A stretch of DNA of 64,000 nucleotides from Pseudomonadota bacterium (GTDB lineage: Archaea; Thermoplasmatota; SW-10-69-26; JACQPN01; JAJPHT01): positions 1 to 64,000 of the forward strand of contig JAJPHT010000045.1 in the NCBI GenBank assembly GCA_021325135.1. Direction: 5' to 3'. The notes under the pieces are model-generated. The model saw only the letters and a program-made list of their open reading frames with translations, had not been told where the DNA came from and did not search any database. The position numbers and the translations under genes were made by a program. Shown piece by piece: positions 1 to 64,000 of the stretch; position 1 is the first letter of the stretch; the number at the start of each line of letters is the position of its first letter.

Positions 1-428
1 AACGTCGCGCCCGCCATGCGCTCCCAGGGCGTGTCGCCCGAGACGCCCAGCCAGTAGCGCTTGTGGATGCCGCCCACGTCGTTCATCTTCTCGAAGCCGC
101 CCACGAGGGCGACGTCCACCGCGCCGCTGCGGACGGCGAGGACCGCGTCGCGCAGCGCGAAGCCGCTGGACGCGCAGGCGTTCTCCACGCGCCGCGCCGG
201 GACGCCGGGCAGGCCCGCCTGCTCCACGAGGTACGCGGCGGTGTTGCCCAATTGCCAGCCGCCGAACGCGGTGCTTCCCACCCACGCCTCCTGCACGTCG
301 CGAGGGTCCATGCCCTTCTCCACCGACGCGAAGGCGAGGGCGGCGGCCTCGGCGAAGAGGCGCTTGGGGCTCTCGGGGCGGACGCCGAAGGCGCCCATGG
401 CGGCGCCCACAACGGCGGCTCGTGGCAT
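1..428 (-). CDS. Thiolase family protein (archaeal acetyl-CoA acetyltransferase type), runs off the window edge
   Basis: Manual minus-strand translation from ATG 428: MPRAAVVGAAMGAFG...PARRVENACASSGFALRDAVLAVRSGAVDVALVGGFEKM; contains the thiolase catalytic-Cys motif ENACASS and GxEKM. Confidence 0.88.
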   Translation of the reverse strand, partial: MPRAAVVGAAMGAFGVRPESPKRLFAEAAALAFASVEKGMDPRDVQEAWVGSTAFGGWQLGNTAAYLVEQAGLPGVPARRVENACASSGFALRDAVLAVRSGAVDVALVGGFEKMNDVGGIHKRYWLGVSGDTPWERMAGAT

Positions 429-572
429 GCGCCGCGATACGGGCGCGATCATTTGACCTTTGGCCGCTTCCTGCCCCTCGTCTTGGCGGGCCCGAAAGGG
501 AGACGCGCGAAGGAGCCGGCGCTGCAACAGGGACGCCACAATGGTTTAGAAGGGTCCCCGGAATGCGCGTCC

Positions 573-1592
573 ATGCGCCTCCCGGCCGTCCTCCTCGCGC
601 TCCTGTTCGTCGCGCTGCCCCTGGCGGGCTGCTTCAGCAAGGACACGACGCCCCCGGCGTATACGGTGAAGGCGACCGCCGGCAAGGTCAGCCCCGGCTG
701 GGCCTACGACGGCGCCGGGCTGGAAGGGGGCGACGCCACGCTGGAGGGGCGCGTCGTGAACGCCGACAACACCGGCGCCCTCTTCGCGAACTTCACCTAC
801 CTGGGCTCCAAGTACCAGGTCGTCTTCGACAAGTTCGCGCAGGCCGAAGGCAAGGCGTTCCAGGACGGCGGCGTCGCGTTCGGGCTCACCGAGCACGGCG
901 ACTCCAAGGTGGCCGACGCGTCCATCCCCAAGATCCACGGGAAGCTCGTCGCCTACGGCACCGCGACCGTGACCAAGGACGGCGCCCCCGTGAAGGGCAA
1001 GACGGGCCTCGCGGACTGGATGGCGCACCTCATGGTGTACGACGACGCGGTCCGCGGCCCCGACGGCAAGATCACCGACGCCAAGGGGGACGCGCCCTAC
1101 GACCCGTCCAAGCCCGCCGACGCGAAGACGTACCCGGGCCAGCCCCAGGCGATGCTCAAGCTCGTGAGCCCGGACGGCGAGAACGGCACGCGCGCGCCCA
1201 GCCACGTGGACAAGAACATCACCATCCAGGGCCCCCAGGCCAGCGACTCCGCGGACGTGCCCTTCGAGGCCGGCGCCAAGCCGTTCACCATCCAGGTCAA
1301 CAGCACGCCCCTGAGCACGCCGGCCCCCGCGCCCCTGCAGGTGGGCACCCTCACGGTGACCATCAAGGCGGGCGACAAGACCCTGGCCACGGACACCGCG
1401 AACATCCAGCCGCAGCAGGCCTACTCCAAGGCGTTCCCCATCACGGCCGAGCAGCTCAGCAACGCCACGTCGCCCCTCAAGGTGGAGATCAGCGGCTCGG
1501 GCGCCTACGGCGTGGAGGTCTCGGCGGACGTCGCGTACGACGACCACCCCTTCCTCGTCGTGACGTGGGACAACCCCACCCTCACGAGTTGA
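573..1592 (+). CDS. Secreted lipoprotein, unknown function
   Basis: MRLPAVLLALLFVALPLAG|C lipobox followed by a beta-rich soluble domain; start placed at ATG 573 within ORF 63..1592. Confidence 0.75.
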   Translation: MRLPAVLLALLFVALPLAGCFSKDTTPPAYTVKATAGKVSPGWAYDGAGLEGGDATLEGRVVNADNTGALFANFTYLGSKYQVVFDKFAQAEGKAFQDGGVAFGLTEHGDSKVADASIPKIHGKLVAYGTATVTKDGAPVKGKTGLADWMAHLMVYDDAVRGPDGKITDAKGDAPYDPSKPADAKTYPGQPQAMLKLVSPDGENGTRAPSHVDKNITIQGPQASDSADVPFEAGAKPFTIQVNSTPLSTPAPAPLQVGTLTVTIKAGDKTLATDTANIQPQQAYSKAFPITAEQLSNATSPLKVEISGSGAYGVEVSADVAYDDHPFLVVTWDNPTLTS

Positions 1593-1606
1593 GGCGAGAA
1601 AAGGGC

Positions 1607-1756
1607 TCAGGCCACGACGCCGTGGCCGTGGCACGACGGGCAGTAGGCCACGCCGGCGTCCGCCGCGCGCAGGCCCCCCTCGACGCCCGCGCCGTGGCAG
1701 CGGGGGCAGAGCCCCGGGTGCAGGGACGGGCGGGTCCGGGTGGCGCGAAGTGCCAT
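1607..1756 (-). CDS. Zinc-finger microprotein with two DnaJ-type CxxCxGxG motifs (49 aa)
   Basis: MALRATRTRPSLHPGL-CPRCHGAG-...-CPSCHGHG-VVA. Confidence 0.6.
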   Translation of the reverse strand: MALRATRTRPSLHPGLCPRCHGAGVEGGLRAADAGVAYCPSCHGHGVVA

Positions 1757-1821
1757 GGGAACGTCATCATGCGCTTCGGGCTTTTGACCTCTTTGAAACA
1801 TTCACCAAGTGGCTGCAGGGC

Positions 1822-1950
1822 TCAGCGCGTCGCGCCGGCCCCTTCGCACTCCGGGCACGTGACGCGCAGCGAAGCGCCTGCAGGGAGGACCTCTCCGGTT
1901 CCGAAGCAGTGCCGACAGACGCCGTAGTTCAGGTGGGCGCGGGAGTCCAT
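1822..1950 (-). CDS. Zinc-finger microprotein with two DnaJ-type CxxCxGxG motifs (42 aa)
   Basis: MDSRAHLNYGV-CRHCFGTG-EVLPAGASLRVT-CPECEGAG-ATR. Confidence 0.65.
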   Translation of the reverse strand: MDSRAHLNYGVCRHCFGTGEVLPAGASLRVTCPECEGAGATR

Positions 1951-2022
1951 GGGGGGCTCGTTTCCGATGGAGGGCTTGCTTTCCTCGGTGGCTCCCAAGG
2001 TCCGTTGGGCCGGTTCGGCAAG

Positions 2023-2138
2023 CCCTCGGGGGCTCCGCCCCATGAAACCCCGAATCTCCGAATCCCCGAGGCGGAGATTCCGCGATTCGGAGATTCGGGG
2101 TTTTGGCGGGGGGAAGGGGGCGCAGCCCCCAGCGAGGG
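2023..2138. repeat. Palindromic MITE/REP-like element, copy A
   Basis: Outer stem CCCTCG/CGAGGG; GGGGGCTCCGCCCC hairpin (2028-2041); 20-bp inverted arms 2045-2064 / 2084-2103; GGGGGCGCAGCCCCC hairpin (2116-2130). Confidence 0.7.
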
Positions 2139-2152
2139 AGCAAGAAGGGGGA

Positions 2153-2467
2153 TCAGGCCCGCATGATGGCGACGAGGAAGAGCCCCAGCGCCACGACGCC
2201 GCCCAGCGCGCCGGCCACCACCGCCGCGACGCCGACGCCCATCTGCTCGGCGTCCCACGCGTTCACGGTGGTGAAGACGTTGATGCCGAACGTGATGGTC
2301 GTCCAGGCGAAGAGCGTCAGGAGGCCCACGATGACGAGGCCCAGGCCGATCTTGCGGCTCTTGCCCGCGCCGAAGTAGCTGGTGAAGAGGCCGGAGAAGA
2401 GGATGGTGAGGCCGAAGGCCAGCACGAGGACGCCGCTGAAGACGGCGAGCGCGTCGGGAAGCGCCAT
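2153..2467 (-). CDS. Small 3-TM membrane protein
   Basis: MALPDALAVFSGVLVLAFG...YFGAGKSRKIG...; three hydrophobic segments; directly downstream of the Lrp-domain gene. Confidence 0.75.
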   Translation of the reverse strand: MALPDALAVFSGVLVLAFGLTILFSGLFTSYFGAGKSRKIGLGLVIVGLLTLFAWTTITFGINVFTTVNAWDAEQMGVGVAAVVAGALGGVVALGLFLVAIMRA

Positions 2468-2504
2468 GGGTCGATCAACCTCTCTCGCAGGGCTCGCTGG
2501 GCGC

Positions 2505-2738
2505 TCAGAAGCGCGTGCCGGTGAGCGTCTTGGTGTCCATGACGCCCTCGATGGTGCGGATCTTGTTGACGATGATGTGGCCCAGCGTGTCGAAGTCCGA
2601 CCCCTCGATCTTCGCGATGAGGTCGTACTCGCCGAAGAGGGGGTGGAGCTCCACGATCTCGGGGACCTTGAGCAGGGCGTTGTAGACCTCGTGCTCCTTC
2701 GAGGGGGCGGCGCTGATGAGGACGAACCCGACGGCCAT
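2505..2738 (-). CDS. Stand-alone Lrp/AsnC ligand-binding (RAM) domain protein
   Basis: MAVGFVLI...V.ELHPLFGEYDLIAKIE...I.NKIRTIEGV.DT.TL; 77 aa with no HTH. Confidence 0.9.
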   Translation of the reverse strand: MAVGFVLISAAPSKEHEVYNALLKVPEIVELHPLFGEYDLIAKIEGSDFDTLGHIIVNKIRTIEGVMDTKTLTGTRF

Positions 2739-2880
2739 GCTCTTCGCGCCGCGAACCCGGTGCGAGCGTATAAAATCGCGCGTGCGCCGGGCCGGCAGGC
2801 GAAGCCCGCGGGCCCGCGCGTGGCGACAGGGACATGCACCTCGCACGGCGTAGGCCCTCCGCCTCAAGGAGGATGCCAAG

Positions 2881-3438
2881 ATGGCCTACCAGGACTCCAA
2901 CGACTTCGATGCGATCTTCGAGGACTTCCGCCGCAGCCTGCTGGGCGGCATGGGAATGGGCATGGGCGTCGGCGCGCCCATGCTGGGCGCCGGGCAGGGC
3001 TGGGAGGGCGCGCGCATGCCCATGGTGGACGTCCTCGACGAGGGGGACCGCTTCATCGTCACCGCCGAGCTGCCCGGCGTGCGCAAGGAGGACATCCGCG
3101 TCAACGTCCGCGACGAGACCGTGCGCATCCACGCGGAGCGCTCCTATGCCGAGACGCCCGAGGGCTCGCTGGGCGACCGCGCGGAGCGCGGCCTGCGCGG
3201 GCAGGGCTCGCGCGTCGCGGGCCGCGCGGGCGGCGCCTCCGTCGAGCCGGGCATGCAGGGCGAGCGCACGAGCTACGTCCGCCGCGAGCGCGTGCACACG
3301 GTGTTCGACCGCTCCATCCGCCTCCCCGAGGAGGTCCGCGACGACCAGGTCGCCGCGCGCTTCACCAACGGCGTCCTCACCCTGACGCTGCCCAAGGCCA
3401 ACCCCGAGACGCGGGGAGGGAACGTCCGCATCGAGTGA
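2881..3438 (+). CDS. Hsp20/alpha-crystallin small heat-shock protein
   Basis: P.VDV.DEGD.FIVTAELPGVRKEDI.V...F.RSI.LPEEV....V.A.F.NGVL.LTLPK. Confidence 0.93.
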   Translation: MAYQDSNDFDAIFEDFRRSLLGGMGMGMGVGAPMLGAGQGWEGARMPMVDVLDEGDRFIVTAELPGVRKEDIRVNVRDETVRIHAERSYAETPEGSLGDRAERGLRGQGSRVAGRAGGASVEPGMQGERTSYVRRERVHTVFDRSIRLPEEVRDDQVAARFTNGVLTLTLPKANPETRGGNVRIE

Positions 3439-3457
3439 CGCGCCCGAAGATAACGCC

Positions 3458-4348
3458 ATGAGCCGGGGGCGCGTTCCGCGCCCCATGGCCCACGCCGGGC
3501 GCGCCTTGGAGATCGTCGTCTCCGCCCTGGAGCGTCACCTTGGACGCTCGGACGGCGTCGAGGTGGTCTCCCCCGCCTTGCTCCCCGACCGCGACACGGG
3601 CGAGCCCCGGGAGGTGGACGTGGCGGTCCGCCGGCGGGTGGGCTCCCACGACATCCTCGTGATCCTGGAGTGCCGCGACCGGCGCGCGCCGGCCGACGTC
3701 CGCTGGATCGAGGAGCTCGCCTCCAAGCGCGACAGCGTGGGCGCCGACCGCGTGGTCGCCGTCTCCTCCTCGGGGTTCACGCGGCCTGCCCGCGAGAAGG
3801 CGCGCGCCCTGCGCGTGGACCTCAGGAGCGTCGAGCAGTTCGAAGGGCCCAAGGCGGCGCAGGCCGTCGCCGGCCTCTCCCTCCAGCAGGTGATCATGGG
3901 CGGCACCACGCCGCACGTCGTGGTCGAGACCGAGGTGGCGCTGCCCGCGCTGAGGCCCGCGCCGCTCGCGCTGGACCCCGCGCCCGACGAGCGGCGGCTC
4001 CTCCGCATCGACACCTTCGAGTGGATGTCCATGGCCGAGCTTCTCTCCCGCCTGGACGTCCCCTCGCGGCTCCCTCCCCACCTGGAGGATGGCGCGCAGG
4101 TCCCGGTGCGCGTCCGGCTGGCGAGGCGCCGCATCCTCCTTGACTGGGGCCCCGAGATGCATTGGCTCCATGGCGTCTCCTTCGTCCAGACCGTGCGCCG
4201 CGAGACGCGGGAAATTCCCCCGGCCCGCGTCCGCACGTATACGGACGATGCCGGCGTGCTCGCCCGGCGGATCGAGTATTCCCTGGAGGGCCGGGGCGAG
4301 GTCGTCGTGGACCTCAGCGCGGCGCAGCGGGACGCGGACGCCCGCTAG
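3458..4348 (+). CDS. Mrr-like PD-(D/E)xK restriction endonuclease domain protein
   Basis: REVDVAV...ILECRD...ADVRWIEEL..K...VGAD.VV.VSSSGFT.PA..KA; the start may be ATG 3485. Confidence 0.75.
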   Translation: MSRGRVPRPMAHAGRALEIVVSALERHLGRSDGVEVVSPALLPDRDTGEPREVDVAVRRRVGSHDILVILECRDRRAPADVRWIEELASKRDSVGADRVVAVSSSGFTRPAREKARALRVDLRSVEQFEGPKAAQAVAGLSLQQVIMGGTTPHVVVETEVALPALRPAPLALDPAPDERRLLRIDTFEWMSMAELLSRLDVPSRLPPHLEDGAQVPVRVRLARRRILLDWGPEMHWLHGVSFVQTVRRETREIPPARVRTYTDDAGVLARRIEYSLEGRGEVVVDLSAAQRDADAR

Positions 4349-5427
4349 CCCGTCCCCACCACGTCCGCGAGGTGCTCGTGGCCCGTCTGCGCGAGCAGCT
4401 CCACGAGCCCCTCGTTGATCTCGCGCGCCGTGGCGGGGCCGCCGTAGATGAAGCCCGTGTAGAGCTGCACGAGGGACGCGCCGGCGAGGATCTTCTCCCA
4501 GGCGTGCTCCGCGGTGAAGACGCCGCCCACGCCCACGATGGGGATGCGGCCCTCCGTCATGGCGTGGATCTCGCGGATCATGGCCGTGCTGCGGTCGCGC
4601 AGCGGCGCGCCCGAGAGGCCGCCCTCCTGCTGGATGGAGGTCTTCAGCCCCGCGCGGGAGACGGTGGTGTTGGTGGCGATGAGGCCGTCCAGCTTCTCGG
4701 CGCGCGCCACCTCGACCACGCCCTCCAGGTCCTTGGGCTGGAGGTCGGGCGCGATCTTCACGAGGAGCGGCCGGGGCCTCGCGCCCTGCGCGCGGGCGAG
4801 GTCGGCGTTCTTCGACTTCAGAGCACGCACCAATTCTTCCATGCTCTCGCGCGCCTGGAGGTCGCGCAGGCCCGGCGTGTTGGGGCTGCTGACGTTCACC
4901 ACGAAGTAGTCCCCGTAGGGGTAGAGCTTCTCGAAGGTCCGCAGGTAGTCCGCGGTGGCCTCGGCGTTGGGCACGCGGCGCGCCTTGCCGATGTTCACGC
5001 CCACGGGCACCATGCGCGCGCCGCTGCGGGCGAGCCGGCCCGCCACCGCGTCCGCGCCCTCGTTGTTGAAGCCCAGCCGGTTGATGAGCGCCTTGTCCTT
5101 GGGCAGGCGGAACATGCGCGGCTTGGGGTTCCCCGCCTGCGCCTCGCTGGTCACGGTGCCCACCTCCACGAAGCCGAAGCCCAGGTGGGGCAGCACGTTC
5201 ACGAGCTTGGCGTTCTTGTCGAACCCCGCCGCGATGCCCACCGGGTTCGGGAAGCGGAGGCCCCACAATTCCTGCGAGAGGCGCGGGTCCTCCATGAAGT
5301 AGCGCGCGCGCAGCGTCTTCGCGACGCGCTCGCTGCGGCCCCACGCCTCCAGGCGGCGGACGGCCATCTCGTGGACGCGCTCGGGGTCCATCCGGAACAG
5401 GACGGGCCGCGCGAGGTCGTAGAGCAC
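4345..5427 (-). CDS. pyrD: Dihydroorotate dehydrogenase (quinone), class 2
   Basis: NPVGIAAGFDKNA, GNPKPRMFRL, NRLGFNN, NVSSPNTPGLR, KIAPD, GGLSG motifs. Confidence 0.97.
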   Translation of the reverse strand: MLYDLARPVLFRMDPERVHEMAVRRLEAWGRSERVAKTLRARYFMEDPRLSQELWGLRFPNPVGIAAGFDKNAKLVNVLPHLGFGFVEVGTVTSEAQAGNPKPRMFRLPKDKALINRLGFNNEGADAVAGRLARSGARMVPVGVNIGKARRVPNAEATADYLRTFEKLYPYGDYFVVNVSSPNTPGLRDLQARESMEELVRALKSKNADLARAQGARPRPLLVKIAPDLQPKDLEGVVEVARAEKLDGLIATNTTVSRAGLKTSIQQEGGLSGAPLRDRSTAMIREIHAMTEGRIPIVGVGGVFTAEHAWEKILAGASLVQLYTGFIYGGPATAREINEGLVELLAQTGHEHLADVVGTG

Positions 5428-5468
5428 GCCGCGGGCACGCCGCGGGGGCTACAAGAACGCTGCGGGGC

Positions 5469-5705
5469 TCACGACGGAGGGTATTCGACCCAGTAGACCG
5501 CCCGCCAGTTCCGCGCGTTGCGCAGCCAGCGCGCGAAGTCGGCCCGCGTCGCCTGATAGCCCGAGGGAGGGGCGGAGGAGAACTCCCCCTCCAGCGCCGC
5601 GAGGTCCTTGGCCGTGAGCTTCGCGTCGGCCTGGCTCGACATGAGGATGGCGGCCAGCGGCCCGCGCGAGCCGGCGGCGCCCTCGTAGAAGAGCCACGTC
5701 TGCAT
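5469..5705 (-). CDS. Hypothetical protein (78 aa)
   Basis: MQTWLFYEG...AVYWVEYPPS; protein-like composition; divergent from nop5 and upstream of pyrD. Confidence 0.55.
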   Translation of the reverse strand: MQTWLFYEGAAGSRGPLAAILMSSQADAKLTAKDLAALEGEFSSAPPSGYQATRADFARWLRNARNWRAVYWVEYPPS

Positions 5706-5760
5706 GCGGGCCCCGCGAGGGCGCCAGGCCCCCAAGAATCCTGACCTCGCGCCCGTCCCC

Positions 5761-5766
5761 TTTATA
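5761..5766 (+). promoter_or_regulatory. TATA box of the nop5-fibrillarin operon
   Basis: TTTATA in a GC-rich background about 30 nt before ATG 5794. Confidence 0.6.
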
Positions 5767-5793
5767 CAGGAGAGCGGGTCTGCCCCGCCTGTC

Positions 5794-6957
5794 ATGTACC
5801 TGATCACCGAGTGGTTCGGCGCGTTCCTCGTGGGTGAGGACGGCTCCGTCGTCCAGGAGCGGCTCTTTCCCAAAGAGCCCGCCGCGCTGGCCCAGGTGCT
5901 CCAGCGCCTCCAGGACGGCATGGTCCTGGAGGAGGAGCGCGCGCTGGCCGCCCGCGCCGAGGGCGACGTCCTCGTGCGCGAAGAGCGCCAGGTGCGCCTC
6001 CCCGCCGCGAAGCTCGCGCCCAAGGCGCCCAGCCTCGCCGACCACGCCTCCGAGATGGGCTACCCCCGCGACCTCCTGCACAAGGCCACCATGGAGCTTG
6101 GCCGGATGGGCGTGCGCGCGAGCAGCAGCAAGCGCGACATGCACGTCGTCCAGGCGGTGGACGCCATCGACGAGCTCCACGAGCAGGCGAACATCGTGGT
6201 GGAGCGCCTCCGCGAGTGGTACGGCCTCCACTTCCCCGAGCTGGTCGACTCCCAGGCGCCCAACGAGGAGATCGCCGCGCTCATCAGCAGCCACGCCGAC
6301 CGCGACGCCATCATGGCCGCCGCGCCGCAGCACCGCGTGAAGGACTCCATGGGCGGACCGCTGCCCGCGCTGGAGGCCGCCGCCGTGCGGCAGCTTGCGC
6401 GCACCGCGTCCACCCTCTACAGCACGCGCGCGGAGCTGGAGAAGTACCTCGACCAGGCGATGCCCGAGGTGGCGCCCAACGTGTCGGTGCTCCTCCAGCC
6501 CGTCCTCGCGGCGCGCATGGTGAAGCAGGCCGGCGGCATCCGCCGCCTGGCGACCATGCCCGCGGGCACGATCCAGACACTTGGCGCCGAGAAGGCGCTC
6601 TTCCGCCACATCAAGGAGGGCAAGCGCCCGCCCAAGCACGGCTTCCTCATGCAGCACCCGCTCATACACCGGGCGCCCCGCCACCAGCGCGGCGCGCTCG
6701 CGCGCAGCCTCGCGGCGAAGGTCGCGCTGGCCGCGCGCGCCGACGTGTTCACCAAGAGCACCGAGGCGGGCGCGCGCCTCGCGGCCGAGTTCGCGACGCG
6801 CGCGGAGGCGCTGAAGTCCCAGCAGATGCGCCAGAAGCGCATGAAGGCCAAGAAGGGCGGCTTCACCGGCCGCCCCCCAGCGGGAGGCCCCGGCGGCGCT
6901 CCTGGAGGCCCCAAGAAGTTCGGGGGCAAGGCCAGGTTCCGCGGAGGTGACCGCTGA
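5794..6957 (+). CDS. nop5: C/D-box sRNP protein Nop5 (Nop56/58 homolog)
   Basis: MYLITEWFG; ERLREWYGLHFPEL; APN; MPAGTIQTLGAEKALFRH; PPKHG; ARAD. Confidence 0.95.
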   Translation: MYLITEWFGAFLVGEDGSVVQERLFPKEPAALAQVLQRLQDGMVLEEERALAARAEGDVLVREERQVRLPAAKLAPKAPSLADHASEMGYPRDLLHKATMELGRMGVRASSSKRDMHVVQAVDAIDELHEQANIVVERLREWYGLHFPELVDSQAPNEEIAALISSHADRDAIMAAAPQHRVKDSMGGPLPALEAAAVRQLARTASTLYSTRAELEKYLDQAMPEVAPNVSVLLQPVLAARMVKQAGGIRRLATMPAGTIQTLGAEKALFRHIKEGKRPPKHGFLMQHPLIHRAPRHQRGALARSLAAKVALAARADVFTKSTEAGARLAAEFATRAEALKSQQMRQKRMKAKKGGFTGRPPAGGPGGAPGGPKKFGGKARFRGGDR

Positions 6958-7883
6958 TGGCGCGCGAGATCCTTCCCAACGTCATCGCGTTCGACGACGG
7001 GCGCATCCTCTCCCGCAGCCTCGTCCCCGGCCAGCGCGTCTACGACGAGGAGCTCCACACCGTGGACGGGCAGGAGTTCCGCACGTGGAACCCCACCAAG
7101 AGCAAGCTGGGCGCCTACATCGTGAAGGGCGGCCGCGCGTTCAGCATCAAGCAGGACGCGACCGTCGTCTACCTGGGCGCCGCCAACGGCACGACGCCTT
7201 CGCACGTGAGCGACATGGTGCGCGAGGGCGTCATGGTCGCCGTGGAGTTCAGCCCGCGCAGCTTCCGCGACCTCCTGCGCATGAGCGAGCCGCGCGCGAA
7301 CATCGTCCCCGTCCTGGGCGACGCGTGGCGCCCGCAGCTCTACGAGCGCTACGTCGGGCACGTGGACTTCCTCTTCCAGGACATCGCGCAGCGCCAGCAG
7401 GCGGCCATCTTCGCCAAGAACCTCCTGGCGTTCAAGCCCGACCTGGCCATGATCGCCGTGAAGGCGCGCAGCGTGGACGTCGCCGCGCACCCGCGCGACG
7501 TGTACGAGAACGTCGCCCGCGAGGTGGAGGAGCGCAGCGGCTACGAGGTCGTCGACTCGCTGGACCTCGGGCCCTTCGAGAAGGACCACGCCGCGCTCGT
7601 GCTGCGCCCCGGCTCGGGGAAGAAGCGCGAGCCGCGCGCCGAGGCCCGCGAGGAGCGGCCCCAGCGCGAGGATCGCCCCCGCGGCTTCCAGCGCCGGGAC
7701 GACAAGCCCCGCGGCGAGAGGCCCCAGGGCGGCTTCCAGCGCCGCGAAGGCGGCTACGAGAAGCGCGGCCCGCCCCCGGGCAAGGGCAAGTTCCAGCCCC
7801 GCGACGACCGCGGCCCGCGCGGGCCCCCCCGCGACGACCGGCGCCCCGGCGGCGACTTCGGCAACCGGCGCGGCTGGCGCTGA
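6957..7883 (+). CDS. flpA: Fibrillarin rRNA 2'-O-methyltransferase with an R/G-rich C-terminal extension
   Basis: FRTWNPTKSKLGA, VYLGAANGTTPSHVSD, AVEFSPR, NIVPVLGDA, FQDIAQRQQA, KARSVD, PFEKDH; coupled to nop5 (TGATG). Confidence 0.96.
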   Translation: MAREILPNVIAFDDGRILSRSLVPGQRVYDEELHTVDGQEFRTWNPTKSKLGAYIVKGGRAFSIKQDATVVYLGAANGTTPSHVSDMVREGVMVAVEFSPRSFRDLLRMSEPRANIVPVLGDAWRPQLYERYVGHVDFLFQDIAQRQQAAIFAKNLLAFKPDLAMIAVKARSVDVAAHPRDVYENVAREVEERSGYEVVDSLDLGPFEKDHAALVLRPGSGKKREPRAEAREERPQREDRPRGFQRRDDKPRGERPQGGFQRREGGYEKRGPPPGKGKFQPRDDRGPRGPPRDDRRPGGDFGNRRGWR

Positions 7884-7892
7884 GGTGATCCC

Positions 7893-8855
7893 ATCGCGCG
7901 GCACGTCGTGACGGGAGGAGCCGGGTTCATCGGCTCGCACCTCGCGGACGCCCTCCTCGCGCGGGGCGACGAGGTCGTCGTCTACGACAACCTGAGCGCC
8001 GGCAAGGAGGCCTTCCTCGCCCGGCACAAGGGGGACCCCCGCTATCATTTCGTGCACGCGGACGTGCTGGACACCGCCGACCTCGCGCTGGCGATGAAGG
8101 GCGCGGACGTGGTGTGGCACGTCGCGGCCGACCCCGACGTGCGCACCAGCGGCCTGCGCGCCGAGGTGCACGTCAACCAGAACGTCATCGCGACGCTGCG
8201 CGTGCTGGAGGCCATGCGCGTCGCGGGCGTGCGCAGGATCGCGTTCACCTCCACGAGCACCGTCTACGGCGAGGCGAAGACCATCCCCACGCCCGAGGAC
8301 TACGCGCCCATGGAGCCCATCAGCCTCTACGGCGCGTCGAAGCTGGGCAGCGAGGCGCTCATCAGCGCGTACTGCCACACGTTCGACATGCAGGGGCTCG
8401 CGTTCCGCTTCGCGAACATCGTGGGCCCGCGCAGCACGCACGGCGTGACCTACGACTTCTACCACAAGCTCAAGGCGAGCCCCAAGCGCCTGGAGATCCT
8501 GGGCGACGGGCGGCAATTGAAGAGCTACTGCCACGTGGACGACTGCGTCTCGGCGATGCTCTTCGTGGAGTCGCGCCCCTGGCCGCGCTTCGACGTCTAC
8601 AACATCGGCAGCGACGACGCCATCGACGTGTTCGACCTGGCGCGCGTGGCCGCCGAGGTGTGGGGCCTGAAGGGCGTGGAGATGGTCGCCACGGGAGCGA
8701 AGGGCTCGGGCGGCTGGAAGGGCGACGTGCGCCGCATGGGCCTCGCCAACGAGAAGATCAAGAAGCTGGGCTGGGCGCCGCGCTACACCAGCGCGTCCGC
8801 CATCCGCGCGACGGCCGAGGCGCTGGCGCGCGAGATGGGCAACATCTCCCGTTGA
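7893..8855 (+). CDS. NAD-dependent epimerase/dehydratase (UDP-glucose 4-epimerase-like); probable ATC start
   Basis: VVTGGAGFIGSH, STSTVYG, YGASK, RFANIVGP; SD GAGGTGA at 7882-7888 precedes an in-frame ATC at 7893 (first GTG is 7908). Confidence 0.9.
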   Translation: MARHVVTGGAGFIGSHLADALLARGDEVVVYDNLSAGKEAFLARHKGDPRYHFVHADVLDTADLALAMKGADVVWHVAADPDVRTSGLRAEVHVNQNVIATLRVLEAMRVAGVRRIAFTSTSTVYGEAKTIPTPEDYAPMEPISLYGASKLGSEALISAYCHTFDMQGLAFRFANIVGPRSTHGVTYDFYHKLKASPKRLEILGDGRQLKSYCHVDDCVSAMLFVESRPWPRFDVYNIGSDDAIDVFDLARVAAEVWGLKGVEMVATGAKGSGGWKGDVRRMGLANEKIKKLGWAPRYTSASAIRATAEALAREMGNISR

Positions 8856-8927
8856 ACCGTCTTTGCAGCGCGGCTGCCGGCTTCATCTGATAGCAGCCCC
8901 TGGGCGACCCCCGGCGGGGGCTTCCAC

Positions 8928-10319
8928 CTGAGCGAACCGGTCCACCTGGCCGACTTTCCGGCCGTCTCGCGCGAGGACACCATCAGCGTCACCATCGGCC
9001 CCGGCGCCGACCCGCAGGGCGTCGAGTTCGTCATCGAGGCCGCTCCCGACGTCACGTGGTGGAAGGGGCTGGAGGTCCGCGACGCCCAGGGGCGCCTCCT
9101 GGGCGAGGCGTCCACGCAGGACTCGGACCACGGCCCCCGGTCGACGGCATGGCCCTCCGCCGCGCTCGTCGGGGGGAGCCTCACGCTGGCGAAGGCGAAG
9201 CTCTTCGGCATCCACACGGGCATGTACGAGCTTCGCGACCTGGCCGCCCTCCAGGGGCAGAGGATCCATTTCCTCTGGCAGCGCGACGAGGACAGCGACG
9301 GGCCCGTGCTGGGCTTCTTCCGCGACCTGGGCAGCGGCGTGAGCCAGGCCGCCGACGCGGTGGCCGGGGCGGTGGAGGCCGTCGTCAACGCCGTCGAGGA
9401 GGTCGTGACGGACGTCATCGAGACGGTCGCCACGGCGGCGAGGAGCCTCTTCGACTGGCTGGGCGGCGCGCTCTCGGGGATCCCCCTCATCGGGGGCGCC
9501 CTCCAGGCGGTCTTCCACTGGATAGGAGGCGTCATCGGAGGCTTCCTTGACCTCGTGGCGTCGCTGGTGAAGGCCATCCTGGGCATCGTCGGGGGCGTCG
9601 TCGCGGGCGTCGTCCGCCTCGTGGGCGGAGCGATCGGCGGGCTCCTCTCGTGGGACGGCCGCACCTTCGTCAAGGGGTTCAACGACGTGGTCGGCGGCGT
9701 CTCGGGCGCCCTCATCGGCGTCGTCCTCAAGCTGGGCTCCCTCGTGAACGCCGTCTTCGGCCAGGAGTGGAGCAGCCGCCCCCTCACGCCCGCCGAGCGG
9801 GACCTCCTGCGCAGGATCTACCGGGGCTCCATCGCCTTCTACAACGTGCGCGTCGTGGACGGGGCCTCCGGGGTCTTCTCCGTGAACGACGATCCCTTCA
9901 CCGTGGGCAACACGATCTACATGAAGAGCACGCCCCCGGCGGACTACCTGGGCATCCTCGTCCACGAGTGCTGCCACGTCTGGCAGTACCAGAACATGGG
10001 CTCGCGCTACCTGGGGGACGCCGCCGGCGCGCAGGCCTTCGTGCCTGACGCGTACAACTGGCAGGCGGCGCTCGACGCGGGCGCGAGGCGCTGGCAGGAC
10101 CTCAACCGCGAGGCCCAGGCGGAGGTCTTCCGCGACGCGTACCGCTTCGGCCGGAAGAGGCCCCCCGCGCCCGCCGTGCCGGGGGACTTCTTCCTCGACG
10201 ACCCCGTGGGGGACGACGTCTCCTTCGTGGCGGGAGGGCGGGACAACACGGACTTCGCCCGGGCGAGCACGGCCTGGGTGCGCGGAGACTGGTCGTGGCG
10301 CCCCTCCTCGTGGCTCTGA
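8928..10319 (+). CDS. Multidomain protein: N-terminal beta-rich domain, G/V/L-rich helical region, C-terminal HExxH metallopeptidase (DUF4157-like); probable CTG start
   Basis: Frame is open from 8856 and protein-like from CTG 8928 (..VTWWKGLEV..AKAKLFGIHTGMYEL..); VHECCHVWQYQ and LNREAQAE motifs. Confidence 0.7.
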   Translation: MSEPVHLADFPAVSREDTISVTIGPGADPQGVEFVIEAAPDVTWWKGLEVRDAQGRLLGEASTQDSDHGPRSTAWPSAALVGGSLTLAKAKLFGIHTGMYELRDLAALQGQRIHFLWQRDEDSDGPVLGFFRDLGSGVSQAADAVAGAVEAVVNAVEEVVTDVIETVATAARSLFDWLGGALSGIPLIGGALQAVFHWIGGVIGGFLDLVASLVKAILGIVGGVVAGVVRLVGGAIGGLLSWDGRTFVKGFNDVVGGVSGALIGVVLKLGSLVNAVFGQEWSSRPLTPAERDLLRRIYRGSIAFYNVRVVDGASGVFSVNDDPFTVGNTIYMKSTPPADYLGILVHECCHVWQYQNMGSRYLGDAAGAQAFVPDAYNWQAALDAGARRWQDLNREAQAEVFRDAYRFGRKRPPAPAVPGDFFLDDPVGDDVSFVAGGRDNTDFARASTAWVRGDWSWRPSSWL

Positions 10320-10388
10320 GCGGCGGAGCGCCCCCGGCGCCGCCAGGCTTCCTCCGCCTTCAAGCCAACCTGCCGCGTTGAGCCCGCT

Positions 10389-11318
10389 GTGCCCGCCCTG
10401 GTCGCGCGCAACCTGGTGAAGGACTTCGGCCCGCTGAGGGCCGTGGACGACCTCTCGCTGGAGATCGAGGAGGGGGAGGTCTTCGGCTTCCTGGGGCCCA
10501 ACGGCGCGGGGAAGACCACGAGCATCCGCATGATGACGGGGCTCCTGCCGCCCACGTCGGGCGAGGTCGAGGTGCTGGGCAAGCGCGTGAGGCCCGGGGG
10601 CGGCGAGGCCAAGGGGCTCGTGGGCGTGTGCCCGCAGGAGGTCGTCATCTGGGAGACGTTGACCGCGCTGGAGAACGTCGTCTTCCTGGGCGAGATGTAC
10701 GGCATGGGCGCGGGCGCGGCGCGCAAGCGGGGGCTGGAACTGCTGCGGATGCTCTCGCTGGAGGAGAAGGCCCACGAGCGCGCGGGCGACCTCTCGGGCG
10801 GCATGAAGCGGCGGCTCAACGTCGCCATGGCGCTCGTGCACGACCCCAAGCTCGTCGTGCTCGACGAGCCCGAGGCGGGATTGGACCCGCAGGCGCGCGT
10901 CGTGCTGCGCGAGTTCATCGACGGCCTGCGCCGCGAGAAGACCGTCATCTTCACGACGCACAACATGGACGAGGCCGAGCGGCTCGTCGACCGGGTGGCC
11001 ATCGTGGACCACGGCAAGCTCATCGCGCTGGACACGCCGGCCAACCTCAAGCGGCGCTTCGGCCGCGGCGACGCCTTCGAGATCAAGGTGCGCGAGAACG
11101 CGGAGCCCCTGGCCCGGCGCCTCGCCGCGCTTCCCGGCGCCACCGTCGCGCACCACGAGACGACCGTCACCATCCTGGGCCTCGACCTCACGTCGCGGCT
11201 GCCCCAGATCGTGAAGGAGGCGGAGGCCGCGGGCGCCGCCGTGGAGGACCTGCGCTACCGCGGGAATTCTCTTGAGGATGTCTTCATCGCGCTGACGGGG
11301 CGTGGTCTTCGTGAATGA
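10389..11318 (+). CDS. ABC-2 exporter ATP-binding protein
   Basis: GPNGAGKTT, LSGGMKRR, LDEP, TTHNMDEAE. Confidence 0.95.
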   Translation: MPALVARNLVKDFGPLRAVDDLSLEIEEGEVFGFLGPNGAGKTTSIRMMTGLLPPTSGEVEVLGKRVRPGGGEAKGLVGVCPQEVVIWETLTALENVVFLGEMYGMGAGAARKRGLELLRMLSLEEKAHERAGDLSGGMKRRLNVAMALVHDPKLVVLDEPEAGLDPQARVVLREFIDGLRREKTVIFTTHNMDEAERLVDRVAIVDHGKLIALDTPANLKRRFGRGDAFEIKVRENAEPLARRLAALPGATVAHHETTVTILGLDLTSRLPQIVKEAEAAGAAVEDLRYRGNSLEDVFIALTGRGLRE

Positions 11319-12678
11319 TCGCCGCAGCGATCTTCACGAGAGGCCGGGCGCCGCAGCGCCCGGCCGGAGCGCGAGCAAGGTCCTCGCGGTCGCGCGCAAG
11401 TCGCTGGCGGAGTTCGTGCGCAACCGGCGCAACCTCTTCCTGACGCTGGGGCTGCCCATGCTCTTCGTGCTCATCTTCGGCTTCGCCTTCGGCGGCGGGA
11501 GCAGCGAGGAGACGTACCGCGTCGCGGTGGCCAGCCACGACGCGGGCGCCTCGTGGGACGAGTTCCACCTGGGCGTCCGCGGGCCCAACGGCACGACCGA
11601 GATGGCGCAGCCGGCCGCGGCGATCCGCGCGGGGCTGGGCGCGTCGTTCGGGGCCAACGCCAGCTTCGGCGCCAACATGACGGGCATCCTCGCGAACCTG
11701 ACCTACAAGGACGGCAAGCGGCTCATCGAGATCGTGCCCGTCGCCAGCGAGGACGAGGGGCTCGCCCTGGTGCGCTCGCGCGACGTGGCCGCGATGCTGG
11801 TCGTGCCCGAGGGCTTCTCGCGCACGGTGGGCGCGGCGATCTTCCAGTCGCAGGGCGCCCGGTACGGCCAGGTCCTCCTGGCGCCCGATCCGGCGCCCAA
11901 CGCGACGGTGCGCCTCGTGGGCGACCCCTCGTACTCGTCCTTCTCCGTGGCCAACGGCATCGTGCAGGGCGTCACGTCCTCGTACCTGGAGCGCGCGGCG
12001 CCGCAGGAGGGGGCGAAGGTCGGCACGTCCACCGAGTCCGTGCTGTCGAGCAAGCTGGACACCTTCGACTTCATCGTGCCCGGGCTCATGGTCTACTCCG
12101 TGCTCAACGTCGCGCCCCAGTGCGCGGCGGTGCTCACGCAGGAGCAGGAGAAGGGCACCATCGAGAGGATCAAGATCACGCGCGTCCGGACGTGGGAGCT
12201 GATGGGCGGCGTGTCGCTGGCGCAGCTGGTCATCGCGACCGCGGAGGTGCTGCTCATGTTCGGGGCCGCGCGCCTCATGGGCTTCCACAACGTGGGCAGC
12301 CTGGGCGCGGGCTTCGTGCTGGTGATGCTCACCGCCCTCTCCGTCGTGGGCGTGGGGCTCCTCATCGCGAGCTTCGCGGGGAAGACGCAGGAGGCCGCCA
12401 ACTACGGCATCCTCTTCTCCGTGCCCGCGGGCTTCCTCTCGGGCTCCTTCTTCCCCATCCCCAGCGTGCCCCTCTTCACCGTGGCGGGCCACGTCGTGCA
12501 GCCCTACGACATCCTCCCGCCCACGCACGCGAACCGCGCGCTGCGGGACATCCTCATCCACGGCAAGGGGCTCGCCGACGTCGTGCCCGAGATGACGGCG
12601 CTGGTGATCCTCAGCGTCGTCTTCTTCGCGGCGGGCGTGTGGCTCTACACGAGGCGCCGGCTGCGCGTCACCCGCTGA
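11311..12678 (+). CDS. ABC-2 exporter permease
   Basis: One TM, a large extracellular loop, then 5 TM; FIVPGL, EQEKGTIERI, FLSGSFFPI; overlaps the ATPase stop. Confidence 0.92.
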   Translation: MNDRRSDLHERPGAAAPGRSASKVLAVARKSLAEFVRNRRNLFLTLGLPMLFVLIFGFAFGGGSSEETYRVAVASHDAGASWDEFHLGVRGPNGTTEMAQPAAAIRAGLGASFGANASFGANMTGILANLTYKDGKRLIEIVPVASEDEGLALVRSRDVAAMLVVPEGFSRTVGAAIFQSQGARYGQVLLAPDPAPNATVRLVGDPSYSSFSVANGIVQGVTSSYLERAAPQEGAKVGTSTESVLSSKLDTFDFIVPGLMVYSVLNVAPQCAAVLTQEQEKGTIERIKITRVRTWELMGGVSLAQLVIATAEVLLMFGAARLMGFHNVGSLGAGFVLVMLTALSVVGVGLLIASFAGKTQEAANYGILFSVPAGFLSGSFFPIPSVPLFTVAGHVVQPYDILPPTHANRALRDILIHGKGLADVVPEMTALVILSVVFFAAGVWLYTRRRLRVTR

Positions 12679-13927
12679 GGGCGGAGGACCAGTACGACTC
12701 GCGCTGCGCCTGCCACGCGGCCTGCGCGGTGGCGATCGTCGCCTTCTCGGGGGGCACCGACGCGTCGGCCCTCAGCACGCGCTGCGCGATCTGGGGCGCC
12801 AGGCCCGCGTGGACCCACCCCCACCCCTCCTGCGTGGGCGAGACGACGGGGAGCGCGGGCGACGTGACGTGGCCCAGCGTGGGGTCGTCCTGCGGGTTGG
12901 CCAAGGGGTCGTACCCCGTGGCGTCCAGCGCGACCGCGGAGAGGTTCAGGGCGTCCCGCAGCGCCTTGGGCGTGGCCGCGCCGCCCGCCGCGCGCACGAT
13001 GCCCAGCGCCCGGGAGACGGTGCCCGCCACCAGGGGGGTCGCGTAGCTGGTGCCGCTCACCCAGTGCGTCCCGTTGAGCGTGCGGTAGTCCGCCGCCTGC
13101 GCCGTGAAGTTGCCCAGCACGTCGACGCCCTTGGCCGTGTAGGCGCTCTCGCCGTCGTTGGCGGGCTCGTAGCCCCCGACGCAGACGATCCACGGGGGGC
13201 CGTTGGTGTAGCCCGCGAGGGTGGGCTCGGGCTCGTTGCCCGCCGCGCCGAAGATCAGCTTGCCGTTGCGGCTGGCCTCCCGCGACGCCTCAAGGAAGGC
13301 CTCCTTCTCCTTGTGCAGGGCGGAGGAGTCGGGGGCGTTCGCCGGGACGGCCAGGCTCATGCTGATGGCGTCGATCCACGGCTGCGCGGCGGCCCAGCGC
13401 ACGGCCTCGGCGATGCTGGGGTCGATGAGGCAGTCGGGCTGCGCGCAGACCTGGCCGCCGATCTGGAGCAGGACCAGGATGGCCTCCGGGTCGGCCTGCG
13501 CAGCGAGGGAGGCCGTCTCGGTGCCGTGCCCCGTGGTGTCCAGGAGCGTCCGCTTCCCGGGGGAGAGGGGGTTGGACGCGTTGAGGAAAGACATGGCCAG
13601 GAGGCGCGTCCCGGCGAAGTGGTAGAGCTGGCCCGTCTTCAAGGAGGACCAGGTGGCGTCGTCGGCCGCCTCCCGGTCGGAGAGCGAGCCCGACGTCGAC
13701 AGGTTCACCTCCGTGTAAGCGCCCCCCGGGAGCCGCGCAAGGGTCGTCACGTTGCCGGCAAACGCCGCGTGGTAGGGCAGGATGCCGGTGTCCAGCAGGG
13801 CGACGACGGTGGGGCGCGGCGCCGCGGCCGACGAGGCCGCCCCCTGGGGGGCCGATGGTCCGCCGGCGACGCACCCCGCGAGGAGGAGGGCGACGAACCC
13901 GAGGGCGGCGGCGCGCGTCCAGGCCAC
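12668..13927 (-). CDS. Subtilisin-like S8 serine peptidase, lipoprotein
   Basis: LLAG|C lipobox; catalytic triad VALLDTG, GHGT, SGTSYATP; oxyanion AAGN. Confidence 0.9.
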   Translation of the reverse strand: MAWTRAAALGFVALLLAGCVAGGPSAPQGAASSAAAPRPTVVALLDTGILPYHAAFAGNVTTLARLPGGAYTEVNLSTSGSLSDREAADDATWSSLKTGQLYHFAGTRLLAMSFLNASNPLSPGKRTLLDTTGHGTETASLAAQADPEAILVLLQIGGQVCAQPDCLIDPSIAEAVRWAAAQPWIDAISMSLAVPANAPDSSALHKEKEAFLEASREASRNGKLIFGAAGNEPEPTLAGYTNGPPWIVCVGGYEPANDGESAYTAKGVDVLGNFTAQAADYRTLNGTHWVSGTSYATPLVAGTVSRALGIVRAAGGAATPKALRDALNLSAVALDATGYDPLANPQDDPTLGHVTSPALPVVSPTQEGWGWVHAGLAPQIAQRVLRADASVPPEKATIATAQAAWQAQRESYWSSALSG

Positions 13928-13980
13928 GCCGCGTTAGCCGGCGCGCCGCATGATAAGCCCTCGGATGTCCGCACTACAAA

Positions 13981-14001
13981 TTGTCGACAAGACCCAAATA
14001 G
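13981..14001. promoter_or_regulatory. Palindromic operator TTGTCGACAA next to a TATA-like CCCAAATAG
   Basis: Perfect 10-bp palindrome 13981-13990 in the AT-richer divergent intergenic region between the S8 and peptide genes. Confidence 0.5.
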
Positions 14002-14038
14002 CGGGTTGCTGGTGGATGCTCGAAGGAGCGCTGTGCGA

Positions 14039-14254
14039 ATGAGATCCCTGATCGTCGCCCTCTTCCTGACCGGCATCGTCGGATTCACCTCCCTGGCGGC
14101 TGCCATGCCCGCCCCCGTCGTCAACGACGCCACCCTCCACAGCGTCTCGGGGAGCGGCTGCGACCTCATCGAGACGCTCTGCGACTGCAACATCCCCCCC
14201 GACCTGACGGTTGAGCCTTCTCCTGTCGCCCAGATCGAGGCCTGCTTCAGCTGA
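14039..14254 (+). CDS. Small secreted Cys-rich prepropeptide (71 aa)
   Basis: SD AAGGAG; MRSLIVALFLTGIVGFTSLAAA signal; then MPAPVVNDATLHSVSG-SGCDLIETLCDC...EACFS (4 Cys). Confidence 0.7.
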   Translation: MRSLIVALFLTGIVGFTSLAAAMPAPVVNDATLHSVSGSGCDLIETLCDCNIPPDLTVEPSPVAQIEACFS

Positions 14255-14293
14255 TCGGGCTGAAGCACCTGGAGACGCATCCACCGGGGGACC

Positions 14294-15805
14294 ATGAGGC
14301 AGGTCATCGGGCTCGTCGTCGCGCTCACGCTGCTCCAGGCCCTCCCATGGGCCGGCGCCAGCGCGCGCTTCGACGAAGGGGTGGCGGTGGTGGTCGTCGA
14401 CGACCAGCACGGCCAGTCGTGCGCCTTCGCCCCCCTGGGGGCGTGCTTCGCCGACGCCCGCGGCTTGGACGACCCCTCCAACGCCACGCTGGACGTGAGC
14501 CAGGGCATCGGCTACGTCGGCGTCGCCACCCGCACGGACCAGTACGTCGACGTGGGCGCCGACCAGCAGGTCCACGGCGAGGACGGCACCGCCCCCGACC
14601 CCGTGCTCCCCCTCCTCGCGGACACCTGGACCGGCTCCCCCCTCGCCCCGGGCATCCCCGGCGTCTTCCTCATGGACATGGGCCCCGACGGGCTCACGCT
14701 CCAGTTCAACTCCGTCGACCCCAGCCACGACGGGGGCCCCGTCTACTGGAGGACCTTCCACTCCACCTGGCCCGACGGCCAGAACCGCATCGGCTACCAC
14801 CAGATCGGGCCCATGAACGAGCCCGGCTTCTCGGACACCGACTACTACGCGTGGGAGCTCCCCAACGACGCGTGCTTCGGCCCCACCAAGACGCGCGAGT
14901 GCCTGGACGCCACCAACGCGACCACCAACGCCACGACCAACGCCACCCCCGACGTCGTCTTCGGCCTGGAGTTCCACACCCTGGAGACGGCCTCCAACGC
15001 CTCGCGCCTCGCGGTTCCCGACCACGTGGCCTTCCAGCCGGGCTCGGCGCTGGCCTTCGCCGACGCCGCCTACGCGCCCCCCGGCCCCGCCGCGGTCCCC
15101 GAAGCCCCGGGAGCCCCCCGTCTCCCGCACGACTCCGCGGCCCCCCACCCCATCGCCCTCTCGGCGCTGCCGCAGGCCCCCGCCGCGGTGCGCTCCTCGG
15201 ACGCGTCGGGCGTGCGCCTACTCCCCCTCCTCCCCTCCAAGGTCATCGCCGTGGCCGCCGCGGTGGGCGGCGCCCTCCTCCTCGTCCTCGCGGCCGCGCT
15301 CTACGCCCGCATCCACGGGAAGCGCGAGGCTCTCGCCTCCGCCGCGCGGCAGGCGCTCCTCGACCACGTCACGCGCGAGCCGGGCATCTCCCCCACGGAC
15401 CTCGCCCGCGCCATGGGCGTCACCCGCAACGCGGTGCTCCACCACGCCCGCGTCCTGGCCCGCATGCAGCTCCTCACCGTGCGCCGCGCCGAGGGCAAGA
15501 CCTTCCTGCTCCCCGTGGGCCCCGCGCCCGACGTGCACGGCCTCGCCCTCCTGCGCAGCAAGTCGTGCGGCCTCCTCCTGCGCGTCGCGGAGGCGTCCCC
15601 CGAGGGCGTCACCAAGGAGCAGCTCGTCCAGGGCACGCCCGAGATCCCCACGCGGACGCGCGACCACAACCTGGCCAAGCTCGTCCGCGAAGGCGCCCTG
15701 GAGCGCATCGAGGGCCCCATGGGCGTCCTCTACCGCGTCCCGCCGCGGCCGGCCCTCGCGCACGCCCTCCACGCGACGCGCGCGGACAAGGCGGTCACGC
15801 ACTGA
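14294..15805 (+). CDS. Membrane-tethered transcription factor: signal peptide, extracellular domain, TM, tandem winged HTH
   Basis: Signal MRQVIGLVVALTLLQALPWAGASA; TM VIAVAAAVGGALLLVLAAALY; EPGISPTDLARAMGVTRNAVLHHARVL; second wHTH TRDHNLAKLVREG. Confidence 0.8.
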   Translation: MRQVIGLVVALTLLQALPWAGASARFDEGVAVVVVDDQHGQSCAFAPLGACFADARGLDDPSNATLDVSQGIGYVGVATRTDQYVDVGADQQVHGEDGTAPDPVLPLLADTWTGSPLAPGIPGVFLMDMGPDGLTLQFNSVDPSHDGGPVYWRTFHSTWPDGQNRIGYHQIGPMNEPGFSDTDYYAWELPNDACFGPTKTRECLDATNATTNATTNATPDVVFGLEFHTLETASNASRLAVPDHVAFQPGSALAFADAAYAPPGPAAVPEAPGAPRLPHDSAAPHPIALSALPQAPAAVRSSDASGVRLLPLLPSKVIAVAAAVGGALLLVLAAALYARIHGKREALASAARQALLDHVTREPGISPTDLARAMGVTRNAVLHHARVLARMQLLTVRRAEGKTFLLPVGPAPDVHGLALLRSKSCGLLLRVAEASPEGVTKEQLVQGTPEIPTRTRDHNLAKLVREGALERIEGPMGVLYRVPPRPALAHALHATRADKAVTH

Positions 15806-15821
15806 GGCCTTCGCTCTCTCA

Positions 15822-15894
15822 TGGGTCCGCTCGGATTTGAACCGAGGTCACAAGCTCCCAAAGCTCGAAGGATACCAAGCTACCCCACGGACCC
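15822..15894 (-). tRNA. tRNA-Pro(TGG)
   Basis: Reverse complement folds as GGGTCCG..CGAGC-TT-TGG-GA-GCTTG..CTCGG-TTCAAAT-CCGAG-CGGACCC-A; no encoded CCA. Confidence 0.95.
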
Positions 15895-15986
15895 GCGTGG
15901 CGCGCGCCGCATTCCGGGGGATGGCACAAAGCCCTTTGCTTCGCCGAGGGCCGGCTCCCCGTCGCGAGGCCGCGCGAGGCTTCCCT

Positions 15987-16772
15987 TCACGTGAGGCGCC
16001 GGAACCTCCACACGGCGAGCGTCGCGAACACGGCGATGATGCCCGCGCACCAGAGGGCGGCCTGCCACGCGGCGTCGCCCACGGGCGTGTGGAGCGACCA
16101 GGCGCGCACGGCGTCGGCGGCCAGCGTGATGGGGCTGTGCGTCGCGAAGGCGCGCAGCCACGCGGGCATGGTCGCGACGGGGACGAAGATGCTGCTGGCG
16201 AACACCACGGGGAAGACCCAGGTGAAGCCCGCGATCTCGGCGGTCTGCGTGTCGCGGACCATAAGGCCGATGGTGCACGCGATCCACGAGAACGAGAGGC
16301 CCACGAGGATCGTCAGGCCCAGCGCGAGGAGCGCGTCGCCCAGCGTGCCGTGGAAACGATAGCCGATGAGGAAGCCCACGCCGGCCATGATGAAGACCGA
16401 GACGGTGTGGCGCAGCGTGTCGCTGAGCGTGCGCGCCGCGAGCACGGTGCCGCGGGCGATGGGCAGCGAGCGGAAGCGGTCCATGATGCCCTTCTGCGTG
16501 TCCTCCGCGATGTTGACGCCGCTCTGCATCGAGCCGAAGATGACCGTCTGCACGATGACGCCGGGGATGAGGAAGTCGACGTAGTTGCCGTTGGGCGTCG
16601 CGATGGCGCCGCCGAAGACGTAGGCGAAGAGGAGCGTGAACATGATGGGCTGGATGACCGCGAACGCGATCAGCTGCGGCACGCGCACGTAGTGGACGAG
16701 ATTGCGCCACGTGAGGAGCAGCGTGTCGCTCACGGCCCACGCGGCCTTGGAGCCGGCGGTGGGCGCGCTCAC
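15987..16772 (-). CDS. ABC-2 permease (DrrB-like)
   Basis: QPIMFTLLFAYVFGGAI, YVDFLIPG, GIMDRFRSLPI, FASSIFVP..TMP.WL; GTG overlaps the ATPase stop. Confidence 0.93.
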   Translation of the reverse strand: MSAPTAGSKAAWAVSDTLLLTWRNLVHYVRVPQLIAFAVIQPIMFTLLFAYVFGGAIATPNGNYVDFLIPGVIVQTVIFGSMQSGVNIAEDTQKGIMDRFRSLPIARGTVLAARTLSDTLRHTVSVFIMAGVGFLIGYRFHGTLGDALLALGLTILVGLSFSWIACTIGLMVRDTQTAEIAGFTWVFPVVFASSIFVPVATMPAWLRAFATHSPITLAADAVRAWSLHTPVGDAAWQAALWCAGIIAVFATLAVWRFRRLT

Positions 16773-17722
16773 GCGGCCACCTCCTCGGCGGTCGCAGCCC
16801 GGCCTGTGAGCGCGAGGAACACGTCGTCCAGCGTGGGCCGGCGCAGCGCGACGTCCACGGGGTCGACCTTCGCGGCGTCGAGGCGGCGGATGGCGTCCGC
16901 CAGCGTGCGCGAGCCCTCCTTCGCGGGGAGCGAGACGCGCAGGCGCGCCTCGTCCGCGGTGGCGCCCCACTCCTGGAGCGCGGCGTGCGCGCGCTTCAGC
17001 GTCTCGGGGTCCGCCAGCTCGACCTCCACCACGTCGCCGCCCACCTTGGCCTTCAGCTCGCTGGCGGTGCCCTCGGCGATGATGACGCCGTGGTCCACCA
17101 CCGCGATGCGGTCCGCGAGGCGGTCGGCCTCCTCCAGGTATTGCGTGGTCAGGAGGATGGTCTTCCCCTCGCGGCGCAGGTCCTCGATGATGCCCCAGAG
17201 CGCGAGGCGCGAGCGCGGGTCGAGCCCCGTGGTGGGCTCGTCGAGGAAGATGACCTCCGGGTCGCCCACGAGGCTCGCCGCCAGGTCGAGGCGCCGCCGC
17301 ATGCCGCCCGAGTACGTGCGCGCGGGGCGGTCCGCGGCCTCGGTGAGGTCGAAGCGCCGCAGAAGCTCCTCCGCGCGCGCCGCCGCGGCCTCGCGGCCGA
17401 CGTGGTGCAGGCGGCCCGCCAGCGCGATGTTCTCGCGCCCCGTGAGGTGCTCGTCCACGGCGGCGTACTGCCCCGCGAGGCCGATCGCCCGGCGCAGCGC
17501 GGCCGCGTCCGACACGACGTCGAGCCCCGCGACGCTGGCGCTCCCGCCGTCGGGCCGCAGCAGCGTCGAGAAGATGCGCACGAGCGTCGTCTTGCCCGCG
17601 CCGTTGGGGCCCAGGAGGCCCAGGATCGTGCCGCGCTCCACCTCCAGGTCGACGCCACGCAGCGCCTCCACCTTGCCGTAGGACTTGCGGATTCCCCGGG
17701 CGACGATCACCGGCTTCTCCAT
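16769..17722 (-). CDS. ABC-2 ATP-binding protein (DrrA-like)
   Basis: GPNGAGKTT, GQYAAVDE.LTGREN, TYSGGMRRRLDLA, TTQYLEEAD, PTLDDVFL. Confidence 0.95.
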   Translation of the reverse strand: MEKPVIVARGIRKSYGKVEALRGVDLEVERGTILGLLGPNGAGKTTLVRIFSTLLRPDGGSASVAGLDVVSDAAALRRAIGLAGQYAAVDEHLTGRENIALAGRLHHVGREAAAARAEELLRRFDLTEAADRPARTYSGGMRRRLDLAASLVGDPEVIFLDEPTTGLDPRSRLALWGIIEDLRREGKTILLTTQYLEEADRLADRIAVVDHGVIIAEGTASELKAKVGGDVVEVELADPETLKRAHAALQEWGATADEARLRVSLPAKEGSRTLADAIRRLDAAKVDPVDVALRRPTLDDVFLALTGRAATAEEVAA

Positions 17723-17755
17723 GACGACGCCGCAGCCGCTCCGGGGTAAAGAACG

Positions 17756-17763
17756 TATTTATA
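17756..17763. promoter_or_regulatory. TATA box between the divergent DrrA-like gene and tRNA-Asp
   Basis: TATTTATA (TATAAATA on the minus strand) in a GC-rich context. Confidence 0.6.
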
Positions 17764-17826
17764 GGGCATTCGCTTTCGTGGGTTGCCCCTTGGGCGCTTC
17801 TGCGCCCGCGGATTCCTTCGGAGTCT

Positions 17827-17899
17827 GCCCCGGTAGTGTAGCGGCCTATCATAGAGCCCTGTCGAGGCTCTGACGCGGGTTCGAATCCCGCCCGGGGCG
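17827..17899 (+). tRNA. tRNA-Asp(GTC)
   Basis: GCCCCGG..GAGCC-CT-GTC-GA-GGCTC..GCGGG-TTCGAAT-CCCGC-CCGGGGC-G cloverleaf. Confidence 0.97.
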
Positions 17900-18018
17900 C
17901 TTTTTTCGCCGCAGCCGCGGCTGCGGCGAAAAAAGCGCCCCGGGCTTGCCTCACCGACCTTGCGACTCCGTGCCTGCGGGCACTCCGTCGCAAGGTCGGC
18001 TCGGCCCGCCCGGGGCGC
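17887..18018. repeat. tRNA-3'-end duplication with nested inverted repeats
   Basis: Perfect 56-bp palindrome 17890-17945; second hairpin 17954-17999; 14-bp direct repeat CCCGCCCGGGGCGC at 17887-17900 and 18005-18018. Confidence 0.85.
17901..17906 (+). terminator. Oligo-T terminator-like run after tRNA-Asp
   Basis: TTTTTT one base after the discriminator; mirrored by A6 at 17929-17934. Confidence 0.5.
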
Positions 18019-18038
18019 CTTGCACGGCGACTTGTTTT

Positions 18039-18320
18039 TCAAGGAAGGACGGGCGTGCAGGAGAACTCGAAGTTGCGCCAGAGGTTGTCGCCTCCGGCGC
18101 CGCCGAAGTAGCCCTCGAAAGCGCAGGTCCAGACCTGGGGCTGGCAGCCGTCGATGGGGGCGTCCGCGCGGACGAAGCCGCCGTTCACCGTGCAGCCGTA
18201 GACGAGGCCCAGGTCGGCGAGGCAGTCGCCCGTGCTTCCGCAGACGCTCGGAGGGGCGGCGTTGGCCAGGGGGAGGGCGGCGAGGGGGACGAGGGCCAGG
18301 AGGATCGCAAGCAGCTTCAT
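18039..18320 (-). CDS. Small secreted 6-Cys protein (93 aa)
   Basis: MKLLAILLALVPLAALPLANA signal; six Cys in the mature part; ends PVLP. Confidence 0.75.
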   Translation of the reverse strand: MKLLAILLALVPLAALPLANAAPPSVCGSTGDCLADLGLVYGCTVNGGFVRADAPIDGCQPQVWTCAFEGYFGGAGGDNLWRNFEFSCTPVLP

Positions 18321-18428
18321 GCGCGAAGGGCATGCGCCCCGCTCCGCTTGAGCCGTCGCCTGGCGAAGCCCGTCCGCTGCGGGCATCGGGCGGGAAGGTT
18401 TTTCCCCGCTCCCCGGCGAGGAGGACCC

Positions 18429-18698
18429 ATGCCGGAAGGCGCTCGAGCCCCCCGCCTGCCCGTGCCGCCTCCCCTGGACGACGAGGAGGCCGGCTACGAG
18501 GCCGACATCCGTCGAAGGGGGGACCTCGACGAGCCCCTGACGGCGAAGGAGCGGGCGTTCCTCGCGCGCCTGCCCGCGCACACGGGCATCCCGGCCGAGG
18601 TCGTGCGCGAGGCGGCGAAGCGCGCGGGCGGCGTCGAGCCGCGGCCTGCCGCGCTGCATCCGGAGGACGCGGCATCCGGAGATTCCGAAGTCACCTGA
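18429..18698 (+). CDS. Hypothetical protein (89 aa)
   Basis: SD GAGGAGG before ATG 18429; MPEGARAP...; no recognisable motif. Confidence 0.5.
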   Translation: MPEGARAPRLPVPPPLDDEEAGYEADIRRRGDLDEPLTAKERAFLARLPAHTGIPAEVVREAAKRAGGVEPRPAALHPEDAASGDSEVT

Positions 18699-18759
18699 TC
18701 CTTTCCGGTGGAAAAAGCCAGAATGTTCTTGTAGTCGCCCAGCCCCGATGGAAGACTGA

Positions 18760-19236
18760 ATGCACGCCTTCGATGGCGTCGGCAGCACGAAGAAGGCCCT
18801 CGCCCGCGAGCTCGTCCTCGCGTTCGGCATCCTGCGCTGCCCGGTGTGCGGCGACGAGAAGGCCGTCGAGTCCTTGACCAAGCACCACATCCACCCGCGC
18901 AGCCTGGGCGGCCCCACGGACCTGCGCAACCTGGTGCTCATCTGCCGCGCGTGCCACGACGACGTGCACCACTTCCCCAGCTCGTTCTGGGCCCGCGCCG
19001 CGCTGGAGGCGTTCCTCAACTGCCGCAACGTGACGTATCCGTTCCCGCCTCCCCCGGAGCCCGAGAACGCGGAGGACACGCTGCGCATCTTCTTCGTCCG
19101 CGCCAGCGCGCGCGTCGAGCGCGACCGCAAGGTGGCGGAGCGCCTGCGCAACCCGCCCTTCAACCCCCAGTGGCCCGTCGCGCGCCACTTCGGGCCGCTC
19201 CCCGAGCGGACGCTGCACCTCCCCGCCGAGGCGTGA
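18760..19236 (+). CDS. HNH endonuclease (Zn-finger HNH)
   Basis: CPVCG...LTKHHIHPRSLGGPTDLRNLVLICRACHDDVH. Confidence 0.88.
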   Translation: MHAFDGVGSTKKALARELVLAFGILRCPVCGDEKAVESLTKHHIHPRSLGGPTDLRNLVLICRACHDDVHHFPSSFWARAALEAFLNCRNVTYPFPPPPEPENAEDTLRIFFVRASARVERDRKVAERLRNPPFNPQWPVARHFGPLPERTLHLPAEA

Positions 19237-19241
19237 GCGCC

Positions 19242-19595
19242 TCAGGGCAGGCCGACGACCTGCGAGGCGTCGTTGCTGAGGACGCAGCCCCACTTCTTGA
19301 AGATGGGCTGGTCCGGCCAGTTCTGGAACCAGACCGTGGCGCCCACGCAGTCGGGGATCCACAGCGTGCACACGGAGTCGACGCACAGCGTGGTCTTGCC
19401 GATCTCCGAGAAGTCAAAGCCGATGCAGGCCGACGTGGACGTGCACGAGGGGCCGAACCCGACCTGGCAGAACGCATCGAGGACGATGGGCGAGAGCGCG
19501 CATCCCAGCAAGTCGGTGGGCTCGGCCTGGGCGGCGGGCGTTGCGAGAGGCGCGAGGCAGAGGAGGGCGACGAGAAGGAGGGGTCGTGAGATCAT
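19242..19595 (-). CDS. Secreted 8-Cys mini-protein, paralog 1 (type A)
   Basis: Signal ending AAQA; core GFGPSCTSTSAC; TVWFQ; DQP.FK.WGC. Confidence 0.85.
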   Translation of the reverse strand: MISRPLLLVALLCLAPLATPAAQAEPTDLLGCALSPIVLDAFCQVGFGPSCTSTSACIGFDFSEIGKTTLCVDSVCTLWIPDCVGATVWFQNWPDQPIFKKWGCVLSNDASQVVGLP

Positions 19596-19628
19596 GGGAT
19601 CGCGTCCCGCTCCATGGGCGGGAGCGCC

Positions 19629-19652
19629 TTCAATCCTCTCTGCCAACCTTGC
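19629..19652 (-). promoter_or_regulatory. Conserved upstream motif, copy 1 (GCAAGGTTGG-N9-TTGAA)
   Basis: Plus-strand TTCAA at 19629 and CCAACCTTGC at 19643-19652; same spacing in all four copies. Confidence 0.7.
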
Positions 19653-19664
19653 CACGTCCGCGCC

Positions 19665-20018
19665 TCAGGGCAGGCCGAAGATCGCGCCGACGTTCTGCCG
19701 ACAGTATTCGTTGTCGATGCTGGGGTTCTCCGGCCAGTCCTGGAACCAGACGGTGACCCGCACGCAGAGGGGCAGGTAGGGCGTGCACACGGAGGCCGTC
19801 ACGCACTCGTACCTCTTGCCCGACTCCAGGACGTCGGCGCCCAGGCAGGCCGAAGTGGAGGTGCACGAAGGGCCGAAGCCCACCTCGCAGAACGACCAGG
19901 GGTCGATGGGAGAGAACACGCACCCCAGGATATCGATGGACGTCTTGGCCTGGGCGGCGGGCGTTGCGAGAGGCGCGAGGCAGAGGAGGGCGATGAGAAG
20001 GAAGACTCGTGTCGTCAT
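19665..20018 (-). CDS. Secreted 8-Cys mini-protein, paralog 2 (type B)
   Basis: Same signal type, GFGPSCTSTSAC core and TVWFQ; C-terminal PE.P..D.E.C. Confidence 0.85.
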   Translation of the reverse strand: MTTRVFLLIALLCLAPLATPAAQAKTSIDILGCVFSPIDPWSFCEVGFGPSCTSTSACLGADVLESGKRYECVTASVCTPYLPLCVRVTVWFQDWPENPSIDNEYCRQNVGAIFGLP

Positions 20019-20051
20019 GGGAATCCCTCTTCACCCACGGGCGGGGGCTCC

Positions 20052-20075
20052 TTCAACTCTCCCTGCCAACCTTGC
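20052..20075 (-). promoter_or_regulatory. Conserved upstream motif, copy 2
   Basis: TTCAA at 20052, CCAACCTTGC at 20066-20075. Confidence 0.7.
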
Positions 20076-20097
20076 TGCGCCGCCGGAGCGCGACGCG

Positions 20098-20162
20098 CCC
20101 CCCGTGAGCCTGACGCCACCGAGGACACGCTCCGCAACCGCCAAGGGCCCGCCGAGGCGTGA
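20098..20162 (+). pseudogene. Internally deleted remnant of the 3' end of the HNH gene
   Basis: Reads PREPDATEDTLRN...PAEA* versus HNH PPEPENAEDTLR...RLRN...PAEA*; CCCGCCGAGGCGTGA is identical at 19222-19236 and 20148-20162. Confidence 0.75.
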
Positions 20163-20168
20163 AGGCGC

Positions 20169-20519
20169 TCAGGACGGGCCGAGGACCTGCACGATCTCGC
20201 CGATGAGGCAGCCCCAGTGCTTGAACGTCGGCTGATCCGGCCAGTCCTGGAACCAGACCGTGACGCCCACGCAGTTGGGGAGCCACGGGGTGCATCCGGC
20301 GATGGTGCACTGCTTGTACTTGCCGATCTCCGAGACGTCCACGCCGATGCAGGCGGAGGTGGACGTGCACGAGGGGCCGAACCCGACCTCGCAGAACGCC
20401 GAGACGTCGATGGGAGAGAACACGCACCCCAGGAGGTCGGTGGACGCGGCTTGGGCCACGGGCGCCGCGAGGGGGGCAAGGCAGAGGAGGCCAAGGAGAA
20501 GGAAGGGCCGCAGGGTCAT
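20169..20519 (-). CDS. Secreted 8-Cys mini-protein, paralog 3 (type A)
   Basis: Same core; DQPTFKHWGC, closest to paralog 1. Confidence 0.85.
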   Translation of the reverse strand: MTLRPFLLLGLLCLAPLAAPVAQAASTDLLGCVFSPIDVSAFCEVGFGPSCTSTSACIGVDVSEIGKYKQCTIAGCTPWLPNCVGVTVWFQDWPDQPTFKHWGCLIGEIVQVLGPS

Positions 20520-20553
20520 GGGATCGCTCGTCTCGCCCATGGGCGGGAGCGGC

Positions 20554-20577
20554 TTCAATCCTGCCTGCCAACCTTGC
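20554..20577 (-). promoter_or_regulatory. Conserved upstream motif, copy 3
   Basis: TTCAA at 20554, CCAACCTTGC at 20568-20577. Confidence 0.7.
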
Positions 20578-20610
20578 CGCGCCCACGAGGGCGCTTCAGC
20601 CAGGACGCCC

Positions 20611-20973
20611 TCAGGGCAGGACGCCCGCGGGCCGGACGTCCACCACGGGGGAGCAGATCTCCTGGTCCACGCGGGGGCTCTCCGGCCGGTCCTGGAACCA
20701 GACGGTGACGGTCACGCACGAGGGGAGCCACGGCGAGCAGGTGGCGTTCACGCATTCCAGGTCCTTCCACGTCTCCGCGACGTTGGCGCCCAGGCACGCC
20801 GAGGTGGAGGTGCACGAGGGGCCGAAGCCCGCGCTGCAGTAGGCGAACGGGTCGGTGAAGGACGCGACGCACGCCTTCAGGTCGATGGAGCGCGCCATGC
20901 CAGCGGCCTGGGCCGGCGCGGCCACGAGCAGGAGGGAGAGCGCAGCCAGGACGAGGAGGGACCGCTGGACCAT
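20611..20973 (-). CDS. Secreted 8-Cys mini-protein, paralog 4 (type B)
   Basis: Same core; PESPRVDQEIC resembles paralog 2. Confidence 0.85.
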   Translation of the reverse strand: MVQRSLLVLAALSLLLVAAPAQAAGMARSIDLKACVASFTDPFAYCSAGFGPSCTSTSACLGANVAETWKDLECVNATCSPWLPSCVTVTVWFQDRPESPRVDQEICSPVVDVRPAGVLP

Positions 20974-21010
20974 GGGAATCGTCTCCTGGCCCGCACCCGC
21001 GGGAGACGCG

Positions 21011-21034
21011 TTCAGTCTTCTCTACCAACCTTGC
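21011..21034 (-). promoter_or_regulatory. Conserved upstream motif, copy 4 (overlaps the last codons of the hydrolase gene)
   Basis: TTCAG at 21011, CCAACCTTGC at 21025-21034; encodes part of RQGW* of the upstream CDS. Confidence 0.65.
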
Positions 21035-21984
21035 CGCGTCTCCGTGGCCACGCCGTCGCGCACCAGGAACGTCTCCAGCCCCCGGTCCTCCGCGGGGACC
21101 CACCACGGCTCGTGCAACGACTCGTAGCGCTGCGCGGCGTCGGTGAACGAGACGATCCATCCGCCCCCGGGCGCGGGCTCCGCGTCGAGGGCCATGGGCC
21201 CGTAGCTCCCCAGGAGGAAGCCGCGGTACGCGTTGGTGGACTCCGCGGCGTTGATGGCGGGCGCGGCCTCGGGCGGGATCGACTCGGGGAACCATGTGGG
21301 GTCGACGCGCGCGCCGTCCCGGTCCACCTCCGCGACGAGGGTGCCGTTGGCGGCCCGGTCGACGACGATCCACTCGCGGAAGAGGCCGTGAGGGTACGCG
21401 TGCGCCGCGTCGGCGGGCCGCTCCGCCAGGAGGCCCGCGCCGAGCGCGAGGAGGAGGATCGCCACGAGCGCGCCCGCCTGCGCGACGCGCCGCGGCGGCA
21501 GGCGCCCCAGCGCGTGCAGCAGGAGGATCGCCGCGGGGATCGGGAAGAGGAGGTCCACCTGCCAGGGGAAGACCTCGAAGCCGAAGCGCCGCGACGAGAA
21601 GGGGAAGAGGAGCGGCACGCCCGAGAGCGTCACGCCGTCGAGGACGAGGTGCGTCCACGAGCCCAGCACGAGCAGCGGGACGAACGCGGGCTGCCACGCG
21701 AAGAGGCCCAGCCTGCGGGGCCACGCGCGCGCCGCCAGCGCGAGGGCGCCCACCAGCGCGAAGGCGAAGAGGGGCGCGCCGAAGAGGCTGTGGGAGAGCC
21801 CGCGGTGCTGCAGGAACCAGAGGGCGTCGACGCGCCGCGCGAGCCCGCCCAGGAGGCCGTCGAGGTCGGGCGCCGCCGCGGCGACGCCGAAGACGGCGGC
21901 CCACGCCCAGCGGGCGTCGCCCTTGCGCCTGAGCGCGACGAGCGCCGCCGCGTAGGGGATCAGCGCGTGCGTGGCGACGTCCAC
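21022..21984 (-). CDS. Membrane-bound metal-dependent hydrolase (YdjM-like)
   Basis: MDVATHA, APDLD, HRGLSHSL, THLVLD, GVPLLFPF; GTG start at 21984. Confidence 0.88.
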   Translation of the reverse strand: MDVATHALIPYAAALVALRRKGDARWAWAAVFGVAAAAPDLDGLLGGLARRVDALWFLQHRGLSHSLFGAPLFAFALVGALALAARAWPRRLGLFAWQPAFVPLLVLGSWTHLVLDGVTLSGVPLLFPFSSRRFGFEVFPWQVDLLFPIPAAILLLHALGRLPPRRVAQAGALVAILLLALGAGLLAERPADAAHAYPHGLFREWIVVDRAANGTLVAEVDRDGARVDPTWFPESIPPEAAPAINAAESTNAYRGFLLGSYGPMALDAEPAPGGGWIVSFTDAAQRYESLHEPWWVPAEDRGLETFLVRDGVATETRQGW

Positions 21985-22016
21985 GGCGGGGGAGCGGCCG
22001 GAGGGTGGATCAGGCT

Positions 22017-23117
22017 TTACTTCCCGCTCACGAGGTAGATGAGGACGAGGTCCATGACGAAGAGGATGACGACGATGGTCTCCAGCGCCATGCCGCGGCG
22101 GTGCTCCACCTCGTGGGACGCAAGGGTGTAGAGCTCGTTCAACGTCGCCATCTTCTCGCGCACGATGCTCTCCCACTCGCTCAGGTGGAAGCGCTCGGCG
22201 AGGCCCAGGTGGAGCTTGGCGAGGTAGTAGTCGCCGAAGATCTTGCCGATGTTGTTGATGGTGTCCGTCACGCGCACGAGGTCGATGCGCGCCTCGGAGA
22301 GCTCCTCCTGCACGTTGCGCGCGCTGCGGAAGAGGCCGCCGCGCCCGTAGAAGCGCGTGAGGTCGTCGTAGGCGCGCTCCAGGACGGCGTCGAGGTACTT
22401 GTCGTAGGCGCGAAGCTCCAGCAATTCCAGGTTCGCGCTCTGCATGACGCTGAGCACGTCGTCGTACTTGCCGCTGGGCTCGATGACCAGCGCGCGCTCC
22501 CAGTCCGCGATCACGAGGTCGTCCTGGTAGTAGCTGAACCACGTGCGCAGGTTGTCGCGCACCTCGTCCGCGCTGAGGCGCTCGGGCCTGCGCTCGCCCG
22601 CGACGATGCCCGCGAGGGCCTGCCGCTGCTGGAGGAAGAGGTCCTGCGCGCTCAATTCCGTCTCGGTGAGGACGATGACCTGGTAGGGCTCGGGCTCCAC
22701 GTCCGCGTCGTAGGTCTCCACGAGGGCGGGCTTCAGGCGCGCCTCCAGCGTGGCGACGATCTCGCGGGCGATCCCCTCGAAGTTGGGCCCGTCGCGCGGC
22801 CGCAGGTGGCTCGCGTCGTTGACCTCCGCCAGGGAGGCGAGGCGGAAGGGGAGGCGCAGCACGACGGCGATGGCGCCGATGGCGTAGACGTGCGCCTCGA
22901 TGGCCACGTCGAAGGCGCCCTTGTCCGTCTCCACCTTCCGCGGCGCGTAGCGCAGCGTGAGGGGGCGCACGATCTGGACGTAGGTGGGCGCGCTCTTGCC
23001 CGGCTCGATGCGCTCCGCGGTGCCCACGGTGGCCAGGAGCTTCGTGGCGTCCGCGAGGCGCACCTCGCCGCCCAGGTCGAAGAGGAAGCTGAAGACGAAC
23101 TCTCCCGCGTAGGGCAT
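22017..23117 (-). CDS. Conserved protein with a C-terminal TM (RMD1/DUF155-like)
   Basis: FSYYQDDLVIADWERA, ANLELLELRAYD, GDYYLAKL, LETIVVILF; ATG at 23117. Confidence 0.7.
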   Translation of the reverse strand: MPYAGEFVFSFLFDLGGEVRLADATKLLATVGTAERIEPGKSAPTYVQIVRPLTLRYAPRKVETDKGAFDVAIEAHVYAIGAIAVVLRLPFRLASLAEVNDASHLRPRDGPNFEGIAREIVATLEARLKPALVETYDADVEPEPYQVIVLTETELSAQDLFLQQRQALAGIVAGERRPERLSADEVRDNLRTWFSYYQDDLVIADWERALVIEPSGKYDDVLSVMQSANLELLELRAYDKYLDAVLERAYDDLTRFYGRGGLFRSARNVQEELSEARIDLVRVTDTINNIGKIFGDYYLAKLHLGLAERFHLSEWESIVREKMATLNELYTLASHEVEHRRGMALETIVVILFVMDLVLIYLVSGK

Positions 23118-23123
23118 GCTATC

Positions 23124-23280
23124 GCGCTCCCGGCGTCGAAGCTGGGGGCTCCGCCCCCAGGCCCCCGGCAACCCGAACCCGCGAACCACCGGACCCCGCC
23201 AGAAAGGGGGCTGGTTCGTGGGTTCGTTGGTTCGGGTCGTGGAGGGGGGCTCGGGGGGACGCTTCCCCCCGAGGGAGCGC
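23124..23280. repeat. Palindromic MITE/REP-like element, copy B
   Basis: Outer stem GCGCTCCC/GGGAGCGC; CTGGGGGCTCCGCCCCCAG hairpin; 8-bp periodic GAACC/GGTTC inverted arms; CTCGGGGGG..CCCCCCGAG hairpin. Confidence 0.7.
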
Positions 23281-23290
23281 AGGCCAGAGG

Positions 23291-24127
23291 TCAGCGCCTT
23301 CGGAGGGTCCACCCTGCGATCGCGACGGCGACCACGCCCAGCCCAAGCTCGGGGCCCGGGAGGAGGTGCTTCCCTCCGGCGTCGGCGGGCGGGGGGTCGG
23401 TCGCATAGAGATGAAGGATGGGCACATCGTCGTAATTGAACCCTCCGGAGCGGCTGGCGAACCGGAGATGGTACATGGACGCCTTGGGGAAATTGTAATC
23501 ATACGTCCAGAGGCCCTTGGACTGGTGCTTCAGGGTGACCTGCTGCTGGTCGAAGAGCTGGGAGTGGTCGTTGCTCCAGCGCTCGACGTTCATCTGGAGG
23601 TCGTTGAGCTTGTCGACCCTCTGGCCCGTGATGGGGTCCACCGTCTCGATGGCCAGCACGGTGCGGGAGCCCGTGGTGACGTCCTGCTGGAGGTCCGCAG
23701 ACTGGATGCGCACCGGCAGGTCCGGGTACGCGGTGAAGGTGGTGCTCTGCGAGTAGTCCGTGCCGTTGGGCGCGTGCAGGATGAACGTCGCGGAGTAGTT
23801 GCCCCGCGCGGGCAGGATGAACGACCCGACGAGGTAGCCCGTGGGGTCGTGCGCCATGTCGAGGCTCTTGGACCAGTTGTCGGGCCCGCGCATGACCATG
23901 GTCGCGCCCAGGGTCGTGACGTAGTTCCCCGTCGCGTTGTCCGAGACCAAGGCCGAGAAGGAGATGCTGTTGTTGGCGTAGACGTTGGTGGGCTGCGGGT
24001 CGACGTAGGCCGCGTAGGGCCCCAGGAGGAGGCTGCGGGCCTGGCTGAACCCCTCGATGTGGGCGTTCGCGGAGGGGGCGGCAGCGAGGGCCGCGAGGAG
24101 GGTGAGGAGGAGGGCGAGTCGGCGCAA
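23291..24127 (-). CDS. Secreted Ig-like protein with His1 and a PG-TM-RRR anchor (copper cluster)
   Basis: SD GGTGAT + TTG; signal ANA|HIEG; C-terminal LLPGPELGLGVVAVAIAGWTLRRR. Confidence 0.75.
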   Translation of the reverse strand: MRRLALLLTLLAALAAAPSANAHIEGFSQARSLLLGPYAAYVDPQPTNVYANNSISFSALVSDNATGNYVTTLGATMVMRGPDNWSKSLDMAHDPTGYLVGSFILPARGNYSATFILHAPNGTDYSQSTTFTAYPDLPVRIQSADLQQDVTTGSRTVLAIETVDPITGQRVDKLNDLQMNVERWSNDHSQLFDQQQVTLKHQSKGLWTYDYNFPKASMYHLRFASRSGGFNYDDVPILHLYATDPPPADAGGKHLLPGPELGLGVVAVAIAGWTLRRR

Positions 24128-24133
24128 GGGGGA

Positions 24134-24652
24134 TCACCGGCGGCGGACGAGGAACGCGACGCCCGCCAGCGCGACGATGGCGCCCAGCGCGGCCTCGCCT
24201 CCGGACTTGTTGGTGGCGCCCCCCGTGACCTTCAGCTCGCCCACCATGCCGCCCTGGGCATGGCCGGGGATGGCGCAGTAGTAGTAGAACGTGCCCGCCT
24301 TCTTCAGCGTGAACGGGGGCAGGTCGATGGACTCGTTGTTGCCGAGGTTCTTCGTGGGGCCGGCCCACTTGTCGTTGCACGTCGTCCCGGGCGAGACGCC
24401 GTCGCCGCACACGAGGAGGTTGTGCGGGCTGGGGCCGAGGTTGATGACGTGGATCCTCACCGTGTCGCCCACGACGCCGTCGATGCGCTCGGGCGCGATG
24501 TGGAAGCCCGCGCTGAACTCGTGGAGCTCCACCTCGCACGAGATGACGGTGCCGGACTTGGTGCAGGCGGGGACGTCGGGGGTCTGGGCGTGGGCGGGCG
24601 CCGCGGCGAGGAGGACGAGCGCGGCGACGAGGGTTCCGAGGGCGAGGCGCAT
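24134..24652 (-). CDS. Cupredoxin (type-1 blue copper protein) with C-terminal anchor
   Basis: GDTVRI..N....HNL and YYCAIPGHAQGGM supply the H/C/H/M ligands. Confidence 0.9.
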   Translation of the reverse strand: MRLALGTLVAALVLLAAAPAHAQTPDVPACTKSGTVISCEVELHEFSAGFHIAPERIDGVVGDTVRIHVINLGPSPHNLLVCGDGVSPGTTCNDKWAGPTKNLGNNESIDLPPFTLKKAGTFYYYCAIPGHAQGGMVGELKVTGGATNKSGGEAALGAIVALAGVAFLVRRR

Positions 24653-24656
24653 GATA

Positions 24657-26312
24657 TCAACTCGTGGCGGGCGCGGCGCCGGGCGCCGCGACGGGGACGT
24701 CGAAGGTGAGCTTGGCGAACTCGTCGGGGCGCTGCAGGAGGACCCACACGCGCCAGGTGCCGACGGAGGTGAAGTAGCCGTCCTCCCCGCTGAAGGTGTC
24801 GGCGTTGATCTTGTCCAGGGGGATGATGGCGTCGGGCTCCTTCTCCCCGGCGCGGGCGACCTTGATGGAGACCTCGGTCGCGTTGGGGATGCCCTCGGCC
24901 GAGAGCGGGTGGAGGAGGACGGCGATCTTCTGGACGCCCACCTGGGGCGGGTTGGGGCTGACCTGGAGGACGACGTGCGTCGTCTTCGTGAAGTTGGTGA
25001 GCTCGAAGTACGCGGGAGGGCCCAGGGAGGCCTGCTCCGTCCCGACCTCGGGGGGCGCGGTGGACGCGAGGACGCCCGCGGCGGCGAGGACGCAGACCAT
25101 GGTGAAGGCCTCCACCTGGACCACGCGGCGGAAGAAGCGCGGGCTCGCGCTGCCGCGGGCGAGGCGCGGCCCCATGATCTCCTTGTTGTACGCGCCGATG
25201 AGGACGAGGACGCCCAGGAGCGCGACCTTGAGGAGCACGAGGCGCCCGTAGGGCTGGAGCCACAGGTCGGAGAGCGTGGGGACGTGGCGGAAGCTCGCCC
25301 ACGTGCCCGTGGCCAGGAGGACGCCCACGCTGGCGAGGGCCCACGGCGTGAAGCGCAGCACGACGCGGCTGGCCTCCTGCGCAGTGCGGCCCCAGAGGGT
25401 GTGCAGGAAGCCGACGACGCCGCCCACCCAGACGGCGCCCATGGCGAGGTGCAGCACGTCGGCCGCCAGCGAGAGCGCGCGCTCCCCGCGGTCCGCCGAG
25501 GCGTGGCTCCCCAGGGAGGTCGCGACCAGCGAGCCCAGGGCGAGGAGGACGCCCGCGCCCGCGAGGGGGCGGCGCGCGCCGGGGAGCCCCACCGCGGCCA
25601 AGGCGCACAGCACGCTGGCGGCGAGGAGGCCGCCGCGCCACGCGAACGAGAGCCCCGCCTCGGTGGAGATCGCCGAGCCGAAGCCCAGCCCCGTGCGCTG
25701 CGCGAGGAGGAGGACGTTGAGGAGCGCGGCCGCGGCGCCCAGGATGCCGAAGAGGGCGGCGGTCGCGAACGCGCTGCGCGGCATGCCCGCGTCGCGGTCG
25801 ATGACGAGGAGGAAGAAGGGGAGGCCCAGGGCGAGGAAGAGGCCCGCGTAGAAGACCGCCCGCGCGAAGCCGTCCTTCACCACGTCGCCGCTGGGGTGGT
25901 TGTGCACCTCGTTGGGGTCCAGGGGGACCTTGATGGTGGAGTTGCCCACGGAGAAGATGAACGTGCCCTGGAGGCTGTGCGAGTCGACGCTCAGCGTCTG
26001 CCAGTTCACGGTGTAGATGCCGTCCGCCAGGGGCTTCACCGGGAGGCGGATCTGGTTGTGGTGCTCCGCGTCGAACTCGATGGGGCCCGCCTTCACGCTG
26101 TTGCCCTGGAGGTCCAGCGCGTCGGCGTCGGTGTACTGGTGCTCCACGTCCTCGGTGAAGTTCATCACGACGACGGAGAGCCCGTACTCGGCGTGGCCGT
26201 TGGGGGGCGGATCGCTGGATTGGAGGCTCGCGTGCGCGGCGGCCAAGGGCGCGCTGAGCACGGCGGCCAGCGCGGCGAGGAGGACGATCCTTCGCAAGGC
26301 AGGAGCGCGCAC
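24657..26312 (-). CDS. CopC-CopD fusion copper transport protein
   Basis: AAA|HASLQSSDP, YTVNWQTLSVDSH...G.F.F.VG (CopC); SHAS, HLAMGAVWVGG, YG..VLLKVAL (CopD); C-terminal soluble domain. Confidence 0.9.
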   Translation of the reverse strand: MRAPALRRIVLLAALAAVLSAPLAAAHASLQSSDPPPNGHAEYGLSVVVMNFTEDVEHQYTDADALDLQGNSVKAGPIEFDAEHHNQIRLPVKPLADGIYTVNWQTLSVDSHSLQGTFIFSVGNSTIKVPLDPNEVHNHPSGDVVKDGFARAVFYAGLFLALGLPFFLLVIDRDAGMPRSAFATAALFGILGAAAALLNVLLLAQRTGLGFGSAISTEAGLSFAWRGGLLAASVLCALAAVGLPGARRPLAGAGVLLALGSLVATSLGSHASADRGERALSLAADVLHLAMGAVWVGGVVGFLHTLWGRTAQEASRVVLRFTPWALASVGVLLATGTWASFRHVPTLSDLWLQPYGRLVLLKVALLGVLVLIGAYNKEIMGPRLARGSASPRFFRRVVQVEAFTMVCVLAAAGVLASTAPPEVGTEQASLGPPAYFELTNFTKTTHVVLQVSPNPPQVGVQKIAVLLHPLSAEGIPNATEVSIKVARAGEKEPDAIIPLDKINADTFSGEDGYFTSVGTWRVWVLLQRPDEFAKLTFDVPVAAPGAAPATS

Positions 26313-26338
26313 GGAGCACCACGTTCTTGACGGTTGCC

Positions 26339-26992
26339 TCAGGAGCGGCGGCGTCCGACGGCCAGCGCGAGGGCGACGGCGCCCAGGCCCGCGACCACGA
26401 GGCCGACCTCCAGGCCGGGCGTGCCCTTGGCGGCGGGCGAGGAGGAGATCACGGTCGCGGGCGTGCTGCTGGTGGTGGTCGCCTTGGCCTCCAGCGCCGC
26501 GACGCGCGTCTGGAGGGACTCGACCTGCTGCGCGAGCTGCGTCACCTGCGCGCTGGTGTCGTTCTTCGCCGGGAACGCGGCGTCGTTGCCGTCCTGCACG
26601 TCCTCGATGGCGAAGTCCAGGTGCACGGGCGTGGAGGCGTCGAGGGTGCCGTCGACCTGCACGGTGTAGAGGCCGGCCTCGGTGGGCAGGATGGGGGCCG
26701 AGTAGTTGCCCGGGTCCTCGTCCGACTCCTCAAGGTCGAGCTGCTTCGACTGGCCCGCGTGGGTCACGGTCACGTTGAGCGTGTCCGCGAGGCCCGTGAC
26801 GCCCTCCTCGGTGTCGGTCTTCCAGACCTGGAGCGTCACGTGGTTGCGCGTGCCGCTGGCGGAGGGCTCGTCGCCCCAGCCCACCTTGAGGCTGTACGCG
26901 CCCTGCGTCTTGGTCACGTGGGCGGAGGCGAGGCCGGCGGCGGAGAGCGCAAGCGAGAGGAGGGCGAGAGAGACGAGGACGGGTCGGGTCAT
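26339..26992 (-). CDS. Secreted His1 protein with coiled coil and TPG-TM-RRR anchor (copper cluster)
   Basis: ASA|HVTK..VGWGDEP; Y.APILPTEAG.Y; KGTPGLEVGLVVAGLGAVALALAVGRRRS. Confidence 0.8.
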   Translation of the reverse strand: MTRPVLVSLALLSLALSAAGLASAHVTKTQGAYSLKVGWGDEPSASGTRNHVTLQVWKTDTEEGVTGLADTLNVTVTHAGQSKQLDLEESDEDPGNYSAPILPTEAGLYTVQVDGTLDASTPVHLDFAIEDVQDGNDAAFPAKNDTSAQVTQLAQQVESLQTRVAALEAKATTTSSTPATVISSSPAAKGTPGLEVGLVVAGLGAVALALAVGRRRS

Positions 26993-27110
26993 GGTCGATT
27001 CCTCAAGGGGGTTTTAACAGCCCTCGAACGGAATGCGTCGCTTAAGCGTTCCGGAAGCACCCTCGCAAGGCTCCAACAGGCTCTTGGCGGTCGGCCGTGC
27101 TCGCGGGGCC

Positions 27111-27419
27111 ATGCTCGCCCTCCTGGACGGCACCGACCCTGCCGCGACGCCCTACTCCTCGGCCACCTCGGCCGTGGTGGCGCTCCTCGCGCTGGTCATG
27201 GCGCTCATCGCGTTCCGCGCCGCGGGCCGCAAGCGCAACCCGGGCCTGCGCTGGGTGGGCTTCGCGTTCGTCCTCTTCGCGGCGAAGAACGTCTTCAGCG
27301 CCTACAACGTCGTCACGCACTTCGTCCTCCACGACGACATCGAGCTGGTCATCTCCCTCTTCGACCTCGTCATCATGCTGCTCCTCTTCGTGCCCCTCTT
27401 CTCCAGGCGCAGGAGCTGA
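27111..27419 (+). CDS. Small 3-TM membrane protein, partner of the adjacent wHTH regulator
   Basis: Three hydrophobic helices; AFRAAGRKRNPGLRWVG; HFVLHDD loop. Confidence 0.75.
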   Translation: MLALLDGTDPAATPYSSATSAVVALLALVMALIAFRAAGRKRNPGLRWVGFAFVLFAAKNVFSAYNVVTHFVLHDDIELVISLFDLVIMLLLFVPLFSRRRS

Positions 27420-27421
27420 GC

Positions 27422-27946
27422 GTGCCCCGCGACGGGGTGAAGCCGGGCATCCGCAAGCAGGTCTACGATGCCGTGCGCCGCTACGCGGGCATCCACGTCC
27501 GCGGGCTGGAGAGGAACCTGGGCGTCTCCGCGCCCCTTGTGCAGTACCACCTCAAGCGCCTCGTGGAGGGGGGCTTCGTCGAGGCGCGCGAGCAGGGGGG
27601 CTACACGCGCTACTACGCGACCAGCAAGGCCGAGCGCGTGCGCGAGGAGGACCGCGACCTCCTGGGGCTCCTGCGCGAGGAGGTGCCGCTCCACATCGCG
27701 CTCCTCCTCCTGGACGCGGGCCCCATGACCCACGGCGCGCTGGTCGACCGCCTGGGCATGGCGAAGAGCAGCGTCAGCTATCACCTGGCCAAGCTCGCCC
27801 AGGCCGGCTTCGTGGAGCGCGAGCCCGGCTCGCACCGCATCCGCCTCGCGCAGCCCGAGCGCGTGCAGGCCCTCCTCCTCGCCCACGAGCCGACGCCCGA
27901 CCTGCTGGACGCCTTCGCCGGGCTCTGGGGCGACCTCTACAAGTAG
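27422..27946 (+). CDS. Tandem winged-HTH transcriptional regulator
   Basis: GIHVRGLER.LGVS...VQYHLKRL and MTHGAL...LGMAKSSVSYHLAKL; divergent from the copper operon. Confidence 0.85.
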   Translation: MPRDGVKPGIRKQVYDAVRRYAGIHVRGLERNLGVSAPLVQYHLKRLVEGGFVEAREQGGYTRYYATSKAERVREEDRDLLGLLREEVPLHIALLLLDAGPMTHGALVDRLGMAKSSVSYHLAKLAQAGFVEREPGSHRIRLAQPERVQALLLAHEPTPDLLDAFAGLWGDLYK

Positions 27947-28107
27947 CCCTCTGGACGCGAGGGTCACCACGCCACGCGGCGACGCTTGGGGGATCGTCGC
28001 GTCAAGACGTGACGGAAGACGGAGAACACCGGCGAGCCCGGAGGACGCCGACCCGAAGGGCAGGCAGCGCAACACCTTTTTCCCGGGACCCCGCCTTCGC
28101 CGGGACC

Positions 28108-29433
28108 ATGGACTACCCCGAGGCGGTCGCCCGTCTTCTCCAGGAGGCCGGCGCCGGGCTTGGCGACGAGGTCGAGGTGCGCGCCGCGGACGGCCGCGTC
28201 TGGAAGGGCCTCGTCATGGAGCACCACGCCTTCAGCGCGCCCCACGTGCTGACGCTGAAGCTTTCCAGCGGCTACAACGTGGGCGTCGCCGTGGAGGGCG
28301 CCTCGCTGCGGCTCGCGCGCAAGGTGCCCGCCCGGGAGCGCGCGCCCAAGTCCACGGCGGCCCGCGATGGGCTTCCGGTGGTGAGCATCCTCGCCACGGG
28401 CGGCACCATCGCGTCCTACGTCGACTACCGCACCGGCGCCGTCCACCCCGTCACGAGCCCCGAGGAATTGGCCAGCGCGGTGCCCGAGCTCGCCCACACG
28501 GCGAGCCTGCGCACGCGCATCGTGTTCAGCATGTTCTCGGAGGACCTCCAGCCGGAGCACTGGCAGAGGATCGCCCGCGAGGTCAAGGCCGAGTTCGACG
28601 CCGGCGCCCACGGCGTCGTCGTCACGCACGGCACGGACACCATGCAGTTCACCGCGGCCGCGCTCTCCTTCTTCCTCCACGACCTGCCCGGCCCCGTCGT
28701 CCTCGTGGGCGCGCAGCGCAGCAGCGACCGCCCTTCCAGCGACGCCAGCATGAACCTCCACGCCGCGGTGGCCGTCGCCGCGGGCACGCGTCTGGGCGAG
28801 GTCGTCGTCGTCATGCACGGCGACACCAGCGACGCGAGCTGCCTCATCCACCGCGGCACGCGCGTCCGCAAGATGCACACGAGCCGCCGCGACGCGTTCC
28901 AGTCCCTCAACGCGCTCCCCCTGGGCCGCGTCGACTTCGAGGCGAATCGCCCGGTGGTGCGCCTCACCGAGCCCCACCGCCACGCGGGCAAGGGCCCCGT
29001 GCGCGTGGACGACGCGATGAACGAGCGCGTCGCCATGATCCAGAGCTACCCCGGCCTCTGGCCCGACCACATCGAGAGCGTCGTCCTGGACGGCGTCGTC
29101 CTCGTGGGCACGGGGCTGGGCCACGTCGCGGAGCGCACCTTCCCCGCGATGGAGAAGCTCCAGCGCGAAGGCAAGTTCGTCGTCATGGCGAGCCAGTGCT
29201 TGAGCGGCCGCGTCAACATGAACGTCTACTCCACGGGCCGCGACCTCCAGCGCCTGGGCGTCATCCCCGCGGAGGACATGCTCCCCGAGGTCGCCTACGT
29301 CAAGGCCATGTGGGTGCTCGCCCACGCGAAGACGCGCGACGAGGCGCGGCGTCTCTTCCTCACCCCCATGGCGGGCGAGATGGACGAGCGCACCGACGTC
29401 GAGGCGTTCCCCCGGCCGGAGGTGGCGCAGTGA
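28108..29433 (+). CDS. gatD: Glu-tRNA(Gln) amidotransferase subunit D
   Basis: LKLSSGYNVG, TGGTIASYVDYRTGAV, HGTDT, GAQRSSDRPSSD, RKMHTSRRDAF, GTGLGH. Confidence 0.97.
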   Translation: MDYPEAVARLLQEAGAGLGDEVEVRAADGRVWKGLVMEHHAFSAPHVLTLKLSSGYNVGVAVEGASLRLARKVPARERAPKSTAARDGLPVVSILATGGTIASYVDYRTGAVHPVTSPEELASAVPELAHTASLRTRIVFSMFSEDLQPEHWQRIAREVKAEFDAGAHGVVVTHGTDTMQFTAAALSFFLHDLPGPVVLVGAQRSSDRPSSDASMNLHAAVAVAAGTRLGEVVVVMHGDTSDASCLIHRGTRVRKMHTSRRDAFQSLNALPLGRVDFEANRPVVRLTEPHRHAGKGPVRVDDAMNERVAMIQSYPGLWPDHIESVVLDGVVLVGTGLGHVAERTFPAMEKLQREGKFVVMASQCLSGRVNMNVYSTGRDLQRLGVIPAEDMLPEVAYVKAMWVLAHAKTRDEARRLFLTPMAGEMDERTDVEAFPRPEVAQ

Positions 29434-31349
29434 GCGCGCCCGACTACGCAGCCCTCGGCTTCAAGGCGGGCCTGGAGATCCACCAGCAATTGGACACGCC
29501 GAAGCTCTTCTGCCGCTGCCCCAGCCGCCTCGACGAGACGGAGGCCGTGGACGTGGACTTCCAGCGCCAGCTTCGCCCCACCGCCAGCGAGCTTGGCGAG
29601 ATCGACCGCGCCGCCGTGGAGGAGGCGCGCAAGGCGCTGCGCTTCGAGTACGTGGGCGAGCGCCACACGGCGTGCCTCGTGGAGATGGACGAGGAGCCGC
29701 CCCACGCGCTGGGCCACGAGGCGCTTCTGGCAGCGCTCCAGATGTCTCTGCTGCTGAAGGCCAAGCCCGTGGACGAGGTCCACGTCATGCGCAAGATCGT
29801 GGTCGACGGCAGCAACACCTCGGGCTTCCAGCGCACGAGCCTCCTGGCCACCGAAGGGCTCGTGGAGGCCAAGGAGGGGCCCGTCCGCATGGCGACCTTC
29901 TGCCTGGAGGAGGACAGCGCCCGGAGGCTCGACCGCGTCGGCAACCTGCAACGCTATCGGCTTGACCGCCTGGGCATCCCCCTGGTGGAGATCGCGACGG
30001 AGCCCGACCTCAAGGGGCCCGCCCACGCGCGCGAGGTCGCCGAGGCCATCGGCAGCGCGCTGCGCGCCACGGGCAAGGCCAAGCGCGGCATCGGCACCAT
30101 CCGCCAGGACCTCAACGTCAGCATCCGCGAAGGCGCCCGCGTCGAGATCAAGGGCGTCCAGGAGCTTCGCCTCATCGAGCCCGCCGTCGAATGGGAGGTC
30201 CGTCGGCAGGCCCACCTTCTTGATATCAAAAAGGAGCTTCTCGCGCGCGGCGCCAAGGCGTCCGACTACGAGCGCCCCGTCGTCGACCTCACCGAGGGCT
30301 TCCGCGCGAGCAACGCCAAGATGATCGCCGGCGCCATCGCCTCCGGGCAGGGCGTCCACGGCGTCAAGCTCCCGCACCTCGCGGGCCTCCTGGGCAAGAA
30401 GAGCGACGAGGCGATGCCCCCGCCCCGTGTCGGGCGCGAGCTGGCCGACTACGCCAAGGTCAAGGCCGGCGTCAAGGGCATCTTCCACAGCGACGAGCTT
30501 CCCGCCTACGGCATCGCGCAGGCCGAGGTCGACGCCGCGCGCCAGCGCCTGGGGTGCGGACCCCACGACGCGTTCGCCCTCGTCGTGGAGAAGCGCGAGG
30601 TCGCCGAGGTCGCGCTCCAGGGCGTGCTTGCGCGCGCGGCGCTGCTGCTCCACGGCGTCCCCGAGGAGACGCGCGACCTCAACCCCGACGGCACGTCGCG
30701 CTATCTCCGCCCCCTGCCCGGCGGCGCGCGCATGTACCCCGAGACGGACGTGCCCCCGCTGCGGCTGGACGCCGCCATGGTGGAGCGCATCCGCGCGGAC
30801 CTGCCCGAGACCATGGCGCAGAAGCTGGAGCGCTTCCCCAAGCAGCACCGCGACATCTCCGAGGAGCAGGCGCGGCAGATCGTCCGCGGCGAGTGGGACC
30901 GCGAGTTCGAGGCCCTGGTGCAGGCCACCGGCCTCGCCAAGGAGGCCGCGCGCCTTCTGCTGAGCACGCTGCCGGAGCTCGTGGCCAAGGGCGTCCCCGC
31001 CGAGCGGCTGACGCTGGCGCGCATGCTCGACGCCCTCACGCGCGTGAAGGAAGGCGCGTTCGCCAAGGAGGCGCTCCCCGGCGTGCTCGAGGCCATGGCG
31101 CGGCAGGGGATCGGCGCGCAGCAGGCCGCGCAGGCCCTCGGCCTCGGCGGCCTCGACAAGGACGCGCTGCGCCGCGAGATCGACGAGGAAATCTCCAAGA
31201 ACGCCGCGCTCGTCGCGAAGCAGGGCCTCCGCGCCGCGGGCCCCCTCATGGGCCCCATCATGGCGCGCCACAAGGGGAAGGTCAGCGGCGCCGAGATCAG
31301 CGCGCTGCTGCAAGAAAGGCTGCAGCTGTGGATCGAGCACTCCCGGTAG
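29430..31349 (+). CDS. gatE: Glu-tRNA(Gln) amidotransferase subunit E
   Basis: GLEIHQQLDT.KLFC.CP, MRKIVVDGSNTSGFQRT, LDRLGIPLVEIAT, RPLPGGARMYPETD. Confidence 0.97.
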   Translation: MSAPDYAALGFKAGLEIHQQLDTPKLFCRCPSRLDETEAVDVDFQRQLRPTASELGEIDRAAVEEARKALRFEYVGERHTACLVEMDEEPPHALGHEALLAALQMSLLLKAKPVDEVHVMRKIVVDGSNTSGFQRTSLLATEGLVEAKEGPVRMATFCLEEDSARRLDRVGNLQRYRLDRLGIPLVEIATEPDLKGPAHAREVAEAIGSALRATGKAKRGIGTIRQDLNVSIREGARVEIKGVQELRLIEPAVEWEVRRQAHLLDIKKELLARGAKASDYERPVVDLTEGFRASNAKMIAGAIASGQGVHGVKLPHLAGLLGKKSDEAMPPPRVGRELADYAKVKAGVKGIFHSDELPAYGIAQAEVDAARQRLGCGPHDAFALVVEKREVAEVALQGVLARAALLLHGVPEETRDLNPDGTSRYLRPLPGGARMYPETDVPPLRLDAAMVERIRADLPETMAQKLERFPKQHRDISEEQARQIVRGEWDREFEALVQATGLAKEAARLLLSTLPELVAKGVPAERLTLARMLDALTRVKEGAFAKEALPGVLEAMARQGIGAQQAAQALGLGGLDKDALRREIDEEISKNAALVAKQGLRAAGPLMGPIMARHKGKVSGAEISALLQERLQLWIEHSR

Positions 31350-31553
31350 GGAGGGCTCGAGAGGCCGATCCCGACGAGCGCCCAAGGGGCGCGAGGAGAG
31401 GCTTCGGCCGGATCGCCGCGCACCCGGCCAACTGATCAGGTTGGCCGGGGAGCGGGTCTGCGCATCGTTTGCAGCGGGCAAGGCCGGGCTGCAGGCAAGC
31501 GTGCGGCGGCGGGCGGGATATCGTTTTGGCCAGGGGCCCTGGGGACCTGGGCC

Positions 31554-33122
31554 TCACGCGGGCGCCGAGAGCAGCGCGGGGTCCAGCGGCGCGCCGCCGG
31601 TCACCGCGTTGACGTACCCCTCCGCGGCGCCCACGAAGGGGACGTACACGAGCTCCAGCGCGGCGGGCGCGTGCGCCACGGCGCCGAGGCCGCGCACCTC
31701 GTGGAGCAGGGCCGCGTTGGGCGCGGGAGCCGGGAGGAACTGCGCGCGGCTGCCCGCGTCGAGGAAGTGCGTCGGCGCGCGGCGGCGCATGGCGTCCAGC
31801 AGCGCGGGGCCGTCGGGGTCGGGCTTGCCGGTGAGGGCGTTGACGAGGACCTCGCCCTCGCCCCACGGCGTCGCCACCGGGAGGACCCAGTGCGGGAGGA
31901 AGACGAGGCGCTTCACGGCGGAGAGGCCGCCCGCGTCGAGCACGCGCGAGAGGGGCGGCGCCATGGCGGCGGCGGGCGCGAGGACGCGGCCTTCGGGGCG
32001 CGAGCCGGGCGGCTCGCTCAACATGCGCGTCGCGAGGAGGCCGCGCAGGCGCTGGCCCTTGAGCGTCGCGAGGATCGCGTGCTCCTCGCCGTTGAGGTCG
32101 CGCTCCAGGAGCACCGAGGCGAGGCGGCTGGCCTCCTCCATGAGGACGCTGCGCTCCTCCAGCGTCGCGGCGCCCTGCGCCTCGCGGAGCATCGCGTTGA
32201 GGCGCCGCTCCAGGCGCACTCCCGCGTCGCTCCACGAGAAGACCAGCGCGTGGCAGCAGGGGCCTTCGAGCCACGCGCGCAGGCGGCGCGCCTCGGCGGC
32301 GTCGCCGCGCACGTCCAGGTGCGCGCCGCGGGCGAGGGCGGGGAACGCGAGGCGCGAGGCGCGCACGCGCAGCGCGGGGGAGAGCGCGCCCTCCGCGCGC
32401 GGCGGCAGGCGCACCACGAGGGCGCTCCCGTCGCGCTCGCACGAGGCGCCGTTCTCGGTGAGCGCGGCGGCGAGGGCGTCGAGGTCCGCCTCGGCGTGGA
32501 GGCGGTCGCGGGGGCGCAGCGGAAGGGTGGCGAGGTCGAGGAGCGCGACGCCTGCGAGGCTCCAGCCGCGGACGAGGTGCCGGGGGAGCCGGCCCGGCGC
32601 GTCGAGGACGACGCGCAGCGTCAGCGCGAGGCCGGCGCGCTTCCCCGACGCGTCGAACGCGCGCTCCAGCGCGGCGAGGCGCGCGCCCGCCAGCAAGGGG
32701 GCGAGGAGCGCGGCCGCGAGGCCCAGCGTCCAGCCCCACGCGCCGCTCGTGGGCAGCAGCGCGAGGACGGGGCCGCCCCACGGGGCGAGGGCGTGGCCGG
32801 CGACGGCCAGCACGAGGGCGAGGGTCCCGGCGAGGCCCGCGAGGGTGAGCCACGCGCCGCCGCGGCGGCGGGCGGGGACGAGGAGGGCGAGCGCGAGGAG
32901 CGCGGGAAGCGCGATCCACGGCGCGAGGGCGAGGCCGCCGACGCGCCCGTCGAGGCGGCCCGCGAGGAGGCCTGCGGCGCCCCACACGGCCACGGCCCCC
33001 GCGACGCAGGCGAGGAGGCGGGCGCGGGCGACGAGGGAGGGGCCGCTGGAGCCGGCGAGGCCGCCCGGGGGGCGCGGCGCTTCATGGAGGCGCGACGTGC
33101 CGGCGAGCGGGCTCCAGGCCAT
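31554..33122 (-). CDS. Hypothetical membrane protein (N-terminal TMs, C-terminal soluble region)
   Basis: Several hydrophobic helices, then VFLPHWV..EVLVNALTG and LVYVPF..YVNAVTG; start uncertain. Confidence 0.6.
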   Translation of the reverse strand: MAWSPLAGTSRLHEAPRPPGGLAGSSGPSLVARARLLACVAGAVAVWGAAGLLAGRLDGRVGGLALAPWIALPALLALALLVPARRRGGAWLTLAGLAGTLALVLAVAGHALAPWGGPVLALLPTSGAWGWTLGLAAALLAPLLAGARLAALERAFDASGKRAGLALTLRVVLDAPGRLPRHLVRGWSLAGVALLDLATLPLRPRDRLHAEADLDALAAALTENGASCERDGSALVVRLPPRAEGALSPALRVRASRLAFPALARGAHLDVRGDAAEARRLRAWLEGPCCHALVFSWSDAGVRLERRLNAMLREAQGAATLEERSVLMEEASRLASVLLERDLNGEEHAILATLKGQRLRGLLATRMLSEPPGSRPEGRVLAPAAAMAPPLSRVLDAGGLSAVKRLVFLPHWVLPVATPWGEGEVLVNALTGKPDPDGPALLDAMRRRAPTHFLDAGSRAQFLPAPAPNAALLHEVRGLGAVAHAPAALELVYVPFVGAAEGYVNAVTGGAPLDPALLSAPA

Positions 33123-33194
33123 GCGGCTCCATCTCCGGGGTCGCACCATAATCGTTTGGAAACGCTTCTTGGCGGGCGCCGCCATGCCGCGCTC

Positions 33195-33656
33195 GTGGCG
33201 GAGCGGCGCCTGGTGAACGTCATGGTGTTCGCGGCGCGCCCGCTGCGCGTCCTCCTGCTGCGCCGCCCGCCGGAGCGCGCCGCAGGGTGGCAGTCGGTGA
33301 CGGGCCGCGTCGAGCCCGAGGATGCTCACGGCCCCGCGCCCGCGATGCTGCGCGGGCCCCCCGCGACGCCCGAGGTCCCCACCCTCGTCCGCGCGTGCCT
33401 CCGCGAGATCGCGGAGGAGACGGGCCTGGGCCCGCCGCTGGAGCTCATCGACCTGGGGCGCGAGTCGTCGTTCGTCGGGTACGACGGCGTGACGTACCGC
33501 CAGCGCACGTTCGCGGCCCGCTACGCGGACGCGACGCCGCCCCTGCACACGCCCGAGCACGAGGAGGGGCGCTGGGTGGGGGCGGAGGAGGCGATGAGGC
33601 TCTTCACGTGGGAGACGGACCGCGAGTCGCTGCGCGCGCTCCTGGCGGCCTGGTGA
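33195..33656 (+). CDS. NUDIX hydrolase (NudB-like)
   Basis: VLLLRR...GWQSVTGRVEP...REIAEETGL; EH...W...EEA. Confidence 0.85.
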   Translation: MAERRLVNVMVFAARPLRVLLLRRPPERAAGWQSVTGRVEPEDAHGPAPAMLRGPPATPEVPTLVRACLREIAEETGLGPPLELIDLGRESSFVGYDGVTYRQRTFAARYADATPPLHTPEHEEGRWVGAEEAMRLFTWETDRESLRALLAAW

Positions 33657-33677
33657 GGCGGGCCTCGTCGCGCGGGC

Positions 33678-33902
33678 TCAGACGGAGAGGATGCCGTGGA
33701 CGTGGATCGACTCCACGCACCCCAGGAGCCAGTCGCTCCAGTGGGGCAGGACGTCCAGGCCTGGCACGGGGCAGAGGATGTCGACGCAGACCGTGACCAC
33801 GTCGCAGAGGGGCGAGCTTGCCCTGAGGTCCGCCTCCGCCGCCGCGAAGGGGGCGGGGAGCAGGAGCGCGAGGACCACGCCGAGGGGGAGGAAGCGGTTC
33901 AT
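33678..33902 (-). CDS. Small secreted 4-Cys protein (74 aa)
   Basis: MNRFLPLGVVLALLLPAPFAAA signal; four Cys in the mature part. Confidence 0.6.
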   Translation of the reverse strand: MNRFLPLGVVLALLLPAPFAAAEADLRASSPLCDVVTVCVDILCPVPGLDVLPHWSDWLLGCVESIHVHGILSV

Positions 33903-34064
33903 GGGGGCACGTCGCGCCCCGACGCGCCCCGCGGGGGATCAACTCCGCCCTGCCCCTGGGGGGACGGACGAAACGCGGCTCTCCGTCGTTGCGTCGGTCG
34001 CGCCCCTTCTCCGGCCGGGCTCTAGCTTTATGTCTCCCTGGGTGGGTCGGCAGAAGGGCAGGCC

Positions 34065-36704
34065 ATGGCTCTGGACGTCGATCGCGCGCTGGGCAAGGCC
34101 GTCTCCCGCGTCTTCACGTGGAGCGTGCGCCACGCGGCCGTCGTGGTGGCGGTCTACGTCGCCATCACGCTGGCCTTCGCCTACGGCCTCACCGAGATCC
34201 AGGTCCGCTCCACGGACTACGACCTCATGCCGGACAGCCACCCCTCGGCGCAGGCGAACTACGCCGCGCTGGACAAGATCCCCGGCTTCCGCAACGCGGA
34301 CACGCTCTGGATCGAGGTCTCCAACGCCACCGTGTGCGACAACGGACCCCAGGGGCAGAACTGCCATCGCGACAACATCACGTCGCCCAACAGCGTGCGC
34401 GCCGCCGAGGAGGCTGCGCAATACATCCAGGCCCGCGTGCCGGAGATGAAGTACGTCATCGACCTGCCCTACCTGGCCAAGCTCATCAACTACACCCTCT
34501 CGGGGCAGCCCGACCCCGCCAACGCGGTGGTCTGCAGCGCGCCGGGCGCCTCGCCCGTCCCCGTCCCCGTGCTCCCCGGAGGGCCCGCGGCGTGCGATCC
34601 CAACAAGCCGCCCCTGAACCCGCCCAACGAGTCGGCCTTCGCGCTCCCCGGCGACGACCTCACCCTTACCCGCGACCTGGACGTGCTGGAGCAGGCCGCG
34701 CCCGACGTCATCGCCGCGCAGACCAACGAGAAGTACACCGGCGCCATCATCGTCTTCATCTACGACGTGAACGTCACCAAGGAGGGCCCCGAGAAGGTCG
34801 TCCCCGTCGCGACGCGCTTCGTGCACGCCGCCATGGAGTGGCGCGAGCAGGGCTGCCCCAACATGGCGCAGAAGAACCTGCTCAACAACGGGCCCGCGTT
34901 CGACTGCTCCAAGACCTACATCCTGGGCCAGTCCATCAACGGCCACTTGACCGAGCTGGCGCAGAGCGACTTCCAGACCTTCGCGCCCATCGTGTTCATC
35001 GCGACGTTCTTCGTGCTCGTCGTCGCGTTCACCGACGTCACGTCCATGCTCATCGCCATGGTCTCGTTCTGCATGGGCCTCGTGTGGACGTACGGCCTCA
35101 TGGGCTACCTCCACATCCCGCTGACGTTCTTCGGCCTCCTCATCGTGCCCATCACCATGGGCGTCGGCAAGGAGTACGCCATCTACGTCACGAACCAGTA
35201 CATGGAGTACGTCGCGAGCGGGCGGAGCAAGGACGAGGTGTGGCGCATGGTGGGCCGCCGCGCGGGCGCCGCCCTGGCCATCGCGACCGTGACCAGCATC
35301 TCGGGCCTCGTCGCGATGTACTTCGCCGGCTTCCACATCATGCGGGACCTGGCGTTCCTGTGCATCTTCGCCTTCGCGTCGCTCTTCTTCCTCTCGGTCA
35401 TGTTCATCCCCGCCGCGCAGGCGTTGAGGCGCCGGCAGGCGAAGCCCAAGCCGTTCAAGCCCAGCCTCCTCATGGGCGCCGTCGCGCGCGGCATCAGCAG
35501 GAACCGCACCGCGGTCGTCGTCGTCACGGTGATCCTCACCGGCGCCCTCTACTACGAGAGCACGAAGCTGGAGGAGTACTTCGGCATCTCCGGCGGCTTC
35601 CGCCAGGGCGACTACCTGGAGGAGAGCTACAAGTTCTACAACACCGCGCTGGGCGGCTCCGGCACCGAGCTGGTGGTCATCAAGGGGGACATCGCCGACT
35701 GGAAGACGCTCCAGTACCTCACGAGCCTCGACGCGAGCCTCGTCGCCGACAAGGAGCACGTCCCCAAGTCCAGCAACGTCGCCTCGCTCATGCTGGGCCT
35801 GCGCACCTACTACGACCTGCGCAACGGCCTCACGAACCCGGCCATCCTCACCGAGAAGGCCAAGAGCGACCCCAACTTCAACGTCCCCCACGACGCCGCG
35901 GCCATCCGCCACGATATCAAATTGATGTACAACTCCACCGTGTGGGCGCCCCTGGTCGCCATCTTCGTCTCGCCCGACGCGGATTACGCCGTCACGCACA
36001 CGTTCTACCACATCGCCAAGGAGGACTTCGCCGGCCTCCAGGGCGACTGGGACGCGCTCAACTGCGACGTGGGCAACCCCGAGCAGTCCAGCTCGCCCTG
36101 CGCCACGCAGGGCCCCCAGAAGCCCGACACCGTGAAGTCGGTCAACCTCGTGGGCACGCAGGACACGTTCTACCTCTTCGTCAAGTACGGCCTCCCGTGG
36201 CTCGACTACGTGAGCTACATCGCGGCGGGCCTCACGTTCGTCATCGCCTTCGCGGTGCTGCGCAAGCCGCGCGACGTGCTCGCCGTCATGGTGCCCATGG
36301 TCGTCGCCGGCGTCTGGTGGCTGGGCCTGCTGCCCCTCTTCGGCATCGAGAAGTCCATGACGCTCATGCTGCCCACCGTGCTGCTCATCAGCGTGGGCTC
36401 CGACTACGCCATCCAGTACGTCTGGAACTACCGCGAGGTGGGCGACATGGAGGAGGTCTACCGCACGACGGGCAAGGCCAACCTCTACGTCGTCATCGCC
36501 ACCATCATCGCGTTCCTCCTCTTCGTGCCCATGAAGCTCGTGCTGTCCAGCCAGGGCGCCCTCGCCGCCGCGCTGGCCATCGGGTGCATCTTCCTGAGCA
36601 CGACGCTCCTCGTGCCTCTCTTCTACCCCGGCGCCGGCCGCGGCGAGCGCGTCACCGTGCGCGAGGTCGAGGAGGACGCCGTGACGCTGCCGGTGACGCG
36701 GTAG
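34065..36704 (+). CDS. MMPL/RND-superfamily transporter
   Basis: Duplicated 1+5 TM architecture with large loops; TM4/TM10 motifs GVGKEYAIY and SVGSDYAIQ. Confidence 0.9.
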   Translation: MALDVDRALGKAVSRVFTWSVRHAAVVVAVYVAITLAFAYGLTEIQVRSTDYDLMPDSHPSAQANYAALDKIPGFRNADTLWIEVSNATVCDNGPQGQNCHRDNITSPNSVRAAEEAAQYIQARVPEMKYVIDLPYLAKLINYTLSGQPDPANAVVCSAPGASPVPVPVLPGGPAACDPNKPPLNPPNESAFALPGDDLTLTRDLDVLEQAAPDVIAAQTNEKYTGAIIVFIYDVNVTKEGPEKVVPVATRFVHAAMEWREQGCPNMAQKNLLNNGPAFDCSKTYILGQSINGHLTELAQSDFQTFAPIVFIATFFVLVVAFTDVTSMLIAMVSFCMGLVWTYGLMGYLHIPLTFFGLLIVPITMGVGKEYAIYVTNQYMEYVASGRSKDEVWRMVGRRAGAALAIATVTSISGLVAMYFAGFHIMRDLAFLCIFAFASLFFLSVMFIPAAQALRRRQAKPKPFKPSLLMGAVARGISRNRTAVVVVTVILTGALYYESTKLEEYFGISGGFRQGDYLEESYKFYNTALGGSGTELVVIKGDIADWKTLQYLTSLDASLVADKEHVPKSSNVASLMLGLRTYYDLRNGLTNPAILTEKAKSDPNFNVPHDAAAIRHDIKLMYNSTVWAPLVAIFVSPDADYAVTHTFYHIAKEDFAGLQGDWDALNCDVGNPEQSSSPCATQGPQKPDTVKSVNLVGTQDTFYLFVKYGLPWLDYVSYIAAGLTFVIAFAVLRKPRDVLAVMVPMVVAGVWWLGLLPLFGIEKSMTLMLPTVLLISVGSDYAIQYVWNYREVGDMEEVYRTTGKANLYVVIATIIAFLLFVPMKLVLSSQGALAAALAIGCIFLSTTLLVPLFYPGAGRGERVTVREVEEDAVTLPVTR

Positions 36705-36853
36705 CCCCCTCCGCCTGACGAAAGGCCCGAATGCTCAAATAGGGGCTCCGAAATGGAGGGACGCCCTGGGGCGCGATCCCAAGGGATGGCGGCTCCGGTC
36801 TGCTGCCTGCGCTCCTTCGCTGGACGCGGGCGGATCGCACGCATGGACCAACT

Positions 36854-36926
36854 GGGGTGGTAGATCAGTTGGGAGATCGTCTGACTGAAGATCAGAAGGT
36901 CGCCGGTTCAAGTCCGGCTCACCCCA
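36854..36926 (+). tRNA. tRNA-Phe(GAA)
   Basis: GGGGTGG..GATC..GATC-G-TCTGA-CT-GAA-GA-TCAGA..GCCGG-TTCAAGT-CCGGC-TCACCCC-A; followed by T-runs. Confidence 0.96.
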
Positions 36927-37025
36927 CTAGCTTTTCTCCGTTTTCTCGCTCCGCCTGATCGATCAACCCACCCCGGGCGCCCACAGGCGAAAATAACAAG
37001 CTCGCCGCGCGTGTCCCGTGGGGCG

Positions 37026-37508
37026 ATGATCACCCCCACTCCTTGGGAGGCCCTGGGGATCGCTGCTTCCCTCGCGACCCTCGCGGCATTCCCGTCTGTC
37101 CTCCTCGCCGCCAAGGGTTGGGCAGAGGTGCGGCTGACGGTGGGGCTTCTCATGGTCGCGGCTGCGGTTCTGCCCCTGCTCCTGGCGTGCGTGCTGCTCC
37201 TCTTCGGAAGCGGCCCGGTCTGGGCCCCTCGGGGCGGCGTCCTCCTGGCCGACGCGTGCATCGTGGCGCTTGCGTCGTTCATCTACGTGGCGGTGGACGA
37301 CGGGAACTGGGCGCAGCACGAGGCGCAGATCATCGTCTACTTCCGTCTTCAGGCGGCGACCACGGTCCTGGGCACGACGTTCGCCTTCGCGACGCCCTCC
37401 GGCGCATGGCCCGCGCTGGTGGCCATGGTCGTCGTCCAGGTGCTGGGCCTCTTCATGGAGACGTTCGCCGTCGCGCACCCTCCGCGGCGGGGGCGGCTCG
37501 TTCTCTGA
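37026..37508 (+). CDS. Hypothetical multi-TM membrane protein
   Basis: About five hydrophobic segments; directly downstream of tRNA-Phe. Confidence 0.65.
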   Translation: MITPTPWEALGIAASLATLAAFPSVLLAAKGWAEVRLTVGLLMVAAAVLPLLLACVLLLFGSGPVWAPRGGVLLADACIVALASFIYVAVDDGNWAQHEAQIIVYFRLQAATTVLGTTFAFATPSGAWPALVAMVVVQVLGLFMETFAVAHPPRRGRLVL

Positions 37509-37518
37509 TCGCCGGGCG

Positions 37519-37986
37519 TCACGGCCCGGGGGCGCTGCCCGTCGCGGCGTGCCCCTTGGCCAGCTCCCGCAGGAACGCCCCGTACTGCTCGCGCTTCTCG
37601 AACGACAGCGGCAGCCCCTGGTAGCCGCAGCGGGGGCACACCTGCTGGGAGAGGAGCGTGCCGCCCCCGGCGAAGGCGCCGTCGCGCACGGTGGCGGGGC
37701 GGATGCCCAGGTAGCCGCAGTCGGGGCACGCGGTGAGGGGCTGCGGGAGGTCGGCAAGGGTCGCGTCGTCGACGGGCGGGACGGGGGTCTTGGCGAGGCT
37801 GCGGGCCACCTGCTCAGGCTCGGGCCGGGGGGAGGTGGGGCCGGCGGCGAGCCCTCGGGCGCCCACGGCGGCGAGCCCCAGCGCGAGGGCACCGAACCAG
37901 AGCCCCGTGGCGACGCTCCGTCCCAGGAAGGCGAAGAAGGCCGTGAAGGCGAAGAGGCCGGCCAGGACGAGGAGGACCGAGGCCAT
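37519..37986 (-). CDS. Membrane protein with a C-terminal Zn ribbon
   Basis: Two TM helices, then CPDCG...CPRCGYQG. Confidence 0.75.
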   Translation of the reverse strand: MASVLLVLAGLFAFTAFFAFLGRSVATGLWFGALALGLAAVGARGLAAGPTSPRPEPEQVARSLAKTPVPPVDDATLADLPQPLTACPDCGYLGIRPATVRDGAFAGGGTLLSQQVCPRCGYQGLPLSFEKREQYGAFLRELAKGHAATGSAPGP

Positions 37987-38150
37987 GGTGCGGTTCAAGC
38001 GAAGCTCTCCCTGCGTCGCGAAGAGGCGCGGGCCGCCTTGGCGCCGCCGTACATACTGTAGGCACCCGGGCGGTCCTCCGACGCGCATAGGGTGAAAGGA
38101 CAACCCTGAGAACCCCTCGCACGCCTGCGCGGCGTGGGAGGCCACCCGCC

Positions 38151-40076
38151 ATGCGCCGCGCGCTGCTCACGCTCTCCATCTCCCTTCTGCTCCTCGCGCC
38201 CCTCGCCGCGTCGCTGCCCACGCTCGCGCCCGTCGCGCCCCGCGCGGCCCCGGCCCCCGCCGACGCGCCCTTCCTGGTGGGCGCCGCAGCGCGTGATATC
38301 ACCCCGGCGACGCCGCAGTACCTGGGCGGCTACGGCACGGACCGCGTGAGCACGGGCACGGACCCGAACACGCCGCTCCAGGTGCGCGCGTTCTCCGTGA
38401 GCAACGCCACGGGCGCCACCGTGATGTGGGCCGAGGTCGACACGCAGGGCTACTTCTCGGGCTATCAGGAGGGAGCCTACGGCACGCTGGACGTGCGCCA
38501 GAGCGTCGAGCGCGACCTGGGCGTCCCGCAGGGGCACGTCGTGGTGGCGTCCTCGCACAGCCACGCCGCGCCGACGCTCATGGGCATCTGGGGCCCCACG
38601 GACCCGGCCTACCTCAAGCTCGTGCACGACCAGACGATCGGCGCGCTGGAGGACGCGTACCGCGCCCGTGAGCCCGCCTCGCTCACCGTCGCCGTGGCCC
38701 ACCACGCCGACATGATCGGCACCAACCTCTCCTACGGAGACATGATGGTGGGCTGGCCGGTGGACGACACGCTCTCGGTGCTGCGCGCGCAGGCGCCCGA
38801 CGGCCGCGACGTGGCGACGTTCGTCAACTTCGGCGTGCACGCGGACATCGTCGCCAAGAGCCTCATGTCCTCCGACTGGCTGGGGCCCGCCCGCGACTAT
38901 CTCCAGGCGCGCCTGGGCGGCACCGTCGTCGTGGCCGAGGGCACGCTGGGCCACCAGGAGGCGCCCATCGAGGACAACCGCGGCGGCGACCCGTACCAGC
39001 AGATCGTCCGCTTCGGCGACCTCCTGGGCGAGCGCGCGCTGGACGCGCTGGCCACCGGCGGCCGCCCCGTGGCGGGCGACGCGGTGGACGGCGACATGGA
39101 ATATTTCGCCATCCCCATCACGAACCCCGCGCTCCTGGCCCTCGTGCTGGGCGCGAACCCGCACGACACGCCCGGCATCCAGCAGGCGGTGGACAACTAC
39201 CCCATCGACCGCGCGATCCTGCCCCCCTTCGCGCTTCCGCCCCTGGGAGCGACGTGGGCGGGCGCCGTGCGCTTCGGCGACGAGATGCTCTTCACGCTGC
39301 CCGGCGAGGCGTTCGCGGACGTGCCCTTCGCGGTGCGCGACGCCACCACGGGCTGCCGCGCGGACTTCAAGCTGGGCCTCGCGCAGGAGCAGTTCGGCTA
39401 CCACTGGATGTCGTGGGAGACGGCCAACGCCGCGCCCGTGGGCGACTTCCTCATCTACAACGTGAACCCCGCGCTGGGCGACGTCGTCGCCAACGTGGAC
39501 GTCGTGGCCGCCAACAAGATCGGCTGCGCCGCGGGGCCCGCCGTCTCCAAGCCGGAGTACCGCGGCACCAGCAGCATCACGGGCAGCGACCCCTTCGGCA
39601 CGCAGGCCCTCGCGTTCCCCGACCAGACCGACGCGGGGAGCCCCATCACCTTCGAGGCGTTCGCGTTCGCAGGCGGCGACGCCCTGGCGTGGGACTTCGG
39701 CGACGGGACCACCGCCGCGGGCGAGCGCATCGTGCACGCCTTCGCGGACCCGGGCGACCATCGCGTCACGATGACCGAGACCTCGTCGAGCGGACAGGCC
39801 GCCCGGGTCGACATGGACGTGCGCGTGTGGCCCGCCGCGGGCGCCGCCCTCTCGTCGCGCGACCTGGGCGGCCACGTCGCGGAGCTGGGCGCCGCCCTCA
39901 CGGGCGCCTCGGGCCGCCCCATGCAGGCGCAGTGGGACTTCGGCGCGGGCGACGGGGCGTGGGGCCTCGCGGTGGAGCACGCGTTCCCCGCCGCGGGGAC
40001 CTACCCTGTGGGCGTCCGCGTGGCGGACGCGTCGGGCCTCGTGGGCGAAGGCCACGCCCTGGTCACGGTGTCGTGA
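38151..40076 (+). CDS. Secreted neutral-ceramidase-like amidohydrolase with two PKD domains
   Basis: VGAAARDITP..YLGGYG, SSHSHAAP, NFGVHAD, PGEAF; two WDFG..G...H.F..PG/AG.Y/H repeats. Confidence 0.8.
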   Translation: MRRALLTLSISLLLLAPLAASLPTLAPVAPRAAPAPADAPFLVGAAARDITPATPQYLGGYGTDRVSTGTDPNTPLQVRAFSVSNATGATVMWAEVDTQGYFSGYQEGAYGTLDVRQSVERDLGVPQGHVVVASSHSHAAPTLMGIWGPTDPAYLKLVHDQTIGALEDAYRAREPASLTVAVAHHADMIGTNLSYGDMMVGWPVDDTLSVLRAQAPDGRDVATFVNFGVHADIVAKSLMSSDWLGPARDYLQARLGGTVVVAEGTLGHQEAPIEDNRGGDPYQQIVRFGDLLGERALDALATGGRPVAGDAVDGDMEYFAIPITNPALLALVLGANPHDTPGIQQAVDNYPIDRAILPPFALPPLGATWAGAVRFGDEMLFTLPGEAFADVPFAVRDATTGCRADFKLGLAQEQFGYHWMSWETANAAPVGDFLIYNVNPALGDVVANVDVVAANKIGCAAGPAVSKPEYRGTSSITGSDPFGTQALAFPDQTDAGSPITFEAFAFAGGDALAWDFGDGTTAAGERIVHAFADPGDHRVTMTETSSSGQAARVDMDVRVWPAAGAALSSRDLGGHVAELGAALTGASGRPMQAQWDFGAGDGAWGLAVEHAFPAAGTYPVGVRVADASGLVGEGHALVTVS

Positions 40077-40117
40077 GGAGCCGCAAGGCGCAAGAGGGGC
40101 CGCGGCCTAGCCGCCGC

Positions 40118-40516
40118 GTGCGCTGGCCGCCGCTCCTGGTGGTGCCCGTCCTCGTGCTCGCCAGCGGATGCTTCCTCCCGCCGCAGCCCCCAGCCCCCAC
40201 CGCGGGCGAGTTCCACGTGGAGCTGCTTGGCGCGTCGCCCACGACCCAGGCCATGCGCTGGAACGTCGCGCTCTCCAACGGCAACGCGGCCGCGATGCAC
40301 GGCATCAAGGTCCAGATCACGGTGAAGTATTACCGCACCCGCGACGCGGGGCACGACGAGAAGACCCTGGACATCGATGCCAACAACACCACCGTCGTGC
40401 TGCTGAGCACGGCGTTCATGGGGTTCGGCGACTACGACTACGTCCTCCAGGCCGTGGGAAGCGACGGCACGATCCTGGACACGGAGCAGGACCTCTTCGA
40501 ACTGTGCGCGTGCTGA
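40118..40516 (+). CDS. Small lipoprotein
   Basis: GTG start; VLVLASG|C lipobox; beta-sandwich-like body ending LCAC. Confidence 0.7.
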   Translation: MRWPPLLVVPVLVLASGCFLPPQPPAPTAGEFHVELLGASPTTQAMRWNVALSNGNAAAMHGIKVQITVKYYRTRDAGHDEKTLDIDANNTTVVLLSTAFMGFGDYDYVLQAVGSDGTILDTEQDLFELCAC

Positions 40517-40555
40517 GGGGCGAAGCTTCATCCCGAGCGGCACGGGTCCAGCCGC

Positions 40556-41617
40556 GTGCGCGCCGAGGCCCTGCTGCCCGACCTCATCCGCCGCGCCGGG
40601 CGCTCGCCCCACGACGTGCTCGCCGGCGTCGAGCCCGCGCTGCGCGCGCTGGGCTTCGCGCCGCGGCGCACGCGCGAGGGCCCCGAGGCGGTGCTGTGGA
40701 CGCGCGGCTCGCCCAGGCTCGCCCTCTCGGGGCACGTGGACGTCGTCCCGGTGGGCGAAGGGTGGAAGCAGGACCCCCACGGCGGCGCGCTGGCGGAGGG
40801 CCGCGTCTGGGGCCGCGGAGCGTGCGACATGCTGGGCGCCGTCGCGGCCTTCGCGGGCGCGGCCGAGCTTGCGCCCGACGCGCCCTGCGCCATCCTCCTC
40901 ACCACCGACGAGGAGACGCGCATGGGCGCCGCCGAGGGCGCGCTGCGCGACGGATTGCTATCGGGCCTGGAGGCCGTGGTCGTGGGCGAGCCCACGGGGC
41001 TCGCCGTGGGCACAGCCGAGAAGGGCGTCCTCTGGATGCGCGCGCGGACGGCGGGCCGCAACGCGCACGGCTCCATGCCCGAGCTTGGCGACAACGCCGC
41101 GGACCGCCTCGTGCGCGCGCTCCACGCCCTGCAGGCCGCGCCGCTCCCGGGCCACCACGCGCTCCTGGGCCGCCCCACGCTCAACGTGGGCCGCCTCGCG
41201 GCGGGCGAGGCCGTGAACCAGGTCCCCGCCAGCGCCAGCGCCGAGCTTGATATCAGATATCTTCCTGGCATGGACGCGGCGGGCGTCGAGCGCCACCTCA
41301 TGCAGGCCTTCGGCCGCGCGGGCGAGGCCCCGGGCCTGGAGACCATCGGCCACCACCCGCCCTTCGAGACCTCCGCCGACGCGCGCCTCGTCAAGGCCGC
41401 CGCGGGCGCGGTCGCCTCGGTGCGCGGCCAGCCCCCCGAGGTCGTGGGCTTCCCCTACGGCACCGAGGCGTCGCGCTACGCGCCCGCGGGCCTCGACTGC
41501 GTCATCCTCGGCCCCGGCGAGCCCGCCCTGGCGCACACCAACCGCGAGAGCGTGCGCGTCGACGCGCTGCGCGAGGCCGAGGAGATCTATGCGGCGCTCT
41601 TGAGAGAGTACGCATGA
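40556..41617 (+). CDS. M20 family metallopeptidase/deacylase (ArgE/DapE-like)
   Basis: SGHVDVVP, GRGACDM, DEE, VGEPT, G..AHGS.P, GPG....AH..NRE. Confidence 0.9.
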   Translation: MRAEALLPDLIRRAGRSPHDVLAGVEPALRALGFAPRRTREGPEAVLWTRGSPRLALSGHVDVVPVGEGWKQDPHGGALAEGRVWGRGACDMLGAVAAFAGAAELAPDAPCAILLTTDEETRMGAAEGALRDGLLSGLEAVVVGEPTGLAVGTAEKGVLWMRARTAGRNAHGSMPELGDNAADRLVRALHALQAAPLPGHHALLGRPTLNVGRLAAGEAVNQVPASASAELDIRYLPGMDAAGVERHLMQAFGRAGEAPGLETIGHHPPFETSADARLVKAAAGAVASVRGQPPEVVGFPYGTEASRYAPAGLDCVILGPGEPALAHTNRESVRVDALREAEEIYAALLREYA

Positions 41618-42552
41618 GGCCCCCTGGCTGGCTCGTCGCGGGGACGATCATGCTCTCCATCCTCGCCGTCTCCACCGCGGCTCCGGTCATCCGCCTCGCG
41701 GGGAGCGCGCCGCCCCTGGCGATCGCGTTCTGGCGCCTGCTCGACGCGACGGTCCTCCTGGTCCCCCTCGCGATCCTCTTCGCGCGCCGCGATCTTGCGC
41801 GCCTCTCGGGGCGCGACTGGGCGATGCTCCTGGGCGTGGGCGCGATCCTGGGCCTGCACTTCGCGACGTGGATCACCAGCGTCACGCTCACCAGCGTCGC
41901 GGCCAGCGTCGTCCTCGTCACGCTGCACCCGGTGTTCGTGGGCTTCGCCGCGCACCGTCTCTTCGGCGAGGGCCCGCGCCCCCTGGGGTGGGTCGGCATC
42001 GTCGTCGCGCTGGGCGGCGGCCTCCTCATCGCGGGCGGAGACGCCCGGGGCGGCGCCATGCCCCTTGTGGGCGACGCGCTGGCCTTCGCGGGCGCGCTCT
42101 GCGCCGCGCTCTACTTCCTCGCGGGCCGACGATATCGCCAGCGCCTCGGCCTGCTCGCCTACGTGACTCCCGTCTACGCGGGCGCCACCGTCACGCTGGC
42201 GATCCTCCTCGTCGCGCTGCCCGCGCCGTGGGGCGGCGGCTTCGCGACCTACGGCGCCGCCAACCAGGGGCTCTTCCTCGCCCTCGCGCTGGGCCCCATG
42301 ATCCTGGGCCACACGGGGCTCAACTGGGCGCTGAAGTACGTGCGCGCGCCGGTCATCGCCACCACCATCCTGGGCGAGCCCGTGGGCGCCTCCCTCCTCG
42401 CGCTCCTCCTCCCGCAGATCCACGAGGTGCCGCCCCCGACGACGCTCCTGGGCGGGGCGGTCGTCCTGGCGGGCATCCTCCTGGTGGGGCTGGACGAGGC
42501 GAGGCGGGACCGCCCCTCGGCCGCGCAGGAGGCCGCCGAGGTCGGCGGCTGA
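41614..42552 (+). CDS. DMT/EamA family transporter
   Basis: About 10 TM; IAFWRL, HFATWITS, GDALA, GHTGLNWAL, LGEPVGAS. Confidence 0.92.
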   Translation: MRPPGWLVAGTIMLSILAVSTAAPVIRLAGSAPPLAIAFWRLLDATVLLVPLAILFARRDLARLSGRDWAMLLGVGAILGLHFATWITSVTLTSVAASVVLVTLHPVFVGFAAHRLFGEGPRPLGWVGIVVALGGGLLIAGGDARGGAMPLVGDALAFAGALCAALYFLAGRRYRQRLGLLAYVTPVYAGATVTLAILLVALPAPWGGGFATYGAANQGLFLALALGPMILGHTGLNWALKYVRAPVIATTILGEPVGASLLALLLPQIHEVPPPTTLLGGAVVLAGILLVGLDEARRDRPSAAQEAAEVGG

Positions 42553-42592
42553 AGCATCAAGCTTCAAGCCCGGGGCGGGGCCTGGGTCGGCG

Positions 42593-45586
42593 TTGAACCC
42601 GAGGCTCTGGTGGGCGCTGGGCGCCTTCGCCCTCGCCCTGGTCCTCCTGGCGCCCAGCCTCGCGCCGCTGCCGGCCAGCATGGACGAGTTCGCCAGCGAG
42701 CTCTCCAACGGCACGTTCCGCCCCTTCGGCCCGCCCGGGGGCAAGGGCCTCGTCGCGGGGCCCAACGCGCTGGGCGGGTTCACGGGCGCCTCCACGGGGA
42801 ACTACGTCGCGGGCGCAGGGGACGTCCCCAACGAGTGGGCGCTGGACCGCGAGAGCGGCGGCGGGGCCGTGGTCATCGACTACGTCTGCAACCCCAGCCC
42901 GGGCGCCATGAAGCGGCTGAAGGCCTTCGACCAGCTTGGGCCCGACGGCGCGACGCTGGAGGTGGCCGACAAGCGCCTGCGCCCCGTGGAGCCCGACAAG
43001 TCGCTCACCTACGACAGCCTCGTCGCGTGCAGCTTCCCCGTGCAGATCCATCCGGGCACGCCCGTGCCCATCTTCAGCGTCGCGCCCAAGGGGTTCGTCG
43101 TCTCCACGTGGAGCACCGATCCGCCCCTGGCGCGCCCGCTCTCGTTCCTCAAGGACGGCGCGGACACGTTCTACGTCCTGGGCAACGAGGAGAAGCGCGT
43201 CACGCTCAACCTCACCTTCCTCGTGGACAGCGGCTACTTCTCCTTCTCGCCTCCTCCGGGCGCCCGCGTCTCGGACTACGCGCGGGGCCTCGTGCCCGCG
43301 CTGCCCCCGGGGATCGCGGACGCGGCGAAGATCGTCATGGCGCGCGCGGGCGTCAAGGACCCGACGCTCGTGGGGCCCACGCTGGACGCGCTCAACGCCT
43401 ACTTCCGCTCCTTCACCGACGGCCCCATCCCCGGGCCCGACGAGGTGGACAGCCTCTACCTCGCCCTCGCGCTCTCGGGGCACGGCTGCTGCCGCCACCG
43501 CGCGTTCGCCTACATGGTCACGGCGCAGGCGGCGGGCATCCCCGCGCGCGTCGTCGTGAACGAGGCGCACGCGTTCCCCGAGGTCATGTTCCCCGACGGG
43601 AGCTGGCACCAGGTCAACCTGGGCGGCTGCGGCGCGTACACCGTCAACAACCCCAACAACTACCCCAGCCTCTTCGACGCCGCCGCCGAGCCGCGCCGCG
43701 AGGCGAACCCCGACGAGGGGCGCCCCCAGACGGCGGTCGCGACGTTCACCAACATCACCGAGGCGCCCCCGCGCATGGTCAAGGGCGAGGTCTACTTCGT
43801 GAACGGCACGGTGGAGGCCTCCAACGGGCGCCCGGTGGGCGGAGCGCCCGTCGACCTCTACCTCAACGCGACCAAGGCCACCAAGGGCAAGCTCATGACG
43901 TCGGGGCAGACCGACGCGTTCGGCCGCTTCAGCATCCAGTCGCGCGTGCCCGTGGACGTGGCGGCGCAGGGCTATCAATTGGTGGCCTCGGGCGGCACGG
44001 TGAGCGCGGGCCCCTTGCGCTACGAGGGGAGCTGGAGCGACCCCGCGGTGGACGTCTTCACGCCCACGCGCATCGTCCTGGCGCACGCCACCGCCGCGGC
44101 CGGCTTCCCCGCCAACGCCACGGGCCGCCTCGTGGACGTGGACGGGAACCCGGTGGGGCCCGCCACCATCCGGTGGTCCATCGGCTCGACGCAGGAGCGC
44201 GACCTCCAGGCCGACTCCACGGGCCTCTTCACCGCCGCGTTCCAGGCCAACGCCACGGGGAGCCTGGCGCTGTCGTTCTCCTACGACGGGGACGCGCACC
44301 ACGGCGCGTCGCAGGCGGACGAGGTGGTCGCGGTGACGCGCGGCACCATCCTCGCGCCCGCCAACGCGCCCATCCTCCTGCGCGGCGAGGTGGGGCTCGT
44401 GAGCGGGGACCTCGCCGTCTCGGGCGCCAGCCTCGCCGGGCGCCTCGTCACCGTCGCGCTCACCAACGCCACGCGCATTGTCGCCATCCCGCCGGCCCAG
44501 GCGACCACCGACGCCAGCGGCCACTTCGTCGCGCGCGTGCGCGTGCCCGCCAACGCGCTGCCCGGCGCCTACGCCGTGGACTACCGCGCGCCCGACCTCC
44601 AGGTGAACGCCACGGGCGTCGTGCGCGTCGCCATCCGCCCGGGCTTCGTCGTCGAGGCGCCCTCGCGCGTCGGGCCCACGGAGGGCTGGACCGCGACCGC
44701 CCAGGTCACCAGCGACGACGGCTCCGCGCTGGGCGGCGGCATCGTCGAGCTTCACGTCGACGGCAACGCGACGCCCCTCAAGACGCTCCTCACCAACGCG
44801 ACCGGCGTCGCGCGCTTCCAGGTGGAAGGCGGCGCGCTGCCTCCCGGGGACCACGCCATCACGCTGGCCTTCGCGGGCGACCGCGACCGCGCGCCCGCCG
44901 AGCAGACGGCCAACCTCCGCGTGCTGCCCCCCTTCTGGGCCCTCGTGCCCGCGTGGGTCTGGATCGCCCTCGGAAGCGCCGCGCTCGTGGGCGGCCTGGG
45001 CGCGTGGCTGCTGCGCCCCGGCGGCGTCGTGCGGAGGGTGGTCCTGCGCCCGCGCTGGCGGATCGACCTCTCGTGGCCCGACTTCCCGCCTGGCGTGGCG
45101 CCCGTCGCCGAGCCCGGCACCGCGGTGCGCGTCGTCGCCCAGGCCTTCGACGCGCAGGGGCGCCCGCGCAAGGCGCGCTTCGTCCTCGTGGCGCCCGGCG
45201 TCCGCCTGCGCTCGAAGGGCGAGTTCGAGCTTCGCGCGGGCGAGCCGGGCGTCCTGCCCCTGGAGGTGAAGGCCCGCGGCCGCGCGCGCTGGCTCGCCGC
45301 GCCCGCCCTCGCGCGCCTCCCCGTCGCGACCTACCGCGCCGCGGTGGAGCAGGGGTTCGTCGCGCTGCGCGGCGCGGCGAAGCTCGACGCCAGCGCGACG
45401 CCGGGCGACCTCGTCGACGCGCTCTCCCCCAAGCTGGAGCCCGCGCCGCGCGCGAGCCTCGCCGAGGCCGCGCGCCTCTTCGAGACGGCCGACTACAGCG
45501 AGGCGCCCGTGGACCGCGCGTTCTACCACGCCTTCGCCCAGGCGCGGCACGCCGTGGAGCGCGCGCTGGAGGGGGCCGATGGCTGA
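42593..45586 (+). CDS. Secreted transglutaminase-like domain protein with Ig-like repeats, TM and a cytoplasmic C-terminal domain
   Basis: GCCRHRA..Y......GIPARVV..EAHAFPEV.....W.QVN; in an operon with MoxR and DUF58. Confidence 0.85.
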   Translation: MNPRLWWALGAFALALVLLAPSLAPLPASMDEFASELSNGTFRPFGPPGGKGLVAGPNALGGFTGASTGNYVAGAGDVPNEWALDRESGGGAVVIDYVCNPSPGAMKRLKAFDQLGPDGATLEVADKRLRPVEPDKSLTYDSLVACSFPVQIHPGTPVPIFSVAPKGFVVSTWSTDPPLARPLSFLKDGADTFYVLGNEEKRVTLNLTFLVDSGYFSFSPPPGARVSDYARGLVPALPPGIADAAKIVMARAGVKDPTLVGPTLDALNAYFRSFTDGPIPGPDEVDSLYLALALSGHGCCRHRAFAYMVTAQAAGIPARVVVNEAHAFPEVMFPDGSWHQVNLGGCGAYTVNNPNNYPSLFDAAAEPRREANPDEGRPQTAVATFTNITEAPPRMVKGEVYFVNGTVEASNGRPVGGAPVDLYLNATKATKGKLMTSGQTDAFGRFSIQSRVPVDVAAQGYQLVASGGTVSAGPLRYEGSWSDPAVDVFTPTRIVLAHATAAAGFPANATGRLVDVDGNPVGPATIRWSIGSTQERDLQADSTGLFTAAFQANATGSLALSFSYDGDAHHGASQADEVVAVTRGTILAPANAPILLRGEVGLVSGDLAVSGASLAGRLVTVALTNATRIVAIPPAQATTDASGHFVARVRVPANALPGAYAVDYRAPDLQVNATGVVRVAIRPGFVVEAPSRVGPTEGWTATAQVTSDDGSALGGGIVELHVDGNATPLKTLLTNATGVARFQVEGGALPPGDHAITLAFAGDRDRAPAEQTANLRVLPPFWALVPAWVWIALGSAALVGGLGAWLLRPGGVVRRVVLRPRWRIDLSWPDFPPGVAPVAEPGTAVRVVAQAFDAQGRPRKARFVLVAPGVRLRSKGEFELRAGEPGVLPLEVKARGRARWLAAPALARLPVATYRAAVEQGFVALRGAAKLDASATPGDLVDALSPKLEPAPRASLAEAARLFETADYSEAPVDRAFYHAFAQARHAVERALEGADG

Positions 45587-46571
45587 GGAGGTGACGCCGG
45601 GCCCCACCGAGGCCGGCGCCTGGCTCGTGGCGGGCGTCGCGTTCGCCGTCGCGCTCCTGGTGTTCCGCTCCGCGACGATCCTGCCCGCGGGCCTCTTCGA
45701 CGGGTGCGCTGCCGCGCTGGTCGCCATGGGGGCGGCGCCTCTCGCGCACCGCCGCCTGGGCCCCGCCGCGGCGACGCTGCTGCGCGGCGCGGGCCTCGTC
45801 GCCGCCGCGCTCCTCGTGACCGCGAGCCTCGTGGCGCCCTGGGATCGCGCCGCGCCCCCCCTCGCCCTGCTGATCGCGGGCGCGACGCTCCTCCAGGCCG
45901 CGCGCGGGCGTCTCCTCGCTGGGGTGGGCCTCGCGACGCTGGCCGCCGGGCTCGCGCTGGGCTGGTGGCTCTCGGGCGACTTCCCCGAGAGCGGCCGCCT
46001 CCGCTTCGCCCTCGCGCTCACGGCCGCGGGCGCGGCGGGGCTCCTGGCGGCGCGGCGGAGCCTCGTCGCGCGCGGGCACGGCGCCATCGTGCCGGGCCCC
46101 GCCGGGCTCATCGCCGGCGCCGCCGTGGGCGCGACGTACCTCTCGTACCGCGGCCTCGTCGCCCTCCACGTCGGGAACCTGCCCCTCTACGAGTGGAGCC
46201 TGGGCGTCGCGCTCTCGCTGCTGCTGCTCGCGCGCATCCGCCGCGGCGCGCGCGAAGGCGAGGCGCCCGAGGCGTGGAGCAGCGAAGCGCGCCGGCACGC
46301 TCAAGACGCGACGCCCCTCTACGACGCGCGCATGGCCCCTCTGGCCGCGGTGCTCGCCCGTTACCTGGAGACGGGCGCCGGCTTCGAGGAGTACCGCGCG
46401 ACGCTGGAGGCCGCCGCGCCCGACGCCGCGCCGCGCCTGAAGGCCATCCTCGCCGCGCCGCACCCCGCGGAGGGCCGCTCCCGCGCGGCCCGCCGGGAGG
46501 CGGCCGCCCGCCGGCTGGCCGCCCACAAGGCCGCCCTTGAAGCCATCGAGACGCCGATCCGGAGCCGCTGA
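45579..46571 (+). CDS. Hypothetical membrane protein (MoxR operon)
   Basis: Multiple TM helices; overlaps the upstream stop. Confidence 0.7.
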   Translation: MAEEVTPGPTEAGAWLVAGVAFAVALLVFRSATILPAGLFDGCAAALVAMGAAPLAHRRLGPAAATLLRGAGLVAAALLVTASLVAPWDRAAPPLALLIAGATLLQAARGRLLAGVGLATLAAGLALGWWLSGDFPESGRLRFALALTAAGAAGLLAARRSLVARGHGAIVPGPAGLIAGAAVGATYLSYRGLVALHVGNLPLYEWSLGVALSLLLLARIRRGAREGEAPEAWSSEARRHAQDATPLYDARMAPLAAVLARYLETGAGFEEYRATLEAAAPDAAPRLKAILAAPHPAEGRSRAARREAAARRLAAHKAALEAIETPIRSR

Positions 46572-46572
46572 C

Positions 46573-47574
46573 ATGGACGCCCCCCAGCCCGCGTGTGCCC
46601 GCATCCTCGACGGCGTCGCCCAGACCTTCGTGGGCGACCGCCTCCTCCTGCGCAAGCTCCTCTCGGGCGCGCTCGCCAACGGGCACGTCCTCTTCGAGGA
46701 CCACCCCGGCCTCGGGAAGACGCTGCTGGTCAAGGCCTTCGCCCGCGCCATCGGCTGCGACAGCAAGCGCGTGCAGTTCACCCCGGACCTCCTCCCCGGT
46801 GATATCACCGGCACGCACGTCTGGAGCAGCCGCGACGAGCGCTTCCAGCTCGCCCGCGGCCCGGTCTTCACCAACGTGCTCCTCGCGGACGAGATCAACC
46901 GCGCGCCCCCCAAGACGCAGAGCGCGCTCCTGGAAGCCATGGAGGAGCGCCAGGTCACCATCGAGGGCGAGACGCACTTGCTCCCCTCCCCCTTCTTCGT
47001 CCTCGCCACGCAGAACCCGCTGGAGCAGGAGGGGACGTACCCGCTCCCCGAGGCGCAGCTGGACCGCTTCGTGCTGCGGCTCACCACGGGCTACCCCAAG
47101 GACGTGGAGAGCGAGACGGAGATCCTCCGCCGCCGCCTCGCGTGGAAGCGCGACGACCCCACCAAGGACCTCAAGCCCGTGGTGGACGCCGAGGGCTTCC
47201 GCCGCATGCAGGAGGAGGTGGAGGAGAAGGTCTACGTCCACCCCGCGCTCCTCGTCTACATCAGCCGCCTCGTGCGCGGCGTGCGTGAGCACCCCCACGT
47301 CGCGGCCGGGCCCAGCCCCCGCGGCGCTCTGGCGCTCCTTCGCCTCTCCCGAGCGCACGCCTACGTGCAGGGGCGCAACTTCGTGACGCCCGACGACGTG
47401 AAGATCTTCGTCGAGGACGCGCTCTCGCACCGCATCCTGCTGGACGTGGAGCGCGCGCTGGAGGGGCGCGAGGAGCGCGCCGTCGTGCGCGAGGTCCTGG
47501 ACAAGACCGAGGCGCCGCTGCGCTTCGGGAACCAGCCGCCGGAGGCCGCGCCGCCCAAGCGCGCGGGGGTCTGA
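46573..47574 (+). CDS. MoxR family AAA+ ATPase
   Basis: HVLFEDHPGLGKT, RVQFTPDLLPGDITG, LADEINRAPPKTQSALLEAMEE, ATQNPLEQEGTYPLPEAQLDRF. Confidence 0.97.
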   Translation: MDAPQPACARILDGVAQTFVGDRLLLRKLLSGALANGHVLFEDHPGLGKTLLVKAFARAIGCDSKRVQFTPDLLPGDITGTHVWSSRDERFQLARGPVFTNVLLADEINRAPPKTQSALLEAMEERQVTIEGETHLLPSPFFVLATQNPLEQEGTYPLPEAQLDRFVLRLTTGYPKDVESETEILRRRLAWKRDDPTKDLKPVVDAEGFRRMQEEVEEKVYVHPALLVYISRLVRGVREHPHVAAGPSPRGALALLRLSRAHAYVQGRNFVTPDDVKIFVEDALSHRILLDVERALEGREERAVVREVLDKTEAPLRFGNQPPEAAPPKRAGV

Positions 47575-47575
47575 G

Positions 47576-48880
47576 GTGGCCCGCCTCGCCCGCGCCGGCG
47601 CGGCCCTCGCCACCGCGGGGCTGGGCCTCCTGGGCCTGGGCATGGCCGTGGGCAACCTCGCCCTCCTCGCGCTCTCCGTCTTCCCGCTCTCCCTTCTCGC
47701 CTACTCCATCGCGACGCAGCCGCGCGGCGATCCCCTGGGCAGCCGCCAGCTCTCCACGCGCTCGCCCCGGCGCGGCGAGGCGGTGGAGATGGTCGTCCGC
47801 TCGCAGGCCTCCGAGGCGGGCGACGTCGTCGAGGTCCACGCGCCCATGCCCGAGTCCACCAGCATCGAGTGGGGCAGCAACCTCACGCTCCACCACGGGC
47901 CCGGCGCGCGCGGCGCCATCGTGCGCTTCCGTGTCCACGCCCGCGGCGCCGCCGCGCTGCCCCCGGTCGTCGCCGAGCGCATCGACGCCCTGGGCCTCCT
48001 CGCGCCGCGCTCCACGGAGATCGCGCCCGCCGAGACGCTGCGCGTGGCGCCCCGCGTCTACCCCTCCGAGGGCTTCCGCCGCCGCGGCGCGGGCGCGCTG
48101 CGCCTCCAGCAGGCGCGCCTGGGCGTCGGCAGCGCGGACTTCCGCGAGCTTCGCGACTACGCCTGGGGCGATCCCCCCAAGAGCATCCACTGGCGCGCGA
48201 CCGCGCGGCGCCTCTCCGCCTACGCGGGCCGCGGCGGCCCGGGCAGCACGCCGCTGGTCAAGGAGTACGACAAGGAGGGGCGCCGCAGCGCGCTGGTCCT
48301 CCTGGACGGCGGCGACGCGCTGCGCGTCGGCACCACGCTGGAGACGGGCCTGGACCACGGCGTGGAGGCCGCGCTGGCCGCGTGCCGCCTTTTGCTATCG
48401 CAGGGGATCCGCGTCGGCGCGGCCACCTATGGCGCGAAGGCCGGGCTGCCCGAGCCCCCCGAGGCGGGCGAGGGGCAGATGCCGCAGCTGGAGCGCGCGC
48501 TCTCCCCCGGCGAGCCCGACGCGGCCGCGACGCCCGTGCGCGCGCTCCAGCAGCTCCAGCCCCACCTCGTGGGCTCGCGCCCCGTGCTGGTCGTCGTGAC
48601 GCGCGTGACGCCCGCCACCGCGGCCCAGCTGGCGGAGACGGCGGGCCACCTGCGCGTCATGCTGCGCGAGAAGGGCCGGCGCCTGCCCCTGGTGGTCATC
48701 GACGTGCGCGCGCTCTCCCTCGTCCCCGAGCGCGGCGAGGCGTGGAGGGGTGCTACGCGCCTCGTGGAGCGCGAGGACGCGGCCGCCGCGAGGCGCGTTG
48801 CCGCCGCGGGCGCCCGCCTTGTCCCGTGGCGCCCCGGTGACGACCTGCACGCGCTCCTGGCCCGGGAGGGGATCGCGTGA
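47576..48880 (+). CDS. DUF58 (vWA-like) protein
   Basis: DFRELRDYAWGDPPKSIHWRATAR, LVKEY, LVLLD. Confidence 0.92.
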   Translation: MARLARAGAALATAGLGLLGLGMAVGNLALLALSVFPLSLLAYSIATQPRGDPLGSRQLSTRSPRRGEAVEMVVRSQASEAGDVVEVHAPMPESTSIEWGSNLTLHHGPGARGAIVRFRVHARGAAALPPVVAERIDALGLLAPRSTEIAPAETLRVAPRVYPSEGFRRRGAGALRLQQARLGVGSADFRELRDYAWGDPPKSIHWRATARRLSAYAGRGGPGSTPLVKEYDKEGRRSALVLLDGGDALRVGTTLETGLDHGVEAALAACRLLLSQGIRVGAATYGAKAGLPEPPEAGEGQMPQLERALSPGEPDAAATPVRALQQLQPHLVGSRPVLVVVTRVTPATAAQLAETAGHLRVMLREKGRRLPLVVIDVRALSLVPERGEAWRGATRLVEREDAAAARRVAAAGARLVPWRPGDDLHALLAREGIA

Positions 48881-49524
48881 GCGCCATGCGCCTCCTCGTG
48901 CGCGCGCCCTTCCTGGCGCTCCTCGCGCTGCTCCTCATGCTCCTGGGGCTGCGCTCCAGCCTGCTGCGCCTCGTGCCGCTGGACCTTGGGGCCTTCCCGC
49001 TCAACGCGCTCCTCTTCGCCGCGCTCGCGCTCCTGCTCCTCCCCGCGCTCCTCGCCCGCGGCTCGCCCCTTCCCCTCGCCACCGCCGTCGCCCTGCCCGT
49101 GGTCACGCTCTCGGCGTATGGCGAGAGCAAGCTCGACTGGCTGCGCACGCTCAAGGACTTCGGCGTCGCCGAGACGGGCGGCACCTCCTTCGCGCGCCTG
49201 GGCCTCGCGCTGGCGGTCCTCGTCCTCCTCTGGGCGCTCCACGCGACGGACTTCGCCGCGCGCCTGCGCTGGCGCGCCCTCTCGCGCGGCATCCCCGAGG
49301 AGCAGGCCAACGGCGCGGCCCTCGCCTCGCTGGCCCGCAGCGGCGCGGCCACCCTCTTCGCCCTCGCCGTCACGGCCCTCCTGGGCGCCGCCGTCTTCTG
49401 GAGCGCCGCGCTGGGCGACGTGCTGGGCCTCGCGGGGCTCGCGTTCGTGGTGCCGCTGGCGGCGACCGCGCTCGTGGGGATCGGCGGCTACGTCCTGGTG
49501 CGCGGGGCGCGCTCGTCCGAGTGA
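48877..49524 (+). CDS. Hypothetical membrane protein (MoxR operon)
   Basis: Multi-TM; GTGA coupling to the DUF58 gene. Confidence 0.7.
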   Translation: MSAMRLLVRAPFLALLALLLMLLGLRSSLLRLVPLDLGAFPLNALLFAALALLLLPALLARGSPLPLATAVALPVVTLSAYGESKLDWLRTLKDFGVAETGGTSFARLGLALAVLVLLWALHATDFAARLRWRALSRGIPEEQANGAALASLARSGAATLFALAVTALLGAAVFWSAALGDVLGLAGLAFVVPLAATALVGIGGYVLVRGARSSE

Positions 49525-49551
49525 TTCTCCCCCTGCTCGCCGGTCCCCGAT

Positions 49552-49602
49552 GCAACCCGAACCCACGAACCGCCGGACCACAGTCCCTACTTTGGTCCGG
49601 TG
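49552..49602. repeat. Partial copy (C) of the palindromic element
   Basis: 49552-49579 matches 23168-23195 at 26 of 28 positions; followed by a CCGGACCA/TGGTCCGG hairpin. Confidence 0.65.
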
Positions 49603-49614
49603 GAGAATGAAAGG

Positions 49615-50178
49615 TCAGCGGACCAAAGTCAAGAGATCAGCCTTCGAGACGATCCCGACGACCTTCCCCTTCTCCAGCACCAGGATGGCGTCTTGGTCCT
49701 CCAGGAGGCGGTACGCCTGCTCGACGCCCATCTCGGGCCCGGCCATGGGGAGCGGCGGCGCCATGAGGTCCTGCACGGGCGTCCGCGCGAGGGCGTCCGC
49801 GTCGGTGGCCTCCGAGAGCGCGTGCACGATGACGCGGTCCGACAGGCTGCCCACGGGGGAGCCCTTGGCGAGCACGGGGACCTGGCTGATGCCCTTCTCG
49901 CGCATGACGCGGATGGCGACGCTCACGGTGTCGGTGGCGCGCACGGTGGCGACGGGCCGCGTCATGACCTCGCCCAGGAGGATGCCCTTCCCTTCAGCGC
50001 GGTTGAGCGCCTCCAGGATCGCGTTGTAGGTGGAGCAGCGCGGGTCCACGGTGCCGTTCTCGATGCGCGCGATCAGGGGCTGCGAGACGCCGGCGGCCTT
50101 CGCGAGCTGCGCCTGCGTGAGGGCGAGCTTCTTGCGCAGCGCGCGCACCTCGGCCGGGTGCGGCATGTGGAGCGGCAT
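49615..50178 (-). CDS. XRE-HTH + CBS-pair transcriptional regulator
   Basis: LRKKLALTQAQLAKAAGVSQPLIARIENG.VDPR.ST; GISQVPV; GIVSKADLL. Confidence 0.92.
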   Translation of the reverse strand: MPLHMPHPAEVRALRKKLALTQAQLAKAAGVSQPLIARIENGTVDPRCSTYNAILEALNRAEGKGILLGEVMTRPVATVRATDTVSVAIRVMREKGISQVPVLAKGSPVGSLSDRVIVHALSEATDADALARTPVQDLMAPPLPMAGPEMGVEQAYRLLEDQDAILVLEKGKVVGIVSKADLLTLVR

Positions 50179-50269
50179 CGATCCCTGCATGAGAACCGGC
50201 ATTTGATAACCCTTGTGCATGCACGCCAGCCGGCCAAGGGCTTTTGCGGCCCCCTGGGGATGCGCCCGC

Positions 50270-51001
50270 GTGAGGCTGCTTCCCGCGCTCCTCGTCGCCA
50301 TCCTCTGCGCCGCTCCCGCCGCGCTGGCCGAGGACACGCTCACCTCCTTCGAGACGCCCCACCAGGGGAAGGACGCGCAGTGGACGTTCCTCGTGGAGGG
50401 GCGCGAGGCCTACAACGCCAGCGCGGTCGTGTTCCTCAACGCCGTGCGCAGCCCCTTCGAGATCATGGTCCGCGCCCAGAACGGCACGACGATGTTCGAC
50501 CAGAAGGGGGCGCGCGGCATCCAGACGCTGCCTCCGCTGGCGCCAGGCCGCTACACGGTCGTCGTCAAGGGGGACGGCACCTTCTCCATCACGCAGCGCT
50601 ACCTCGACGCCGCGGGGACCGCGGGCGGCGTCACCGACGTGAACGCCACGCTGGGCGCCACGCAGGGATGGGTCATCGTCCCCTCGCAGGCGTGGCGCGT
50701 GTTCGTCAACGGCAGCGTCTCCGTGGACTGGGACGACCTCGTCACGGCGGGCGGCTCCGCGAACCTTGAGCGCCTGGAGGCCCCGCTCAACCACACTATC
50801 CTCGCGGGGCGGCCCGCGTTCCTCCTGCTGCGCGGCGACCCCGGCTCGGCGTACTCCATCCACCTGGAGCCCGCGCCCGACCTCGCCGCCGCGGCGTCCG
50901 CGCCCCCGGCGGCCAAGACCCCGGGCCCCACGCTGGCGCTCGTCGCATGCGCGACGCTCCTCGCGCTGGCGCTGCGCCGTGGCCTCGGCCGCAGGCCTTA
51001 A
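50270..51001 (+). CDS. Secreted surface protein with a TPG-TM-basic anchor
   Basis: Signal ending AALA; C-terminal KTPGPTLALVACATLLALALRR. Confidence 0.75.
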   Translation: MRLLPALLVAILCAAPAALAEDTLTSFETPHQGKDAQWTFLVEGREAYNASAVVFLNAVRSPFEIMVRAQNGTTMFDQKGARGIQTLPPLAPGRYTVVVKGDGTFSITQRYLDAAGTAGGVTDVNATLGATQGWVIVPSQAWRVFVNGSVSVDWDDLVTAGGSANLERLEAPLNHTILAGRPAFLLLRGDPGSAYSIHLEPAPDLAAAASAPPAAKTPGPTLALVACATLLALALRRGLGRRP

Positions 51002-51028
51002 GGGCCACCGCCGGGCTGCCCACGCCTG

Positions 51029-53080
51029 ATGGAGCAGCAGCGAATCCTCGTCGCCGTCGCGTGGCCCTACGCCAACGGGCCGCTCCACCTGGGCCACGTC
51101 GCGGGGAGCCTGCTCCCGCCCGACGTGTTCGCCCGCCACCAGCGCATGAAGGGCGCCAAGGTCGCCATGGTCAGCGGCTCCGACATGCACGGCACGCCCA
51201 TCACCGTCGCGGCCGAGAAGGCCGGCATGGCGCCCGAGACGTTCGCCGCGGCCTACAACGCCAGCCACAAGGAGTCGTTGAAGGCGCTGGGCATCCGGTT
51301 CGACCTCTTCACCAGCACCGCGACCGCGAACCACCGCGAGGTCGTGCACGACGTCTTCCTCACGCTCCTGGAGCAGGGCCACATCACCAAGCGCAGCATG
51401 ACCGCGCCCTACGACCCCACGGCGCGGCGCTTCCTTCCCGACCGCTACGTGGAGGGCACCTGCCCGCACTGCGGCTTCGAGGGCGCGCGCGGCGACCAGT
51501 GCGACAACTGCGGCCGCACGCTGGACCCGCAGGAATTGAAGAGCCCGCGCAGCAAGCTCTCGGGCGCGGCGCCGGAATACCGGGAGACCGAGCACTTCTT
51601 CCTGCGCCTGCCCGCCTTCGAGGAGCGCCTCAAGGCGTGGACCGCGCAGAACGAGGACCACTGGCGCGCGAACACCATCAACTTCACGCGCAACTGGCTC
51701 GCGGAGGGGCTCAAGGACCGCCCCATCACGCGCGACATGACCTACGGCGTGCCCATCCCCCTCCCGGGCTACGAGGACAAGCGCATCTACGTCTGGTTCG
51801 AGGCCGTGATCGGCTATCTTTCCGCGACCAAGGAGTGGGCGAGGCTCTCGGGCCACCCCGAGGCGTGGAAGGAGTTCTGGCTCGACCCCAAGGCGCGCAG
51901 CTACTACTTCCTGGGCAAGGACAACATCCCGTTCCACACCATCATCTGGCCCTCCATGCTCATGGGGTACGGCGACGGCAAGGGGCGCGCGTACAACCTG
52001 CCCTACGACGTGCCCGCGAACGAGTTCATGAACTTCCAGGGCGCGAAGTTCAGCAAGAGCCGCGGCAACCTCATCACCGTCGACGAGGCGCTCTCCACCT
52101 TCGAGCCCGACGCCGTGCGCTACTACCTCGCCATCAACCTCCCCGAGAAGGGGGACGCCAACTGGGACTGGCCCGACTTCGTCGCCAAGGTCAACGACGA
52201 GCTGGTGGGCACCTGGGGCAACCTCGCGCACCGCGTCGTGAGCTTCACGCGCAAGCACGTCGACCACGTCCCTCCCGCCGGGCCCCTGGGGGAGCGCGAC
52301 CGCGCCATGCTCGCGCGCATCGAGGCCACGCACGCCACCGTCACCGACCTCCTGGGCCGCGTCGAGCTGAAGAAGGCGCTGCGCGAGGTCATGGCCCTCG
52401 CCGCCGAGGGCAACCGCTGGTGGGACGAGAAGGCCCCCTGGAAGCAGGCCAAGGAGGACCCCGAGGCGCTGAAGACGACGCTCCACGTGGGCCTGCGCCT
52501 CGTGCGCTCGCTGGCCCTCCTCACCGCGCCCTGGCTCCCCTTCAGCGCCGAGAAGCTCTGGCGCACGCTGGGCGAGACGGGCAACGTCCACGACGCGCGC
52601 TGGGACGACGCGCTCAGCGATATCCGGCCCCACAACAAGGTCCACGAGCCCACGGTGCTCTTCACGAAGCTCGACCCCAAGATGGTGGAATCCATGACGC
52701 AAGCCCCTCCCCCGGCCGCCGCGGCGCCCGCCGCCCCCGCGCCTTCGCCCTTCAAGCCCCAGGTGACCATCGACGACTTCGCCAAGCTGGACCTCCGCGT
52801 CGCCCAGGTGATCTCCTGCGAGCCGCACCCCAAGGCCGACAAGATCTGGGTCCTCCAGGTGGACCTGGGCGTCGAGAAGCGCCAGATCCTCGCGGGCCTG
52901 CGCGAGCACGTCAAGCCCGAGGAGCTCGTCGGGAAGAAGATCGTCGTGATCGCGAACCTGGCGCCGCGCCAGATCCGCGGGCTGGAGAGCAACGGCATGG
53001 TCCTCGCGGCGGAGGTCGACGGCGTCGTCGCGCCTCTCACGCCCGCGAAGGACGTGCAGCCCGGCGCGGGGATCAAGTGA
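51029..53080 (+). CDS. metG: Methionyl-tRNA synthetase with C-terminal tRNA-binding domain
   Basis: PYANGPLHLGH, two CxxC knuckles, YVWFEA, GKDN, KFSKS, C-terminal OB-fold. Confidence 0.98.
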   Translation: MEQQRILVAVAWPYANGPLHLGHVAGSLLPPDVFARHQRMKGAKVAMVSGSDMHGTPITVAAEKAGMAPETFAAAYNASHKESLKALGIRFDLFTSTATANHREVVHDVFLTLLEQGHITKRSMTAPYDPTARRFLPDRYVEGTCPHCGFEGARGDQCDNCGRTLDPQELKSPRSKLSGAAPEYRETEHFFLRLPAFEERLKAWTAQNEDHWRANTINFTRNWLAEGLKDRPITRDMTYGVPIPLPGYEDKRIYVWFEAVIGYLSATKEWARLSGHPEAWKEFWLDPKARSYYFLGKDNIPFHTIIWPSMLMGYGDGKGRAYNLPYDVPANEFMNFQGAKFSKSRGNLITVDEALSTFEPDAVRYYLAINLPEKGDANWDWPDFVAKVNDELVGTWGNLAHRVVSFTRKHVDHVPPAGPLGERDRAMLARIEATHATVTDLLGRVELKKALREVMALAAEGNRWWDEKAPWKQAKEDPEALKTTLHVGLRLVRSLALLTAPWLPFSAEKLWRTLGETGNVHDARWDDALSDIRPHNKVHEPTVLFTKLDPKMVESMTQAPPPAAAAPAAPAPSPFKPQVTIDDFAKLDLRVAQVISCEPHPKADKIWVLQVDLGVEKRQILAGLREHVKPEELVGKKIVVIANLAPRQIRGLESNGMVLAAEVDGVVAPLTPAKDVQPGAGIK

Positions 53081-53170
53081 CCCCCGAAGCGCGGCCACGT
53101 CCAGCCTAACACTCTGGGAGTTCCGCAGCGATCAAATAGGGAAGCCCGCCCACGCTGGGCGGTCGAACCC

Positions 53171-54418
53171 ATGGGGAAGGCGTCCCGAATCGTCCTCGTC
53201 GCGCTCGCGCTGGTCCTTCTCCTGCCTTCGGCCCTCGGCCAGGATGACAACGCTCCGAGGACCATCCACGCCCACCACTACGTCCGCGTGCCCCTGGACC
53301 CTTCCGCCACCGAGCGGCCCATCCTCGTCTCGTGGAACGCCACGGCGCCCATCGACGTGCTCGTCCTCACCAGCGAGGAGGCCGAGCGGTTCGCGAACGA
53401 CTCGGACTGGGTCGTCCCGGGGGACGCCTTCCTCGCCGTGCGCTCCGCGACGCAGGGGCAGTCCCACGTGACGATCCCCCCTGGCGTCGCCGCCGCGATC
53501 ATCTGGGACAACACCGCGAACCCGGCCGACGGCGCGCCGGGCGCCACGGACGTGTCCGTCGAGATGGGTGCCTACGACGTCGTCCTCCCCGACTCCAGCC
53601 CCCAGGGGCTCCTCCGGACGGCCACGTTCCAGCAGGAGGCATGGGCCCTCCCGGGGCTCCCGGGGATGGGCATCGCGCCCCAGGCCATCCTCTTCCTGGC
53701 GATCGCCATCGGGTGCGAGGTCGTCGCGTGGCGCGAGGACAAGCGGCGCTGGATCGACCTGGGCATCATGGTCGCGCTGGGCGCGCTGTTCAGCGCGTTC
53801 GTCTCGACGGAGGGCGTCATCCTCCCCGACACGCGCCTCCTCACCATTCCCGCCGTAATCGTGGGCATCTACGCGGTGCGCCGCTACCGGACGAGGGCGG
53901 CCGCCGTGGCGGGCGTGTTCGCCGCCTGCTTCTGGGGGCCGTTCCTGGGCGGGGACGTCCTGAGCCTCGCCCTGCACCACGGCACCATCGAACGCCTCTG
54001 GGACACCCAGTCCACCGTGTTCGTCATCGGCGGCGCGGGCTGGGGCGACGCCCTCGTGCTCGTGCCCATCCTGGGCGTGCTGTCCTTCGCGCTGCGCGGC
54101 TTTGGCGTCCTGGGGCTCCTGGAGCGCCGCCGCAAGCCGGCCCCGCGCCCCGTGGTGGCCGGCACGCGCAACGCCGAGGGCGTCCACATCGACGTGCGGA
54201 ACCCCACCGACGCGCCCCTGGAGGGGCTCCAGGTGGAGGTGTTCGACGGCGACTCGCGCGAGAAGCTGCACGGGCAGGACGTCGAAGGCGCGGTGTCGCC
54301 CGGCTCGGCCATGCAGATCGCCGTCCCGCTCTCCGCCGCGGTCGCGGCGCTCCCCGCGCTCCACGTCGTCCTGCGCTCGTCGCGCGGCGAGCACGCCCTG
54401 GACCTGCGCGCGCCGTAG
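53171..54418 (+). CDS. Membrane protein with a DUF1614-like core between two soluble domains
   Basis: GPFLGGDVL.L and IGGAGWGDALVL resemble the DUF1614 motifs; N-terminal signal peptide. Confidence 0.55.
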   Translation: MGKASRIVLVALALVLLLPSALGQDDNAPRTIHAHHYVRVPLDPSATERPILVSWNATAPIDVLVLTSEEAERFANDSDWVVPGDAFLAVRSATQGQSHVTIPPGVAAAIIWDNTANPADGAPGATDVSVEMGAYDVVLPDSSPQGLLRTATFQQEAWALPGLPGMGIAPQAILFLAIAIGCEVVAWREDKRRWIDLGIMVALGALFSAFVSTEGVILPDTRLLTIPAVIVGIYAVRRYRTRAAAVAGVFAACFWGPFLGGDVLSLALHHGTIERLWDTQSTVFVIGGAGWGDALVLVPILGVLSFALRGFGVLGLLERRRKPAPRPVVAGTRNAEGVHIDVRNPTDAPLEGLQVEVFDGDSREKLHGQDVEGAVSPGSAMQIAVPLSAAVAALPALHVVLRSSRGEHALDLRAP

Positions 54419-54458
54419 CGGCAGCACGTTTTTCAGGCGGCGCGCCATCGGGCCTCCG

Positions 54459-55235
54459 ATGCGCCGCCCCTACGGCCGCAGCGCCGGCTACTACGACGCC
54501 ATCTACTCCGAGCGCGTCGACTACGACGGCGACGTGGAGTACCTGGCCAAGGTGTTCAAGACCTACGCCATGGGCAAGCCCAAGCGCATCCTCGACCTGG
54601 GCGCGGGCACGTGCACGCACGCGGTCCTGCTCGCGAAGAGCGGCATGCAGGTGGACGCCGTGGACGTCTCCGAGGCGCTCCTGGACGTGGCGGAGGCCAA
54701 GGTCAAGGGCGAAGGCGTCGCCAAGAAGGTCCACCTCCACCGCATGGACATGACCAAGAAGCTCCCCGAGGGGGAGTTCGACGCCGCCATCAGCATGTTC
54801 GGCGCGTGGTGCTATCTGCGCACCGACGAGGAGGCCTCGCGCATGCTCTCCATGCTCTCGCGCCGCCTCCCCATTGGCGGCCTCTTCGTCTTCGAGTTCT
54901 GGAGCCCCCTGGGCTGGAACCCGCAGAACCGCTGGGACGAGGCGGACCTCTCGGACGGCTCCCGCGTCCTGCGCTTGACGCGCCCCAACCTGGAGCTGAA
55001 GGACGACGTCTACGAGTTCGAGATGGAGCACGTCGTCGTCAAGGACGGCCAGCTTCTGGCGGACTTCAGCGAGGTGCACGGCCTGCGCCTGCGCACGCCC
55101 TTCCAGACGCGGGCCCTGCTCCAGCGCAACGGCTTCGAGGTCGTGGCCATGACCAAGGGCGCGCGCGAAGGCAAGTCGTTCGAGCCGCCCGGGCCCAACG
55201 AGTTCCGCGTGATGGCGATCGCCAAGCGGGCGTAG
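54459..55235 (+). CDS. Class I SAM-dependent methyltransferase
   Basis: YYDAIY...DY, ILDLGAGTCTHA, AVDVS..LL, FDAAISMF, GGLFVFE. Confidence 0.92.
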   Translation: MRRPYGRSAGYYDAIYSERVDYDGDVEYLAKVFKTYAMGKPKRILDLGAGTCTHAVLLAKSGMQVDAVDVSEALLDVAEAKVKGEGVAKKVHLHRMDMTKKLPEGEFDAAISMFGAWCYLRTDEEASRMLSMLSRRLPIGGLFVFEFWSPLGWNPQNRWDEADLSDGSRVLRLTRPNLELKDDVYEFEMEHVVVKDGQLLADFSEVHGLRLRTPFQTRALLQRNGFEVVAMTKGAREGKSFEPPGPNEFRVMAIAKRA

Positions 55236-55271
55236 CCCGCCATTCGGCCGCGGCTCGCCCTGCGCCTCGCG

Positions 55272-55727
55272 TCACGCCTGATCCTTGGAGCTGGCAAGCT
55301 GCCCGCTGAGCGACTGGAGCTTTCCCGCGGCGGCGTCCTCCTCGTCGGCCAGGGAGACGAGCCGCTCCTTGAGCGCGGGCGTGGGCGCGTCGCGCGCGGC
55401 GCGGCGCAGCAGCTCGGCGCTTGCCCGCTTGACCTCCACGAAGCTCTCCACGATCTCCGCCGCGTCGAGGCCGCCGGGTGCCAAGGGCTTGGGCTTGCGC
55501 GGCGCCTCGGTCAAGTGCGCGGTCCAGTCCTCCAGGATGCTCTCCAGTTCCAGGGACGCGCTCGCGGCGCGGCGCCTCAAGGCCTGCACCATGGCGCGCT
55601 GCTCCTCGTCGGGCAGCGCATCGGCCAGACGACGGAGCCCGGCGGGGCCCACCGTCTCCTCGAGGTACTGGATCGTGCGAAGCTCGTTGAGCGTCCGGCC
55701 GAGGGCGGGGGAGAGCTCGTTCTGCAC
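55272..55727 (-). CDS. Ferritin-like four-helix-bundle protein (degenerate)
   Basis: Two helix-pair repeats with rubrerythrin-like spacing (LADEE) but no ExxH histidines. Confidence 0.55.
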   Translation of the reverse strand: MQNELSPALGRTLNELRTIQYLEETVGPAGLRRLADALPDEEQRAMVQALRRRAASASLELESILEDWTAHLTEAPRKPKPLAPGGLDAAEIVESFVEVKRASAELLRRAARDAPTPALKERLVSLADEEDAAAGKLQSLSGQLASSKDQA

Positions 55728-55880
55728 GTGGACGACCGTGCCCTCCTCTGACTTTGGGAGGTTGAAGCACCCTCTGGTTCAACCCACGAAATCGGGGGCT
55801 CCGCCGCCCGGCCCGGCGGGGGAAACCGGCATATAGCTGATCGGGGGAATGCGGCCGCAGGAACCTGGAGGACTGACCGG

Positions 55881-58154
55881 TTGCCCACCATCGAGTCGAC
55901 CCCCGCCTTCGTCGAGGAATCCTACAAGAAGATGGAGACGCGCCTCGAGAAGGTCCGGGCCCGGCTCAACCGCCCCCTCACGCTGGCCGAGAAGATCGTG
56001 CTTGGCCACCTCCACGACCCCGAGGGGCAGGAGATGGAGCGCGGCAAGGCGTACCTCCTGCTGCACCCCGACCGCGTGGCCATGCAGGACGCCACCGCGC
56101 AGATGGCCATCCTCCAGTTCATGACGGCGGGCCGGCCCTCCGTCGCCGTCCCCACCACCATCCACTGCGACCACCTCATCGTCGCCAAGGAGGGCGCGGC
56201 CAAGGACATGCCCGTGGCGCTCAAGGAGAACCAGGAGGTCTACGACTTCATGGCCAGCGCCGCCGCCAAGTACGGCATCGGCTTCTGGAAGCCCGGCAGC
56301 GGCATCATCCACCAGGTCGTCCTGGAGAACTACGCGTTCCCCGGCGGCATGATCATCGGCACCGACTCCCACACGCCCAACGCGGGCGGCCTGGGCATGG
56401 TCGCCGTGGGCGTGGGCGGCGCGGACGCGGTGGACGTCATGGCGGGCTTCCCCTGGGAGGTCCTCCAGCCCAAGATCATCGGCGTGAAGCTCACCGGCAC
56501 GCTCTCCGGCTGGACCGCGCCCAAGGACGTGATCCTCAAGCTCGCCGGCATCCTCACCGTCGCGGGCGGCACCAACGCCATCATCGAGTACTTCGGCGAG
56601 GGCACCAGGAGCATCAGCGCGACGGGCAAGGCCACCATCTGCAACATGGGCGCCGAGATCGGCGCGACGTGCAGCGTCTTCCCCTACGACGAGCGCATGC
56701 GCACCTACCTTGCCGCCACCGAGCGCGCCGGGCTCGCCCAGGTCGCGGACCGCCACAAGCACCTGCTCGTGGCGGACGACGACGTCGCGAAGCACCCCGA
56801 GAAGTACTTCGACGAGGTCATCGAGATCGACCTCTCCACGCTGGAGCCCCACGTCGTGGGCCCGCACACGCCCGACCTCGCGCGCCCCATCAGCAAGCTC
56901 GCCGAGGCCGTCGCCAGCGAGAAGTACCCCAACAAGATCAGCGTCGCCCTCATCGGCTCCTGCACCAACTCCAGCTACGAGGACATCAGCCGCGTCGCGG
57001 ACGTCGCCAACCAGGCCAAGGCCCACGGCGCGAAGATGGCGAGCCCGCTCCTGGTCACGCCGGGCAGCGAGCAGATCCACCTCACCATCCAGCGCGACGG
57101 CCAGATGCAGGCCATCGAGGCCCTGGGCGCCACCGTGCTGGCCAACGCGTGCGGCCCCTGCATCGGCCAGTGGAGCCGCCCCGAGCTGAAGCCCGGCGAG
57201 GAGAACGTCATCGTCACCTCCTACAACCGCAACTTCCCCAAGCGCAACGACGGCAACGCGGGCACGCTGAACTTCATCGGCAGCCCCGAGCTCGTCATGG
57301 CCATGGGGCTCGCGGGGCGCCTCGACTTCAACCCGCTCAAGGACGAGCTGGTGGGCGCCGACGGCAAGAAGTACCGCCTCCACGCCCCCGCGCCCGCCCC
57401 CGAGATCCCCGCCAAGGGGTTCGTCAAGGACGAGCACGGCTACCAGGCGCCCGCCAAGGACCCCACCAAGGTCCAGGTGCAGGTCGCCCCGGACAGCAAG
57501 CGCCTCCAGCTGCTGGAGCCCTTCGCGCCCTGGAACGGCCGTGATATCACCGGCGCGCCGCTGCTGCTGAAGGCCAAGGGCAAGTGCACGACGGACCACA
57601 TCAGCCCCGCCGGGCCCTGGCTGCGCTTCCGCGGCCACCTCAACAACATCAGCGACAACATGTTCCTGGGCGCCATCAACGCCTTCACCGGCGAGGCCGG
57701 CAAGGGGAAGAGCCAGATCACGGGCGCCACCGAGGCGTTCCCCGCCGTCGCGCGCGCCTACAAGGCCGCCGGCCAGCCGTGGGTCGTCGTGGGCGACGAG
57801 AACTACGGCGAGGGCAGCAGCCGCGAGCACGCCGCCATGGAGCCGCGATATCTCGGCGGCGCCGCCATCCTCGCCCGCAGCTTCGCGCGCATCCACGAGA
57901 CGAACCTCAAGAAGCAGGGCCTCCTGCCGCTGAAGTTCGCCGACAAGAAGGACTACGAGAAGGTGCGCGAGGACGACCGCATCGACGTGCTGGGCCTCCA
58001 GACCCTCGCCCCCGGCAAGCCCCTCACCGTCGTCCTCCACCACAAGGACGGCACGAAGGACCAGTTCCAGGTGACGCACACCTTCAACGCGGAGCAGGTC
58101 CAGTGGTTCCGCGCGGGCAGCGCGCTCAACGTGCTGCGCCAGGCGAAGCACTGA
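55881..58154 (+). CDS. acnA: Aconitate hydratase (mitochondrial-like type)
   Basis: [61 protein letters not shown]; SD GGAGGA + TTG. Confidence 0.96.
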
Positions 58155-58211
58155 GGGGCCGCAGGGAAAACCCTGCGCCCGGTTAAGGGGGCGTGAGGGC
58201 TCTCCGGGCCC

Positions 58212-58409
58212 GTGATCCGCGCCCTTCTCCTGGTCTGCGCCCTCGTCCTGCTCTCCGTCCCCGTCGTGGCCGCCGACCCGGGGCCCGGCGGCCCGCCCGA
58301 GGAGCCCTGCAACCCCAATTGCACCGGGAACCCCGCGATGGACGCCCTCGCGGGCGACCTGCTGGCGTTCGTGGACGGCCCCGGCACGCCCTGCCGCCCC
58401 AGCTGCTGA
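58212..58409 (+). CDS. Small secreted peptide with two PCxPxC motifs (65 aa)
   Basis: Signal MIRALLLVCALVLLSVPVVAA; PCNPNC and C-terminal PCRPSC; TTAAG box upstream. Confidence 0.6.
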   Translation: MIRALLLVCALVLLSVPVVAADPGPGGPPEEPCNPNCTGNPAMDALAGDLLAFVDGPGTPCRPSC

Positions 58410-58456
58410 GCCGCGTCTCCGTCACCTTCACATCCCCGGAGGGCTCCTGCGCCCGC

Positions 58457-58690
58457 GTGAGCGCGGACCTCTTCGAGCGCCGCGGCGTGGCGCCGAGCCC
58501 GCGCAAGGTGCCCTGCGAGTTCTGCGGCCAGCCCCTGGTGGACCCCATCGAGGAGCCGTTCAACCTGGCCTTCATCGGGCACCTCAAGGAGAGCGCGCGC
58601 TGCATGGAGCTGTTCAGCTACGGCATGACGGCGCTGCGCAACGAGATCGGCGTGCGGCTGGGCCAGAAGCCGCAGGTCGACGGCCTCTGA
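58457..58690 (+). CDS. Small Zn-binding protein (CxxC...H...C)
   Basis: CEFCGQPL...FIGHLKESARC; resembles small haloarchaeal zinc-finger proteins. Confidence 0.65.
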   Translation: MSADLFERRGVAPSPRKVPCEFCGQPLVDPIEEPFNLAFIGHLKESARCMELFSYGMTALRNEIGVRLGQKPQVDGL

Positions 58691-58691
58691 C

Positions 58692-58976
58692 TCAGTCCTT
58701 GTAGCTCATGTGGCTGGGGTGGCGCGGGAAGTCCTGCGGCTCGCGGCGCGAAGGGGGCGTCGCGCGCAGGATGCGGTCGGAGCGCGTGGCGTCGGCGAGG
58801 CGGCCCAGGTCCGCGATGGCGCTGAGGTAGTGGAGCCTCGCGTTGGGGGCGAGGCCCGAGGCCTTGAGGTCGGCGCTGATGCGCGCGAGGGCCTGGCGGG
58901 GCTTGGAGGGGAGGGGGGCGATCTTCTCGGCGATGCGGCTCTCGGCGTAGGCGTCGGTGACGGGCGCGCGCGTCAT
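58692..58976 (-). pseudogene. Possible truncated tyrosine-integrase N-terminal (SAM-like) fragment
   Basis: RQALARISADLKASGLAPNARLHYLSAIADL resembles integrase N-terminal helices; no catalytic domain follows. Confidence 0.35.
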
Positions 58977-59032
58977 GGGTCCTGCTGGGCGCTCGTGGGA
59001 TTTGGCTTTGCGGGCGAATCCGTTCCGGCCCT

Positions 59033-59677
59033 TCAGGCGGGGGGCTTCCCGTAGAGCTGGTCGAGCCCCTGCTTCACGCGCTGCGTCTGCCACCGGGTCA
59101 CGTCGCGGCCGATGAGGGTGAGCTTGGGGACGAGGCTGCGGGGCAGGCGGAGGAGGTCCGGGTTCGCGTCGGCGTGGTCGAAGACCCACTCCATGAGAGC
59201 GGTGTTCTCCTCCACGATCCGGTCGGGAAGCTCGCGTGTGGGGAAGGCTTGGAGAAGCAGGTCGTCGTAGTCCTTCGCGCTTTCCACCCGGGCCAGCGTC
59301 GCGAGGTCGGGGAGGCGCCTGGCCATCTCGGCCTCGCACCGCTCCAGCACGGGCTGGAAGCGCGCGTCCTTGACCTTGACGATGAGGTTCAGCTCGCGCA
59401 GGCGCAGCACGCGGGGCGCGTTCTCGCGGGCGAGGCGTAGCGCGTCCTCCCCGGCGTCCACGCGGCGGGCGAGGTCCAGGAGGAACTGCACGTCCTCGCG
59501 CAGGCGCGGGCGAAGCTCCAGCGCGGCCAGCCCGCCCATGACCGCGGCCTCGACGCCGCGGGCGAGGAAGGCGAGGGGGCCGTGGGCTTCCTGGGAGAGG
59601 CGCTCGCGGAGGTGGTGGAGGCCCGCGTCCAGGTCGGCCTCCGCCTTGGCGAGAAGGATGCGCTCCGCGTCGCGCAT
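59033..59677 (-). CDS. Hypothetical helical protein
   Basis: 214-aa ORF with protein-like composition, directly after the upstream small gene. Confidence 0.7.
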   Translation of the reverse strand: MRDAERILLAKAEADLDAGLHHLRERLSQEAHGPLAFLARGVEAAVMGGLAALELRPRLREDVQFLLDLARRVDAGEDALRLARENAPRVLRLRELNLIVKVKDARFQPVLERCEAEMARRLPDLATLARVESAKDYDDLLLQAFPTRELPDRIVEENTALMEWVFDHADANPDLLRLPRSLVPKLTLIGRDVTRWQTQRVKQGLDQLYGKPPA

Positions 59678-59681
59678 GGGA

Positions 59682-59972
59682 TCACTCGTACTCGAGCACG
59701 AGCTTGTCGTCCTTGATCACGCGGAGGCTCGCGGTGCGGCCCATCTCGGGGTTCATCAGCGGCAGGGCGATGCGGTAGTGGACGTGCTCGGGCTCGCGGC
59801 AGTGGCAGGGGCCGCTCTCCTGGATCTTCGTCTTCAGCGTGCTCTTGCCCACGGTGAGCTGGAAGGGCGTTCCGGGGGCGGGGAGCTTGGGGAGCCAGGC
59901 TTTCTCGACGAGGAGGAAGCCTTCCTCGGCCTCCTCGGCGCCGATCTTGCGTTTCATCGTGTTCGAGGCCAT
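59682..59972 (-). CDS. Small putative metal-binding protein (CxC...HxH)
   Basis: GPCHCREPEHVHYRI. Confidence 0.7.
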   Translation of the reverse strand: MASNTMKRKIGAEEAEEGFLLVEKAWLPKLPAPGTPFQLTVGKSTLKTKIQESGPCHCREPEHVHYRIALPLMNPEMGRTASLRVIKDDKLVLEYE

Positions 59973-60169
59973 GATCGCTCGACTCGGGCCGCGCGGGGCG
60001 GCGGGGAAAGAACCGTGAGCGCCGCGAAAACGCGGAGCGCCGGGGGCGTTGCCCGCCTTTCGATGAGGCGCTTCCGGATTTGAATCTTGTGGTCACGCGG
60101 CTGCGGCGTCCGCCCCCGGAGAAACCCTAATAGGGGGCACTCGGTTGGCGCGCCCAAGAGGCGATCCCC

Positions 60170-61561
<1,392 letters not shown>

Positions 61562-61761
61562 GCCTCGTCAAGAGCGCCCGGCGCGCAGCGCCGAGGCGCG
61601 TGCGATGCCTATCGCCCCTCGCCGCAGCGAGGGGCGCGTAGGGCGTATTGCGCCGCTGGTACGCCAGCGGCCAGCGGGGGCCTGTGCGGGACCGCGGGTG
61701 TTGGGCACAATGGCCCGCGGCCCCGCCAAGCTTCCTCGCCCGGGGCGATCAAGGCGTGGAG

Positions 61762-62223
61762 CTATTTCAAGCGAGGCAGCAGGGCGGTTGCGTCCCTGGA
61801 CAACCGTCCCTCCTCTTCCAGCGAGTCCCAGGCCTCGCGGACGTAGGTCCACAGCGCCGCCGGCGTCGGGTTGCCCGCCTGCGCGTAACGGATGCGACCC
61901 TCCGCGTCGACGAGCAGCAGCGTGGGGGTCTCGGTCACGCCCAGCGCGCGGGCGAGGCCGGGCCGGTCGTGGACCGAGAGGGGGACGGCGGGCACCTCCG
62001 GCGCGGCGTCGAGGACGATGCCCGGCGTCTCCGCGCACTCGCTGCAGAGCCGGCTCGTGAAGTAGAGCGCGGTGAGGGGCGCCCGCGGCGCGGGGAGCAC
62101 GTCCTCCGGGACGCGGGCGAGGCGCGGCCGGAAGCCTGCGCGCCGGCGGGCGCGCGCCCACGCGAGGGCGATCACCAGCGCGACGAGGGCCGCCGCGATG
62201 CCCAGCCGCGCGAGGACGTCCAT
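61762..62223 (-). CDS. Membrane-anchored thioredoxin-like protein
   Basis: N-terminal TM; YFTSRLCSEC; GVTETPTLLLVD..G. Confidence 0.85.
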   Translation of the reverse strand: MDVLARLGIAAALVALVIALAWARARRRAGFRPRLARVPEDVLPAPRAPLTALYFTSRLCSECAETPGIVLDAAPEVPAVPLSVHDRPGLARALGVTETPTLLLVDAEGRIRYAQAGNPTPAALWTYVREAWDSLEEEGRLSRDATALLPRLK

Positions 62224-62226
62224 GGC

Positions 62227-62661
62227 TCACGCCTGCGCGGAGCGCCCGGTCCAGCGCGCGAGGAGCGAGTAGACCTCGCAGCCCACGCAGACGTCGGTCA
62301 CGGCGGCCAGGAGCGCCAGCGCGGCCACGAGGAGCGCCAGACCCCAGCCCACGAGGGGCGAGGCGAAGACCAGGAGCGCCAGCGAGGCGGCGGCGAGGAA
62401 CGCGAAGCCGACTCCCTGCGCGAAGCGCACCGGGGCCGCGTCCTTGAGGCGCGCGGGCGGGCCCAGCTTGAGCGCGGGCACGACGGCGTGCTTCCAGAGC
62501 AGCGCCAGCGGGTTGGCCTGCGGGCCGAGGAACGCGCCCGCGCCCAGGAGGAGCGCGAGGACGGGAAGGAGAAGCGGGACCTTGAGCACGAACGCGACGA
62601 GGGAGAGCGCGCCGACCACGCCTTGGTTGAAGCGCGGGGCGCGGGGGTCGATGCGGGGCAC
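62227..62661 (-). CDS. DUF4395-like membrane protein
   Basis: IDPRAPRFNQ, P.RFAQGVG, CVGCEVY; adjacent to the thioredoxin-like gene. Confidence 0.85.
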   Translation of the reverse strand: MPRIDPRAPRFNQGVVGALSLVAFVLKVPLLLPVLALLLGAGAFLGPQANPLALLWKHAVVPALKLGPPARLKDAAPVRFAQGVGFAFLAAASLALLVFASPLVGWGLALLVAALALLAAVTDVCVGCEVYSLLARWTGRSAQA

Positions 62662-62708
62662 GGGAAAGGAGGACGCGCGGGCCACCAAGAAGAGGCGCAA
62701 CGCGGCAA

Positions 62709-62927
62709 CTAGCGCCGGCTCCAGCTCCACCCCTGCTGGGGGCCTTCGCGCGGGCGGCGGAACGTGTTGATGTACGCCAGCGTGATGCCCGCGGCGAGGG
62801 TGAGGCCGCCGATGACCATGCCCGTCGCGACCGCGACGATGGGGTAGTGGTTGCTCGTGAAGTACGCGACGAGCGTGAGGAGCGCGCCGAGGCCCATGAG
62901 GATCGCGGGATGCCAGCGGGGGTCCAT
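62709..62927 (-). CDS. Small 2-TM membrane protein
   Basis: [14 protein letters not shown]...; two hydrophobic helices. Confidence 0.65.
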
Positions 62928-62989
62928 GGACGCGGGGGCACCGGCGGCGGTCCATAAGGCATTTCCCTTGGGGCGCGGTCGCCTCGCCC

Positions 62990-63718
62990 ATGGCTCGGGT
63001 CGTCCTCGTGACGGGAGCGGGGCGCGGCTTGGGCGCCGCGACGGCGGAGCGCCTGGCGCAGGACGGGTGGGACGTCGTCATCAACTACCGCCAGACGGCG
63101 GAGGGCGCCGAGGCGGTGCGGACCACCGTGGAGGCCATGGGCCAGCGCGCGCTCGTGGTGAAGGCCGACGTCTCGCGCTGGGACGAGGCGCAGGCCATGG
63201 TGGCGGAGACGATCTCCTCCCTGGGCCGCCTCGACGCGGTGGTCAACAACGCGGGCATCTACCGCCGCGCCACCGTGGACAAGGTGGAGCCCGAGGACTG
63301 GCACGAGGCGCTGGACGTGAACCTCACCGGCACGTTCTACGTCACCAAGGCCGCGCTGGCGCACCTGCCCGACGGCGCGCGCATCGTGAACTTCACCAGC
63401 GTCCTGGGCGCCATGGGCAGCAAGCACGGCGCCCACTACTCGGCGAGCAAGGGGGGCGTCATCGCCATGACCAAGAGCCTCGCCAAGGAGCTTGGCCCCC
63501 GCGGCATCCTCGTCAACGCCATCGCCCCGGGCGCCATCGCCACCGACATGATCGGCCAGGACACGCCCGAGCAGCGCGCGGCGCGGGAGAAGACCATCCC
63601 CCTGGGTCGCGTGGGCCGGCCGGAGGAGATCGCGGGCGTCGTGAGCTTCCTCCTGGGCCCCGACGCGTCCTACCTCACCGGGCAGGTCCTGCACGTCAAC
63701 GGCGGATTGTACGTTTGA
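62990..63718 (+). CDS. SDR family oxidoreductase (FabG-like)
   Basis: [44 protein letters not shown]. Confidence 0.93.
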
Positions 63719-63791
63719 GGGCACCCAGTGGGTAGCCATTGGGGAAAACCGATATCGCCACCCCTGGGCCTGCGCCGGGCGAGGCCGTCCC

Positions 63792-64000
63792 GTGAGGCTG
63801 TCCATCGTCGCCCTCGTCGCGCTCCTGCTCGCCCCCGGCGTGCTCGCCCTTCAGCCGCTCCCGCCCGCCGCGCCCCGCGTGGCCGGGGGCTTCACCGTCG
63901 CGCTGCTGGCGCCCGTCGCCGGCCCCACCGCGCTGGCCTTCGGGCCCGGCGGCCCGGACCTCTACGCGACGACGCTCACCGGCGACGTGCAGCGTGTGCC
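63792..64000 (+). CDS. Secreted beta-propeller-like protein (possibly sugar-dehydrogenase-like), partial
   Basis: Signal VRLSIVALVALLLAPGVLA; GFTV....GPTALAFGP...LYATTLTG.V.RV; runs off the window end. Confidence 0.6.
   Translation, partial: MRLSIVALVALLLAPGVLALQPLPPAAPRVAGGFTVALLAPVAGPTALAFGPGGPDLYATTLTGDVQRV

Follow-up and report, generated by a model that had tools for sequence, protein, structure and literature searches.

Fungal hydrophobins are secreted proteins of about 100 amino acids with eight Cys residues in the pattern C-X-CC-X-C-X-C-X-CC-X-C. Defensins are eukaryotic, cationic and shorter than 60 amino acids, and halocin C8, an archaeocin, is released from a larger precursor, which supplies immunity as well. 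A reading of a 64,000-nucleotide stretch of DNA (the window) from its letters alone, without database searches, had likened a tandem array of four small genes to all three; the host is an uncultured soil-type archaeon of the Thermoplasmatota with a genome of 3.77 Mb. We found no support for any of the three likenesses. The four proteins do not show the hydrophobin Cys pattern, and the hydrophobin models (PF01185 and PF06766) were absent even at E≤10 across 14 members of the family. The mature proteins have 92–96 (about 93) amino acids and a pI of 4.0–4.4, being acidic, and no defensin model matched them. As to archaeocins, the matches from profile searches in sets of 5.8 billion and 1.84 billion proteins were all unnamed and hypothetical, and the array holds no immunity ORF. 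The four copies are selected coding genes, located as follows.

19242..19595, minus strand: copy c1, 117 aa, A-type with C-terminal FKxWGC; GC3 0.88; profile match E 3.7e-61
19665..20018, minus strand: copy c2, 117 aa, B-type with C-terminal ExPxxDxExC
20169..20519, minus strand: copy c3, 116 aa from the conserved ATG, A-type, 66% identity with c1
20611..20973, minus strand: copy c4, 120 aa, B-type

The array thus has four co-oriented genes of 116–120 aa, as the sequence-only reading had it, and the alignment of the four copies likewise bore out its signal peptide with AQA, eight aligned Cys and invariant GFGPSCTSTSAC and TVWFQ blocks. Pairwise identity is 43–66%, and the 40 invariant columns (out of 121) comprise the eight mature-domain Cys and both blocks. 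The copies fall into two sequence types, A-like (c1 and c3) and B-like (c2 and c4). The most divergent, c4, is also the nearest to a metagenome homologue, P0005 (55% over 87 aa). The signal-peptide DNA of c1 and c2 is 93% identical, which suggests local gene conversion. For c3, a longer ORF with a TTG start extends to 20558. All four reading frames are intact, with a GC3 of 0.88–0.97 versus 0.94–0.99 in host genes; the coding frame is supported by this host-like GC3 together with synonymous-only variation at invariant residues. A profile built solely from distant homologues in other genomes, all of the other subfamily, recovered the four copies (E 1e-15 to 5e-11) and had no further match in the 3.77-Mb genome, so the four-copy family signal is far beyond chance.

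All four N termini have a basic residue (R) at position 4, a Leu/Ala-rich h-region of 12–14 residues and AQA (assessed by eye), in agreement with the Sec and signal-peptidase-I rules (basic n-region, hydrophobic h-region, AxA at −3/−1). The mature Cys residues are spaced C-x10-C-x7-C-x5-C-x13-C-x4/5-C-x6-C-x20-C, none of them adjacent, and each copy has a GRAVY of +0.18 to +0.46 and 8–11 aromatic residues. The alignments also reproduce the proposed pattern of a conserved Cys scaffold and invariant blocks with variable segments between them. Among 19 family members compared, C1 and C2 are jointly lost in one sequence and C3 and C4 in ten, and C5–C8 are present in all 19. Because of this co-loss, we predict disulfides C1–C2 and C3–C4, the latter in the CTSTSAC loop, beside an invariant four-Cys core. 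In members from genus g140, DLDGR[DE] replaces the loop and the Cys pair of the loop is absent. We define the family, with its 8-Cys and 6-Cys subfamilies, by a signal peptide, C1-x10-C2, a central loop CTSTSxC or DLDGR[DE], C5-x4-C6-[TS]-P-[WMY]-[LIV]-P-x-C7, and C8 about 20 residues on; all four copies belong to it.

The array lies among the following genes.

17827..17900, plus strand: tRNA-Asp(GTC) (ARAGORN, Rfam), at the edge of the variable region
18039..18320, minus strand: ORF for a secreted 93-aa protein with six mature Cys, in a genome-specific segment (17905-18710)
18760..19236, plus strand: HNH endonuclease gene (Pfam PF01844, E 4.5e-14), convergent with the array
21022..21990, minus strand: YdjM-family membrane hydrolase gene (Pfam PF04307, E 2.9e-25), directly upstream of c4 and co-oriented

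The tRNA-Asp, HNH nuclease and 6-Cys secreted protein named in the sequence-only reading are all present. Its term 'accessory block' suits the array and the 6-Cys gene, which are specific to this genome, but not the HNH gene, which is kept at the locus in two same-genus genomes (nucleotide identity 85% to G002 and 77% to G001). Segment 17905-18710 has no counterpart in G001 or G002. The 93-aa protein was rejected as a family member, as hhalign aligned the signal peptide only (probability 7%). The GC3-supported genes between about 9.2 and 31.3 kb have Pfam matches to ABC transporters, S8 protease, HTH, HNH, YdjM, cupredoxin, CopCD and GatE; LanB/C, LanM, LanKC/L, radical SAM and YcaO were not among them. 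Indeed, Pfam scans revealed no modifying enzyme within about 10 kb, confirming that none is adjacent. There was no immunity, export or processing gene in or beside the array and no additional ORF within it, and Rfam found nothing in the intergenic spacers.

Each copy is preceded by a motif, CAAGGTTGGCAG-N7-TGAA (alternatively written CAAGGTTGG-N10-TTGAA), and one spacer of the array is long.

19629..19651, minus strand: upstream motif of c1, beginning 56 nt ahead of the ATG
20052..20074, minus strand: upstream motif of c2 (pattern search and alignment)
20554..20576, minus strand: upstream motif of c3 (pattern search and alignment)
21011..21033, minus strand: upstream motif of c4, coinciding with the 3′ end of the YdjM hydrolase gene (final codons and stop, Q-G-W-TAG)
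20019..20168, no strand assigned: long c3–c2 spacer, with two collinear HNH 3′-end remnants (15/15 and 15/16 nt)

A search of the 3.77-Mb genome found the motif pattern at exactly four sites, all of them at the array (control hits, 0), and its non-coding version is perfectly conserved in three copies although dS among the copies is 0.28–0.61. The motif of c4 is the 3′ end of the hydrolase gene and is therefore the original of the other three; in G002 the hydrolase terminus is a homologous R-G-W-TGA. Judging from their alignment (blastn-short E 7e-5 and 0.004), the remnants in the c3–c2 spacer are an internally deleted second HNH copy. Between upstream motif and ATG lies a hairpin or palindrome, CGCCCATGGGCG, for which we make no claim, since it is inconsistently preserved among the four copies.

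The copies of the hydrolase end upstream of each gene and the HNH remnant in the spacer point to tandem duplication in place. In G002, the closest same-genus genome, the stop codons of HNH and the YdjM hydrolase are adjacent, leaving no space for the array. A single gene downstream of the hydrolase would have duplicated in place; the unit comprising B, A and HNH would then have duplicated, and most of the second HNH copy would have been deleted. The NG86 dS among the copies (0.28–0.61, versus 0.29–0.37 between G000 and G002) equals or exceeds that between the genomes, so a simple history of duplication after the species split does not fit. The hydrolase and array may together represent an older allele that has diverged, or a segment brought in by recombination. 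The hydrolase itself is unusually divergent, being only 53% identical to that of G002 at the amino-acid level, whereas flanking genes are 87–89% identical.

The profile search of archaeal MAGs that had been proposed as a check found rare relatives, in one other Thermoplasmatota genus. There was one close homologue among 5.8 billion clusters and there were seven distant ones among 1.84 billion representatives. The family numbers about 20 sequences among ~15 billion proteins, with a handful of singleton clusters in addition to the copies in the second genus. The array-bearing genome has only the four copies, and neither array nor family occurs in 40 relatives, four of the same genus included. 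The second genus ('Mix_sand' MAGs) carries 2–4 copies per genome in all three of its genomes, including one tandem pair. The 6-Cys-subfamily pattern matched genome contigs at three loci in two 'Mix_sand' MAGs and had no match in metagenome or viral contigs; the close-family pattern had none in JGI metagenome contigs, GTDB genome contigs or viral contigs. Two candidate homologues proved spurious, P0008 being a repeat protein and P0014 an acetyl-CoA synthetase that had clustered with a fragment. Across the family loci there was no conserved gene neighbourhood that would hint at a partner or target. In genome G312, two family members adjoin two paralogous lipobox proteins; these were dropped as immunity candidates, having no homologue in the array-bearing genome. 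On the evidence of these searches, the family is rare, previously undescribed and so far confined to Thermoplasmatota MAGs and a few metagenome contigs.

The initial impression that no characterised family could be recognized stood up: Pfam, NCBIfam, PHROG, PADLOC, PDB and ESM Atlas gave no usable match. Pfam had no family at E≤0.1 for any copy, and Pfam, NCBIfam, PADLOC and PHROGs had none for the four proteins or for 14 family members. A sequence-profile search of PDB gave 0 matches at E≤10, and a literature search found nothing relevant. AlphaFold2, run on a 14-sequence alignment, produced beta-rich but weak models (pLDDT 58 for full length and 53 for the mature domain). With a query model of such low confidence (pLDDT 53–58), Foldseek found nothing in PDB at E≤0.001, and the best hit of a wide VIA-align search, from the same poor model, had a Z of 3.7, at noise level. 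Because the structure models are unreliable, placement of the loop at a beta-hairpin is tentative.

The array could consist of young duplicates that are decaying or unexpressed, their conservation reflecting mere youth. The array is missing from sister species, and Nei-Gojobori (NG86) dN/dS among the copies is 0.59–1.14. However, the same counting on conserved flanking genes gives 0.26–0.41; counting ratios are inflated because GC3 is extreme, and since these controls show inflation at GC3 of ~0.95 we rejected values near 1 as evidence of positive selection. Maximum-likelihood omega (GY94-F3x4) among the copies is 0.13–0.35, significantly below 1 for every pair (2ΔlnL 10.8–45). Of 38 degenerate invariant residues, 17 are encoded by more than one codon, and in the GFGPSCTSTSAC block six codons vary synonymously with zero replacements. 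The frames are intact with host-like GC3, the Cys and motifs are retained in homologues from other genera, and the non-coding upstream motif is preserved in three copies. These observations largely refute decay, which we consider barely credible, and uphold the earlier expectation that the copies are not decaying neutrally. The flanking HNH and 377-aa genes have omega of 0.042 and 0.047 (G000 versus G002), and replacement change in the copies is 3–8 times that of neighbouring genes. The faster change may reflect relaxed constraint rather than diversifying selection, as no omega above 1 emerged from the maximum-likelihood estimates.

The lineage-specific position, the duplication scars, the rarity, the Cys modules and the selection are established. 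On balance, we favour the view that the array encodes four functional paralogues of a rare secreted family, acting as diversified extracellular binding or surface proteins with a common conserved loop and variable flanks that tune specificity. The pre-protein would be exported via Sec and cleaved after AQA, leaving an acidic, aromatic-rich and probably beta-rich mature domain locked by four disulfides. The invariant CTSTSAC loop, which probably caps a beta-hairpin, would be stapled by C3–C4, and the remaining two bonds would form inside the invariant four-Cys core around CTPW[LI]PxC. Selection would fix the scaffold and the central loop and let the surrounding segments change faster; the conserved loop would be a shared functional site. 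A bolder version, possible but doubtful, is that the family has a new disulfide-stapled fold and is the first secreted effector family of Thermoplasmatota, either an antibiotic against soil competitors or a hydrophobin analogue, in which the CTSTSAC tip would serve as warhead or site of assembly and duplication would have built a repertoire of specificities.

We regard as unlikely that the proteins are secreted antagonists, archaeocin- or bacteriocin-like toxins whose paralogues diversified in an arms race with competitors. Their small, secreted, disulfide-rich nature, the multi-copy, lineage-specific expansion in two separate genera, the patchy distribution in a variable region beside a tRNA gene and the raised replacement rate are all consistent with toxins, and the G312 lipobox proteins could be immunity candidates. 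Those lipoproteins, however, have no homologue in this genome, and the array has no immunity, export or processing gene next to it; furthermore, the mature proteins are acidic rather than cationic, whole-gene omega is below 1, and no named toxin family in Pfam, NCBIfam or PADLOC is similar. A role as surface-active or self-assembling coat proteins, hydrophobin- or chaplin-like, in a dry sand or soil habitat is quite improbable. Although proteins of about 10 kDa with eight Cys, secreted without an anchor, of positive GRAVY and with many aromatics would suit a coat, as would a multi-gene family with little conserved outside the Cys scaffold and the origin of related MAGs from 'sand' samples, the two adjacent CC pairs of hydrophobin spacing and any Pfam hydrophobin match are lacking, the invariant polar Ser/Thr loop is foreign to hydrophobins, and there are no assembly or amyloid-type repeats. 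Very improbable, in our view, is that the proteins are modification substrates, with the SCTSTSAC loop dehydrated and cyclised (lanthionine-like) or O-glycosylated and the active entity being the modified protein or a released peptide. The loop resembles lanthipeptide cores in composition, and four genes for LanC-like proteins are present in the genome, the nearest ~47 kb away on this contig (G002 has two, and none was found in G001, G003 or G004). But that nearest gene comes with a kinase-like neighbour and a candidate precursor of its own (64 aa, rich in Cys, Ser and Thr), and no modifying enzyme lies within about 10 kb of the array. A Sec signal peptide followed by a 93-aa Cys-rich domain is not a leader-core layout, the g140 members do without the loop Cys pair, and C3–C4 co-loss is compatible with a plain disulfide.

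The biology of uncultured, large-genome Thermoplasmatota from soil and sand is almost blank, and their secreted proteins are little known. The locus defines a new small-protein family without a Pfam, PDB or AlphaFold-tractable relative, and its duplication scars are unusually legible, recording how one inserted gene may have grown into a repertoire of four at a place where two genes abut. Should the proteins turn out to have antimicrobial or surface activity, they would represent a new class of archaeal effectors, with a compact disulfide scaffold that might be useful in biotechnology; as routine structural proteins, they would contribute no more than the annotation of a dark-matter family and a disulfide map.

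With lanthipeptide precursors (class I–IV RiPPs) the array shares a short Ser/Thr/Cys-rich stretch, and the genome has LanC-like enzymes elsewhere; in contrast to them, the array proteins have a Sec signal peptide instead of a leader and a large predicted folded domain, no synthetase gene adjoins them, and the 6-Cys subfamily can dispense with the loop. By description, halocin C8 and other archaeocins are likewise archaeal, secreted, Cys-rich, small and patchy, but the database searches brought up no homology to them, and the array, in a Thermoplasmatota archaeon rather than a haloarchaeon, consists of stand-alone genes whose ~117-aa products have Sec signal peptides and which lack an immunity candidate. 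Defensins differ in size, charge and domain of life. The likeness to fungal hydrophobins extends to secretion, a size of ~100 aa, eight Cys with four disulfides (predicted here), a multi-gene organization, the Cys scaffold as the main conserved part and fair hydrophobicity; the array family, however, is archaeal, has no CC and no sequence match, and carries invariant GPSCTSTSAC, TVWFQ and CTPWLP. Unlike eukaryotic effector families, it is archaeal, acidic and about 93 aa long in mature form, and no omega above 1 emerged for it. With the tandem SSCPs of fungi and oomycetes and with defensin-like arrays, it nevertheless shares lineage-specific tandem expansion, a Cys scaffold with fast loops, a signal peptide and the lack of an enzymatic motif.

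The four-gene array described from the sequence alone is real. We found that its genes form a true family, under selection and very rare, of small disulfide-rich proteins whose secretion is predicted. They are co-oriented, all on the minus strand (19242-20973):

19242-19595, minus, c1 ORF, 117 aa
19665-20018, minus, c2 ORF, 117 aa
20169-20519, minus, c3 ORF, 116 aa counted from the conserved ATG
20611-20973, minus, c4 ORF, 120 aa

Pairwise identity is 43-66% over the full-length alignment, in which 40 of 121 columns are invariant, including eight cysteines of the mature domain (C1-C8), the GFGPSCTSTSAC block and TVWFQ; all of these, with the AQA ends, stand as first read. Each N-terminus reads by eye as a Sec-type signal peptide, with R at position 4, a core rich in Leu and Ala, and AQA. 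The C-terminus is of one type (A) in c1 and c3 and of another (B) in c2, c4 and the metagenome homologue P0005. G+C across the window is 68-80%, and GC3 in the four frames (0.88-0.97) is similar to that of neighbouring genes (0.94-0.99).

The sequence-only reading recognised no family, and database searches agreed: Pfam, NCBIfam, PADLOC and PHROGs gave no family match, a PDB profile search had no match at E<=10, and the ESM Atlas returned nothing. AlphaFold2 models from a 14-sequence alignment were beta-rich for both the full-length protein (pLDDT 58) and the mature domain (pLDDT 53); at this pLDDT, Foldseek and VIA-align gave only noise (best Z 3.7). The 3.77-Mb genome, in 51 contigs and 94% complete, holds no copies besides these four, and the family is absent from 40 relatives, four of them of the same genus. 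A search of 5.8 billion protein clusters yielded P0005 as the sole close homologue; it is a hypothetical protein from a 1.6-kb JGI contig and is 55% identical to c4. Running HMMER in full against 1.84 billion representatives added seven distant members, all unnamed singleton clusters. The archaeal profile search suggested earlier returned rare homologues, with secure members in one other genus, of family f30. In a 400-genome sample of the phylum, matches occurred in only two other genomes, both f30: G312, with three copies, and G142, whose single weak match (E 2.7e-4) was left out of the secure members. Searching all 32 f30 genomes placed secure members in three of the three genomes of one genus, at 2-4 copies each, a tandem pair among them. 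A profile built only from the other subfamily detects the window's four genes at E 1e-15 to 5e-11, and the homology is therefore solid. Sequence-pattern scans of viral contigs and JGI metagenome contigs gave no family loci.

Elsewhere, family loci neighbour pentapeptide-repeat proteins, a PIN/RHH pair, lipobox proteins or an ABC-F ATPase, and no conserved partner gene emerges from those compared. At one locus of G312, another Thermoplasmatota MAG (L017, G312:C160, 6083-8846), a pair of paralogous lipobox proteins has a family member on either side; they are possible partners or immunity proteins, with no Pfam match and no homologue in the window's genome:

6913-7323, minus, lipobox protein, 136 aa
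7842-8261, minus, lipobox protein, 139 aa

At another locus (L044, G246:C46), a protein of ~210 aa carries an apparent divergent 6-Cys domain at its C-terminus (E 8.7e-7) and another Cys-rich region N-terminally, and may represent a family variant with two domains.

The window's array lies in the order tRNA-Asp, a segment at 17905-18710, HNH nuclease gene, array, YdjM-family membrane hydrolase, 377-aa protein, 278-aa secreted protein, cupredoxin and CopCD. The 17905-18710 segment is a second one specific to this genome; the tRNA-Asp/HNH interval is only about 150 bp in the closest species (G002), and in G001, of the same genus, it spans about 640 bp and holds a different ORF, pilin-like with 4 Cys (L035 1878-2225). 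It contains:

18039-18320, minus, secreted protein, 93 aa, six mature Cys, unrelated to the array family
18431-18700, plus, high-GC3 ORF, 89 aa

Upstream of the array on the same strand is a copper-handling set (23291-26312). Since G002 has these neighbours without the array, no link between array and copper is indicated:

23291-24127, minus, secreted protein, 278 aa, C-terminal hydrophobic tail
24134-24652, minus, cupredoxin
24657-26312, minus, CopC-CopD fusion

Flanking-gene proteins are 87-89% identical to those of G002, where the HNH and hydrolase genes are convergent with adjacent stop codons, so the array is absent there; G001 has the tRNA-Asp, HNH and 377-aa genes and lacks both hydrolase and array. 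The array occupies precisely this HNH/hydrolase junction, and its expansion to four copies is one of tandem duplication in place. The motif CAAGGTTGG[C/T]AG-N7-TGAA lies ~56 nt before the ATG of every copy, its only four occurrences in the whole genome. Before c4 it comprises the hydrolase's final codons and stop (Q-G-W-TAG; R-G-W-TGA at the homologous G002 end), so the duplicated unit carried the hydrolase 3' end. Within the long c3-c2 spacer are two stretches that match the HNH 3' end at 15/15 and 15/16 nt, collinear remnants of that gene. Together with the alternating A/B C-termini, these traces support a history in which [B, A, HNH] would have been doubled and one HNH mostly deleted. The signal-peptide DNA of c1 and c2 is 93% identical, suggesting local gene conversion between them. 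Before c1-c3 the motif lies outside any coding frame; its perfect preservation, against a synonymous divergence of 0.3-0.6, argues that it is now functional, as a putative promoter or operator. GAT(T)CCC is also conserved directly before each ATG (19596-19628, 20019-20051, 20520-20553, 20974-21010); its GATCC is complementary to GGAUC of the 16S rRNA 3' end and could serve as a site of Shine-Dalgarno type. Ahead of c1 and of c2 runs a very short ORF whose last bases, ATGA, include the start codon.

Synonymous divergence between copies is at least that between this genome and G002, yet G002 lacks the array. The hydrolase (21022-21990) shares just 53% identity with the one at the syntenic position in G002, from which it is as distant as from hydrolases of other genera. 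On both grounds hydrolase and array are probably old and divergent, either retained here and lost elsewhere, or recombined in between the HNH and 377-aa genes; the two may belong to a single segment that is divergent or recombined.

At 17 of 38 invariant degenerate residues more than one codon (two or three) is used, and in the 12-residue GFGPSCTSTSAC block six codons vary synonymously with no replacement. Nei-Gojobori counting gave dN/dS of 0.59-1.14 among copies and 0.26-0.41 for conserved flanking genes against sister species; such ratios are raised even for conserved genes, since a GC3 close to 0.95 makes synonymous change look smaller than it is. We therefore fitted a pairwise Goldman-Yang model (F3x4), which gave omega of 0.13-0.35 among copies (pairs without synonymous saturation) and rejected omega=1 in all copy pairs (2dlnL 10.8-45). 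For this genome against G002, omega was 0.042 for HNH and 0.047 for the 377-aa gene. The copies are thus under purifying selection, with proteins that change 3-8 times faster than those of the genes around them; these pairwise models did not demonstrate positive selection. Neutral decay, the earlier reading's alternative, is rejected with omega below 1 in every pair, and genes in decay are hardly credible.

C5-C8 and C-x4-C-[TS]-P-[WMY]-[LIV]-P-x-C are invariant in all 19 members; C1 and C2 are jointly missing in one, C3 and C4 in 10. The simplest reading would be three modules: a C1-C2 disulfide, a C3-C4 disulfide and two bonds among C5-C8. C3-C4 encloses a five-residue loop, TSTSA; in the 6-Cys subfamily a D-L-D-G-R-[DE] turn, itself conserved, takes its place. 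Each subfamily thus conserves the site, with a solution of its own. In the weak models (pLDDT 53-58) the site lies between two strands. We consider it reasonably probable that the protein would be exported and locked by four disulfides into a beta-rich scaffold, with the conserved central loop as functional site and diversifying flanks.

As first noted, no modifying enzyme is adjacent: genes for RiPPs, export or immunity are absent for about 10 kb around the array. This genome encodes four LanC-like proteins (G002 two, G312 one, and G001 and two further same-genus genomes, G003 and G004, none), which keeps modification weakly alive; the nearest such gene is 47 kb off, accompanied by a kinase-like gene and a candidate precursor of its own, and modified-peptide substrates are quite improbable. 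Past the window on the same contig is a possible lanthipeptide cluster (G000:C42:65385-68920):

65385-65579, Cys/Ser/Thr-rich ORF, 64 aa
65746-66858, kinase-like gene
67853-68920, LanC-like domain in an 832-aa open frame

The mature proteins are fairly hydrophobic (GRAVY +0.18 to +0.46) with 8-11 aromatic residues, and are acidic (pI 4.0-4.4) with no anchor; a hydrophobin-like protein is doubtful, and a toxin, with no immunity gene close by, is possible though unlikely. The likeliest role for the proposed disulfide-locked scaffold is extracellular binding or a function at the cell surface.
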